From: Octopus vulgaris
Taxonomy: Eukaryota
Direction: 5' to 3'
Assembly (NCBI GenBank): GCA_951406725.2
Contig: OX597817.1
Coordinates: 91,326,001-91,390,000 of the forward strand
Length of the DNA stretch: 64,000 nucleotides
Shown here: positions 1-64,000 of the stretch, piece after piece
Position numbering within the stretch: the stretch's first letter is position 1
How the letters are laid out: the number at the start of each line of letters is the position of its first letter
Notes under the pieces: model-generated
What the model was told of the DNA's origin: nothing
Database searches by the model: none
The model's input: the letters and a program-made list of their open reading frames with translations, nothing else
Position numbers and translations under genes: made by a program

Positions 1-2170
1 TTTTTCCCCCTGGAAAGTGACGGAAGTTGTTTTCTGCAGATTTTCGGAGGTTAATGCTCCCGAGCATCTGCCACATACAAAAACTATCTTCCCAGTTAGC
101 CTACCTTTGACATTGCTGCACCTCTTATGTGTCCATAGCTTACACTGGGTACATCTTATAGAGTTTCTACCTACACCTTTTCTACAGATCGAGCAGGGCC
201 ATCTTCCTGAAGATATTTGTGGATTGTCTACCTTTCTACTTATTAGTACTTTGGTTTTAGCTAGGTTGACTCTAAGGCCCCTTGATTCTAAACCCTCCTT
301 CCACACCTGGAACTTCTCCTCCAGTTCTGATAGTGACTCAGCAATAAGAGCAAGGTCGTCAGCGTAGAGGAGCTCCGAGGGACAGCCTGTCTTGAATTCC
401 TCCGTAATTGCCTGGAGTACTATGATAAATAGGAGGGGGCTGAGTACTGAACCCTGGTGGACCCCAACCTCTACTTTGAATTCTTCTGTGTACATGTTGC
501 CAACCCTAACCTTACTTACGGCATCTCTGTACATGGCTTGCACAGTCCTCACCAGCCATTCATCTATCCCTAGTTTCCTCATTGACCACCAGATAAGGGA
601 TCGGGGGACCCTATCAAAAGCTTTCTCCATGTCAACGAAAGCCAGGTACAGGGGCTTATCTTTGGCTAGGTATTTCTCCTGCAGCTGCCTTACCAGGAAT
701 ATAGCATCAGTGGTACTTTTCCCTGGCACGAACCCAAACTGCATCTCATCTAAACTAACTCTCTCTAATTAGTTGGGCTATGACCCTCTCCGTAACCTTC
801 ATTACTTGATCCAACAGCTTGATACCTCTGTAATTATTTGTATCTAGGGCATCACCTTTACCTTTGTAGCAGTTGACTAGTATGCTGCTGCACCAGTCAT
901 TGGGTATGACTCCTTCGTGTATCACCTGGTTGACTATACGGGTGACTAGGTTATAGCCGACACTGCCAGATATTTTGAGCATCTCTGCAGTAATTCCTGA
1001 TGGGCCTGGGGCTTTCCCTGTCTTCATGCTTCTAATTGCCTTAGCTACCACGGAACTATCAACTCGGATAGCTGGTCCCTCTGTAGGGTCAACATTCGGC
1101 AGACTCTCTTTATCCCATTCATTTTCCTCATTCAGCAACCTTTCATAGTGGCGTCTCCAAGCTTCTCTCTTTGCATCCTCATTTAGCGCAAGTGAACCAT
1201 CCTCCATGCGAACACATTTCTCTCCTACCACATCACGATTCTCTCTCACACACTGTCTTGCAACACGAAATACCTCAAGTCTTTCACCCTCATGGCGCAG
1301 GACATTGGCAAATTTTCTCTTATCTGCTTCCCCTCTGGCTAGATAGACCTGTCTCCTAGCTTCCCTTCTGGCAGTCTGATACCCTTCCCTGCTACCACCG
1401 TTCTTCCAGGCCTTCCAAGCCTGTTTCTTTTGTCTAATAGCCCTGTCAACAATATTGTTCCACCACCACGTTATTTTGGGTCTTAAGGGGACTTTGCACC
1501 AGCCACAGATCTGGTCAGCGGCTTTCAGCAGGTTGTCCCTCAGAAACGTCCAGTTGTCTTCTACCCCATGTGTAGCTATACCCCCTTCCACTTCGTCAAA
1601 GGCTTCAAGTAACATATCTCTAAATCTCTGTCCATTCGCAGGGTCTTTAAGCTTCCAGACCCTTCTTCTCCATGTTGGTCGTCTTCTAGTCGCCCTCTTA
1701 GTCCTGATCCTAAAGTCACTAACTACCAGTCTATGTTGTGGGGTGCATTCTTCGCCTGGGAAGGTTTTGGCATTTATAAGCAGCCATCTTTCCCTTTTTC
1801 TGGCAAGGATGTAGTCGATTTGGCTAGTATGCCGGCCCGATCGGTAGGTGACCAGGTGGCTTGTTGGTTTCCTGAAGTTAGTGTTGCAGACCATAAGACT
1901 ATTCGCATCGCAGAACTCCAGCAGCCTGGTTCCCCCTCGTTGCGGGAACCATAACCGTAGCCTCCATGTACGCCATGGAAGCCCCCAGCATGTCGTCCAA
2001 CATGCCCATTGAAATCACCAGCCACAAAGAGAAGGTCCCTGTCGTTCGTCAATGAGGTGGTCTGCAGTAGGGTGTCATAGAAACTGTCTTTCTGTCCATC
2101 GGGTAGCCCTGGCTGAGGGGCATAGGCCGATATAATGGTTGCTAATCTATTATGAAGCACTATTCTAAGA
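1..2170 (-). mobile_element. RTE-clade non-LTR retrotransposon, 5'-truncated, continuing past the window start
   Basis: Minus-strand frames give APE endonuclease motifs (ISAYAPQ, AGDFNGHVG, SQIDYIL, QHRLVV) and RT motifs (GKAPGPSGI, NYRGIKLL, ELLYADDLALI at about 345-375). Frameshifts near 1925 and 770. Confidence 0.92.
755..1894 (-). pseudogene. RTE ORF segment: endonuclease C-terminus, linker and start of RT (379 aa)
   Basis: ORF track 755..1894, bounded by frameshifts within the longer LINE ORF. Confidence 0.88.
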
Positions 2171-2343
2171 TGTGTATATATACACATGCACATATACACA
2201 CACACATACACATGCATATGCACACATATATATACATACAAATATATTAATGTTTAAACATCTTTCGCTGCTGTTTCCACCTTTACTACCTGTAACTTTT
2301 GAATTGATTTGTATGGATTCTTAACTCCTTTTCTCCTTTTCAA

Positions 2344-2382
<39 letters not shown>

Positions 2383-2420
2383 GACATACATACACACACA
2401 TGCATGCACACACACACACA

Positions 2421-2465
<45 letters not shown>

Positions 2466-2968
2466 GTATGTATATAACCAATCAGTTCAGAAAATAGAGA
2501 ACAATAGGATAGATACCAAACTTGAAAAACAAAAGGTCCATATGTTCAACTAAACCTGTTAAGACAGTGCTCTAGTATGGCCCTGGCATGGCCACACTCC
2601 AGTGGCTGAAACAAGTAAAAGATACAAAATAAAGTGACTTACTAGAATGAGTTTCCTCAGCAGCTCTACCATTTTTGCTACATCCACCACCAAGTTATTA
2701 ATTCCTCAGTGTTGTATTGCTGTAAATGGTATTTGAGACAGTAGGATATGGGAAATGGTAAGACACAGAATTTTGTTAGCATCAGGAATCTCCATACAAT
2801 GTTAAATAGGCAGCCATATTCAGGAATATTTTTTCTTTCTTCCATACCTAACTGTGGTTTAACTTGTATATGTATATCTACATGTTGGTCTTTTTGTATG
2901 CATTAATCTCTGCAGGAACTGAAGGAACACACATATCTGCTTCTGATAGCAGGTATATGCAGTATTTG

Positions 2969-2973
<5 letters not shown>

Positions 2974-3037
<64 letters not shown>

Positions 3038-3143
3038 ATATGTATGTATGTATGTATATATATATGTATGTATATATATGTGCACACAGACATACAGACA
3101 TACACACCACACACACACACATTCTTGCACACACATACACACA
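2974..3143. repeat. Compound (TA)n/(TATG)n/(CA)n microsatellite, representative of dozens in the window
   Basis: Directly visible; source of the YIYI, CVCV and HTHT ORFs. Confidence 0.95.
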
Positions 3144-4249
3144 TGTAATTTCTTTCTTTTTGTTAAACTTTACACATACCATACTGTGGTATTTTTTTTT
3201 TTGCACACATACAGATGCACAGCTATTATTTCAGCTCACATATTGCAATATTGATATAGTGCAGTGTGGTGTATGTTGCTGGTGTGTGATGTTGGTGTGG
3301 TGGTGGTGGTTGTGGTTGTGGCGGTGGTGGTGGCGGTTGTGGTGGTGGTGGTGGTGGTCTAGTGTGGAGCTGTATTAGAGTGTGCACTTATTTCCTTCTC
3401 CAAGAAAGGCTTTTATGCAAACTTATATCATCACTGTAACCTATGCAATCTACATATGCAGTTATCTGCATTTCAGTTTTGTATATTGTAAATATGCATA
3501 AATATACATTGTATGTGTGTATATTTATAGCTGTTTTTCTATTTATCTACACACACACACACTCACACACACACACACACATACTCGCACACACACTCAC
3601 ACACAGAGAAACACACCTACATGCATACACACATAAAATTATTATAATGTTATGCAGATTGAATGAATTAAAAACAACTAAAGGTGTACATAGCAAAATG
3701 AATATATATTATGTAACTGGAAGACAAATTGAACTATGATATATATAGACTTGCCAGACAAAATTCACTAAGTACAAGGAATGTTTTTAATCTTTTTTTT
3801 CTGAATTGGCTGGAAGGTAGAGTGTGCCCATGACTTATTGGGGCAGAATCTCTGAGATTGTTTGAAGGAAGATATCCTCCAATCAATCACCTGTTGGACT
3901 TCTATGAAAGCAGTTGAGAGCCAGCTGGTGGCAAGCCCATTGTCAGACTTTCGTGCCTGGGGGTACTTCAGAATATTCTGGGTGGGCACAAATTTGTAAT
4001 AATACTAAAGTGGAGTTTCGAAATAAGTGTATCACTGTAAACCTGAGGGTGCATCATTGAATAGCAAGTGGGCAGTGCCATTCAGTGCGTCTCCTTAGTG
4101 ACAGGTATGGCCAGTGGTGTTACACTGGACATACATTGAATCTGAGCAGGTAAGGAGAAATTTAAACTCAGAACACAAAGGGAAAGAATAACTATCAAAA
4201 GATGTTCTATCCAGCACTACAAGGTGCTAAGCTTTGTTGTGATGCAGTG

Positions 4250-4620
4250 GATTGTATATCTTAGTGGCCCTGAGAGCTATGCAAGCAAAGTGCAAGCTCC
4301 TTGTAAAGTTTCCCATGCTGGACAGGTCAAAGGATAGAGGCAACACTAATATGGACCTCCTCTTCCTAGAGGTAAAAATGAGTTTGCATTGGGTCAACAC
4401 CTCTGCCTATAATAAAGCAAAGTTCCAGAGACACTGATGTCAGTTCAAAAGCATCAATACCTGTGAGAAATGTTTTGCTTCTCTCAGTCAACAGTGAATT
4501 ACCTACTTCAAGATAAATGGTAGGGATCCAACTGGAACAAAGCAGAAAGGACAGTTCTGAGTTGAGATCAGAGATGAAAAAAGTTGTCAAGGCCTATGCT
4601 CCATAGGGAGTGAAAGGCTT
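4250..4620 (+). mobile_element. Possible degraded RTE-type remnant with 5'UTR-like and 3'-end-like parts close together
   Basis: gagagctatgc...tcccatgctggacaggtc resembles RTE 5' leaders and gtcaaggcctatgctccatagggagtgaaagg resembles RTE 3' ends. Recognised from memory only. Confidence 0.3.
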
Positions 4621-4706
4621 GCCTAAAAACGCCCTGGTACTATTTATGTTTGAAAGTGATTTAAATTAAAAACTTACATCAAAATTTCATGCTAAATAAG
4701 CTTAAT

Positions 4707-4925
4707 GACCTTTTCTACAATAGGCACAAGGCCTGAAATTTTGGAAGAGGAGGCTAGTCAATTACATCGACCCTAGTGATTATCAGCTGGTACTTATTTC
4801 ATTGACTCCAAAAGGCCGAAAGGCAAAGTTGACCTCAGTGGGATTTGAATGCAGAACTAAAGACAAAAGAGAGCAGTTAAGCATTTTGCCTGCTGTGCTA
4901 ATGATTCTGCCTGCTCACTGCCTTA
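4707..4925 (-). mobile_element. tRNA-derived SINE, family with ggtcgactttgcctttcatcctttcggggtcgat core
   Basis: Homologous to 17725-17830(+), 42678-42890(+) and 51815-52045(-). Flanked by a duplicated aagcttaat (4698-4706 and 4929-4937). Confidence 0.75.
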
Positions 4926-6044
4926 AACAAGCTTAATAATGACAAAGATATTTTATTAAATTATGCATTATTTTGTAAGTTTAACCAAAACAAAGGCAGT
5001 GTATTTCAGTTAAAATATAATAACAGAAGGGTAAAGTAAATAAGTATCCCAACCAGCAGTCTTTCAATTCCACCAGACCAGTGATCTTGACTGGTTCCTT
5101 ATTTACTGATCTTAGAAATATGAAAGGTAAAAGTAACCACTGTATGATTTAAACTCAGAATGCAAAGAGCTGAAATAAATTAAATGATGTAAAGCAGCAA
5201 TTTCTCATACTTTAATGACATCTGCCAAAATGCTGCCTTAATATGTTGTAATGGCATCGAGCTGAAATTTATTCTTTATACACAGAACTAACTTACTGCA
5301 AAGTATCCTAGCAAGTTTATATTTAACCTATATGTAGAGCAATAAATGATAAATATGTCACAAAATTCAAAATGTATTTCAATACCTTGTTTTTACAGAT
5401 TTATAGCTCCAGGTATAGGCTAAATATCAATTTATTGGCAGACTTAGCAATATGGTAATGAGTCAGAAAGAGGAAAAAGATTCCAGTTCATATATATTTC
5501 AGCATAATACATTCCATCATTGCAGGTGTACACAACCTAGCCTAATATGACTAATTATGTCTTCTAGTGCAGAATGCTTCACTTGTTTTGTTTATACATA
5601 CATACATACATACATACATACATACATACATACATACATACATACATACATACATACATACATAGACACATATACAGAGGCTCTCCCCACCCAACCCACC
5701 AAAATATATACACACTATAACAGCTGATAACTCATTAAATTTTCGTTCCTTTATAGACTTAACCCTTAGAAATAACGAAGATAGCCAGACTAAGCTTTGA
5801 ACAGTGCTATTGAAAGTTTGAAAATGTAGTGATTGATTGACTGCTCGATTGATTGATTGATTGATTGATTGGATGATTGGTTGATTGGTTGATTGGCTGG
5901 TCAGTTGGTTTGTAGATAGGTAAATAGATAGATACAACACTACATGTGTGAAATTGATGACCTCTCTGTGGGCCTTTTCACAACTATTAGATGTATCCAA
6001 GATCCATAACATTTGAACTTCTGACTTCCCAATTCCATACTGGA

Positions 6045-6497
6045 CTGGCATCCATTGCTAGTGGAGTGCTAAGAGTACCATATGAGTGAGATCGTTGCCA
6101 GAGCAACAAGCTGGCCTTTGTGCTGATGGCATGTTAAGCACACCATTCGAGTGTGATCGTTACCGCATCGCCTTACTAGCACTTGTGCTGGTGGCACGTG
6201 ATATATTCGAGCAAGGTCATCGCCAGTGCTGCTGGACTGGCTCCTGTGCTGGTGGCACATAGAAAGCACCATTTGGGCATGGCCATTGCCAGTACCACCA
6301 AACTGGCCCTCATGCCGGTGGCACGTAAAAGCACCCACTACACTCTCGGAGTGGTTGGCATTAGGAAGGGCATCCAGCTGTAGAAACTCTGCCAGATCAG
6401 ATTGGAGTCTGGTTCGCCAGACCTCAGTCAAATCGTCCAACCCATGCTGGCATGGAAAGTGGACGTTAAATAATGATGATGATGATGATGATGATGA
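6045..6497 (+). mobile_element. Retroposon 3' region: tandem gtgc(c/t)ggtggcacgtaaaagcacc units plus an RTE-type tail ending in (GAT)n
   Basis: Same array and tail as the RTE 3'UTRs at 31880-32340, 37410-37742 and 51200-51540. Confidence 0.8.
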
Positions 6498-6659
6498 TAT
6501 ATATATATATGTGGTGCCCTAGCATGGCCGCAGCCTTTGGGCTAAAACATTTTTAAGGATTTAAGGATATATATATATACATACATACACTCATACATGC
6601 ATGCTTGGATGTGTGCATACATATATGCATACATGCATACATATATACATACATACATA

Positions 6660-7685
6660 GAAGAACAGGAAATATCAACCAAATACCTCATGCACGGAAG
6701 GGAGTGGGATACAGGAAAAGCAGTAAAATGTGACAACTGATGCAGACTTTGTGGAGTTCACACTGAAGATATCATCCACATCATAAGCAGTTGTCCGAAA
6801 ATGTCATCACGGTATTATCTACCATTGAGACATGATGTTGTAGCTAGAACACTCTATAATAAAATCTGTCAGAAATATAACCCCAAGGACAAAGAAATAA
6901 GAATCCATAGCCACTCATAATATAAAGGAGTACTGGTGGAAAAAAAGCCGTATTTCGTCTGCCGTTACGTTCTGTGTTTGTTTACAGTTTTCCGAACGTT
7001 AGTACGTCACAAAAGCGCTTTCTACGTCACACTAATAGAATGCAGTCAAGTTTTACACATGAAAACAAACAATCTGATTGGTTAAAATTCGCAGTTTTAA
7101 TCTACGATTAAAGTCATAAAATAGATTTTTCTCAAATAAACTAGTTCCAACCTGTGTCTTGTTTTGCTAGACTCTATCAGCATACGAAGTTTCAGAATAT
7201 TTAGTTAAGTAGAAAGATCTGTGGTCCTGGCTTCAGAATTGAAAAGATCCGTGGAAAATCCCAGTGAAACCCTCAATAAAATGTAAGCACAACAGACCTG
7301 ATATAATGATTTGGGACAGAGAAAAGAAATTGTCTACAGTTGTGGAAATTAACTGCCCAGATGTTGTTAACATAAAGCTGAAGATAAGTGAAAAAGAAAT
7401 ACTTATGCTGAAGTATTGAGGAATCTACTGCTATTCTATCCAGATTACAAGTTTTGATTTATACCTGTAATTATTGGAGCAGTGGGATATGTAACACACT
7501 GCCTAAATACCAATCTTGAGAAACTAGGCTTCTCAAAACCAGAAAGGAGAAAGCTAATTTGAAGACTACAGATCTAAATCATCACTGGAACTGTAAAAAT
7601 CAGTAAAACTTTCCAGAAGTTTATCATTTAAGTATATATGAGCAGGTAAAGATATGCAAGTATATGCATAAATTTGCATATCTTG
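6660..7685 (+). mobile_element. R4/Dong-clade LINE 3' fragment (CCHC knuckle and restriction-like endonuclease), interrupted by an insertion
   Basis: Translates CRLCGVHTEDIIHIISSCPKMSSRYYLPLRHDVVA and KHNRPDIMIWD..VEINCP. Homologous to 48660-49390(-). Confidence 0.85.
6944..7250. mobile_element. About 307-bp insertion in the R4/Dong fragment, flanked by the 8-bp direct repeat GTGGAAAA
   Basis: GTGGAAAA at 6936-6943 and 7251-7258. The uninterrupted homologue near 49.06 kb reads EYWWNVPVK across this point. Confidence 0.7.
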
Positions 7686-7708
7686 ACATGCCCCAACAAT
7701 TACACATA

Positions 7709-7772
<64 letters not shown>

Positions 7773-8346
7773 TATATCTATCTACATACTCACACACACA
7801 TACATATATACATACACATACATATGCACAGATATACATACGCACACATATATATATACAAAAAAGCATTGATACACTTTGATACAGACATACACACATA
7901 GATATATACATATGCATACATATATATATAAACTTATGTGCATATACATACACATATATACACACATACATACCTACATACACATACACATGTATATGCA
8001 TACATACACGCACATACACTCATATACACACACATCCACAGATAAATATCTCCTCCGGTTCACATGCTCCCACACCTCTGCCCATGCACCCACCACCATC
8101 ATCATCATCATCGCCATATGTCAACTAGATGTCATATTTATATGTGGGTGTGTATGTATATGTGTGTATGTGTGTGCATATGTGTGTATGTAGTTATGTA
8201 TGTGTGTATATATGTGTATGTGTATACATATAGGTTTATATCATCATCATCATTTAATGTCCGCTTTCCATGCCAGCACGGGTTGGATGATTTGTATGCA
8301 TGTGTACATTTGTATATATGTGTATGCATATATATGTGTGTATATG

Positions 8347-8377
<31 letters not shown>

Positions 8378-9104
8378 ATGTTTATGAGTGTGTGTGTATG
8401 TAGAAAGAGAGAGAGAAAGAGAGAGTGAGAAAGAAAGAGGGAGAGAAAGAGGAATGTATATATATATATATTTTGTTTATTATATGTAGGGAAATAAATA
8501 TGCTACCATGATCTTCCCCACCTCCTCTCCCAAACCAAAATACATGTAAAAAATCACTTCTATCAACAAACATTTTTATCAAAAGACATGTATCTTACCT
8601 TTCATTAGCACCACCAACCCAGACACACATCTAAAACAGAAAATGACTAAAAGTAAGAATTTGGAAAAACATCTGGTCATTAGATTTTTGATGAAAGGTC
8701 AACTATTCATATGGCTTCACAAAACACTCCTTTAACACACCAGCACATTCCAACTCCACCCCAATGAAGTATCTTGTGTTGACCAGTCACTACTTTCAGC
8801 TATCATTCATCAACAGTCTTTCCCTCCCACACTGATTAACAAACCCCAACCCCACATCCTCAAATTAAAAATCCTCAAATCCTCAGATCTGTTTGACAAC
8901 AAATGTGAGAAAGTTTTCCAAGGAAGTTAACAAGAAAATTCTTTTTTAAAAATTCTCCACACTCAAGTTAACAAAGAACTTACTAGATATATGAACTAAA
9001 CTTTATATTATTAAAAAATTTTTAAATAATAAATTAAACTGATTAGAACTACCAGTAGTCAGCAGTGAAGTCATTATTTTTCTTTTTTCGAATATATATA
9101 TATA

Positions 9105-9510
9105 TAAAATTAATTTAGGGTAGAAAATTGATATTTATCAATTAGAACCAGTGGTCTAGCATATTAAAAAAAGAATCCGAAGATTAAAATATTTATATAT
9201 ACCAATTAAGGACTGAACACGAAAAGTGGACAGTCAACATGCTAGATAAAGACGTCAAATCGCCATTCTCCACAAAAGATTATGTTCTCAGATCAAACTC
9301 AACACATAACCATAGCAATAAACAAGTGAAAATATACGAAATAAATATTTACCCATGTACTAATTTAGTTTCGGCTGTTATTTTCCACAAGGAAAAGTGC
9401 AGCCATCATCAGCATGGTCCGATATAAAATGCAATTTGCTGGACTAGATGCAAACACGATACCGAAATATCTCGTGCATATTATATAAATTGTATAATTA
9501 GTGAACACAC
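9105..9510 (-). mobile_element. Penelope/retrozyme-like terminal-repeat element carrying an HHR
   Basis: Contains the HHR at 9353-9417. Its 3' end (ctagaccactgg...accctaaattaattt) resembles the ends at 14612-14680 and 46994-47068. Confidence 0.55.
9353..9417 (-). ncRNA. Type I hammerhead ribozyme, intact canonical core
   Basis: Minus strand: CCATG-CTGATGA-T-GGCTG cac TTTTCC ttgt GGAAAA taa CAGCC-GAA-A-CTA aat TAG-T-A-CATGG. Stems I, II and III all pair; cleavage triplet GUA. Confidence 0.88.
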
Positions 9511-9518
9511 ATGCAGAA

Positions 9519-9558
<40 letters not shown>

Positions 9559-9967
9559 ACACTTCTTTATGCATATTGATTATATCTACAAGATAACAGA
9601 GGCTATTAACTACCTCTAAGGAGACACCAGGGTACTTGATTTCATATGGTTTTTATAGTATACTGCTCCCAGTGGTCTGCCATTTTCAAAACATTTTTTA
9701 TTGTAAAACACAGTAACAGTTGCATATAAATTTCATTGAAATGGCTCAAACAAAGTGTTTGATTGAACCATAATGTTGAAACTCATAAGTAACTGCCATT
9801 TATTCATATGGCATAAAATATACTCAATTCTACATTCATATCAAATTCTATAAAACACAATGTATTAAATCAGTGAACACACCCTCTGTGATTTAAGCAC
9901 AGGTATGTTGTGATATATACACACATTATATACATATGTATGTATAGATGTATAGATAAATATTTGT

Positions 9968-10008
<41 letters not shown>

Positions 10009-11856
10009 AGTATGTGTGTATGTGTGTGTGTGTGCATGCATGTGTGTGTATGTGTGTGTGTGTGCATGCATGTGTGTGTATGTGTGTGTAAAGAAAATAC
10101 ATGAAATTATAAACTTCAGTGTAAATAAGAATGTAAAAGAGAGTATTCAATACAGAAAGTAAAGTGTCAAAATACATCCAAAGAGAAGCTTCAAATTTAA
10201 TGGTTCTGAGTTTCCTGTCTTTAAGCAACCTTTACAAGATGAAAACATGTCTAAGAGACAATTTAGCATGTGAATTTAATTTTGTGGGTGCTAAACTTCA
10301 CCAAAGATAATTTTAAAAGTTTTCAATTCTAAATATCCATTTATCTCTGTTTGATAAGAAGTTTTTTCAACCCAAAATATTAGACATTATGTAAAGTAAT
10401 GGCTTATTATTTTGAATTAAAAAAATGTCATAGGACTTGTATGGCATCTGTATTTATAGTCATTCTAATCTAAATAATGCTTCACAAAATGTTTTCTTTC
10501 AATTATTCATCATACACACACATATAATGTTAATAACTTGTTTCTTTCAACAAGGTAGAGATTACTTAATGCATATAGTACATTTTATATGTTTATAGTT
10601 AAATATCTATGCAACCATTATTTAAAATTTTACACCAACCAGACATTGAAAAAAAGTTTTTATAGAAAGCAAATAAGCAACATATATGACAATGTGCAGT
10701 TTGGTATATTTCTGCAATATAACTTCATCTTATTGATACATTGTATTAATGATAATTCATTTTCATAATGGTATTTCTACATGGAGCCTAATATATTTAT
10801 ATCTACTATGTTGAAATAATTCATGGAGGTGTATATTTTATTTTACTCCAATGTATATTTGGCACCACTTTGCTCTGTTTATATAAAGTGTGGTTTGATT
10901 TATGACCAATTATTCAAAATTTATAACTTTTGCATATTTTACCATTGTTATCATCATCATTATCATCCTCAATAATAATATCATTAGACTACAACTTGCT
11001 CTAAATCATCTGCAGTCAGGGCATCTCTGTCCTCCATTTGGGTTTTGATCATGGTTTTGTAAGTTCCTTCTCTCATGGGTTGGTTCTCTGATAATGACTT
11101 GAATGGCCATCAACTCCAGGTGTCTCAGACTGTATCTGAAAAGCTTTTCAAATTCTATTGCTATCTTGTGGGTCAACTGGGACTCAGGCCTAAAGTTACA
11201 TTTAGAATTTAAACAATACTGATGTTAGTACCTGTTAATTTAAAGAGAAATCTACAAGAATCCCTAATTAGGATTTTCCTTTGTTTAAGTAAAGAATGAC
11301 CTTGCAATAGAAAAATTTGCTTCACAGCAATGTGACTTTGCATTTCATACCAATGCACATCACTTTGGGTAAATACAATCTACCATTGACTCTGATTGAC
11401 CAACATATTCCAAGTTAAATTTATAAGATGGATACTGTATTAATACAGTACAAGTACAAGGGTCTATTCCAGTTTTAGTTGGGTAGAACTAATCCATTAT
11501 ACAGTGTTATGCCACCACTTGGACATTAGCTGCCTTTACTGGAGCTGATTCCGGTGTTAGCATTCAGGTTAGGTGGTTTGAGGAAAACTTGCTCCCTTTT
11601 CTGTCATCTGTTATGGATGTCCAGAGAAGCATTATGTCTTTGCTTCATAGACTAAACTATTAAGAGAGTATGGATGCCCAATTAAATAGAATGGCTGACT
11701 AAAGGCAGAGAGATTAGGAATTCGTATGTTGTCACATTTATAGCATGTTACATTTATAGCAAAGACAGTGGATTATCGAACTACTCATTTCATTTAATTG
11801 TAAACAGAGGGAACTCCAGACAGTGTGATGTCATCACATCACTGACAGTGTTCTGT

Positions 11857-12067
11857 AACCCTTTAGCATCTAAACTGGTCATGCCCAGCCCAAATATTTT
11901 ACCTTGTTTTATGCTAAAACTGGTCATATCCAACCTTTTGTCATTCTAAAAATAAACAGTCACATCTTCAAAATCTTAAAGCTATTAGATAATGCATGAT
12001 TAATTCAAAATAATATGAATAAATAAGCATTATATTTGACAGAGAAATTTAAATGCTAAAGAGATAA
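11857..12067. mobile_element. TTAA-type (piggyBac-like) MITE
   Basis: Ends taaccctttagcat and atgctaaagagataa. Homologue at 58821-59044. Confidence 0.65.
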
Positions 12068-13140
12068 GCATGCAGCATTGAGTTCAACTCTTGGTGGGAG
12101 TAGTATGACATTGATAGACAATGAGTTTCTTTTAAATTGACTTTTTTCCTTTACTGACAAATTTATTTTGTAAGGCCTTGAATTTTGGGACTCATTTTAT
12201 TTTGTTAAATGAAAACTGTTTCCTTACTGGTACTTCTTTTATTGCTCTAGAGGTGATAAGACTAAATAGAAATGATAAGTCCAGTACTATCCATGTCTGC
12301 TAAACTTTCACACCATCCATTATTAAGTTCAGAGTGTAAGTAAAAGTGTGAAGGTTTTCCTATGTTGAAGTACCTAGTAACTTAGATTAAGTACTTGATG
12401 TAAGGTTTCAAAAGAAATGCCATCATATAAAGTTATTGAAGTTTTCATAGTAACTTCAATTTTGTGGTGTCTCATTTGTAAGAAAGATGACTTCATTTAT
12501 GTGGGTCTTTACTTCATTTATGTGGGTGCTGGCTTTATCACTGTAGTGTTTAATCTGTGTAGACTTTCAATTACAAAGCTCTTCCTCTACACAAGGCTCA
12601 CATCTACTTCATGAACACTTTGTTTATGCAGATCTTCATCTATGCAGATTTTCAATTAATCAGAAATCATTTCATCATTGCAGGCCTTTGTTTATGCAGG
12701 AAATATTTTCATCTGTACACTTCCATATCTATGAAGGGCCTTGCTTTTGCCTGGAGAGTTATGTTCACAAATAAAATTGCCTTAAACCAGTATGGTTAAA
12801 ATACCTCACCAATCTGCAATTCTATTCCAAGGCTATTTATCTTTCATTATAGGGAGACATTACTGAAGAAATATTTCTTGATTGCATGGAAAGAGACTTT
12901 ATGCCACCAGCTGGGCTGCAGCTGGAAATGAAGTCATTAATTAAAACATTATTAATTAAATACATTTCTTCAATTTTCCCTGTGAGAAAAACACTAGGAA
13001 TCAGTTAAAACATGAATACTTTTCTAATACAGCTTCAATGTTCTCATTATTGCACACTTATAATTTCACATAAAGTACATAATACAATGGGGATTAAAAG
13101 TAGTGTAAGTGTATGGTGCAAATATACATAAGATAATTTG

Positions 13141-13142
13141 TG

Positions 13143-13211
<69 letters not shown>

Positions 13212-13315
13212 ATGTATGTATGTATGTATGTATGTATGTATGTATGTATGTATGTATGTATGTATGTATGTGTGTGTGTATGTATGTCTGTCTATCTATC
13301 TATCTATCTATCTAT
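13141..13315. repeat. (TG)n-(TATG)n-(TATC)n microsatellite
   Basis: Directly visible. Confidence 0.95.
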
Positions 13316-13347
13316 AGTACTGGAGGTAGAAATACAACCTTTGTCAG

Positions 13348-13690
13348 TCAGAGTAGGCAGGGTTGTGAAAAAAGCCTGAAATGAAATTCTATTAAGCAGC
13401 ATCCTTTCTGGGCAAGATCACCTTTTGACCAGTTCCAAAAAAGGCTCAGTATATGTTTGATATCTATTTGCTTGTCAGCCAGCAAAGAATTCCATATCTC
13501 CAACACGAATTTCCCCTCATAAGGGCACCAGTTAAACATTTCACTTTTGGAATTTAAGAAAACCTCTTGGTCAAATGAGTTTTTTAGGATCATTGCTCTC
13601 TCAACCAAGTTTGCATCATCTGATCCCATTGAGGTATGGTCCAATTTGTTCCAGGAGCTTCCATTTAATCCTGTATAGCATGCTATCTTC
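13348..13690 (-). pseudogene. Possible highly degraded Tc1-like transposase C-terminus
   Basis: SDDANLVERAMILKN...LEIWNSL...LAQKGCCL loosely echoes Tc1 SPDLNPIENLW..LK...W..I...VI.AKG. Weak match. Confidence 0.3.
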
Positions 13691-13737
13691 TTTTAAATGC
13701 TATACATAGCTGACTAATGATATTAAAAAAGACTATG

Positions 13738-13903
13738 GTTCATTATTTACATTATTTACATTTGACAGATATTTGTCCTCATCTTGTTTGTTGTTAACAC
13801 AACATTTTGGCTGATATACCCTCCACCCTTCATCAGATGTCTTGGGGAAATTTCGAACCTGGGTTCTCATTCTTAAGGTATTTTTCAATGTTGTTGTTGT
13901 TGC

Positions 13904-13943
<40 letters not shown>

Positions 13944-14050
13944 GTTATTATTATTATCATCATTATTATTATTATTCAGGTCACTGCCTGGAATTGAACT
14001 CGGAATCTTGGGGTTAGTAGCTTGCAGTCTTAACCACTATGCCATATGCC
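13738..14050 (-). mobile_element. tRNA-headed element: Pol III head, (TAA)n, then a tail with a minimal HHR
   Basis: A box TGGCATAGTGG and B box GAGTTCAATTCC (13976-14050), then (TAA)n, then gacat CTGATGA A GGGTG...CAGCC AAAA TG TT GTGTT (13796-13841, mutated). Confidence 0.75.
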
Positions 14051-14052
14051 TG

Positions 14053-14084
14053 TGGCATAGTGGTTAATAATAATAATAATGATG

Positions 14085-14148
<64 letters not shown>

Positions 14149-14308
14149 TAATTATAGTAATAACAACAACAACATCGAATGTGAATCCAGGTTCGAAATC
14201 TCCCCAAGACACCTGATGAAGGCTGGAGGGTATATCAGCTGAAACGTGTTAACAACAAACAAGATGAGGACAAATATTAGTCAAATATAAAGAATGTAAA
14301 TAATGTAT
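14053..14308 (+). mobile_element. Inverted, internally deleted second copy of the tRNA-head/HHR element
   Basis: tggcatagtggttaa + (TAA)n + gacac CTGATGA A GGCTG gagggtatat CAGCT GAAA CG TGTT (14208-14250). The tail is the reverse complement of 13740-13865. Confidence 0.75.
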
Positions 14309-14332
14309 TTAGCCTATTCTTAAATATATATA

Positions 14333-14680
14333 TATAGTTAAATAATAAAGGTAAAAATTAATATTAATTGAATTAATATCAATTTAAACCAGTGCCCTAG
14401 CATATTGAAAAAAGATCTGAAGATTCAGAAAAATTATATTACATACATATAAGAGGAATGATCACTAGGTCACACTGAAAATTTGTGGATATTTACGTAG
14501 TGGTCAGACCATATGGGGTCTACCTTTAGCATATTAGGAGTCTACCTAGTGGTCATTCCTCTTATATGTATGTAATATAATTTTTCTGAATCTTCAGATC
14601 TTTTTCGATATGCTAGGCCATTGGTTTAAATTGTTATTTTTTTTTATTAATATTCATTTTTACCCTTATTATTTAACTAT
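14333..14680. repeat. Fold-back inverted repeat (about 135-bp arms, about 75-bp spacer), Penelope-like terminus
   Basis: 14333-14470 is the reverse complement of about 14544-14680. The spacer/arm junction is repeated at 15021-15097. Confidence 0.8.
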
Positions 14681-15093
14681 AAATAACCATGTTCTCTAAT
14701 CAGTGAATTTTGCTACAGAAAATTATTATCTGCAATGTCATTTCTGGCTTCAGCATGCCAAAGCAAATACATTTGAAATATACCCCCAAATAGAATTGAT
14801 AGAACTGTATACATGTTCTCTCTTGTGAGGGCATCTCATCTATAGTTCTGTAAATTATATTTTTGATGGTTACACTGAAGATTTGCGAACATTTATGTAA
14901 ATGTAAATGGTAACAATGAAACCTGGGTATGTGACTAATCACTAATTTTTGTATCTTTCCATTTGTCTTGCTCACCTTACATTCTGGCATTTGCTGAATT
15001 TTATTGAGAATAATTTCCCTTAGTGGTCAGACCATATGGGGTCTACCTCTAGCATATTAGGAGTCCACCTAGAGGTAATTCATCTTATATGTA

Positions 15094-15142
<49 letters not shown>

Positions 15143-15322
15143 CACATACATAAAAATTTATCATATAGTGCTGTACAGTAGTATTGCTTCCCAGTAAAAC
15201 AAGGCACCTTCAGGTTAAAGTATAAATAAGATGGTGGTACAACAATGCACCAATATTTACTGCTATTTTTAGTAACTATTGGTGCATTGTTGTAACACTA
15301 TCTTATATATATGTGTGTGTGT

Positions 15323-15379
<57 letters not shown>

Positions 15380-15446
15380 CATATATGTAAAATTTGAATA
15401 TCCAATCGTGTTACAATGCTAATGTCTTCATGGATGGTAAATAGGT

Positions 15447-15500
15447 TGGATGTAGTGCTGAAGAAGGAGCAATAACTCTTGAAATATATATATACATCCA
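15447..15500 (+). ncRNA. Minimal type I hammerhead ribozyme, intact core, palindromic stem III
   Basis: TGGATGTAgTG-CTGAAGA-AGGAG caataa CTCTT-GAA-A-TATA-T-A-TATACATCCA. Stem I is 10 bp with one bulge. Confidence 0.8.
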
Positions 15501-15914
15501 TTACTTATTTGCCAGTTTTCGATTGTATTATTTACATAGATGGATTCTTATACAAAATTTTGTAACTTCCAGAACTGACTCTAGTTTCTATAGCAAATCT
15601 GTAGAAATAACTTTAGAGGTAATATATATGTATAGTGACTGGAGTAGTATTAATATCAAAAGGTAATTTTTATTTTCAGCCTTAGATGTTGTGTTAGAAC
15701 ACAGAATACTGCATTATTTATCTTGAGAGGACTTCTTATATGAACACATGCTGCATAAAAGTACTCATATATATATTGTTGACAGATGAGTGCTTTTATG
15801 TACGATGAATCCATATGAGAGATCTTCTCGAAAGAAATAATACAGTATTCTGTGTCCAAACACAACATTCAAATTAAGTTGGAGATGAAGATTGCTTTTG
15901 ATATTTATATAGCT

Positions 15915-16292
15915 GCAGGTATGTGTGTGTGGTAAGAAGTTTGCTTCCCAACACATGGCTCCAGGTTCAGTCCCATTGTGTGGCACCTTGGGCAAGTGTC
16001 TTCTATTATAACCTCGAGCTGACCAAAGCCTTGTAAGTGAATTTGGCAAATGGAAACTGAAAGAAGCTTCTCTTATATGTGTGTGTGTGTGTATCTTTAT
16101 GCCTGTGTTTGTCCTCTACCATCGCTTGACGAGTGTCGGTGTGTTTACGTCCCTGTAACTTAGCAGTTTGGCAAAAGATACTGATAGAATAAGTACCAGG
16201 CTTTAAAAAAAGAGTATGGGGTCGATTCATTCAATTAAGATTCAAGATGCTGCCCAGCATGGCTGCAGTCTTATGACTGAAACAGGTAAAGG
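15915..16292 (+). mobile_element. tRNA-derived CORE-type SINE, octopus OR-like
   Basis: tRNA-like head, CORE-like tgtggcaccttgggcaagtgtcttc, internal (TG)n, tail gcatggctgcagtc..tgactgaaacag. Partial copies at 21000-21160, 21690-21865, 26780-27000, 29850-30085 and 49395-49560. Confidence 0.8.
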
Positions 16293-16879
16293 ATATGTGT
16301 GCATATGTGTATATATATATATATCAGCATACAGTTTGTTCACTGAAATTATAAACAAAGACACTGGTTTGTTTATGTCCTAAGGTCTTAGTATTTTCTG
16401 CTGATGAGACACACAATATCAAACCATCAGTATTCAAGAATCCCTTGCACCAGTGAGCTGAGTGAGTAATGAACACACTTTCATCATTAAAGGGTGAAGT
16501 TGTTCCTCTGTAACATACACAATAGTGACAACCATATTTGCATTTGAATCTGTTGGAATGGATTAAGAAGAAAATATGCAAGTTTTTGTTTTAAATCTTG
16601 TTGTACTGTAGAACTAATGACTATATTTATATCTATATATGTTTGTATACGTATACATATATATATATGCAACATAGATATGTGTGTGCATGTGTACACT
16701 CATATATGCATGTGCGCACACACACACACACACACACACTTATATAACTGTTCTCTATAAAAAGAAAGATCTCAGTCAGCAGCATTCGTTCACATTGTAA
16801 TCTTAATTTTTTTATTGCCAAGTCGTTAATTTCCTTAATGAAGAATATTCAGTAATTAGTAGCTTACTAATCATACACT

Positions 16880-17720
16880 GTGGTTATGTTGGCAATGGCA
16901 TTGATGGTAATGGTGGTGCTGGTAGTGGTGAGGGTGATGGTGATGATGCTGGTGGAGGTGGTTTTGATAAGAAGGAGAATAGTGATGGTAAATAATGATG
17001 ATACTGATTATCTTGATCCTGGTACTAATAGGGATAGGATGGTGATGATGATTATGATGATGATGATGATGATGATGATTGCATTGATAGTAGTGATTAC
17101 ATTTACTATCATCATTGTTGTCATTGTAATGATGATGATGATGGTGATGGTGATGATGATGATGATGATGATGAGTCGATGATAGTGGTGGCGTTTTTTT
17201 TTCTAGCTTTTTTGCAATTTTTGTCATCCATTTTGAAAATGTTTTGTTTTTCAAGTAGTGAGTTTGATGAATATGCATGATGACTGGGCGTGGTGGGGTG
17301 GGGTGCGGTGGGGTATGGTGGGGTGTGGTAAGGTTGGAGAAATATAAGAAAGCTAAAGGGATGGGGAGGAGATATATAAAGAAACAGAAGCAGATGAAAA
17401 GTAGAGATGACAGGAGAGGGAGAGACAGAAACACAAAGTGAAAAAGAGAGAGTGGGAGTGAGAGGAAGTGGGAAAGCAAAAAAATGTGAATTGGAAAGAA
17501 GCAAAAGAAAAAGGAGAGACAGAGAGATTTCAAAAAAGAGGAAGCAAGATGACTGGGTGAAAAAGAAGGAGTTAATATATGAAGAAAGGGATGGGGAAAA
17601 GGAAAAGACAGATAAAGGGAGAGAACAAAGGAGGAAGCAGATAGAAATATATGAAATGAGTGAGAAAGAGAAAGTAAGTGCGTGGTAATGAGAGAGGATT
17701 GGAGACAGAAGAGGGCAAGG
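16880..17720. repeat. Low-complexity (GAT/GGT)n tract followed by a purine-rich GA tract
   Basis: Directly visible; explains the poly-His, poly-Met and E/R/K-rich ORFs. Confidence 0.85.
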
Positions 17721-17973
17721 AATCAAACAAAATGTCCTGTGTCTCTTTACATTCTGAGTTCAAATCTTGCTGAGGTCTTTCATCCCTCTGAGGTCAGTAA
17801 AATGAAGTACCAGTAGCATACTGTTGTAGAAACAGACCGAGAGAGAGAAGAGGGATGAAGGGTGAGAAGAGGGAGAGAGAGAAGAGGGACGGAGGGTAAG
17901 AAGTGAGAAGTGAGGGTGAGAATGCTCACATATTGCAACTTCCATCTTTCATTTTTTTATATATATCTATATA

Positions 17974-18367
17974 CTAGCAGTATTACCCGGTGTTGCTTGG
18001 GTTTGTTTCAGCCCTTTAGAATTGGAATTTTTGAAAAGTAAACATTTTGCATTATGCAACTTGCTATTCTCTTTAAGTGAACATTTTTCCAGTTGAAATA
18101 CACCGAAAAATGGTGACACAGCAGTCAAAAATCGTAAAAAATAGGTATTTTCATAGAAAAAAAGCACCTTTTTAATGTAAATAATTTTTGGTGTTAATAT
18201 GGTCCGATTTGAATTTTATCTTCTACAGAATGAAGAGCAAGCCTTCTTCTATCATACTCTCAATTTTGGTTAACTTGCGCTGCAGGGTCTCGAAGGAGAT
18301 AGTGTTAGTTGAAGGCTACCAAACCTTCAACACACAGACAACTTCAGCTTTATATATATATAGAAGA
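17974..18367 (-). mobile_element. Non-autonomous Helitron (family A)
   Basis: The minus strand starts A|TC and ends with hairpin ccca-agcaacac-cggg, a short spacer and CTAG|T. No TSD. Confidence 0.8.
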
Positions 18368-18368
18368 T

Positions 18369-19066
18369 TTGCTACACACTACTTTCCATCCTTAATAATG
18401 AAACTTGGTAGCTCCAAAAGTTAAATACACAGACACACACACAGATACACACACAGACACACAAGTTGAGTTTTATATATATAGATTTCTCAACGGGTAT
18501 TTCAGGGGAGAGTTTCAGGGGGTCGCTGGCGATGTATCGTGATGATCAAAAATCCAGCCTGCTAAAATTTGGTTAAAGTGATTCAAACTGCAGACTTAAC
18601 GCAAAATGGTCACATTTAATTCAAAGCATTAAAAATGTTATGAAAACAATTGGTATGTGTTCACAAAGTCCAAACGATTAATATGAAAAAACCCTCCAGG
18701 CTACATCCCGAAAATTCATTTCTTTGCCGAATTTCTACAATGTTTACGGCGATTCGTTTTTATATCTTGATTTTTTTATTTTTCATGCAATTTACGAATG
18801 TTTGCACGCGTGGTGAACACAGTTCACGTCAAACAGCTGACTGAGTAAAGTTCACTATTCAATGCATGGAATAAGGCCTAAACAAACACATTATCGATTT
18901 TTGCCCTTGTGAGATGAATTTCAGAACAGAGATAGCGCAGTTCAATTTTCATTCGCCTAAACTTTAAGTGACCCATTTTTTGTGGTTCTACGATTTGTTG
19001 GCTAGGAGGAGATGTGCCAGGAAGTTAAGCACAAAGACACACAAGTTGAGTTTTATATATATAGAT
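18369..19066 (-). mobile_element. Two stacked Helitron 5'-end modules
   Basis: Both end on + in cacacaagttgagttttatatatatagat (about 18486 and 19066), which is A|TC on the minus strand. Confidence 0.55.
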
Positions 19067-19448
19067 ATATAAAGCTGAAGTTGTCTGTGTGTAGCAGGTT
19101 TGGTAGCCTTCAACTAACACTATCTCCTCCGAGACCCTGCGGCGATAGTTGACCAAAATTGGCAGTATGAGAGAAGAATGCTTGCTCTTTATTCCGAAGT
19201 AGATAAAATTCAAATCGGACCATGTTAACACCAAAAGTTATTTACATCAAAAGGTGCTTTTTTTTTCTATGAAAATCCCTATTTTTTACGATTTTTCACT
19301 GCTGTGTCGCCATTTTTCAGTGTATTTCAACCAGAAAAATGTTCACTTAAAGAGAATAACAAGGTACATAATGCAAAATTTTTACTTTTCAAAAATTTCA
19401 ATTCTAAAGGGTCAAAATAAACCCGAGCAACGCCAGTCGATACTGTTA

Positions 19449-19449
<1 letters not shown>
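19067..19449 (+). mobile_element. Non-autonomous Helitron (family A), opposite orientation
   Basis: Diverged reverse complement of 17974-18367; ends cccgagcaacgccagtcgatactgttag. Confidence 0.8.
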
Positions 19450-19513
<64 letters not shown>

Positions 19514-19676
19514 GTATGTATGTATATATATATATATATATATATGTTATGTATGTATGTATATGTGTATATATATATAATATATGTATGTATATATATA
19601 TATGTGTGTGTAAGTGTATATATTTATATATATATAAATATATACATATATATATATATATGTATGTATGTATGTA

Positions 19677-20723
<1,047 letters not shown>

Positions 20724-21219
20724 ACATATATAGTTGTTTAGCCCCAGGTCAACCCTGATCAATCAGGTATGTGACCAAATTTGTTCCAATCACAGCAGTT
20801 CTTGTTATGGATCACATTATTACCATTATCTAATCCTTAATCTAACCTTTTTGGGAGATGGTTGAGGTAAAATTTTTAGCAGGCCAAGCAACTACATAAC
20901 TCCCTCTTAAATCAGTAGTAAGGATGGTTGTGGGAATGGTGGTGGTGGAGTTCAAAGCAATCAATCTGTTATCTTTTATCTGATACTAGTTTCACTGGAC
21001 TGCAAACATCCTGGACCACTGTCTTGAAGAGTTTAGTCGAGCAAACTGACCCCAGCACTTATCAGTCTCTTTTGATGAAATGCAAAGTTACAGGGATGTA
21101 AACAAACCCACTGGTTGCCAAACAGTGGTGGGAGCAAACACAAACAAATATAAAGATACATGCATACGTACATACATACATGCATAATACATATATACAT
21201 ACATACATACATACATACA

Positions 21220-21250
<31 letters not shown>

Positions 21251-22133
21251 CCTACATACATACATACATACATACATACATACATACATACATACATACA
21301 TACATACATACATTAGATATAGATAATCTCTATGTCTGAAAGCTAGATGGGACAGTAATACTTGTAATGTCTTTAATTATTGTTCTACTTAATCAGAGAT
21401 GACTGATTGCTAAAGAAATAATTACTAATATAGTAATTAAGATACTAAATTATATCCATTAAGTAGCCATAGAATAGTTTATTAAATTCTTCAAAATATA
21501 ACACAAGTGTATGTTATACGTTAGTTGCATGTATCACATGCACATTTTATCTTTAGGAAATACATTTACACTAGATGTGTGTCATAAGTGTTTTAAGATA
21601 GGGCCACATATCTGTTCTAGAAGTACCTTTTACATATTCATTATGTAATATAGATATGTTTCATATGTATATGGAGGCATAGACATAGCTATGTATTTCA
21701 TGATGTTGCTAGCAACCATGTGGTGTTTTTGTATTCAGTCTCACTGTGTGGCTCTTTTGGAAAGTCTACTTCTACTATAGCTCCCAGTAATATGCTGTGA
21801 TTGGAACAAATTTGGTCACAGACCTGAGTGAATTTGGTAGATGGAAACTGTATGGAAGCTCTTTGTGTGTGTGTGTGTGTGCGTGTGTGTGTGTATACAC
21901 ATATATATATATTTATATACACATATATATATATATACAAATATATATTGCCATGATAGATCGGTAGCCACTACACACATTTTTTTCTCTTCTTGTTTTT
22001 TCTGTGTCCGTTTCTGTAGAAGAGCGTAGGCTCGAAATGTAAAAGACTTTTTCAATTCCTGAACTTTATACTAATACATCTGTTTGTTTTCTACACCACC
22101 TGTTTTCTTTTGTTTATTCGTGAACTCTCTCCC

Positions 22134-22171
<38 letters not shown>

Positions 22172-22197
22172 CATACATACATACATACATACATACA

Positions 22198-22270
<73 letters not shown>

Positions 22271-22275
<5 letters not shown>

Positions 22276-22820
22276 GGGTGGGTAATTCGCAATTTTTCAA
22301 CCTAAAGGCAGAAATATATACAACACTAAAGTGACAAAGGGCACTAATCAGCACCAGTATTGCTAGAAATAAGAGTCAAAACAACTCGATAATCATAGAA
22401 GCACTATCTTAATGATGTCAAGGGAGACAAGCTCCCTACAGTTGCAGATGTAGCCAGATCATCAGTGATTTTACATTTTGATGCTTAACACATCTTAATG
22501 CTCAATGGTGGCTCTCACCACACCTAGGATTAAACACAGCTCACCTTGTCAGCTTATGAGATTTCTCTTGAAATCATACACTGATTTCAAAAATGGCAAA
22601 AATGAAAATCATAAATAATATGGGTGGCTAATTTGCAATTTTACAACCTAAAGGCAGTAATATATACGTCACTAAAGTGAACAAAGAGCTATATCTGCAA
22701 CCTTAGGGAGCTCATCAGTCATTAAGATAGTGCTTCTATGGGTATTGAGTTACTTTGACTATTATTTCTAGTAATACTGGTGCTAATTAGTGCCTTTTGT
22801 CACTTTAGTGAAGTGTATAT
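22271..22820. repeat. Combined direct and inverted partial repeats, Penelope-like terminal architecture
   Basis: 22271-22338 repeats directly at 22618-22686. About 22315-22462 is inverted at about 22687-22820. Confidence 0.7.
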
Positions 22821-22839
22821 ATATATATATATATATATA

Positions 22840-23344
22840 CTAGCAGTATCGCCCGGCGTTGCTCGGGTTTGTAAGGGAAATAACTATATAAGCATTTTTA
22901 GAGAGTTATAGCCAAAAAATAGCAAAAAATGCATTAAAAATGGAAAAAATATGATGGTAAATTTTTTTTAAATCGTTGACTCATCGTAGACATTTTTAGA
23001 GAGTTACTTCCTTATATAATAGCGAAAAAATGCATTAAAATGGAAAAAAAACGATGGTAATTTTTTTTTTAAATCGTAGCTGCTAGTTCCTCAACAGTTA
23101 CGATGATATTTTGTTCCACCAGGGTTTTCAGGATGTCCTTGTCGAGTTCTACAGATCTTTCAGGATGAGGCTCGTCTTCTAGGCTGTAGTTTATGGCTCG
23201 GGATTTCTGGAACCACCATTGACACTGCCTTACGCTTATTGTCCAATCCCCATATACTGCATTAATATTTCTTGTACTTTGCACACATTTATATTCTGTT
23301 ATTCTTTTATATGTTTCAGCCTTGAGGTTGTGGCCATGCTGGAT

Positions 23345-23375
<31 letters not shown>

Positions 23376-23599
23376 CTATCTGTCTGTCTGTCTGTATGTA
23401 TATATGTATATGTATGTGTGTGAACAATAATATTTTCAACAGATGTGTTGCAAATGTATCTGATTGTTCTCAAGCTTCAATACTGTGTGTGTGTGTGTAT
23501 GTGTGTGTGTGTATGTATGTATGTATATGTATGTATGTATATGTATGTATGTATGTATGTGTGTATGTATGTATGTGTATGTATGTATGTGTGTGTGTA

Positions 23600-23634
<35 letters not shown>

Positions 23635-24081
23635 ATGTATGTATGTATGTATGTATGTATGTATGTTTACTTTATTACTAATTACTCTCTTCCAAGAACA
23701 TTTTCACTCACTCTTAGCTCTTAGCTTCCCATACATTTTACTCATGTATCTATCAGCGTCATAGACAGAATACTTTCACTTTAGTCTTCCTCAAATCACT
23801 CTGTCGCTATTTACTTTCATTTTATTCGTTGCCCACTGTGTGTGTGCGTTTGCGTGTGGTGTAAACCAGACTAAGAAAAGCATTTGACACACACACCAGA
23901 ATGTGAGTTTTCTGTAAATTTTGCTTAATTGGAGTTTAAATTTTAAAAACTGGACCTGGCATGACGCGATGCATTGTACTGTTAAAAATGCCAGGTAAAT
24001 TGTAATTGAAGAAATCCTATATTGTAGATTTCTATAACTCCCAAAGGGAGGCAGATAAAATCTGCCTTTTATAATAAGAGA
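22840..24081 (-). mobile_element. Composite Helitron (head B, captured DNA, tail C), internally deleted
   Basis: CTAG at 22840-22843 with a cccgagcaacgccggg hairpin; 5' TC at 24081; contains a mariner piece at 23080-23280. Confidence 0.8.
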
Positions 24082-24085
24082 TATA

Positions 24086-24565
24086 TCTCTTATTATAAAA
24101 GGCAGATTTTATCTGCCTCCCTTTGGGAGTTATACAAATCTACAATATAGGATTTCTTCAATTACAATTTACCTAGCAATTTTAAGAGTACAATGCATCG
24201 CGTCATGCCAGGTCCAGTTTTTAAAATTTAAACTCCAATTAAGCAAAATTTACAGAAAACTCACATTCTGTGTGTGTGTCAAATGCTTTTCTTAGTCTGG
24301 TTTACAGCACACGCAAACGCACACACACACTGTGTAACGAATAAAATGAAACTAGATGTAATATTTGTTACTGTCCATGAACGCTGATAGATACATGAGT
24401 AAAATGTATGGGAAGCTAACAAATAAGAGTGAGTGAAAATGTTCTTGGAAGAGAGTAAATTTGAAGCTTGAGAACAATCAGATACATTTGCAACACATCT
24501 GTTGAAAATATTATTATTCACACACATACATATACATATATACATACAGACAGACAGACAGATAG

Positions 24566-24596
<31 letters not shown>

Positions 24597-25954
24597 ATCC
24601 AGCATGGCCACAACCTCAAGGCTGAAACATATAAAAGAATAACAGAATATAAATGTGTGCATGTGTGTGAGAGAGAGAGTGTGTGTGTATATGTATGTAT
24701 GTATGTATGTATATATATATAATAATGCGGTTTTTTCAACAGCTTGAACTAAAAGTCAGAGGGGAATGGGATAAACTACTTATATTAACTTGCTATAAAA
24801 GCAGGTAGTAATTTTATCTTGTCCTTATTCATAGTGCAAGTTTTGAAGAGTGCATTTCGATTTTAACAGCTATTTTTTTTCAAAGCTATGTTGGAAGTAA
24901 CAAAGGAGCATATTTGGCATATTTTGCTTTATGAGTTCAATAAAGACAACAACGCAACGGAAAGTACAAGAAATATTAATGCAGTATATGGGGATTGGAC
25001 AATAAGCGTAAGGCAGTGTCAATGGTGGTTCCAGAAATTCCGAGCCATAAACTACAGCCTAGAAGACGAGCCTCATCCTGAAAGATCTGTAGAACTCGAC
25101 AAGGACATCCTGAAAACCCTGGTGGAACAAAATCTCATCGTAACTGTTGAGGAACTAGCAGAGAAGCTTGGATTTGGTCATTCAACCATTCATTGAGACC
25201 TGTGTGCTATCGGAAAAGTCAACAAATTGGGTCAATGGGTTCCTCACGAACTTTCCGAGTCTAATTGCATGCAGAGAGTGAATGTATGCTTTTCTTTGCT
25301 GTCACATCTCACCACTACTGCGCTATGTATATCTATATATATAAAACTGTAGTTGTGTGAGTGTCTGTCACCTTCGATTTAGATTCCTAACTACTCCCAC
25401 ATTTTGCGGTGCAGTTTAACCAAATTCGGGTAGCTTATAGTCGTGATTCATATCGAGCCCGTCTGAGTATTAGCACGCGTCTACAATGAGTCTACGATTT
25501 TAAAAATAATTTAACATCATTTTTTATTCCATTTTAATGCATAATTTTTCGTGTGTCGATGGCGGTGGAGTTGGCGTCCACGCTCACACCTGCACCTGTG
25601 GGGAAGGGAGTGTAAGGAAATCAACGTCGTAATGCGTTGTCAAGGAGACCAGTGTTCTTTTAGAACAACGACTTCATGGCTTGAAGACACCAAAACAGAA
25701 ATGGCTAAGAAAGCGTCTACATGAGTCTACGATTTAAAAAAAAATTTACCATCGTTTTTTTTCCATTTTAATGCATTTTTTCGCTATTATATAAGGGAAG
25801 TAACTCTCTAAAAATGTCTACGATGAGTCAACGATTTAAAAAAAATTTACCATCATATTTTTTCCATTTTTTGCTATTTTTTGGCTATAACTCTAAAAAT
25901 GCTTATATAGTTATTTCCCTTACAAACCCGAGCAACGCCGGGCGATACTGCTAG
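24086..25954 (+). mobile_element. Composite Helitron (head B, SINE tail, mariner fragment, complete Helitron C at 25332-25954)
   Basis: Starts A|TCTCTTATTATAAAAGG and ends with hairpin plus CTAG (25951-25954). Confidence 0.8.
24888..25310 (+). pseudogene. Mariner transposase N-terminal fragment (two HTH domains through WVPH)
   Basis: MLEVTKEHIWHILLYEFNK...WFQKFR...LEDEP...ELAEKLG...STIH, then an out-of-frame GQWVPHELS. Confidence 0.85.
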
Positions 25955-26440
25955 TCTTATTATAAAAGGCAGATTTTATCTGCCTCCCTTTGGGAGTTAT
26001 ACAAATCTACAATATAGGATTTCTTCAATTACAATTTACCTAGCATTTTTAAGAGTACAATGCATCGCGTCATGCCAGGTCCAGTTTTAAAAATTTAAAC
26101 TCCAATTAAGCAAAATTTACAGAAAACTCACATTCTGGTGTGTGTGTCAAATGCTTTTCTTAGTCTGGTTTACACCACACGCAAACGCACACACACAGTG
26201 GGCAACGAATAAAATGAAAGTAATTCACTTACTGTAGTGAGTGATTCTTTCACTCTGCCTCCCACTTCCTCTTTCCACACATGGACACGCAAATATATAA
26301 ATAAAATTGTAAGCTAACGTGCGTGTGTGTGAGTGTGTGTGTGTGTGTGTGTGCGTGTGTGTGTGTGTGATGGTGTGTGTGTGTGTGTGTGCGTGTGCGT
26401 GTGCGTGTGACAGGAAAGTTTTTTACGACGAATATAAGAC
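25955..26440 (+). mobile_element. Helitron head B joined directly to the preceding CTAG
   Basis: CTAG|TCTTATTATAAAAGGCAG junction; near-identical to 24088 onward. Confidence 0.7.
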
Positions 26441-26463
26441 CTATATCCAAGTAGCAGAAAGAT

Positions 26464-26727
26464 AAGACAGTAAGGTGTGATTTGAGGGAGATTTGGCTGC
26501 TATTTCTACCATGTCTAACTGCCATGTAGGGGTCTCCCTCATAGGCTCATACATATATATTTACATAGATAAGACAGTAAGGTGTGATTTGGGGGAAATT
26601 TGGCTGCTATTTCTACCAGGTCTAGCTACCATGTAGAGGTCCCCCTCATTGGCTCATATATATAAGAGATACATAAGACAGTAAGGTGTGATTTGAGGGA
26701 GATTTGGCTGCTGTTTCTACCAGGTCT
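26464..26727 (+). repeat. Tandem repeat, about 105-bp unit, 2.5 copies
   Basis: aagacagtaaggtgtgatttg(a/g)ggga(g/a)atttggctgct at about 26464, 26572 and 26675. Confidence 0.85.
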
Positions 26728-27074
26728 GTTAGGCCTTCTCATGTAAACTCAAGCTTTCTCATGCCTTGAACATGTATTCTTTTATTCTTCTGCTTTTTCC
26801 AGCCATTGGTCTGTGGCCATGCTGGGGCAATGCCTTGAAGAATTGTAGTTTAATGAATCAACTCCAGTTTTATTTTTGTAAGCATTGTACTTATTCTATC
26901 TGTTTCCTTTGTCAAACCACTAGGTGACAGGGATGTGAACAAACCAACATTCGTTGTCAAGCAGTGGTGGAGGACAATCACAAGCACAGACACGCACACA
27001 CACACACATACATGCATACACATATACACACATACATACATACATACATATATATATATGTGTGTATATATATA

Positions 27075-27395
27075 TTGCAGCGTGGAAGGTGTTTGTAAGC
27101 CATTTAAGAAACACACAAAAACCGTTACATTCACTTCAACATTTAAATTTAATTTGCCAAAATATTTTCGTCGCTTTGAGACCGCGACCTGTTCACTGAC
27201 AAAAATATCGTGCTAACAGGTCGCGGTCTCAAAGCGACGAAAATATTTTGACAAATTAAATTTAAATGTTGAAGTGAATCTAACGGTTTTTGTGTGTTTC
27301 TTAAATGGCTTATAAACACCTTCAACGCTGCAACTGTTTTCGTTCCAGCACACGATCTCAGATCAAGTCACTTGCTATGCAAGTACATCTCTGTA
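27075..27395. mobile_element. Fold-back Penelope/retrozyme-like element (about 120-bp arms) with a G3-C8 HHR
   Basis: 27075-27193 is inverted at 27216-27333. Same family at 48271-48405 and 49573-49910. Confidence 0.75.
27154..27202 (-). ncRNA. Minimal type I hammerhead-like motif with a G3-C8 swapped core
   Basis: TTGTCA-GTGAACA-G-GTCGC ggtctcaaa GCGAC-GAA-A-ATAT-T-T-TGGCAA. Confidence 0.7.
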
Positions 27396-27495
27396 ACTAT
27401 ATATATATTTATATATATATATATATATATATTGGTAAAAACAGTAAGATAACAAAATAAAGAAAGAGACCTCAATATTATGTAAATAGAGGAAA

Positions 27496-29527
27496 TCTTT
27501 ATATATAAAAGTGAGGTTGTGTGTCTGTCTCCTACGATTTAGATTCCTAACTACTCCCACATTTTGCGGTGCAGTTTAACCAAAACCGGGTATCTTATAG
27601 TCGTGATTCATATCGAGACCGTCTGGGTATTAGCGCGCGTCTACGATGAGTCTACGATTTAAAAAAAAATTTACCATCAATTTTTCCCATTTTTAACCCA
27701 TTTTTGACATATATAAGGGAAGTAACTCTCTAAAATTTATTATTAAATCTCAGAACGTAAAAAGCTACAGTAACACCCCTCCCCCTTTGTGGTTAGCCAT
27801 ATTGAGATGGCTATTATACATTACATCTCTAAAATGCTTATATAATTATCGGGCGATACTGCTAGTCTTATTATAAAAGGCAGATTTTATCTGCCTCCCT
27901 TTGTCACTTATAGAAATCTACAATATAGGATTTCTTCAATAACAATTTACCTAGCATTTTTAAGAGTAGAATGCATCGGGTCATGCCAGGTCCAGTTTTT
28001 AAAATTTCAACCCCAATTAAGCAAAATTTAGAGAAAACTCACATTGTGGTGTATGAGTCAAATGCTTCTCTTAATGTGGGCTACAGCACTCGCACACACA
28101 CACACACACAAAAAGGGAGTGATCTCATTCACTCACGCTATCACTCATTTCTACGACTTTCTCTTTGCAAGTTTGCAGCGATTAAAGTGAAACTAATTCG
28201 ATAAAACGAGAGAAGTGTACCTTAAACCACTACTAAAAAAAAAAACAGCAAACAGAAACAAATAAATACATAACGATTTACTCCTCACACAATTTCTTCA
28301 ATTAGAGTGTACCCATGATTTTTCAGAGTACTTCCAGTGGGTGATGCCATAAAAAATTTCTTTCAATTTTACCACCAATTAAGACAAAATTCGTGAAAAC
28401 TCAATATTTTAACATTTCACTCCGAAAGCATTGATGTACATGTGTGCGTGCGTGAGTGTGTGTGTGTCATTCCTCACACACACGCATACACATACATAAA
28501 TGAGAGTGGCAAGCACAAACGTTTCAAACAACTACATACAAACACGTGTGTGTTTGTTATTAGTAAAAAAGGCGCCAAAACACAACTCACTTATCATTCC
28601 AACACATTTGCAAAGACACACGGACGGTGGAATTGCTATAACAATACAGAAAAGGTAAATTGGTTTTCATTTTACTCTGTATATATTTTATTATATAATA
28701 TTATATATAGATATATGTATATATAATTGCAGTATGAAACAGTGTTTATGTATAAACAGACGACACTTATATATAGTTATTAATAAATGTATGCATCCGT
28801 TTAACCCTTTCGTTACCAAACCGCCCGAATTTACCTATTCATATTTAAATGAGAATATCAGAGTAAATCTCTTTAGTACATTCGTGAAAACACGTATTAT
28901 ACTTCGTAAACACTTCAAATACAGTTTTGTACAAAAATCGAAGTGTAATTTTAATTCCGTGAATTTTGGGAGATTTTTTTCCGAAATTTGTTCCTATTGT
29001 GTTTTCAAAATTTGTAATTCTGACAAAAAATGGATACGAATTTCATTATATCAAGCAGCGAGTCAGAATTCGAAGGATTTTCTACTGAAGACCTTCATAA
29101 ATCTAACTCTATGACTGAAAAATAAAAGCATCTTTATATAAGAGTGAAGTTGTGTGTCTGTCTCCTACGATTTAGATTCCTAACTACTCCCACATTTTGC
29201 GGTGCAGTTTAACCAAAAGCGGGTATCTTATAGTCGTGATTCATATCGAGCCCTTCTGGGTATTAGCGCGCGTCTACGATGAGTCTACGATTTAAAAAAA
29301 ATTTACCATCATATTTTTCCATTTTAATGCATTTTTTTCGCTTTTATATAAGGGAAGTAACTCTCTAAAAATATCTACGATGTGTCAACGATTTAAAAAA
29401 AAAATTTACCTTAATTTTTTTTCAATTTTTAATGCATTTTTTTGCTATTTTTTGGCTATAACTCTCTAAAAATGCTTATATAGTTATTTCCCTTACAAAC
29501 CCGAGCAACGCCGGGCGATACTGCTAG
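27496..29527 (+). mobile_element. Tandem Helitron array: C (27496-27865), B plus cargo (27866-29130), C (29131-29527)
   Basis: A|TC starts at 27496 and 29131; CTAG ends at 27862-27865 and 29524-29527; CTAG|TC junction at 27865/27866. Confidence 0.8.
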
Positions 29528-29574
29528 TATATATATAAATGAGGTAGCTTTAGTGAAGTATTGTGAGGCATAAC

Positions 29575-29836
29575 TTTAAAGAAGGTTGTTGTGTAAGGCT
29601 GGAAGAATGTGAGAAGGTACAAAGTAAACAACAAAAGGAAAGAAAACAGAACAAAGTTGCAATTTTACCTTATGTTTCTATATTTAGATAAACCATTCCA
29701 AATTTTCTGAAGGAGTCTTCTCCTCGGAATATAAAGGTACAAGGTAAAACAGCAACATTGTTCTATATGCTTTCCTTTTGTTGTTTACTTTGTACCTTCT
29801 CGCATTGTCCCAACCTTACACAACAACCTTCTTTAA
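29575..29836. repeat. Fold-back inverted repeat (about 110-bp arms)
   Basis: tttaaagaaggttgttgtgtaagg... pairs with ...ccttacacaacaaccttctttaaa. Confidence 0.8.
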
Positions 29837-30769
29837 ATACACACACACACACATCTTTGCATGTGTGTCTGTGTCAGTGTTTGTCTTTTTATATCACTTG
29901 GCAACCAGTGTTCATTTGTTTATATCTCAGTAGCTTTACAATTTGGCAAAAGAGACTGATAGAATGGGTAGACTTCAATATACAATTACTAGAGTTGATT
30001 TGTTTGACTAAAATCACTTCAAGATGGATTCCCAACGTGGCTGCAGTCCAAAGGCTGAAACAAGTTAAAAATGAAAAATAAAAGATGTACTTTATGTTTA
30101 TTGCATGAGTGTCAAATGTGTGTAAGATGTGTTCTATAAAATACATTACATAAATTATGTTACATATGGGTAATATGTATTTTAGATATTTGCTACTTGT
30201 GTTTTATCTGCATATTCTATGTATGGTATGTGTGTGTGTTTGTGCATGCTACAGAAGTTCATAATTTCCAATGACGTCTTAATTATTTTTAATGCATTAT
30301 TATTGACTGTATTTTCTCAATCTAATTTATCTTGGAAACAAGTAAGGGTTGGTGACAGGAAGAGTCTCCATCCATCCTTAGAAAAATATGCCTCAACAAC
30401 TTCTATCTGAACAATGCAAGCATGAAAAAGTGAATGGTAGATTACTTTCCAGTAATGCGTTAGCTGACTGATCTGCTACTTCAACTCTGAGGTATGTAAT
30501 ATATCATGAAATTACTATAAACCATCGACCAGACTAAGTTTTACATGAACTTCATTGATGTTTCAAAAACTGACTGGAATAATCTTTACTTCTTGGTGTT
30601 TTTTTAACAACTCAGGATGGTGGCTCAAATGTATCTCAATACTATAGTTGTGTTGATGTTATTGCGAAGATCTCATTTAATATAACTACATCCTCCTATT
30701 GTTCAGTCTATATTGGTCAAAAATACCACCGTGCATGTGTGTGTATGTGAGTATACATATATATCTAGG

Positions 30770-31180
30770 TGCAGATGTGGCTGTGTGGATAAGCACAGGC
30801 ATGGCTGTGTCATAAGAAGCTTGCTTTCCAACCACGTGGCTTCAGGTTCAGTCCCACTGCATAGCACTTTAAGCAAGTGTCTTCTACTTGGGTCGACCAA
30901 AGCCTTCTGAGTAGATTTGGTAGATGGAAACTGAAAGAAGCTCATTGTATATATATATATGTATGTGTGTCTGTATGTCTGTATTTGTCACCCCATCACC
31001 ACTTGACAACTGGTGTGGTGTGTTTATGTCCCTGTAACTTAGTGGTTTGGCAAAAGCAACCAATAGAATAAGTACTAGGCTTAAATATTAAGTCCTAGGG
31101 CTGATTTTTTCGACTAAAATCCTTTAAAGTGGTGCTCCAGGATGGCCACAGTCAAATGACAGAAACAAATAAAAGAATAT
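30770..31180 (+). mobile_element. CORE-type tRNA SINE with a duplicated head
   Basis: Homologous to 15915-16292. Confidence 0.8.
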
Positions 31181-31204
31181 AGATATATAAATAAAAAAAA
31201 TAAT

Positions 31205-31455
31205 AAATGTACCCTTTTAAAGCCTAGCCAGGCTCATGGGCCCAGTTTCCTGGTTTCTATGATGTATGTGTTTCCCAGCTGGACGGGACGCCAGCCCATC
31301 GCAGCATTACTCATTTTTGCCAGCTGAATAGACTGGAGCAATGTGAAATGAAATGTTTTGTCCAAGAACACAATGCGTCACCCGGTTCAGGAATCGAAAC
31401 CACAATTTTACGATCATGGTGCTGACACCCTAACCACTAAGCCACGCGCCTCCAC
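31205..31455 (-). mobile_element. tRNA-derived SINE with a V-domain-like core
   Basis: A box TGGCTTAGTGG, B box GGTTTCGATTCC, core ctgcgatgggctggcgtcccgtccag. Relatives at 42340-42610(+), 45850-46162(-) and 47848-47955(-). Confidence 0.75.
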
Positions 31456-31623
31456 TGATATATAGATATATAGATACATATATGCTTATACATACATACA
31501 TACATGCATTATATATACACACACACACTTACACACACACACACACACAGATACGCACACACATATTTCGATTTTGGATTTGGTTTGCAAGATTTTTTAT
31601 TGAGTTCATGTGTTGAATCATAT

Positions 31624-31870
31624 TCAGTTGTATCTGGGGAGAGTCTGTCTCTTTTAGTGCCTTATAATTTAACACACTCACTGGTAAAATTTCCACTCAT
31701 TTACTTATTTATTTTTCTAAAATTTTCATTGTGTTTTGCAAAGTTTGAAAAGGTTGCAAGACACAATGAAAATTTTAGAAAAATAAATAAGTAAATGAGT
31801 GGAAATTTTACCAATAAGTGTGTTAAATTATAAGGCACCAAAAGAGAATGACTTTCCACAGATACAACAG
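31624..31870. repeat. Fold-back inverted repeat (about 117-bp arms, about 13-bp spacer)
   Basis: 31624-31741 is the reverse complement of about 31754-31870. Confidence 0.85.
31745..31778 (+). ncRNA. Degenerate minimal hammerhead-like motif with a U3-A8 core
   Basis: TTGAAAA-G-GTTGC aagac ACAAT-GAA-A-AT-T-T-TAG. Stem II is restored if two CpG-type transitions are reverted (GCAAC). The 5' strand of stem I is truncated. Confidence 0.45.
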
Positions 31871-31879
31871 TATACACAC

Positions 31880-32848
31880 ATCATCATCATCAACATCATC
31901 ATTTAGCGTCCGCTTTCCATGCTAGCATGGGTTGGACGGTTCAACTGGGGTCTGGGAAGCAAGAAGGCTGCACCAGGCCCAGTCTGATCTGGCAGTGTTT
32001 CTACGGCTGGATGCCCTTCCTAATGCCAACCACTCCATGAGTGTAGTGGGTGCTTTTTACGTGCCACCCGCACAGGTGCCAGACGGGGCTGGCAAACGGC
32101 CACGGATGGATGGTGCTTTTTACGTGCCACCGGCACGGGGCCCAGCCAAGGCTGGCAGCAGCCACAATCGGATGGTGCTTTTTACGTGCCGCCGGCACGA
32201 AGGCCAGTCGAGGCGGCGCTGGCAACGGACATGGTCGGGTGGTGCTTTTTACGTGCCACCAGCACGGAGGCCAATCGGGGCGGCGCTGGCCATGGCCACT
32301 ATCGGATGGTACACTTACATGTCACCGGCACTGGTATCGCAGCTGCAATTTCCATTGATGTTGATCGACTTCGATTTTGGTTCTGATTTCTGATTTAATT
32401 TGATTTCATTTGATTTTGATTTTGATTTCCGATTTCCACTTGCCTCAACGGGTCTTCACAAGTGGAGTTTTGTGTCACAAGAAGGAAAGGTATGCATAAG
32501 TCGACTGACTACATCCCAGGTAGAGGCCACGGGTAATGGTCTCACTAGTCCTGCCGAGTCTTCTCACGCACAGCATACTTCCATAGGTCTCGGTCTCTAG
32601 TCATCTCCTCAGAGAGACCTAAAGTTCAAAGGTGCTTCACCACCTCGTCCCAGGTTTTCCTAGGTCTACCTCTTCCACAGGTTCCCTCAACCGCTAGGGT
32701 GTGGCACTTTTTCACACAACTATCTTCATCCATTCTCACCACATGACCATACCAGTGCAAACGTCTCTCTTGCACACCACATCTGATGCTTCTTAGGTCC
32801 AGCTTTTCTCTCAAGGTACTTACACTCTGTCGAGTATGAACACTGACC
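31880..32848 (-). mobile_element. RTE LINE 3' end (ORF C-terminus, hairpin-array 3'UTR, (GAT)n tail)
   Basis: ERRLHWYGHVVRMDEDSCVKK..GRGRPRKTW; homologous to 36960-37742. Confidence 0.9.
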
Positions 32849-33029
32849 TGTGTGCATCTCTCTATATATATGTGTGCGATACAGGAGAGAAATAGGGTCT
32901 TCCCAACATAGACCCTACAGAAGGAATGCTATCCCCATTGGCAGCAGTATGATAGATAAAGAAATGAAGGACATAAAGATTGGGATGTCCTTGCTCCATC
33001 AGGATCTACTATCATCAGGAGGATTAGAT

Positions 33030-33650
33030 TAGATGAGATACAGTTTGGTTTGTAAGACAACTGCCTGAGAAGCATTTTGATTAAATTAAGCCTCTGTACT
33101 TGTCTTAGACAGAGTTCCTCACTCTATTATCCAATGGTGCTTGATAAAGTTTGGTGTGGATGAATGGTTTGATAGCTATACAAGCAATGTACAAGAGTGC
33201 TATTAGAAAGGTGAGAGTTAATTATATGTATAACAATGAATTTAGTGTGGAGGTAAGAGTTCACCAGGACTCAGTTCTCAGTCCATATTGTACCCTCAGT
33301 ACAAGCTACGGACACACAAGGTTAATAGAGAATGTAAACTTTATATATGGCAGATATGTAGGAACAATAAACATGAAATACACATGAGAAATAGATTTTC
33401 TTGAATACTTAGAAGGTTCCCCAGACATAGTAGATAGTTTCTGTCACTTAGATGATCTAATTAGCAGTTGAAAAGAATGTTCTGAATATAATTTTTTGAA
33501 TAAGAACAGGACGAAAAAAATGGTGAGTTATTATTTCTTTTGGTAATAAACGGTCTTTCACTCAAAATGAAAAGCTGATTGTATGATGCTTTTGTGAAAA
33601 CTAATGTTACATGCAAGGCTGGAGCTATGATGTGCAGGACCCAATTAGCG
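33030..33650 (+). mobile_element. Highly degraded RTE RT remnant
   Basis: IQAMYKSAIRKVRVN...EFSVEVRVHQDSVLSP. Confidence 0.65.
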
Positions 33651-36127
33651 AATTATCAGTGGAGCCCTCTACTCTATAAAAGCTAAAGATTGATGTTTTA
33701 TGCATCATGTAGTACACCAGTCCCATCCAAAAAAGCATTGAGTGATTGAGGCTGCACCATTAGCCACAATGATATACTAAAAAGTGAAAGCTCATATGAA
33801 AGTTTTAATGTTTTATTACAAGTCAAGATAATTACTGATATACTGTATGTGAATAAGCCTTCTAAAAACACACTTTTCTGGGGTTTTTCTTTTATCTGAG
33901 AAATCTTTCAAAATCATTTGAAAGTGAATGGCTTTATAATGTTATTTTCTATAGATAGCATTGCCAAATTATTGTGTCTCTCTTGCAAAATTGTTTACTG
34001 TAGGTATGTTTTAATCAGTTTTAGTTTTGAAAAATGTTTCCCACCTGAATCAACCGTTTTGGGCATTGTTAAGTAAATCCTCAAAGCAATAAAATCATTA
34101 GGAAATTCATAATTCAACACAGCATCTTCCAACCAAGTATATGCACAGGGCCCTCTCATGATGCAGAACCCAATTTGAACAAATCTGTCTAAGTGGCTGA
34201 AAACTTGCCCTGGCTACATGGTAGTGAGACATGGACCTTAAATGCATAAAACATGTAAAGACTAGAAAGGAATGAAGTTACTATGCTCCAGTGGATGTGC
34301 AGCACCAGTTTGCTTGCACAATTAAGTGCAAATGTATTGAGAAAAAACGTAAGAAGAATCAGATACAGAGTGCAAGAGAAAAGACTGTACTGGTATGGCC
34401 AAGCGTATGTATGGATGGGAACGGTTGTATAAGGAAGTGCTGATCTCTAAATGTGGATGGAACTTGTGGAAAAGAGAGACCCAGTAAGATATGAATGAAT
34501 TAGTGAAGGTTGATCTCAAGATGTTGAACTTCATGGAGAAGATGACAAAGGTCCAAGATGACTGGCAAATTACTGTGCTCAAGAAGACCTGTCTGTCTCA
34601 ACAAAACTGAGGTACTAGAATTATGTTTATACACTTAATTGCTCTTGCTCCTGCACAGGGTCTGTCCCAATCAAACTTTTTCCACCACCCATCTTAACAC
34701 TCATCCTTCCATTCTTTGAACTATGGTACTATCCAGCTGCTATAATTATGAGAGCAGAATGTAGACATATCTCATCTTTCTTTGTGCAACGAGCTACCTC
34801 CCCACCTCTCTGGAACCATTTTGGTTTAAAATCCATCCTTAATTCTCACTTCCCATTTTGATTCCCATCCATCACCTCTTTCTGTATCTTTCTAAGATAC
34901 ATCTTAGGGCTGCTATTTCTTTATCTTTAACAGCCTCTTTTATCTGCTGTCATTTTCACCATCCTGGCATATCTGTTGACAGTCTTCTCCACTTTGTCTC
35001 CCACTCATTATAGACATCTCTTCATACCTCTCACATTCATTTCTGTGATTGTAAATCTCTTTCTCTCTCTCTCTCCCTCCTGCTCTCTGTGTCTCTCGCT
35101 CACTCATAGCCCATTCTCCCTCTCCATACATCATCTACTTATTTTTTGATCCACCTACAGGCTTGTTATACTCTGCTGTTCTCCATTCCTCTACTGCCTC
35201 TTATCACTTTCTTCTTCATGACCCTCTCTTATTTTTTCACCTTTCCTCTGCCATACAGAGTTTTACCACTGACCACACCCTAGTGCCATTTACTACATCC
35301 ACCTTACCCATCTCTAACCTACTGTCACTCCCCACACACTTTAATATCATCCTTCCTAATTCTTCGTGTTCTCTCTCATACTCGCCTTTTTGTGTCACTT
35401 TATCACCACCATCATTGCCTTCTTTTCAGCTGCTCTTACTCACCCTTATATAATTCAAGGTAACCTGCATCTCTTCTATAGAAAGACACTGTGTCTGTCC
35501 CTCTATTGTGCTTTTGCTTCTCATCACATGACATAAAATTACCTCCCCCTCTACAACAATCCCATTCAGTTAAGAGTCTTTTCTTTGTCTTGCAAGTTAC
35601 TTGTTGGCTTCACAAAAGGTCAGCATCACACAAAAACGCACCCAGAACATTCTGTAAAGTGTTTGGCATTAAGAAGTGCATCCAGCCATAGAAACTACGC
35701 CATAGCAGACATCAAAGTGCAACACAGTCCTCTGGTTTGTTGGATCCTGTCAAACCATCTAACACATATTAGCATGATTAAATGATTATGATGACGATGA
35801 CGACGATGACAATGATGATATACATATATAACACTGTGTAAGACGATTTTTGTCCTTGGATAGCAACTATTATTTCTTATTTGCATACCCTTAGAAAGTA
35901 TAAAAAATGGCTAATATTTCCTTCAAACTTTGCTTTTGTTACATTTATTAAAACCGCAAAGAATCCCTCTCAACATATGGCTGTGATGCTCCCCCACTAT
36001 TCCTGCTCATGATTAGAGATACACATATTGTTAGCTACTAAGGAATATGTTCAAATGGTTAAGGTCAAGCAACTGACAAGCAAACCTGTAGTATTGAGAA
36101 GAATATTTGCTATCATGAACGGTTAGT

Positions 36128-37742
36128 GAGAGCTTGAATGGTTAGTGAGAGCCGTGCAAGCCATGTACAGATGCCCTGTATGTAAGGTGAGGGTTGGCAA
36201 CGAGTACACTGAAGAATTCAGGGTAGACGTAGGGATCCACCAAGGTTCAGTCCTCAGCCCCCGCCTATTTATCATAGTCCTCCAGGCAACAACGGAGGAA
36301 TTCAAGACAGGATGCCCCTGGGAGCTCCTATATGCTGATGACCTTGCTCTAATTGCTGAGTCACTATCAGAACTAGAGGCGAAGTTTCAAGTGTGGAGAC
36401 AAGGATTAGAATTGAAGGGCCTTAAAATCAACCTAGCTAAAACCAAAGTCCTAATATGTAGGAAGGCAGGCAAATCACAAATGTCTTCAGGTAGATAGCC
36501 CTGCTCGATCTGTAGAAAAGGCGTAGGTAGAAACTCTGTAAGGTGCTCCAAGTGTAAGCTATGGACACATAAGAGGTGCAGCCAATGTCAAAGGAAGGCT
36601 AACTAGGAAGATAGTCTTTGTATGTGGCAGATGCTCAGGAGCAATAAACACTGATAATGTGCAGAGACCAACTTCCGCCACATTCCAGGGAGAAAAACTA
36701 GAAATTGGTGATAGTAGTGGGGGCGGATGTGCTGAAAGTGTAACTGCTAGAGTAAGAATAGCCTGGGCAAAGTTCAGAGAGCTCTTACATCTACTGGTGA
36801 CAAAAGGCCTCTCGATCAGAATAAAAGGCAGACTGTATGACGCATGAATATGAACAGCCATGCTACATGGCAGTGAAACATGGGCCGTGACTGCTGAGGA
36901 TATGTGTAAACTCACAAGAAATGAAGCCAGTATGCTCCGATGGATGTGTAATGTTAGTGTTCATACTTGACAGAGTGTAAGTACCTTGAGAGAAAAGTTG
37001 GACCTAAGAAGCATCAGTTGTGGTGTGCAAGAGAGACGTTTGCGCTGGTATGGTCATGTAATGAGAATGGATGAAGATAGCTGTGTGAAAAAGTGCCACA
37101 CCCTAGCGGTTGATGGAACCTGGGGAAGAGGTAGACCTAGGAAAACCTGGGACAAGGTGGTGAAGCACGACCATTGAACTTTAGGTCTCACTGAGGAAAT
37201 GACCAGAGACTGAGACTTTTGGAAGTATGCTGTGCGTGGGAAGACCCGGCAGGACAAGTGAGACCATAACCCGTGGCCTCTACCTGGGATGTAGCCAGTC
37301 GACTTATGCATACCTTTCCTTCTTGTGACACAAAACTCTACTTGTGAAGACCTGTTGAGGCAAGCGAAAATCGAAATCGATCAGCATCAATGGAAATTGT
37401 AGCTGCAATACCTGTGCTGGTGGCACGTAAGAGAACCATCCGAACGTGGCCGTTGCCAGCGCCGCCCCGACTGGCCCCCGTGCCAGTGGCACATAAAAAG
37501 CACCTTCCGTTCGTGGCCGTTTGCCAGCCTCCTCTGGCACCTGTGTCGGTGACACGTAAAAAGCACCAACTACACTCACGGAGTGGTTGGCGTTAGAAAG
37601 GGCATCCAGCTGTAGAAACACTGCTAGATCAGACTGGGCCTGGCGCAGCTTTCTGGCTTCCCAGACCCCAGTTGAACCATCCAACCCATGCTAGCATGGA
37701 AAGTGGATGTTAAACGATGATGATAGTGATGATGATGATGAT
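36128..37742 (+). mobile_element. RTE LINE, 5'-truncated, same family as 1-2170
   Basis: GIHQGSVLSP, ELLYADDLALI, RLRWYGHV, GRGRPRKTW; several stops; 3'UTR array and (GAT)n tail. Confidence 0.92.
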
Positions 37743-37959
37743 TTTTCTGTTTCAGCAACTCAGTGCTGAATCTGTCTGAAATGTAATGGAAAATAGGTCA
37801 GTTTCAATGTATTTATATCCAGGTTACAAAAGCAAAGTTTGAAGGGAATAATAGTAATTTCCTTTGACTTATAGATAGAAGCATATAAGAAATAACACTT
37901 ACTTGACCAAAGGCAATAAAAATAAAAATGACGTCTGTTATGGCATAAGTATAATAACA

Positions 37960-39640
37960 TGAAGAATCGTGCAAAGAGGGTGGTTGTAAGATCTATGAGG
38001 AAGGAGGCTGAAGAGAGGTGTTTACGTTTATTAAATCAATGAAAAATGATGGAAGCGATGTTTAGGGAGGAAGATGCATGAGGTGGGTGGAGAGATAGGG
38101 ATTGTTGTGATGATGGAGCTCTGTCAGAGTGTGTTGGATGGAAGAGGAATGCCAGATGACTGGACACTAAGTGTGGAGGTACCAATTTTCAAGGGGAAAG
38201 GGGATGTGATGAGTTGTAGGGCATATAAACGAGTGAAGTTATTGGAGCATGCAATGGAGATAGTGGAAAGGGTGTTGGAGAGGAGAATTTTGAAAGGAGT
38301 GGATGTGGATGAGATGCAATTTTATTTTATGCCAGGAAGGGGGACAATAGATGCAGTGTTCATTGTAAGGAGATTGCAGCAGAAATACTGAGATAAGGGA
38401 TAGGAGTTGTACATGTGCTTTGTTGATCTGGAGAAGGCATTTGATAGAGTTCCAAGGAAGGTGATTGAGTAGGCATTGAGGAAGAGAGGTTTACTAGAGG
38501 TAATAGTGAGAGCAGTAATGAGTTTGTATGAGTGAAAATTAGATCAGAACTGTCAGAAGAGTTTGCTGTGAAAATTGGTGTGCCTCAGGGATCTGTGTTG
38601 TTTCCTTTGTTGTTTGCAATAGTGGTTATGTGGTGACAGAGAGTGCAAGAGAGAGACTGCTAATGGAGATACTGTATGCAGATGACCTTGTTCTGATGAG
38701 TGAGATGATGGAGGGATTGAGGGAGAAGTTCTGGAAATGGAAGGAGGTGTTTGAAAGCAAGGGTTTGAAGGTAACCCTCGGGAAGACAAAGGTGATGGTG
38801 ATTGGGGTGGAAGGAGGAGTGTTAGTGAGTAAGGTAAATCCATGTGGTGTATGTAGGAAGAGGGTAATGGCAAATGCGGTGTTGTGTATGAAATGTGGAA
38901 AATGGATTCATGGTAGATGTACGAAAATGAAGGTGACCCCAAGACTGGCAAGAGAGTTTGTGGAAGATGTGAGAAAAGAGGTGGAAGGTTGGTGAAGTCA
39001 GTGGAAACACAATGTGATGAGATAGAGACAGTGAGAGGGTTTTGTTATTTGGGAGATAGGGTGGATGTAAGTGGTGGATGTGAAGCAGCTGTGACAGGGA
39101 CTGTAGAGCATTATTATATGGGAAAAGGTTCTCATTGAAGACGAAAGGTAAGGTCTATAGGAGTTGTGTGAGAGCTGCAATGCTGTATGGGAGTGAGACA
39201 TGGTGTTTGAGAGAGAGAGAGAGATGGCAAATTTGAGAAGGACTGAGAGAGCAATGGTAAGAGAAATATGTGGCATGAGGCTGTTTGATAAGAGGACTGA
39301 GGACTTGATAGGGATGCTGGGGTTGGAGGAATCAGTGGAATGGCTAGCAAGGGCGAATGGAGTACAGTGGTATGGGCATGTGTTTAAGAGGGATGAGAAG
39401 CATTTTCTGAAGAGGGTGCGAGAGTTTGAGGTAAATGGACAGCGAAAGCAAGGTAGGCCAAGGAAAATGTGAAGAGGACAGGTGGAAGAGAAGATTGGGA
39501 GGGATGACTTGAGAAGGGAGGATGCCAAAAACTGGGAAAGATAATGTGAGGGTGGTTGCTATGGCATTGAGGTAGCCACCCCTGTTAATGGGGACAAAAT
39601 CTGCATTCAAAATGATGCATGATGATGATGATGATGATGT
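37960..39640 (+). mobile_element. RTE LINE of a second family, degraded
   Basis: VPIFKGKGD, FMPGRGTIDAVF, FVDLEKAFDRVPR, LYADDLVL, WYGHV, GRPRK; (GAT)n tail. Confidence 0.9.
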
Positions 39641-40656
39641 TCCACAGTGTAATTTCCCAATGAGTTTTCATTAGTCAGAAAAAAACATGTACTTGTGTAT
39701 CAGTTATGGTGTGCAAGAGAAACAACTTCATTGATGTTGACATGTGATGGCAGTTGGATGATGATAGTTGGATGAAGAAGAGTCAGGAGATCTATATGGA
39801 AGAAACCAAATGGCAAATGAAAACCAATGGCATGAACAGAAGTGGTGGAAGCTAATCTCAGGATGTTGAATTTCACAAAGGAGATAACTAAAGAATGCAA
39901 CATGTTGGAGGCCTCATTGAACCCATTCAAACATAGAAAATGGGCATAAATGGAAGAGGATGATGGTGGTGGTGGGAGGGCGGTTTGGTGGTGATGATGG
40001 TGTGGTGGATGTGGTGGTGGTTGTGTGGCTTGCAGTGGTGGTGGTGGTGGTGGTGGTGGTGGTGGTGATGGTGACGGCAGTAGCAGTAGTGGTGGTGGCA
40101 GTAGTGGTAGTGGTGGTGGTAATGTGGTATATACTTCAAACACTTCTTCATATTTTACAAGAGTATTGATTCCTTGGTCCCTTCTGAGTTGATTGATCTC
40201 TTTCAGTTAACATTCAGGAATTACTTTAAACTTTACTCATCATCTGTCAGTTTAAGCTCAAGGAATCACTATATATAGATGACTACAGTACCAAAATATA
40301 GACCACACTGCCATTAGCTATCGCTATATATCATCAACTGTTCCAGACTTCAAAAGAAAGTTTGAAATTTCTTTTTTATTGAACTCTGAATATCACTTTC
40401 TAAATTGAAAATAAAATAATATAATCTTGACATCTTGTAATGCAACTATAAAACTGTCTGGAATTACACTTGGTTTAGTAAACAGAATAGTAGAGGCTCA
40501 ATACAAAAGCTTCATTAGAACTCAGTGTTATGCTGCCATGGCAGTTTGAGAGATGCCATACAACAGGTACCTTCTCAATTGTGCACATTCTCTTGATACC
40601 TTATACCAAAATACACACATAGACTCTGGACTGGAACTTTCTGCTCTCAAATATGC

Positions 40657-40874
40657 TATGGGGTGCTGTAAAGTTTTTGGCTTTAAGGGTATCATGAAAG
40701 GCCTGGTTGGAAGCCCAACCTTCTGAGTTCTTTTACAAGGCTTAGAATAACTGAAGGACTGCTGCCATAAGTGTGCAGATCTGAAAGGGGAAAATGCTGA
40801 ATAAAATCTTAATTAACTGAACCTTCTATATTTTCTTTTACCCAAAGCCAAGAACGTTTCAGCAGCCCCTCATC
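40657..40874. mobile_element. Mariner-derived MITE
   Basis: TIRs ggggtgctgtaaagtttttggcttt and aaagccaagaacgtttcagcagcccc. The interior resembles a mariner transposase 3' end. Confidence 0.65.
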
Positions 40875-40949
40875 GATACCAGGAACTAAACTTCAGAATC
40901 TGTGGCTAGTATCACCTCAGCCGAGGAAGTTTTATCGTTATCCTTCATC

Positions 40950-41162
40950 TTTTAATTGTTTCGATCATTTTGATTATGGCCATGTTGGGGCACTGCCCTG
41001 ATGGGTTTTAGTCAAACACATTAACCCCAGGACTTTTTTTAAGTCTGGTATTTATTCTATTGGTCACTTTCGCTGAACTGCTAAGTTATGGGGATGTAAA
41101 CACACCCACACAAGTTGTCAAGTGGTGGTAGCGATCAAACACACACACATACACGTGTGCAT

Positions 41163-41213
<51 letters not shown>

Positions 41214-41325
41214 ACAGGTTCCTTTCAGTTTTTGTCTACCAAATTCACTTACAAGTCTTTGGTCAACTGGAGGCTATATTAGAAGACACTTGCCCAAGGT
41301 GACATGTAGTGGAACTAAACTCAAA
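40950..41325 (-). mobile_element. CORE-type tRNA SINE
   Basis: Reverse homologue of 15915-16292. Confidence 0.78.
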
Positions 41326-42076
41326 ACTTTAAAAAAAAATTGTGTGTTCACCCTTTCAAGATGATTTGAAGCTTATTGTACTTGTAGTGCACATTTATAA
41401 TGTTAACTGTAAAATAGTGCACATCCCTGTTATTTGCAGCTAACATAACACACATTGTCTGCTCTGGTAATTAACGTGCTGTAAGAAATTGCATTTATAT
41501 TGGAAATTGTAGTTCTTCAGTTAGTTTGAAAATATTTTACAAACTTTTCTGTAGCATTTCAGAAACTTCATATTTTGTTTTATCTATTGTATGTTTTTAT
41601 CTTATTATCTTGTAAAGACTTAATATCTTAAAGGATTAAATGTCTGTGATGAATTGTTGTTAATAAGATTATCATCTTCCAGACTATTAACTTCATCTTT
41701 ACCGTCTGTACTACATTACATACATACACACACACATACATACATACATACATACATATATGCAGATACACACATACACACATACATATGCACATACATA
41801 CATACACACATACATACATATATACACACACACATATACACGTACATACATACATACACACATGTATACTCTCACGCACATTCACGTGCACACTTATATA
41901 CATACAAGTAGAGATATAAGTGTATATAACAATAATAATAACAACTTCTTTGCACTAATTTATAAATAATCCAACAATGTTATATAGTACTTGATACAGA
42001 GTTTTATAACACAATAACAGTTGAAAATAGTACTCAACTCAAGAGTACCAACGAATTTGAATCAAATTCAAAATCA

Positions 42077-42111
42077 CAGATGACAAGTATCACACTTGAA
42101 ACTCAAGAGTA
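42077..42111 (+). ncRNA. Degenerate hammerhead motif (U4 to A)
   Basis: CAGATGA-C-AAGT atcac ACTT-GAA-A-CTC aa GAG-T-A. Stem I is not evident. Overlaps a 30-bp direct repeat (42037 and 42101). Confidence 0.45.
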
Positions 42112-42193
42112 TCAACAAATTTGAATCAAACTGTTTTGATTCATATATACATACATATATATACATACATACATATATACATACATACATACA

Positions 42194-42228
<35 letters not shown>

Positions 42229-42339
42229 GTATATATATATATAGATAGATAGACAGACAGATAGATAGATATAAATAACATACATTCTGTACATACATAC
42301 AAACATACATACATGCATACATACATATATTTTATAAGG

Positions 42340-42610
42340 AGGTGTGGAGGTGCATGGCTTATAGGTTAGGGTGTTGCACTCATGCTGGTAAGATTGTGGT
42401 TTCAATTTCTGGACTGGACAATGCATGGTGTCCCTGAGCAAAACGCATTATTTCAAGTTGCTCCAGTTCACTCAACTGGCAAAAATAAGTGACTCTGTGA
42501 TGTAACAGTATCCTCTCAAGGGAGTGGTGGTGGTGGTGATTGTGGTGAGGGGACAGGAATACATATGTCACAGAATCCAGGAAACCAGCTTTATGAGCCT
42601 ATGGTTTATG
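42340..42610 (+). mobile_element. tRNA SINE of the V-domain-like family, diverged
   Basis: Homologous to 31205-31455. Confidence 0.7.
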
Positions 42611-42677
42611 ATGGACATTTGATCCATTTTTGATTGAGGACGAGAGTACAGTTGTTTGAATATGTAGATGTAGCCTA

Positions 42678-42890
42678 GAGTGGTGAGTTGCCAGAATTGT
42701 TAGCATTCCAGGCAAAACACTTATCGCCATTTCATCTGTCTTTATGTTTTGTGCTCAAATTCTGCCAAGGTCAGCTTTACCTTTCATCCTTTCAGGGTTG
42801 ATAAAATAAGTACCAGTGGAACACTGTAGTCGATGCAATCAATTTACCTTGTCCCCTGAAACTGCTGGCCTTTTACCAAAATCTGAAATT
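42678..42890 (+). mobile_element. tRNA SINE with cctttcatcctttcagggttgataaaataagtacc core
   Basis: Homologous to 4707-4925 and 51815-52045. Confidence 0.72.
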
Positions 42891-43323
42891 ACTATGTTTG
42901 TGTGAAGAACAGATGATGACAACAATACAACACATAGCTAACTCAATCTACAGCAGTATAAAAGTTACTGTAGACTACCCCTCTAAACACCCCAGAAATA
43001 GATAACCTGTCCTAGATACTAAGCTGTGGATAGAAAATACTGTGATTAATGGAACAGTACGGAGCAATACAAAAAGTAGGTAAGAACATGGAATACAAAC
43101 AGAAGGATGCAATACAACAAAAAAATGAGAAACTGAAATGAAAAGGCAAAGCATCGTAAGGTTAAACAGAACATGAACACAAAGAAATAAGTAAAATGTT
43201 CAAGTTGATTAGGTAAAGTTCGAAAGAATACTCCGAAGAACAAAACTGTGTCTTTGGTGAAATGTGTTGAAGAGTTTTTGTTAAGTTCACAAATAATTCA
43301 TTATAGTTCAGATGTATATAGTT

Positions 43324-45815
43324 TTAGACAGCTTGGGGGTGGGGGCAATGTACACAGCAACGACTACGAGTTGTAGTCACGTATGTAGATGGAGGAGGGG
43401 TCAGTGTGTGCGATGGTATTGGTGTTGGTTGCTGTGGAGTAGCATTTGTTTTATGTTGTACTGTGACTGGTGTATGAGGTGGTATTGTTTCATTGTCTGT
43501 GTATGCCCACTTAAGCTTGTCTAGTGAGACAGTTTCCTTTTTACCATTGATGTCTATGGTATATAGTTTATCTGTGTATGACAGGACATGATAGAGTCCT
43601 GTGTTTGGAGGTATGAGAAGGATTTTCACAGCCTCGTTTCTAGAAACACATAGTTCCAAGAATCAATGTCTTTTGGAACTGATGATTTAGTGGTTTAGTG
43701 TCGTGTGTTGACATGGGTGGCAGTTCTTGCATGCATCTGTGAAGTCTGTGTATGTACATAGTGGTGTGTTGTGTGGACAGATTTACTGGGGCCAACATCT
43801 GGCCTGGCAACAAAAGAGGTGTGCCATAGACAAGTTCTGCTTGGGAATAACTGAGATCCTCCTTTATCAAGGCTTGACAGCCAAAAAGGTCTATAGAAAG
43901 ATATTCGCTCCATCACTGCTGATTTGGGTAAGCACGCAAAACAGCTATCATTTGATGGTGGAATCATTCCACTGTACCATTGGATTGTGGATGGTAACTG
44001 GTAGTTCGAATCTAACATGCACCTATGGTCTTCGTGAGCTCGTGGAAGAGTTGCAATTTAAACTGTTTTCCACAGTCAGTAGGGGTGATGGTAGGAACTC
44101 TGTACTGTGATATCCATCCTGTGAGAAAAGCTTTGGCAACAGATTCTGCAGTGATATCTACTAAAGGAATAGCTTCTGGCCAACATACGAAATGAGCAGT
44201 GCAGGTGAGCAGGTAGATACATCCTTGGCTGTCAAGGTTGATGTGTATGTGGTTGAAACATACATCTGGTGTGTTGAATGTGCCAAGGGGTGCACAAATG
44301 TGCCTATGCAACTTTGACTTTTGACATAAAAGGCAGGAGCGTGACCAAGCAGTGATGTCTAGTCTCATATCTGACCAAAAGTATCAAGCTGAAATGAGTT
44401 TCACTGTGGCAGTGATGCCAGGGTGTGACAAGTTATGTGGTGTGTTGAAGACTGTTTGTCTGTGGGTTTCCAGAACAAAAGGATGAGGAGAATTCGTGAA
44501 AGTATCACACAAAATCTGTGCATCAGCTGTGGGTATTGGGAATTACTTGAAGTTGCATGTGACACAGGTGGGTAAGGATATATCAATTGTCTCTAAGCGA
44601 GGTTGATCTCTAGCCAGGAAATGCAGGTTGATGTCTGTGGGGGACAACAGCAAATTCAGTGGTAGGCGTGATAAGGTGTCTGCAGCAGTGTTATCTACAC
44701 CAGAGATATGGCAGTTGTCAGCAGTAAATTGGGAAATGAAATCCAAGTACCTGGTTTCCTGCAGAGAGTACTTCTTAGGCTTCGAGCACAGGGAAAAGGT
44801 GAATGGATGGTGGTCTGTAAAAATTCTGAATTGGCATCCCTCAAGTGTGTGCCAGACATGTTTGACTACTAAATACATAGCTAACAGCTCCTGTCCAAAA
44901 GTGCTGTAGTGAGTTTCAGCTGGTTTAAGCTGCCAAGAGAAAAAGAACAAGAGTCTGGAGTTGTTGCTGGTGAAAATTGTTGTAAGATTATGCCTCTGGT
45001 AGTGTTGAATGCATCCACCACAAGGAATAGCTGAGTGTCTGTGACAGGGTGGGTCTGAGCGAGTTGTTGCTTTGCTGTATTGAAGTCACATTGGGTGGAG
45101 TCCAATGCTATCGGCTCATTCCTCTTTTTCTTATTCCGAAGGAGTGTGTCTAGTGGATACAATATTTCAGCTGAATGAGGAACAAAGTGCTGATAGAAGA
45201 AATGTCAGAGATAACATAACAAGGTAGGTGGAGGTAACTCCTGCAATGCCCTCACCTTGTCAAGCAGTAGTGATATGCCTTCAGGGCTGATGATGTGACC
45301 TAGGAAGGTCAAAGTAGATGCACCAAAAATACATTTAGTAGGGCTGATCTGCACTTGGCAAGTCTTGAACCGCTTGAACAGCTGACATACATGATGGAGA
45401 TGTTCCTCGGGTGAGGCACTAGCTATCAAGATATCGTTGATGTACACATAGATGAAGTCTAAGTCTCGGATGACTTCATCTATGAACCTTTGAAATGTGC
45501 TGGCTGATTTCCATAAACCAAATGGCATAGTTAGGATTTCAAAGACACCAAAAGGTGTAGTTACAGCAGTCTTTGGAATATCCTCTGGATTCACAGGAAT
45601 CTGATGATGTGCCTTAACCAAGTTCAATTTGGTGATTACTCTGCTATTGTGGAGAGATGATACAAAATCCTGAATGTTGGGTAATGGGTAACTATCTGGC
45701 ACCATGAAGAAGTTTAATCTCCTGTAGCATTCCCTGGAACACTTTGGAACCATGTGCAAGGGCACTACCTAGGGCCTATTAGAGGGTCGAATGATGCCCA
45801 ACTGGAGCATGTGGT
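43324..45815 (-). mobile_element. Gypsy/Ty3 LTR retrotransposon pol remnant (RT, RNase H, integrase)
   Basis: PLHMVPK, YPLPNI, KTAVTTPFG, MPFGL, YINDILI; YSTFGQELLA, FTDHHP, ADTLSR; WPEAIP, TDCGKQF, AELVYG. The RT-RH-IN order is diagnostic of Gypsy. Many frameshifts; LTRs not identified. Confidence 0.92.
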
Positions 45816-45849
45816 TTAATATATATATATGTATATATTTATTTATTTA

Positions 45850-46160
45850 TTTATGCGCCCTTTTCAAGCCTAGCCAGGCTCATGGGCCCAGTTTCCTGGT
45901 TTCTATGGTGTACCTCTATGGCGTTCCCCCCAGATGGACGGGACGCCAGTCCATCACAGCGTTACTCAAGAAACAGGAAGAAAGAGTGAGAGAAAGTTGG
46001 GGTGAAAGAGTACAACAGGGGTAACCACTACCCCCTTCCAGGGCCTCATGGAGCTTTAGGTGTTTTCGCTCAATAAACACACACAATGCCCGGTCTGGGA
46101 ATCGAAACCACGATCCTCTGACCTCGAGTCTGCTGCCTAACCACTGGGCCATTGCACCTC

Positions 46161-46162
<2 letters not shown>
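45850..46162 (-). mobile_element. tRNA SINE of the V-domain-like family
   Basis: A box TGGCCCAGTGG, B box GGTTTCGATTCC, core gatggactggcgtcccgtcca. Confidence 0.78.
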
Positions 46163-46251
<89 letters not shown>

Positions 46252-46254
<3 letters not shown>

Positions 46255-47068
46255 ATCTGTATTTTTGTTATTTTTTATTTGCCCTGTCCGTGTGAGCTAA
46301 CAGTCGTACTGGCTTTCATGGGAAACATGTATTTTCGTGGTTGAAACCTTTTGGATTAACTGGTGCTAGAGTGAGCAATATAGTGACCACTCTCTTATAT
46401 TTATTTTGTGAAAATATTATAATATGTTATAAAATATTATAATAATCCAGGTTTCTCGTAGCACTAGGCCACTTGGTGTGGAATAAATATACTATTAAAT
46501 TAGTATCTAATTCTCTCACCCTTATTAATTAATTATAATTATGCTGCATTTATTTCTAAATGCTGTATTTGTTTTCCGTGAGAGTTTGGCGCGCTGTTGG
46601 TTGGGGCATTTGAATTATAACGTCGGATGTAATCAATTGAACCACACGCGTATTTATCGTTATGGTAAAATCTGGCGTGTGATTGAGTGGATTTCATCCA
46701 GATAGTCTTGGCTGACGAGCTACAAATGGATTATTGTAAGTAATATTACATTTAATTCATTAATAGCGAAACAATTGTCCAAAATAATCTGTATTTTTGT
46801 TATTTTTTATTTGCCCTGTCCGTGTGAGCTAACAGTCGTACTGGCTTTCATGGGAAACATGTATTTTCGTGGTTGAAACCTTTTGGATTAACTGGTGCTA
46901 GAGTGATCAATATAGTGACCACTCTCTTATATTTATTTTGTGAAAATATTATAATATGTTATAAAATATTATAATAATCCAGGTTTCTCGTAGCACTAGG
47001 CCACTTGGTGTGGAATAAATATACTATTAAATTAGTATCTAATTCTCTCACCCTTATTAATTAATTAT
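46252..47068 (+). mobile_element. Retrozyme/Penelope-like element: 1.5 tandem copies of a 532-bp unit with an HHR at the junction
   Basis: 46252-46536 is almost identical to 46784-47068. Inserted in (TA)n; non-coding. Confidence 0.8.
46701..46790 (+). ncRNA. Type I hammerhead ribozyme, intact core, long stem II
   Basis: CTGACGA(46712)-GCTA..AATGGATTA.TGTAA gtaata TTACA..TAATTCATT..TAGC-GAA-A-C aatt G-T-C(46779). GUC triplet, palindromic ACAATTGT stem III, imperfect stem I. Confidence 0.82.
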
Positions 47069-47212
47069 ATATATATATATATACTTTATTAAAAAGCAGC
47101 AAAAGTACCACAAAAACTATTTTTGTGATGTATTTTCTGCTTTTTAATAACTCTACCTCTGGTATTTGAGTGTTATTTTTTCCTCCTTGTTTCACATTTA
47201 TGTGCTTACACT

Positions 47213-47252
<40 letters not shown>

Positions 47253-47254
47253 CA

Positions 47255-47640
47255 GGCACAGGCATGGTTGTGTAGTAAGAAGCTTGCTTCCCAACCACAT
47301 GGTTTTGGTTTCAGTCCCACTTTGTAATACCTAGGGCAAGTGTCTTTTGCTAAAGCCCCAGGTCAACCAAAGCCATGTGAGTGGATTTGGTAGATGGGAA
47401 CCAAAACAAAGCACATTGTATGTGTATATATATTTATGTGTGTATCTTTGTGTCTGTGTTTGTCCTCCATCACTGCTAGACAACCGGTGTTGGTGTGTTT
47501 ATATACCTGTAACTTAGTGGAGACAGACAATAAGTGCCAGGTCTAAAAAAAAGTACTGGGATTGATTTGCTTGATTAAAAATTCTTCAAGGTGGTGCCCC
47601 AGAATGTCCATAGTCTAATGACTGAAACAAGCAAAAGATA
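47255..47640 (+). mobile_element. CORE-type tRNA SINE
   Basis: Homologous to 15915-16292. Confidence 0.8.
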
Positions 47641-47717
47641 AATTATATATATTAGAGGAGATGTGGATACACATGGTGTATTGGTTAGAATATAGCACTT
47701 ATACTTGTTTTATACAT

Positions 47718-47771
<54 letters not shown>

Positions 47772-48270
47772 TCCCATCAATCAAATTTACTCCTCAGGCA
47801 TTGTTCAACCTGGGGCTATAGTAGAAGACATTTGCCTAAGGTACTGCCAGAGCCTCGTGGAGCTTTAGGTGTTTTCGCTCAATAAACACACACAATGCCC
47901 GGTCTGGGAATCGAAACCACAATCCTCTGACCTCGAGTCTGCTGCCTAACCACTGCACAGAGGTACTGAACCTGAAACCATGTAATTGCAAAGCAAGTTT
48001 CTTAACCACAGAACTAAGGCTGCACAAGACTTTCAAACCTGATATCAATAGATACAACTTGCTTCTACCTCTATTTCTTTATCTTCTTTATCTTCCATCT
48101 TCTCTTCCTTAAAATCCACTCTTCCCATAAAAGTAATTATTGTTATTAATATGTGGCATCATTTGTTATAGCCATTATGTTGATTATCATTATTTCTACT
48201 TTTTGTATGTGTGAATACTTTTATAAAAGCTACAGTTTTATAATACATTTATTCTTACCCTTGAGAAACA

Positions 48271-48405
48271 ATTGCAGCTTGGAAAGTGTTTATAAGCCAT
48301 TTAAAAAACACAAAAAACCATACGATTCATTTAAATATTTTAATTTAATTTGTGTCAAAATATTTTCATCGCTTTGAAACCGCGACCTGTTCACTGACAA
48401 AATTT
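48271..48405 (-). mobile_element. Single arm of the G3-C8 HHR element
   Basis: Minus 48352-48400: TTGTCA GTGAACA G GTCGC ggtttcaaa GCGAT GAAA ATAT TT TGACAC. Confidence 0.72.
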
Positions 48406-48659
48406 CATGCTGCATCTCAGAAAGTAACAGTTAGTGCATGATATATATATATGTATGTATGTCATTATTACAGTTTATTTCAACATTTATTGTCAATAGG
48501 GAAAGAACCGGTTTCTAACCTAGACCCAAAGTTTCTTCATTGGAATTTCAACATCAACAACGGGGTATTTTTGTTTGTATGTGTATGTATGTATGTATGT
48601 ATGTATATGTATGTATGTATCTATGTATGTATGTGCAGATTTGTATATGTTATGTATGT

Positions 48660-49390
48660 CTTCTCATGCGTAGAGTTACATATCTAGACATGCTCATATA
48701 TATCTAAATGATAAACTTCTGGAAAGTTTTACAGATTTTTACAGTTCCAATGATGGATTGGATCTGTAGCGCTCGAATTAGGTTTCTCCTTTCTGGTTTC
48801 GAAAAGCCTAATTTCTCAAGATTGGTATTTAGGCCTCAATGATTACAGGTTAAACCTGAACTTGTAATCTGGATAGAGTAACTGCAGATTTCTCAATAGT
48901 TCAGAATAGGTGTTCTCTTTTTCACTGATCTTCAGCTTTATGTTAACATCCGCTGGGCAGCTAATTTCCACAACTGTGCACAGTTTCTCTTCTATATCCC
49001 AAATCATTATATCAGGTCTGTTGTGCTTACATTTTATTGAGGTCTTCACTGGTACATTCCACCAGTATTCCTTTTCATTATGAGTGGCTATGACTTCTAC
49101 CATATTGTGGGGTTTTATTTCTTTGTCCACGGGATTATCCTTCTGACCGATTTCATTGTAGGGTGTCCTAGATACAACATCATGTCTCATTGGTAGATAA
49201 TACTGTGATGACATTTTCGGACAACTGCTTATGATGTGGATGATATCTTCAGTGTGAACTCCACAAAGTCTGCATCAGTTGTCACATTTTGCTACTTTTC
49301 CTGCATCTCTATCCCATTTGTGCATCAGGTACTTGTTTGATATTTCCTGTTCTTGGATTGTAAATGCATACCCTTCAAAGTGAGAGTTAA
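48660..49390 (-). mobile_element. R4/Dong-clade LINE 3' fragment
   Basis: CCHC knuckle, MRHDVV and KHNRPDIMIWD..VEISCP (PD-(D/E)-type nuclease); ORF 48843..49214. Confidence 0.87.
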
Positions 49391-49572
49391 TAATCCAGCT
49401 ATAGACCCAGGTCAACCAAAGCTTTATGAATGAATTTGGTAGATGGAAACAAAAAGAAGCCCATTATGTGTGTGTGTGTGTGTGTTAGTCACCCACCACC
49501 ACTTGACAACTAGTGTTGGTGTTTATGTCCCTATAACTTAGTTGTTGGCAAAAGTGACTAATAAAACAATAT

Positions 49573-49910
49573 CAATTGCAGAGTGGAAGGTGTTTATGAG
49601 CCCTTTAAGAACACACAAAAAACGTTAGATTCACTTCAACATTTAAATTGAATTTGCCAAAATATTTTCATTGCTTTGAGACCACGACCTGTTCACTGAC
49701 AAAATTACATCACAGAGTTTTGTCAATGAACAGGTCGTGGTCTCAAAGCAATGAAAATATTTTGGCAAATTCAATTTAAATGTTGAAGTGAATCTAACGT
49801 TTTTTCTGTGTTTCTTAAAGGGCTCATAAACACCTTCCACGCTGCAATTGTTTTCATTCCAGCACACGATCTCAGATCAGGCCACTTGCTATGCAAGCAC
49901 ATCTCCATAA
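49573..49910. mobile_element. Fold-back G3-C8 HHR element, second inverted pair
   Basis: 49573-49704 is inverted at 49718-49850. HHR-like motifs at 49654-49702(-) and 49720-49768(+). Confidence 0.75.
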
Positions 49911-50684
49911 AAAAAAAAAACCCATCAGATTTTTAAAAATAAGTATTGGAATCAATTTGCTTAACTAAGATTCTTCCACATGATGCTCTAACATGGCCAC
50001 AGTCTAATGACAGAAACGATTAAAAGATAAAAGATAAAGATAAAAAAACAACAACTGGTGTGCTTATGGGCTTTAATGATATATCGCTTCCAACATAGAA
50101 CAATATTGGTTTCAACACATGGCTTCAGATAAAAATTCTTGCAAATCAAATGAAGTAAATTTTTATGCATTACAGGCTTCTTATAAAAGAAGACTTTGCT
50201 AAGGCAAAATAACCAAACACAACCAGTGAGATACTTTTGAAAGGCAATATGAAAGATGTCAGGTGACACATCAATTCAATGAATTCACAGTCAGGCTCAT
50301 AATATGGAAAATAAACTCCTTAGACTAATTAAATTAACAAAGTATTTTTCATTGCAGCATGACAAAAGTACAAACATTGCTAATCTGGTCGTTCTTATGG
50401 TGTATGTATGCTTTAGGGTATATACAACATCAGAACTGCCATATTTCACTATTAACAAAAATGGTTAATTCAGAGGTGTTTAAAACTGTGTGTTACCACT
50501 TCATTCACAAATGTGAATTAGATTTCAAGTTCTATGTTGGTATGTGTTTCGAGGCATTACTGTAATGATAGAATGGAACTCGTGTATGGATATAGTTCAA
50601 GCTGCTTGCTTCACAATACAAAACAACACGATGCTTCCTTCACTAAGATAATCTTGCAGAAAAATAAAGTCGACAGAGTCACAG

Positions 50685-50903
50685 GCACAGGTGTAGCTGT
50701 GTGGTAAGAAGTCTGCATCCCAACCATATGGTTCCAGGTTCACTCATGCTGCATGGCACATTTCAACTATAGCCTCAGGCCAACCAAACCCTTGTGAGTG
50801 GATTTAGTAGGTGGAAACTAAAAGAAATGCATCGTGTATATATTATTATATATATATATACAATATATATATAATATATAATATGTATATTATAAATATA
50901 TAT

Positions 50904-50944
<41 letters not shown>

Positions 50945-51185
50945 TAGATAAAAGTTTATATTTATGTGTATGCCTGTGTTTGCCCCCACCATCCCTTGAC
51001 AACCAATGTTGGTGTGTTTATATCCCTGTAACTTAGCAGTTCAGTGAAAGAGATTGATACAATAAGTACTAGGCTTTAAAAGGGTAAGTCCTAGGGCCAG
51101 TTATTTTGACTAAAAAACCTTTTAAGGTGGTGTTTCAGCATAGCCACAGTCAAATGACTGAAACAGGTAAAAGAATAAAAGAATT
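50685..51185 (+). mobile_element. CORE-type tRNA SINE with an expanded internal TA tract
   Basis: Homologous to 15915-16292. Confidence 0.78.
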
Positions 51186-51199
51186 ATATATATATATAT

Positions 51200-51810
51200 A
51201 TCATCATCATCATCATCATCATCATCATCGTTTAACATCCGTTTACCATGCTAGCATGGATTGGACGGTTTGACTGGGGTCTGGGAAGCCAGGAGGCTGC
51301 ACCAGACTCCAGACTGATCTGGCAGTGTTTCTACAGTGGGATGCCCTTCCTAATGCCAACCACTCCGTGAGTGTAGTGGGTACTTTTTACGTGCCACCGG
51401 CACAGGTGCCAAAGGAGGCTGGCAACAGCTACGATCAGTTGGTGCTTTGTACGTGCCACAAGCACGGAAGCCAGTCAAGGCGGTGCTGGCATTGGCCACA
51501 TATGGGTGGTGCTTTTTATGTGCCACCGGCACAGGTATCACAACTACAATTTCCATTTGATTATTTTGATGTTGATGTACTTGACTCAATAGGTCACCTC
51601 AAGCACAGCAGGTTGCCCTATGATCCAAGGTAAGCACAGCAGGCCATCCTGCAATCCAAGGCACTTTGGATGGGCTGGGGCTTCTATGTGAAGCTGGTGC
51701 AGGAAACAGCCATGAACTCACATTATTTGTTGGGTTTTCGCAGTCACAGCATATCTCCAGAGGTCTGTCTTTCGTCATTACCTCTGTGAGACCCAACATT
51801 CGAAGGTCAT
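51200..51810 (-). mobile_element. RTE 3' end with hairpin array
   Basis: Homologous to 31880-32640. A further degraded copy lies at 52750-53045. Confidence 0.8.
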
Positions 51811-51814
51811 ACTT

Positions 51815-52045
51815 ATTTCTTTATTGCCCACAGGGGCTAAACAAAGAAGGGACAAACAAGGAGAGACAAGGGGATTAAGTCGATTACATCGACCCCAGTG
51901 CGTAACTGGTACTTATCTAATCGACCCCGAAAGGATGAAAGGCAAAGTCGACCTCGGCAGAATTTGAAATGGGAATGTAAAGATAGACAAAATACCACTA
52001 AGCATTTCACCCATTGTGCTAACATTTCTGCCAGCTCTCCACCTT
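51815..52045 (-). mobile_element. tRNA SINE with tcgaccccgaaaggatgaaaggcaaagtcgacc core
   Basis: Best-preserved copy of this family in the window. Confidence 0.8.
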
Positions 52046-52521
52046 ATATATATATATATATATATGGACCCACACACTACATTGGCATCAAAAATCAGAA
52101 GGTAAATAGATTTGATAGTCTTTGCTTTGTTTAATATTCCTTTACACATTGCTGCTACCCATATTTGCAAGCTTTATTTCATTACCAAATAGTTGATAAA
52201 ATGTCTAAATTTCTGAGACAAACTGTTGTTAATAAGCTTATAACTATTCAGACTATTAATCTCATATTTACTGCTTATATTTAATTTTTTTATATTTTCG
52301 TTGTATTTCACTCATTTTTGCTGAAGCATTACATGCGTCAATGGTGGAAAGGTTACCAGTCAAACATTAACATAGGCTTGGGAACAGGAGGTGCAGGGGT
52401 ACAAGCACACCTCCTAAAACTGTTCGTGCGAGGTAATGAAAATGCTTTCAATATCTTCCTGAAAATCTTCATTACCAAAACATTTTTGAACTGATTTGAA
52501 ACAGTACTTTACCACTATTGG

Positions 52522-52738
52522 ATTCTTCTTCTTCTTCTTCTTTTTCTTCTTCTTCTTCTTCTTCTTCTTCTTCTTCTTCTTCTTCTTCTTCTTCTTCTTC
52601 TTCACCTCCTCCTCCTTCCCCTCCTCCCCCTCTCCTTCTCCTCCCCTCCCCCTCCTCCTCCTCCTTCTTCTTCTTCTTCTCTTTTCCCCTTCTTCTTCTC
52701 CTCTTTTCCCCTTCTTCTTCTTTATCATCATCATCATC
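52522..52738. repeat. (TTC)n/(CCT)n polypyrimidine tract
   Basis: Directly visible; source of the poly-K, poly-F and poly-S ORFs. Confidence 0.95.
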
Positions 52739-53467
52739 TCCACTTATTGTCTGCTTTCCATGGGTTAGACATTTTGACTGAAACTGGAAAACTGAAAAGC
52801 TGCACCAGGGTTCAGTCTGTTTTGGTTTGGTCTCTACAGCAGGATGCCCTTCATAGCATCAACCACCTTACTGAGTGTACAGGGTATTTTTTATGTGTCA
52901 CTGGCATGGATGCTTTTTATGTGTCACTGTCGTGAGTGCCTTTTACATGTCACAAGTACTGGCAATGACGATAATTCACTTAGCTTGATGTGTCTTTTCA
53001 AGCATAGCATATCACCAGAAGTCTTGGTTTGTCATTACCTCTGAAATGTACAAATATAATAATAATTATTATTGTTATACCTGTATCTGTTTGATATTAA
53101 AACTGAAAAAATTGACCCTGGTTTGTAAAAAACTTTGGACATGGGTTTGCAACTTCTAAGCAAATTTTGTTTCTACATTTACAAACATTAGACTGAAAAA
53201 TCACTCAATATCTTTCAGTAGACTAGTATCATATTTTAGTTTTATAAGGCAAAGTTGACAGTTGCCTTGGTTTCCCAAGTTATATATATATATATATATT
53301 ATAATAGTTCTAGGTAAATGTTTTATTGTATATTTAATTTTTTTCTATATGGTATGATTTAATTATATCATTGTTGAATTGCTACATGGTGGTTCTTCTT
53401 TAATTTATATACATACATACATATATATATATGTATATATGTATATATGTATGTACGTATATATATG

Positions 53468-53990
53468 TCATCAAGCAAGCAGGAATACCAAGCATGTTTG
53501 CACTCCTCACACAAAGATGTATGAGATGGCTTGGACATGTTAGCCATATGGAAGATGGCAGAATCCCCAAAGACATACTCTACGGAGTGCTTGCTAGGGG
53601 CACTAGGTCTGTTGGAAGACTGTTCTTATGATACAAGAATGTTTGCAAAAGGGACATGAAGGCCTGCAACATCAATATTAGCAACTGGGAAGCAGCTGCC
53701 AACAACTGTGGAGATTGGCAACGTAAAAGAGGGAACACAAAGGAGTGACAGAGGGAGAGAGGAGAAATGGAAAGACAAGAAAAGACGTCAACAAGAAACT
53801 ATGGCATTACAACCATCCAAGAAAAGTCTTTGCTACATTTGCGGCACCTGCCAGAAGGAGCATTTGTTGAGGATAGGACTACACAACCACAGCAGGAAAT
53901 GTATTAGGACATTAAATGTAAAAGCTGGACTAGATTATTTTATGCGCAACTCCATTGTCTCTCAAGACAAAAAGGCAATGTGTTTGCAAT
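53468..53990 (+). mobile_element. RTE (BovB-like) LINE 3' fragment
   Basis: RWLGHVSHMEDGRIPKDILYGVLARG and a terminal zinc finger CGTC...IGLHNHSRKC. Confidence 0.8.
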
Positions 53991-54913
53991 GTAGGACTAA
54001 CCCTATTGATAGTTTAATTAGGCAAGTGGAAAAAGGAGTTTGTAGGAAGAAAAACGAGTGGTAGAATAGGAAGAGGAAAGAAAGGGTAATAACATGAAAG
54101 TCTGAAAATAAGCATATTCTAGCACATACCTTATGTTCTATATGTTAATGCATAGACATAATATTGATGTAATAGTAGTGTACTTCAACCAGTGTGCCGC
54201 TTCATCAGTTGCTAGTCTTGAAAATTAAACTTTTTGATTTTGGAGGCAAACACACACACACACATGCACACACACATGCGTGCATGCACACACACATACA
54301 TGCAGACAAAACATGTACAGATAGAGAGAATGAGAGAGAGAGATATTACAATTTATTAATTGAACTCAATTAGCAAAAACACTTCCCCTCTTTCCATACA
54401 CATAAAGAGACATATGGTCACACATATCAACACAGTGAAGATAAGAGCAAGAGAGAAAGACAGAGAAAGAGAGAGAGAGAGAAAGAGAGAGAAAGAGAGA
54501 GAAAGAAAAGGAGAAAATAAAAGAGTGAGAGAAAGAGAAAGAGAAAGATGTGTTTGTGACGACTGGAGTCATTTAATACATCTTAATGTTTCTCACTCTC
54601 TTTCACACTGTCCAAGTTTTCTGCTCACGGAGCCAAAATTTGAATTTACTGTCAGTTCTGTTTTGTTAAAGATGTACAGAAATCTATTGTGAAAAAGTTT
54701 TTCTTTTCCACATTCTGTCAATATTTTATCAGCCTTCATGTACATAAAGTGAAGTAGTTTAGTAGCTGTGATTACAGGTTTGTTGTCAACTAGAATAAAA
54801 ATGAAATTTTCACAAAAGATCTGGGGACAAAATGTCTGATGTCAAATAAATCAGGGTCGAATCAGTGACACCAAAATAGGTGGGGACAAAACAGCTGCTT
54901 CAAACATTTCATC

Positions 54914-54957
<44 letters not shown>

Positions 54958-55279
54958 TATGTGTGTATTTGTACATGTGTTTATGTGTGTGTTTGTATGT
55001 GTGTATGTATGTGTGCGTTTGTATGTGTGTGTGCATGTGTGTGTGCATGTACACATGTTTTTTTTTTGTATGTATGTATGTATGTGAAGTTCCAGAGGTA
55101 GTATAGCACTCAATCAGTTACATGTAGGAGAGTAGAAGAAAGTCCAAGTAGAGAATCCAGGTAGAATAGTCCAAGAAGAGTTTGAAGTGTTATGAAGTGG
55201 AGACAGGATAAAACTGGTGCAACCACATGAGCATGTAATATATAGTGAGAATTTACAAAAAAAAAAAACAAAAGACAAG

Positions 55280-55318
<39 letters not shown>

Positions 55319-55320
<2 letters not shown>

Positions 55321-56209
55321 AGGTTTGATCGATAAGTATCAGGACTGTTGCCATAGTAACGAAGCTAAAGAATGCAGAGTGAAGCTGCCTGGCAAAGATT
55401 GATCTTGAACTCTGCTCTGCATGCATACTAAGTTTTAACATTCTAGCTCACTTCCACTGTTTACAGCGGTGCTTGAAAAGAAGGTGTGTAGCATGTGATT
55501 GCTACATTGCCCATGACAGAGAAAGTTGTCATGATGATACCTGCTTGGAGGCCTGCGCAAAATTGCAGAAAGTATATGGAGAGGAGTGTATGAGCTGCAC
55601 ATAAGTGTACAAGTGGTTCAGACGATTCCAAGATGGCCGAAAAACTGTTGATATTAATGAACGTTCTGGGAAACCCACAACCAGCAGAACTGAGAAAAAC
55701 ATTGCAGATGTGCATGCAGTGGTGAGGGTAAATCATCGAATCACCATCCATGAGTTATAAGATGTGAAGATTAGCTATGGCTTAGTTCAGTCCATTATCA
55801 GTGAAGATTTGGGTATGAGATGCGTGTCTACCAAGTTTGTGCCAAAACTGCTATCAGCTGACCATAAGGACATTCAGGTTTCAGTTGCACAAGATCTCCT
55901 TGATTGTGTTGAGAATGATGAAAACTTTTTGCAAAATTTGTGTAGGCCTCTGAGCATTTATTGCCAAGCTTTTGGTAAAATTTGATGCAGATTTTCTGCT
56001 CAATTTTCTCTGTCATAATCAATACGATGATCACATGCTACACACCTTCTTTCCAAGCACTGCTGTAAACAGCAGAAGTGGGCTAAAGCATTAAAACTTA
56101 GTGTGTATACACAACAAAGTTTAAGGTCAATCTGTATCAAGTGGCTTCACTCTGAAAGCTTTAGCTTTGTTACTAGGCAACAGACTGGATACTTATTGAT
56201 CAGACCATG
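55319..56209. mobile_element. Non-autonomous mariner made of two inverted 5' ends
   Basis: 55319-55530 is inverted at about 56000-56209, with TA at 56210. Transposase N-terminal fragments on both strands (MTEKIEQKICIKF; SYGLVQSIISEDLGMRCVSTKFVPKLL). Confidence 0.82.
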
Positions 56210-56219
56210 TATGTCATTT

Positions 56220-56615
56220 TTATCTTTTTATCTTTTACTTGTTCAGTCATTAGACTTGTGACCATGCTGCAGACTGCCTTGAAGAATCTTAATCAAACGA
56301 ATTGACCTCAATACTTATTTTCTTTTTTCTTTAAGCATGGTTTCAGTTTCATTTGCTGAGCTGCTATGTTACAGGGGTGTAAACATAACAACAGCCATTG
56401 TCAAGTAGTTGTAAGGAACAAACAGACACAAAGATACACATAGTTACACTTATATACATATAGCGATCTTCTTTCAGTTTCCATCTACAAAATCCACTTA
56501 CAAGGCTTAGGTTGGCATAAGGCTATATTAGAAGACACTTGCTCAAGGTACTGCATGATGAGAGTGATCCTGGAAACATGTGGTTGGGAAGCAAACTTCT
56601 TACCACACAGCCACA
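56220..56615 (-). mobile_element. CORE-type tRNA SINE
   Basis: Reverse homologue of 15915-16292. Confidence 0.75.
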
Positions 56616-56827
56616 GTACTAGGGCAAAATACCCTGCTGGACAAAATCCCGCAGCAGTCAATATCCCCAGGGCTATTGTTCTTTCTTTACAATAAAAATA
56701 CTTTAGGAAAGTGAAATGTTATAAAAAATTTTTAATATTTATTAGTTGATATTTTTGTCCAGGGTTGTTTTGTTCTTGGGTGGGGATTTATCCTTGAGGG
56801 GGATTTTGTCCTGATAGCCATGCCTGC

Positions 56828-56945
<118 letters not shown>

Positions 56946-56969
56946 AAGAAAGAAGGAGAGAGAAAGAAA

Positions 56970-57890
56970 GCAGGGTGTGTGTTAGGGTGAGTGGTGAGTG
57001 ATTTGATGTGAAAGTGGGGTTAAGATAGGGTTGTGTGATGTTTCTCTGGCTGTTTAATTTATATATGGATGGTGTGGGGAGAGAGGTAAATGCTAGGGAG
57101 CCCAAATGGTAGGAGAAAATGGAGAGAGATGGTAGGTAGTAGAGTTTGGAAGAGTGTGTGAGAAGAGGAAACTGAAAGTGAATGTATCTAAGAGTAAAAT
57201 GATGAGATGTTCGAGAGATGGAATGGCTAATGGGATGGATGTGAGTATAAATGGCAAGATGTTAGAGGACATGAGTGTTTTTAAGTATTTGAGATCACAT
57301 ACAACAGCAGATGGTGGGTGGGGCTGGCTGAGGAGGTGGGATACAGAGTGGGGGGGGGGGATTAAGATACTTGGAGTTGCGAAAGGTATGCTGAGAGATA
57401 AAAGATTGAGTATGAAAGCGAAAAGAGGTGTGTATGAGGACGTAATTGTGCCGACAATATTATATAGTGCAAAGTCATGGAGGCTGAGAGAGGTGGAAAG
57501 GTAGCAACTAGATGTGTTTGAGATGACATGTCTGAGGGCTGTGGTTGGTGTGACAAGGATGGACAAGATGAGGAATGAGGAGGTGTGAAGATGAGCAGGA
57601 ATGAGAGAAAAACTAACAACCAAAATGGATAGACGAATGTTGAGGTGGTTTGATTACATGGAGAGGATGGATGAGGAGCAGTAAGGAGGTGATGAAGGCA
57701 GAGAAGTGGTAGGCAGATGGACCAGAGGCAGACCTCAGTTTGTGTGGAAGGATGGAGTGAGAAAAGCTTTGGTTGTTAGAGGTGTTGGAGTGAGAGAGGC
57801 AAGAGAGTTTATAAATGATAGGAAAACTTGGAGAGTGTTTGTGGACGGAAGAGTGAATTTGATGTTGCTCAAAGGGGTATGGAACTAGCA
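56970..57890 (+). mobile_element. RTE LINE 3' remnant (third family)
   Basis: LFNLYMDGV, LKVNVSKSKMM, FKYLRS, IVPTILYS, GRPQFVWKDGV. Confidence 0.8.
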
Positions 57891-58569
57891 TATGCTGTCG
57901 GGCTCCACTGCTGATATTGGGGGTTGTGTTCTATACTTTGACCTGAGCTAGAAATTGAATGGAATGCCTGATGTGTGTTTTGTTGTGGCAACTCATTCCT
58001 AAAAAAATGTGGAATATGCCTGATATATATATACACACACACAATATACATGCATATAATACACATACTATATATCTGACTGAATCACATGATGGGCAGA
58101 GATTAGGACTTTGCAGAACCATCATTAAATGCTGAGAAAAAGCAGTAATCAGTTAAATCAACCCTGGAAGCCTATAAGTCAAAGTTGGCATTAGTGGAAT
58201 TTGAAGTCAAAACATTGAAAGCTGAAACAAAGGGGATATATTCAAGCTAGAATATAAAATGTAAATAAGAGAGAACAACTAGAAAAAAACCTGTAAACAT
58301 ATGGTTGAAAGTTACTTTAGTGACATAAATATTCTCTGTAATCGTTGTGAAGCTCTTAGATTTAAAAATGAATCTCCAAACTTCTGTGAGTATGGGAAAT
58401 TCATGCTCCTTCACTTACAGCCTTATCCAGAACAGATGAAAGGTATTTTTAAATGAAAATTATGCAGAATATAAAATTTATAAGGGAACACAAATTTTTA
58501 TGTCTCTATATAAACTTACATTCATCTAAAATAGTTCGCATTTACTGTGCAATTTCCACGGGTACTGCT

Positions 58570-59752
58570 GGTAAATTATGAATTTTGCTAATTCACTACT
58601 CTATACAGATTCAGATATATTTAGTCTCACTTTACAATTAAGCCCAGGAGGGTGATTTTTGCAGCCCAAGTTGAGGATTGAATGTACCAAATTCATTGTT
58701 ATTTAACAATTCATCAGTATTTGCGCAATACTCTCTCCAACTGGTTGCTGATAGTAAGAGTGGTGGTTTGCTTAACAAAATATAATTTTTAGGGTATGTT
58801 AGGCTTAAAATTGTGAACTATTAACTCTTTAGCTTTTAATTTGGTCATATCCAGCCAAAATATTCCACCTTCTTTATATTCAGAGTAACCAGATCTGGCT
58901 CTTCATACCTACCATACAATGTCATTGTAAAAATATACTACCACATCATAAAAACCTTGAAGCTACAAGTTAAGTCGTGATTAATTCAAAACTATATGAT
59001 TTATTTAATCATTTAACAAAATAATCTGAATGCTAAACGGTTAAACCTTATCTTCCATGTCTTTTCTTTTTATTGCATGCTTGACCCATTCTGTCATGAT
59101 CTTCATCTTTTTTATTTGGTAGAGTTTGTGTTTTATATCTGTACATGTTAACAATGAATTTATCACCCTTGTACACAACATGTTTTAATCTTACAACAGA
59201 ATTTATTCCAAAGTCAGGTTATTTATTATTTTAACCCTTATTATGACACTTTCCTGTATGACCAATTTTGAAATCTTTTATTAAAGAAACGCAAAGAGAA
59301 AAATATTCAAATGGAGAAATAGGCAATGTATTAGAAGAGTGTCAGAAGAATAAAGTAAGGATTCTAAGTCTTTTGTAACCCAGCTCCTTCTTTCACTGAA
59401 TGATGTTTTACAAACCCACCACCTTGTTTTTTGGAACCCACCAAAAAGATACAGTAGATTATTTTGCACAAACAGAAGTTAATTTTGGGCAGTGGCTTAT
59501 CATGTATATTTTCTATACTACTCAGGGGTTATGTTCAAATTTTATGAAAATTACCAAAGAATACAAAGACAAGGAAATTACATTTAGAAAGAAATATGAA
59601 TGAAGATTTCTGCTAATTCAGTACTCTATACAAATTCAAATATATTTAGTTTCATTTTACAATTTGGCCCAGGAGAGTGATTTTGGCAGTGTAAGTTGAG
59701 GATTGAACAAATCAGTTTCATTGTTATTTGATAATTCATTAGTATTTGCACA
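58570..59752 (-). repeat. Diverged direct repeats of about 155 bp (58570-58728 and 59600-59752), each with a decayed HHR
   Basis: Minus: CTGATGA ATTGTT aaat AACAAT GAAT.. (58711-58717) and CTAATGA ATTATC aaat AACAAT GAAAC (59736-59742). Confidence 0.6.
58821..59044. mobile_element. TTAA-flanked MITE
   Basis: ttaactctttagc...gctaaacggttaa; homologue of 11857-12067. Confidence 0.7.
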
Positions 59753-59974
59753 ACTTATTAGTGTGCATAAATATAAAAAACTTGCAACAAAAATACATTC
59801 CAATTTAAATGAAATAAAATATTCTTAATTTTATTACTAGTATTAATGAATCAAACATGTACATTGGTACATGGTTACCTTTAAGTTAAAATATCAGGAA
59901 AACATTATATTCCCAAAACATATTTCAAAATTGAAAAACTAACTAATAGATACTGTTTTGTGCTTCATAAGAAT

Positions 59975-60345
59975 TTTCTATCTTTTACTTGTTTCAGTCA
60001 TTAAACTATGGTCATATTGGGGCACTGCCTTGGGCACTTTTTAGTTGAATAAATCGACCCCAGTACTTTTTTTTAAAGTTTGGTACTTATTCTATCAATC
60101 TCTTTTGTTGAACTACTAAGTTAAGGGACGTAAACACACCAGTACCAGTTGTCAAGTGGAGGTGTAGGTTCAAACTCAGACACATAGACACACACATGTA
60201 CACATATATACAACAAGTTTCTTTCAGTTTCCATCTACCAAATCCACTCACAAGGATTTGCCCAATGTATCATACAATGGTACTGAACCTAGAACTATGT
60301 GGTTGGGAAGCAAGCTTGTTACCATGCAGCCATGCTTGTGCCTAC
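59975..60345 (-). mobile_element. CORE-type tRNA SINE
   Basis: Reverse homologue of 15915-16292. Confidence 0.75.
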
Positions 60346-60535
60346 TTTTTAAAAAATTGGGTTCAATATATGACAAACAAAGCCTCATTACCTTCCCATT
60401 CACATATTTCATGATCTGCTCCACTGCTTAGCTAACAGTTGTACTACTAAGTTGAACCTTGTCTCAGTCAGATTCAAGGAAGGATATGCCAACAACAACT
60501 TTATTTCTGACTGACGACAGAGATATTAGTGGTTT

Positions 60536-60576
<41 letters not shown>

Positions 60577-60892
60577 CACTATTATCTCAATGTTTGCCTC
60601 ATTCTAACCCAAGCAAAGAGTTGTTTTGAAAATGCATTTAGAAACATTGTATTTTGTTTATATATTTTATTTCTAAGAGAAATCAGGACCCTTTTAGCAT
60701 CCAATTCCTCCTTGACATTTGCAGCCCCACTTGTGAGCTCGCAATTCCTAAGGGAGCCACTGTACTCCAGGTTAAGAACTATTGAAATAAAACACCATGT
60801 AGAAAATTGAAAAAAAAATGTTTGATATTTTGGAAATCTGAGATTGACTTTATACCTTTACCTTTACCTTTATATTTATTTATTTATTCCTT

Positions 60893-60894
<2 letters not shown>

Positions 60895-60940
<46 letters not shown>
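60895..60940. repeat. (TAA)n tract, probable target site of the adjacent Dong-like element
   Basis: Directly abuts the 5' end of the element. Confidence 0.9.
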
Positions 60941-60941
<1 letters not shown>

Positions 60942-63900
60942 TTAATTCAACCCAAGAATAACAATCGGGAGGTACGTACTTTAAACTTACAACACAAAAT
61001 GTACGAAAAACTACACATGCAAAACAATGTGACAACAGAAATGAACGGACCGGTACCCTACGAAAATGACGACCGTCAAAATAATGGTCCGGACGTTGTT
61101 CCGCATGTCCCGCAAATAAAACCCAAAAGACATAAATGGACATGTGAGGAATACATTTCTATCCTACACGCATACTTCACAGCAGTGCTCTACCCAAAAA
61201 ATGAAAACACAATAACACATACATATAAAATATGGAAGGAAAATAACATAAATATAGACTTGGATACAGCAATGAACCCTAATAAATTAGCTAACGTACG
61301 AAGATACATTCTCAACGCAAAAAAATATCAGAAATAGAAATAGAACATCTAAAAGAAAAAATACAACAGGAAAATGTAGATAGAAGCCACACAACAATGC
61401 CAAATAATATAAACACTGAAACAGTAAAACGCGAAGACAAACGTAACATTCCCAACAAACACAATGGAAACAAAAAACAACAAACCCAGACCGTAAGGAT
61501 GCATAATAATACACGACAAACAGCAAGCCAAAACACGGCAAACAAACATATAAATAAGAAAGAAAGCGACACAAATCTAAAACCTGGAAACAACAAAGGG
61601 GAGCCTAATGATTATGATAATATAAAAACTAAAATAATCAAAGAACTGAAAACCACAGAGCTCAAAATGGACCACCGACCATACCTCCCAAAAATCAAAA
61701 TAGACGAAACAACAACACCAATTATAAACAGCATAAACCTAGCCGTCACGGAACTAATAGCCACTGAAACAAAAAGCGATATCACTGAGCTAAATGACTT
61801 AGTATACACAGCAGCCACTGCAGCCACAAAAGAAGCTGGATACTCACTCAAACCCATCCAAACAGGAGTACCACCACCCAAACAAACCCCGTGGATAAAT
61901 AACATCCAAAACAAAATACAAAAAAATGAGAAAAGATCTGTCGATTCTTAATGAAATCGGTAGACAAGCAACACTACTGTGCAACAAAAAGAAAACAAAA
62001 ATACTCCGCAAATATAACATCACAGAAAAAGATTTACCTGAGATAAAAGAAAAGCTGAAGCAAGATATCCTTGCCAAAGCACAAAGGATCCGCTGGTACG
62101 AGAAACGCCAGCGCCTCTTTGAACAAAACAAAAAGTTCAACTCCAAACCCAAAAAGTTCTACCAAGAACTTGGCAAAAATAAAATAGAAATCACTGCAGC
62201 ACCAACGGCAGAAGAAGTGGAAGAATTCTAGAGAGAAATATGGTCGGCGAACGAATAACCAAAAAAATGGAGTATTAAAACAACAAACTCAGCATCTGAG
62301 CAACTTTGGACCCCCATAACAACTGAAGAGGTCACCCAGGCACTGCAAAGACTAAGCAACTGGAAGGCACCTGGGCATGACAAGATCCCCAACTTCTGGT
62401 TGAAATATCTAACAGGAATGCACAAAAAGCTGGCTGAAAACTTTAACAACATACTGGCAGAGCCAGAGACAATGCCTGAATGGCTCACGAAGTGGAAAAC
62501 CATCTTAATTCCCAAACCAAATGAGACAGCAAAACCAGAAAACTACAGACCAATAACCTGTCTCCCTACAATGTACAAGGCATTTACTGTAGTGATATCA
62601 CAAAGGTTGAACAAGCACCTGGACGAAAACAACCTGTTTCCAGAAGAGCAGAAAGGATGCCGCAAAGGCTCATATGGCTGTAAAGATCAACTAATGATTA
62701 ATAAAGCCATAACTGAAGACAGCCACAGAAAGAAGAAAGACCTCAGTATGGCCTGGATCGACTACAAAAAGGCGTTTGATAGCATCCCCCACACATGGAT
62801 CCTCAAAACACTAGCCATTAACAAAGTAGCACCAACAATTATAAAATTCATAGGGCACTCTATGAATAAATGGCAAACAGTGCTACAGCTCCAAACAAAA
62901 GAGGGACTCATGAAAACCAAAGCCATCCCCATTAGAAGAGGAATATTCCAGGGAGACACGCTCTCTCCACTCCTTTTCTGCTTGGCACTGTCACCTCTAT
63001 CTGATATGTTAAATAGAACTGGATGCGGATATAAATGTTACGGCAAAACGATCAGCCACCTTTTATATATGGATGACATAAAACTATACGCTGCAAATGA
63101 CAAACAGCTGGAAACACTATTAAAGACAGTTCATGGATTTACCAAAGAAATAGATATGAAATTTGGATTAGAAAAATGCGCCAAAGTAACCATGAAAAGA
63201 GGAAAACTAGTTAAGTGTAGCAACATCACACTAGATAAAACCAATGAAATAAAAGAATTAGACCAAAGCCAAACTTACAAATACTTAGGAATCCATGAAC
63301 TAGATAAGACACAACACACACAAATGAAAGATAAAATAAAAAAAGAATATTATAGACGAGTTAGATCAATACTAAAAACAGGGCTCAATGCTAAAAACAA
63401 GATAACAGGTATTAACACTTTAGCTGTCCCAGTTATAAGTTACAGCTACAATATCCTTAACTGGACACTAAATGAACTGACCACAATAAATAGGAAAACA
63501 AGAAAAATAATGACAGGATCTAGGATGCATCACCCAAAATCTGACATAGAAAGACTATATATACAACGTATAGAAGGTGGTAGAGGCCTTATACAGCTGG
63601 AAAACTACTATAAAATAACCACCACAGGACTGCAAAAATATCTACTTCAGAAGGAAGGAAAATTGATACAAATAGCAGCAAAACACGAGCAAAACAAAAA
63701 AACTGTTCTCAGTATTTAAGGAAGCTGACAAATACAAACAAGAAATAATACCACCTAATAAATATGAAGAAAAAGAAGAAGAAGAAGAAGATGAAGAAAC
63801 AACAAAAGCTATAAAACAAATGAAATCCAAACTAAAAAATAGAACAGCAACGAACCATGATAAAATGATGGCAAGAAAAGCCCCTTCATGGTAAATACTG

Positions 63901-64000
63901 GACTAAACTAAACACAAAAGAAATAGACAAACAAAAATCCCAGCAATGGTTGAGAAGCTCAGGACTCAAAGCAGAGACAGAGGGATTTTTAATTGCAGCA
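60941..64000 (+). mobile_element. R4/Dong-clade non-LTR retrotransposon, apparently 5'-intact, running past the window end
   Basis: ATG at 60999; KRHKWTCEEY N-terminus; WKAPGHDKI, ENYRPITCL, AWIDYKKAFDSIPH, GIFQGDTLSPLLF, HLLYMDDIKLY, GGRGL, LKAETEGFLIAA. Frameshifts in A-tracts (about 61320 and 61925) and several stops. Confidence 0.92.
62400..63719 (+). pseudogene. Open reverse-transcriptase domain of the R4/Dong element (439 aa)
   Basis: Uninterrupted RT motifs with catalytic YMDD. Confidence 0.9.

What the first reader, a model, noticed from the sequence alone, without database searches (positions are those of the whole stretch)
46252..47068. Young retrozyme-like 1.5-mer whose unit boundary sits at the hammerhead cleavage site
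Seen: a 532-bp period with near-identical repeats, and an intact HHR cleaving after 46779. The repeated unit starts at 46784, so the element's 5' end (46252) maps about 5 nt downstream of the equivalent cleavage site. Established: metazoan retrozymes are tandem HHR repeats that yield circular RNAs. Inference: this copy was reverse-transcribed from a self-cleaved, possibly circular, RNA of about 530 nt.
Basis: partly seen in the sequence, partly recalled or inferred. Interest (0 to 1): 0.75.

Follow-up and report, generated by a model that had tools for sequence, protein, structure and literature searches.

The report
Two-armed hammerhead retrozyme, Penelope-type insertions
This is one damaged copy of a young, protein-less jumping repeat that carries a self-cutting RNA motif; its copies do not start at the cut site as first thought, but end at two fixed points inside TA repeats, one per arm, which suggests that a Penelope-type enzyme copies a single, likely circular, RNA from both ends of a DNA break.

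Summary
The repeat is real; the inference is not. The window holds 1.53 units of a 533-nt non-coding family with a type I hammerhead (2,072 intact junctions in this genome). This copy lacks one C at the cleavage site (2 such junctions), hence the 532-bp period. Its 5' end near the cut site is chance: of 124 arms none starts at unit positions 1-4, 5 start within 15 nt (3.5 expected), and 105 run through the site. The fixed boundaries are two 3' ends, about 160 (A) and 291 (B) nt after the cut, abutting (TA)n. All 44 classifiable head-to-head insertions have one A and one B end, the inverted-repeat-plus-tail signature of Penelope-like elements. Two variants are fixed in all units of both arms of one locus and occur at one and no other place, as expected if one unit-length RNA ring was copied repeatedly. 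Intact Neptune-like PLEs insert the same way here; the partner is not identified. Cleavage and circles are untested. A new member of the non-LTR retrozymes; the scan noted this architecture before on other families.

The parts
46252..47069 (+). Single-armed retrozyme insertion, 1.53 units (unit position 6 round to 291), 5'-truncated, 3' end at site B
   Evidence: L070 4753-5570
46699..46791 (+). Type I hammerhead motif: helix I 46699-46711 with 46780-46791, core 46712-46718, long helix II 46719-46767, GAAA 46768-46771, 2-bp helix III with palindromic AAUU loop, predicted cut after 46779
   Evidence: cleavage not tested
46779..46780 (+). One C missing relative to the family (CC for CCC); weakens helix I in this copy; gives the 532 period
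47049..47069 (+). Site B (unit position 291): fixed 3' end used by this copy, ending in TTATA that merges with the TA target; an internal copy ends at 46537
46919..46939 (+). Site A (unit position about 160): the family's other fixed 3' end, read through in this copy; an internal copy ends at 46407. A to B is a 'tail' of about 131 nt
46233..46251 (.). (TA)n target, left part, behind a (CA)n run; ATA microhomology at the 5' junction
47070..47083 (.). (TA)n target, right part
46375..46375 (+). Only substitution between the two copies (unit position 129): the 5' copy has the allele of other subfamilies, the 3' copy that of the youngest

Best explanation
This is a 5'-truncated, single-armed copy of a young non-coding hammerhead repeat (a non-LTR retrozyme) whose copies end at two fixed sites inside (TA)n tracts, and which is likely written into DNA by a borrowed Penelope-like (probably Neptune-type) enzyme copying a likely circular 533-nt RNA. 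Proposed steps: (1, inferred) transcripts of tandem arrays are cut by paired hammerheads and the monomer is ligated; the weak palindromic helix III would keep a lone ring uncut. (2, inferred from footprints) the PLE endonuclease cuts both strands of a TA tract with a stagger of roughly 8-12 nt. (3, footprints shown, enzyme inferred) each DNA end primes reverse transcription at its own internal start on the RNA, one at A and one at B, as a dimeric enzyme holding one RNA would. (4, inferred) each polymerase runs round the ring for 0.1 to 13 turns and stops anywhere; the two cDNAs are joined head-to-head, or, as in the window, only one is kept and joined to the target by microhomology.
For: Two 3' ends: 62 A, 61 B, 1 other of 124 arms in 80 loci; 123 of 127 classified 3' ends have (TA)3 within 30 nt (84 loci). 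44 of 44 classifiable head-to-head loci pair A with B; 2 more could not be classified. Target duplications are visible in the 2 two-armed loci with non-TA letters at both joints, about 10 bp in L066 and 7-8 bp in L090. 105 of 124 arms cross the cut site. One template: 314A>T has 4 genome matches, all the units of both arms of L066; 63C>T has 8, 7 of them all the units of both arms of L064. 106 locus-site pairs carry a non-reference allele in all of 3 or more units against 10 partial cases; arms agree at 65 of 72 informative sites (62 loci). Arrays of 11.6 identical units exist in the youngest subfamily. Fold-back copying cannot give 8 of 44 two-armed loci. In the same genome 16 of 16 fetched loci of one PLE family have a 781-codon open frame with RT and C-terminal GIY-YIG, insert in (TA)n and have two 3' ends 40 nt apart, one per arm in L121 and L123; a second family does so in L139. 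Two internal RT starts that bound the tail, cutting and extension of both strands and a predicted dimer are reported for an anole PLE (PMC11167929). Sister hammerheads keep helices I-III with changed sequence; the unit folds at z -8.6 and has no ATG frame over 54 codons.
Against: No circle, cleavage or strand-specific RNA was seen; all runs are contigs and none is on record as RNA. No PLE shares clear sequence with the unit (best 66% over 113 AT-rich nt), so the partner is unassigned. Only 3 variants were counted genome-wide and one of them, 516A>G, is not private (22 matches, 9 loci); a source array missing from this assembly could explain a 'private' allele. Ten partial variants, some in blocks or with period 2-3 (L053, L065, L069, L067), point to multimeric templates or later DNA-level exchange in some loci. 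A core change (U4 to C) is fixed in 2 of 51 multi-unit loci, and the anole PLE used uncut RNA in vitro (PMC11167929), so cleavage may not be needed for every insertion. The strand bias of single-unit changes (G>A 17, C>T 5) is only borderline (p 0.053).
Confidence: 0.62

Rival explanations
1. Same PLE-driven twin-start insertion, but the template is a long uncut multimeric transcript of a source array; the hammerhead is slow or protein-gated and circles play little part.
For: Mosaics in L067 and L069 fit overlapping copies of one linear multimer; one unit of L052 comes from an older subfamily. PMC11167929 found unprocessed RNA to be the main substrate in vitro. U4C fixed in 2 loci.
Against: A new variant arises in one unit, so its presence in all units of both arms and nowhere else needs a unit-length bottleneck; fixed cases outnumber partial ones 106 to 10.
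Confidence: 0.22
2. Short two-armed seeds are inserted by a PLE and then grow into arrays at DNA level by unequal crossing over, as proposed for vertebrate retrozymes.
For: Block and period-3 variants (L035, L045, L053). Model stated in bioRxiv 10.64898/2026.07.22.740005.
Against: The longest uniform arrays belong to the youngest subfamilies (11.6 units without a difference); single-unit changes are mostly unshared (55 singletons); both arms are often multi-unit.
Confidence: 0.1
3. One reading: the copy was made from a self-cleaved RNA whose 5' end set the element's 5' end.
For: This copy starts 5 nt after the cut; 3 of the first 40 loci have an arm starting at positions 5-7.
Against: 0 of 124 arms start at 1-4; 5 within 15 nt against 3.5 expected, the window included; this copy itself crosses the cut site once.
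Confidence: 0.03
4. The repeat is only the terminal repeat (pLTR) of an unseen coding PLE, or the inverted arm comes from fold-back self-priming.
For: Architecture equals that of PLE ends (PMC8557442, PMC3846280); only 84 of probably about a thousand loci were examined.
Against: Arms continue as unit after unit, up to 12.8 turns; 3 non-TA 5' flanks inspected show no PLE frame (L032, L078, L162); fold-back fails for 8 of 44 loci.
Confidence: 0.03

Closest known systems
Metazoan non-LTR retrozymes (Cervera and de la Pena 2020, PMC7229834; Li, Clavereau and Pollet 2026, bioRxiv 10.64898/2026.07.22.740005)
   Same: Non-coding, low-GC (33%), strongly folded tandem unit with one type I hammerhead; dispersed dimers to multimers; co-exists with PLEs.
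   Different: Unit of 533 nt, longer than the 170-400 nt circles of PMC7229834 but within the 51-972 bp of the preprint. Those papers propose circle-templated, PLE-driven insertion; in the parts I read they give no insertion footprints. Here the two fixed ends, the one-of-each rule and allele sharing are visible. Cleavage and circles are shown there, not here.
Endonuclease-positive Penelope-like elements (Neptune, Penelope/Poseidon, Naiad; PMC8557442, PMC3846280, PMC11167929)
   Same: 5'-truncated partial tandems, head-to-head inverted copy, tail at one end only, AT-rich or (TA)n targets, short target duplications, two internal RT starts.
   Different: No ORF; tail about 131 nt instead of 30-40; arms of up to 13 units; no clear homology to the local PLE ends that I sampled.
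L1 twin priming (PMC2837659, seen in a search listing only; mechanism recalled)
   Same: Both target strands prime, giving a head-to-head product inside one duplication.
   Different: In L1 the second start is set by where the first cDNA stopped; here it is a fixed site unrelated to the other arm's 5' end.

Membership tests
Non-LTR retrozyme | Tandem units each with a type I hammerhead motif | tested here: met
   Family: arrays of 533-nt units, 2,072 intact junctions. The window copy has only one motif, and it is damaged.
Non-LTR retrozyme | No coding capacity, low GC, stable fold | tested here: met
   Longest ATG frame 54 codons, GC 33%; z -8.6.
Non-LTR retrozyme | Dispersed, recently mobile, no LTR | tested here: met
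   Identical units on many contigs; 2,798 matches to an 18-mer at site A.
Non-LTR retrozyme | Self-cleavage of the transcript | not testable with these tools
   Only motif conservation: 11 of 12 core positions show no fixed change, U4C is fixed in 2 loci, N7 varies.
Non-LTR retrozyme | Accumulates as unit-length circular RNA | tested here: inconclusive
   A 563-nt contig that loops back 533 nt in a guessed RNA run fits a circle or a tandem array equally.
PLE-mobilised sequence | Fixed 3' ends, variable 5' truncation, inverted arm, tail at one end | tested here: met
PLE-mobilised sequence | AT-rich target with short duplication | tested here: met
   123 of 127 ends at TA; duplications readable in 2 loci.
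PLE-mobilised sequence | Homology to the pLTR of an autonomous partner | tested here: inconclusive
   None clear in 61 GIY-YIG-centred stretches; only 150 of 6,136 candidates were scored.
Autonomous PLE | RT plus GIY-YIG open frame | tested here: not met
   No frame in the unit.

The most novel reading that the evidence does not exclude
Each insertion is a record of one dimeric Penelope-type enzyme holding one 533-nt RNA ring and copying it from both cut DNA strands at once, one active site starting at A and the other at B, each rolling for up to 13 turns; variants present in that one ring, possibly including A-to-I edits, are thereby fixed in the genome. This would explain the PLE 'tail' and inverted repeat, and give genomic proof of the circle-templated step proposed for retrozymes.
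Probability: 0.45. Interest if true: 0.72.

Novelty: new member of a known kind. Interest (0 to 1): 0.45.

Why it matters
How Penelope-like elements make their inverted repeats and one-sided tails, and whether retrozymes are copied from RNA circles by PLE enzymes, are stated as open in PMC8557442, PMC11167929 and PMC7229834. This young family gives exact start sites, a strict pairing rule and a local intact enzyme candidate, which makes both questions testable with a 533-nt RNA and one protein. The window copy itself is a damaged, uninformative member.

Tried and rejected
Rfam found no hammerhead at either threshold. The missing C as a ligation scar: rejected, 2 places only and 1 of 2-3 junctions in the other, error-rich locus. 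Fold-back self-priming as the general source of the second arm: fails in 8 of 44 loci. A-to-I edits written back: inherited changes are A>G 17 against T>C 10 (p 0.03, depends on the root), but the root-free count is 8 against 6 (p 0.29), so inconclusive; 516A>G is fixed on several backgrounds, and single contigs or loose ends in two guessed RNA runs carry runs of A>G across the uncut junction, which hints at edited transcripts but has no matched DNA. Expression: no RNA holder is on record; contig depth cannot rank expression. Partner search: no clear nucleotide match to sampled PLE families; an inverted stretch beside a PLE in L136 is an older hammerhead repeat, not that PLE's end. A LINE inserted just ahead of the ribozyme, as earlier notes report for other families: one candidate junction (L162) is unique and non-coding; not searched further. 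Loci dropped before counts: L049, L060, L172, L174 (rearranged, gapped or error-rich); L052 also for spectra. Literature: 4 searches found no paper on this family or on a one-of-each rule for retrozyme arms; supplements were not read, and those of the two retrozyme papers may bear on this.

Full report
Observation. The window has a direct repeat at 46252-46537 / 46784-47069 with period 532 and one mismatch, between two TA tracts. Between the copies lies a type I hammerhead motif: core at 46712, long helix II, GAAA at 46768, a 2-bp helix III with a palindromic loop, GUC at 46777-46779. The region folds better than 200 of 200 shuffles; Rfam does not list it. The genome is 2.8 Gb in 227 contigs; from its size and repeat content I take it to be an octopus, which is my inference.

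The family. A search of the own genome gave 259 matches from 40 scored of 869 candidates, many in arrays with period 533. An 18-mer of the unit has 2,798 exact matches and the intact cleavage junction 2,072. The window copy lacks one C at the junction; that form has 2 matches and is not shown by the contigs listed there in four runs. So 'intact' is wrong for this copy: helix I loses a pair beside the core. I number the unit from the first base after the predicted cut. It has 33% GC, no ATG frame over 54 codons and folds at z -8.6. Eleven of 12 core positions show no fixed change in 51-59 multi-unit loci; U4C is fixed in 2; N7 has three states. Six other hammerheads met in fetched loci keep the helices with different sequence.

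Sample. I examined 84 loci: the 40 best by similarity, 35 taken in order along contig C1 and 9 chosen for a variant.

In 80 loci (4 rearranged, gapped or error-rich ones dropped) there are 124 arms of 45 nt or more. None starts at positions 1-4, 5 start at 1-15 (3.5 expected, the window included), the 5' ends do not cluster (Rayleigh p 0.12), and 105 arms cross the cut site. A cleaved linear monomer would give arms that stop at position 1. The window's start at position 6 is an ordinary truncation with ATA microhomology to the target.

What is fixed is the 3' end. 62 arms end at about 160 (site A), 61 at about 291 (site B), 1 elsewhere; 123 of 127 classified ends have TA repeats within 30 nt. 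Of 84 loci, 46 are head-to-head with the 3' ends outward; 44 can be classified and all 44 have one A and one B. Nine single-armed loci have a few bases that read as a stub of the opposite kind of arm, though three of these overlap a palindrome of the unit itself. Where non-TA letters allow it, a target duplication is seen: about 10 bp in L066, 7-8 bp in L090. The window is a single B arm.

One template. 314A>T occurs four times in the genome, in all units of both arms of L066. 63C>T occurs eight times, seven in all units of both arms of L064 and once in a short single-armed copy. The third variant tested, 516A>G, is not private: 22 matches in 9 loci, on several backgrounds. In 62 loci, 106 locus-site pairs carry a non-reference allele in all of three or more units, against 10 partial cases, and the arms agree at 65 of 72 informative sites. 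A variant arises in one unit, so fixation across both arms needs a unit-length bottleneck; rolling reverse transcription of a ring is the simplest. Against a pure ring model, some partial variants form blocks or repeat every 2-3 units, L067 and L069 fit a linear multimer, and one unit of L052 is from an older subfamily. Fold-back copying of the first cDNA cannot give 8 of 44 loci. Single-unit changes lean to G>A on the sense strand (17 against 5 C>T, p 0.053), weakly in favour of each unit being reverse-transcribed separately.

The enzyme. A GIY-YIG search scored 150 of 6,136 candidates. [quoted passage not shown] It inserts in (TA)n, with two 3' ends 40 nt apart, one per arm in L121 and L123. 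A second family has ends about 30 nt apart, one per arm in L139. Neither shares clear sequence with the unit, so the class of enzyme is supported and the partner is not named.

RNA. No holder is on record as RNA; 14 guessed RNA runs hold the unit. One gives a 563-nt contig looping back 533 nt, which a circle or an array would both give; two give single contigs or loose ends with runs of A>G across the uncut junction. This hints at edited transcripts, but expression, cleavage and circles are not shown. The test for edits written back into DNA was inconclusive.

Known systems. Non-LTR retrozymes are tandem type I hammerhead repeats expressed as circles, with PLEs proposed as mobilisers (PMC7229834: passages and Discussion read; bioRxiv 10.64898/2026.07.22.740005: parts 1-3 of 5, the main text). 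Inverted 5'-truncated copies, a tail at one end and (TA)n bias are PLE marks (PMC8557442 and PMC3846280: passages). An anole PLE protein cuts and extends both strands, starts at two internal RNA sites that bound the tail, is predicted to be a dimer and did not need cleavage in vitro (PMC11167929: parts 1-2 of 4). A short palindromic helix III favours dimeric cleavage (PMC4209133: passages). Four searches found no paper on this family or on the one-of-each rule; supplements were not read. After my analysis, the scan's notes showed the same architecture on other hammerhead families in this and other genomes and no note on this sequence; these notes are not independent support.

Verdict. A real but damaged copy of a new retrozyme family. 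New member of a known kind; interest 0.45.

Noticed in passing
G000 loci L116-L131 (e.g. L119:1844-7060): Young Neptune-like PLE family with a 781-codon RT/GIY-YIG frame, an upstream 479-codon frame in three loci, (TA)n targets and two 3' ends 40 nt apart; a ready candidate for in vitro work.
   Followed up: partly
L099, L124, L162:2618, L043:2460, L136:4034 (-), L098, L112: Several other hammerhead repeat families with long helix II and palindromic helix III; those in L043 and L099 are head-to-head, and in L043 the two ends lie about 120 nt apart (L099's longer arm runs off the locus). L136's repeat shares short motifs with this unit and may be an older relative.
   Followed up: partly
L168, L170 (unit position 467): Hammerhead core variant CCGA instead of CUGA fixed in all units, both arms in L170.
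   Followed up: no
L053: Two variants recur together in units 3 and 6 of an 8-unit arm: a trimeric template or a three-unit duplication.
   Followed up: partly
window about 43500-45800, minus strand: Broken Gypsy-type retrotransposon fragments (RT, RNase H, integrase) just upstream; unrelated to the element.
   Followed up: no
window 61500-63720, plus strand: LINE with a 486-codon RT-bearing frame and broken upstream frames; clade not determined.
   Followed up: no
window 46035-46146 and 47844-47955; 49573-49850: Two 96% identical copies of an abundant SINE-like repeat flank the element; a MITE-like inverted repeat with 104-nt arms lies at 49601-49821.
   Followed up: no
runs X1 and X11 on L032:2236-2768: Contigs and loose ends with runs of A>G across the hammerhead junction, like hyper-edited RNA; head-to-head arms would make long double-stranded RNA.
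   Followed up: partly
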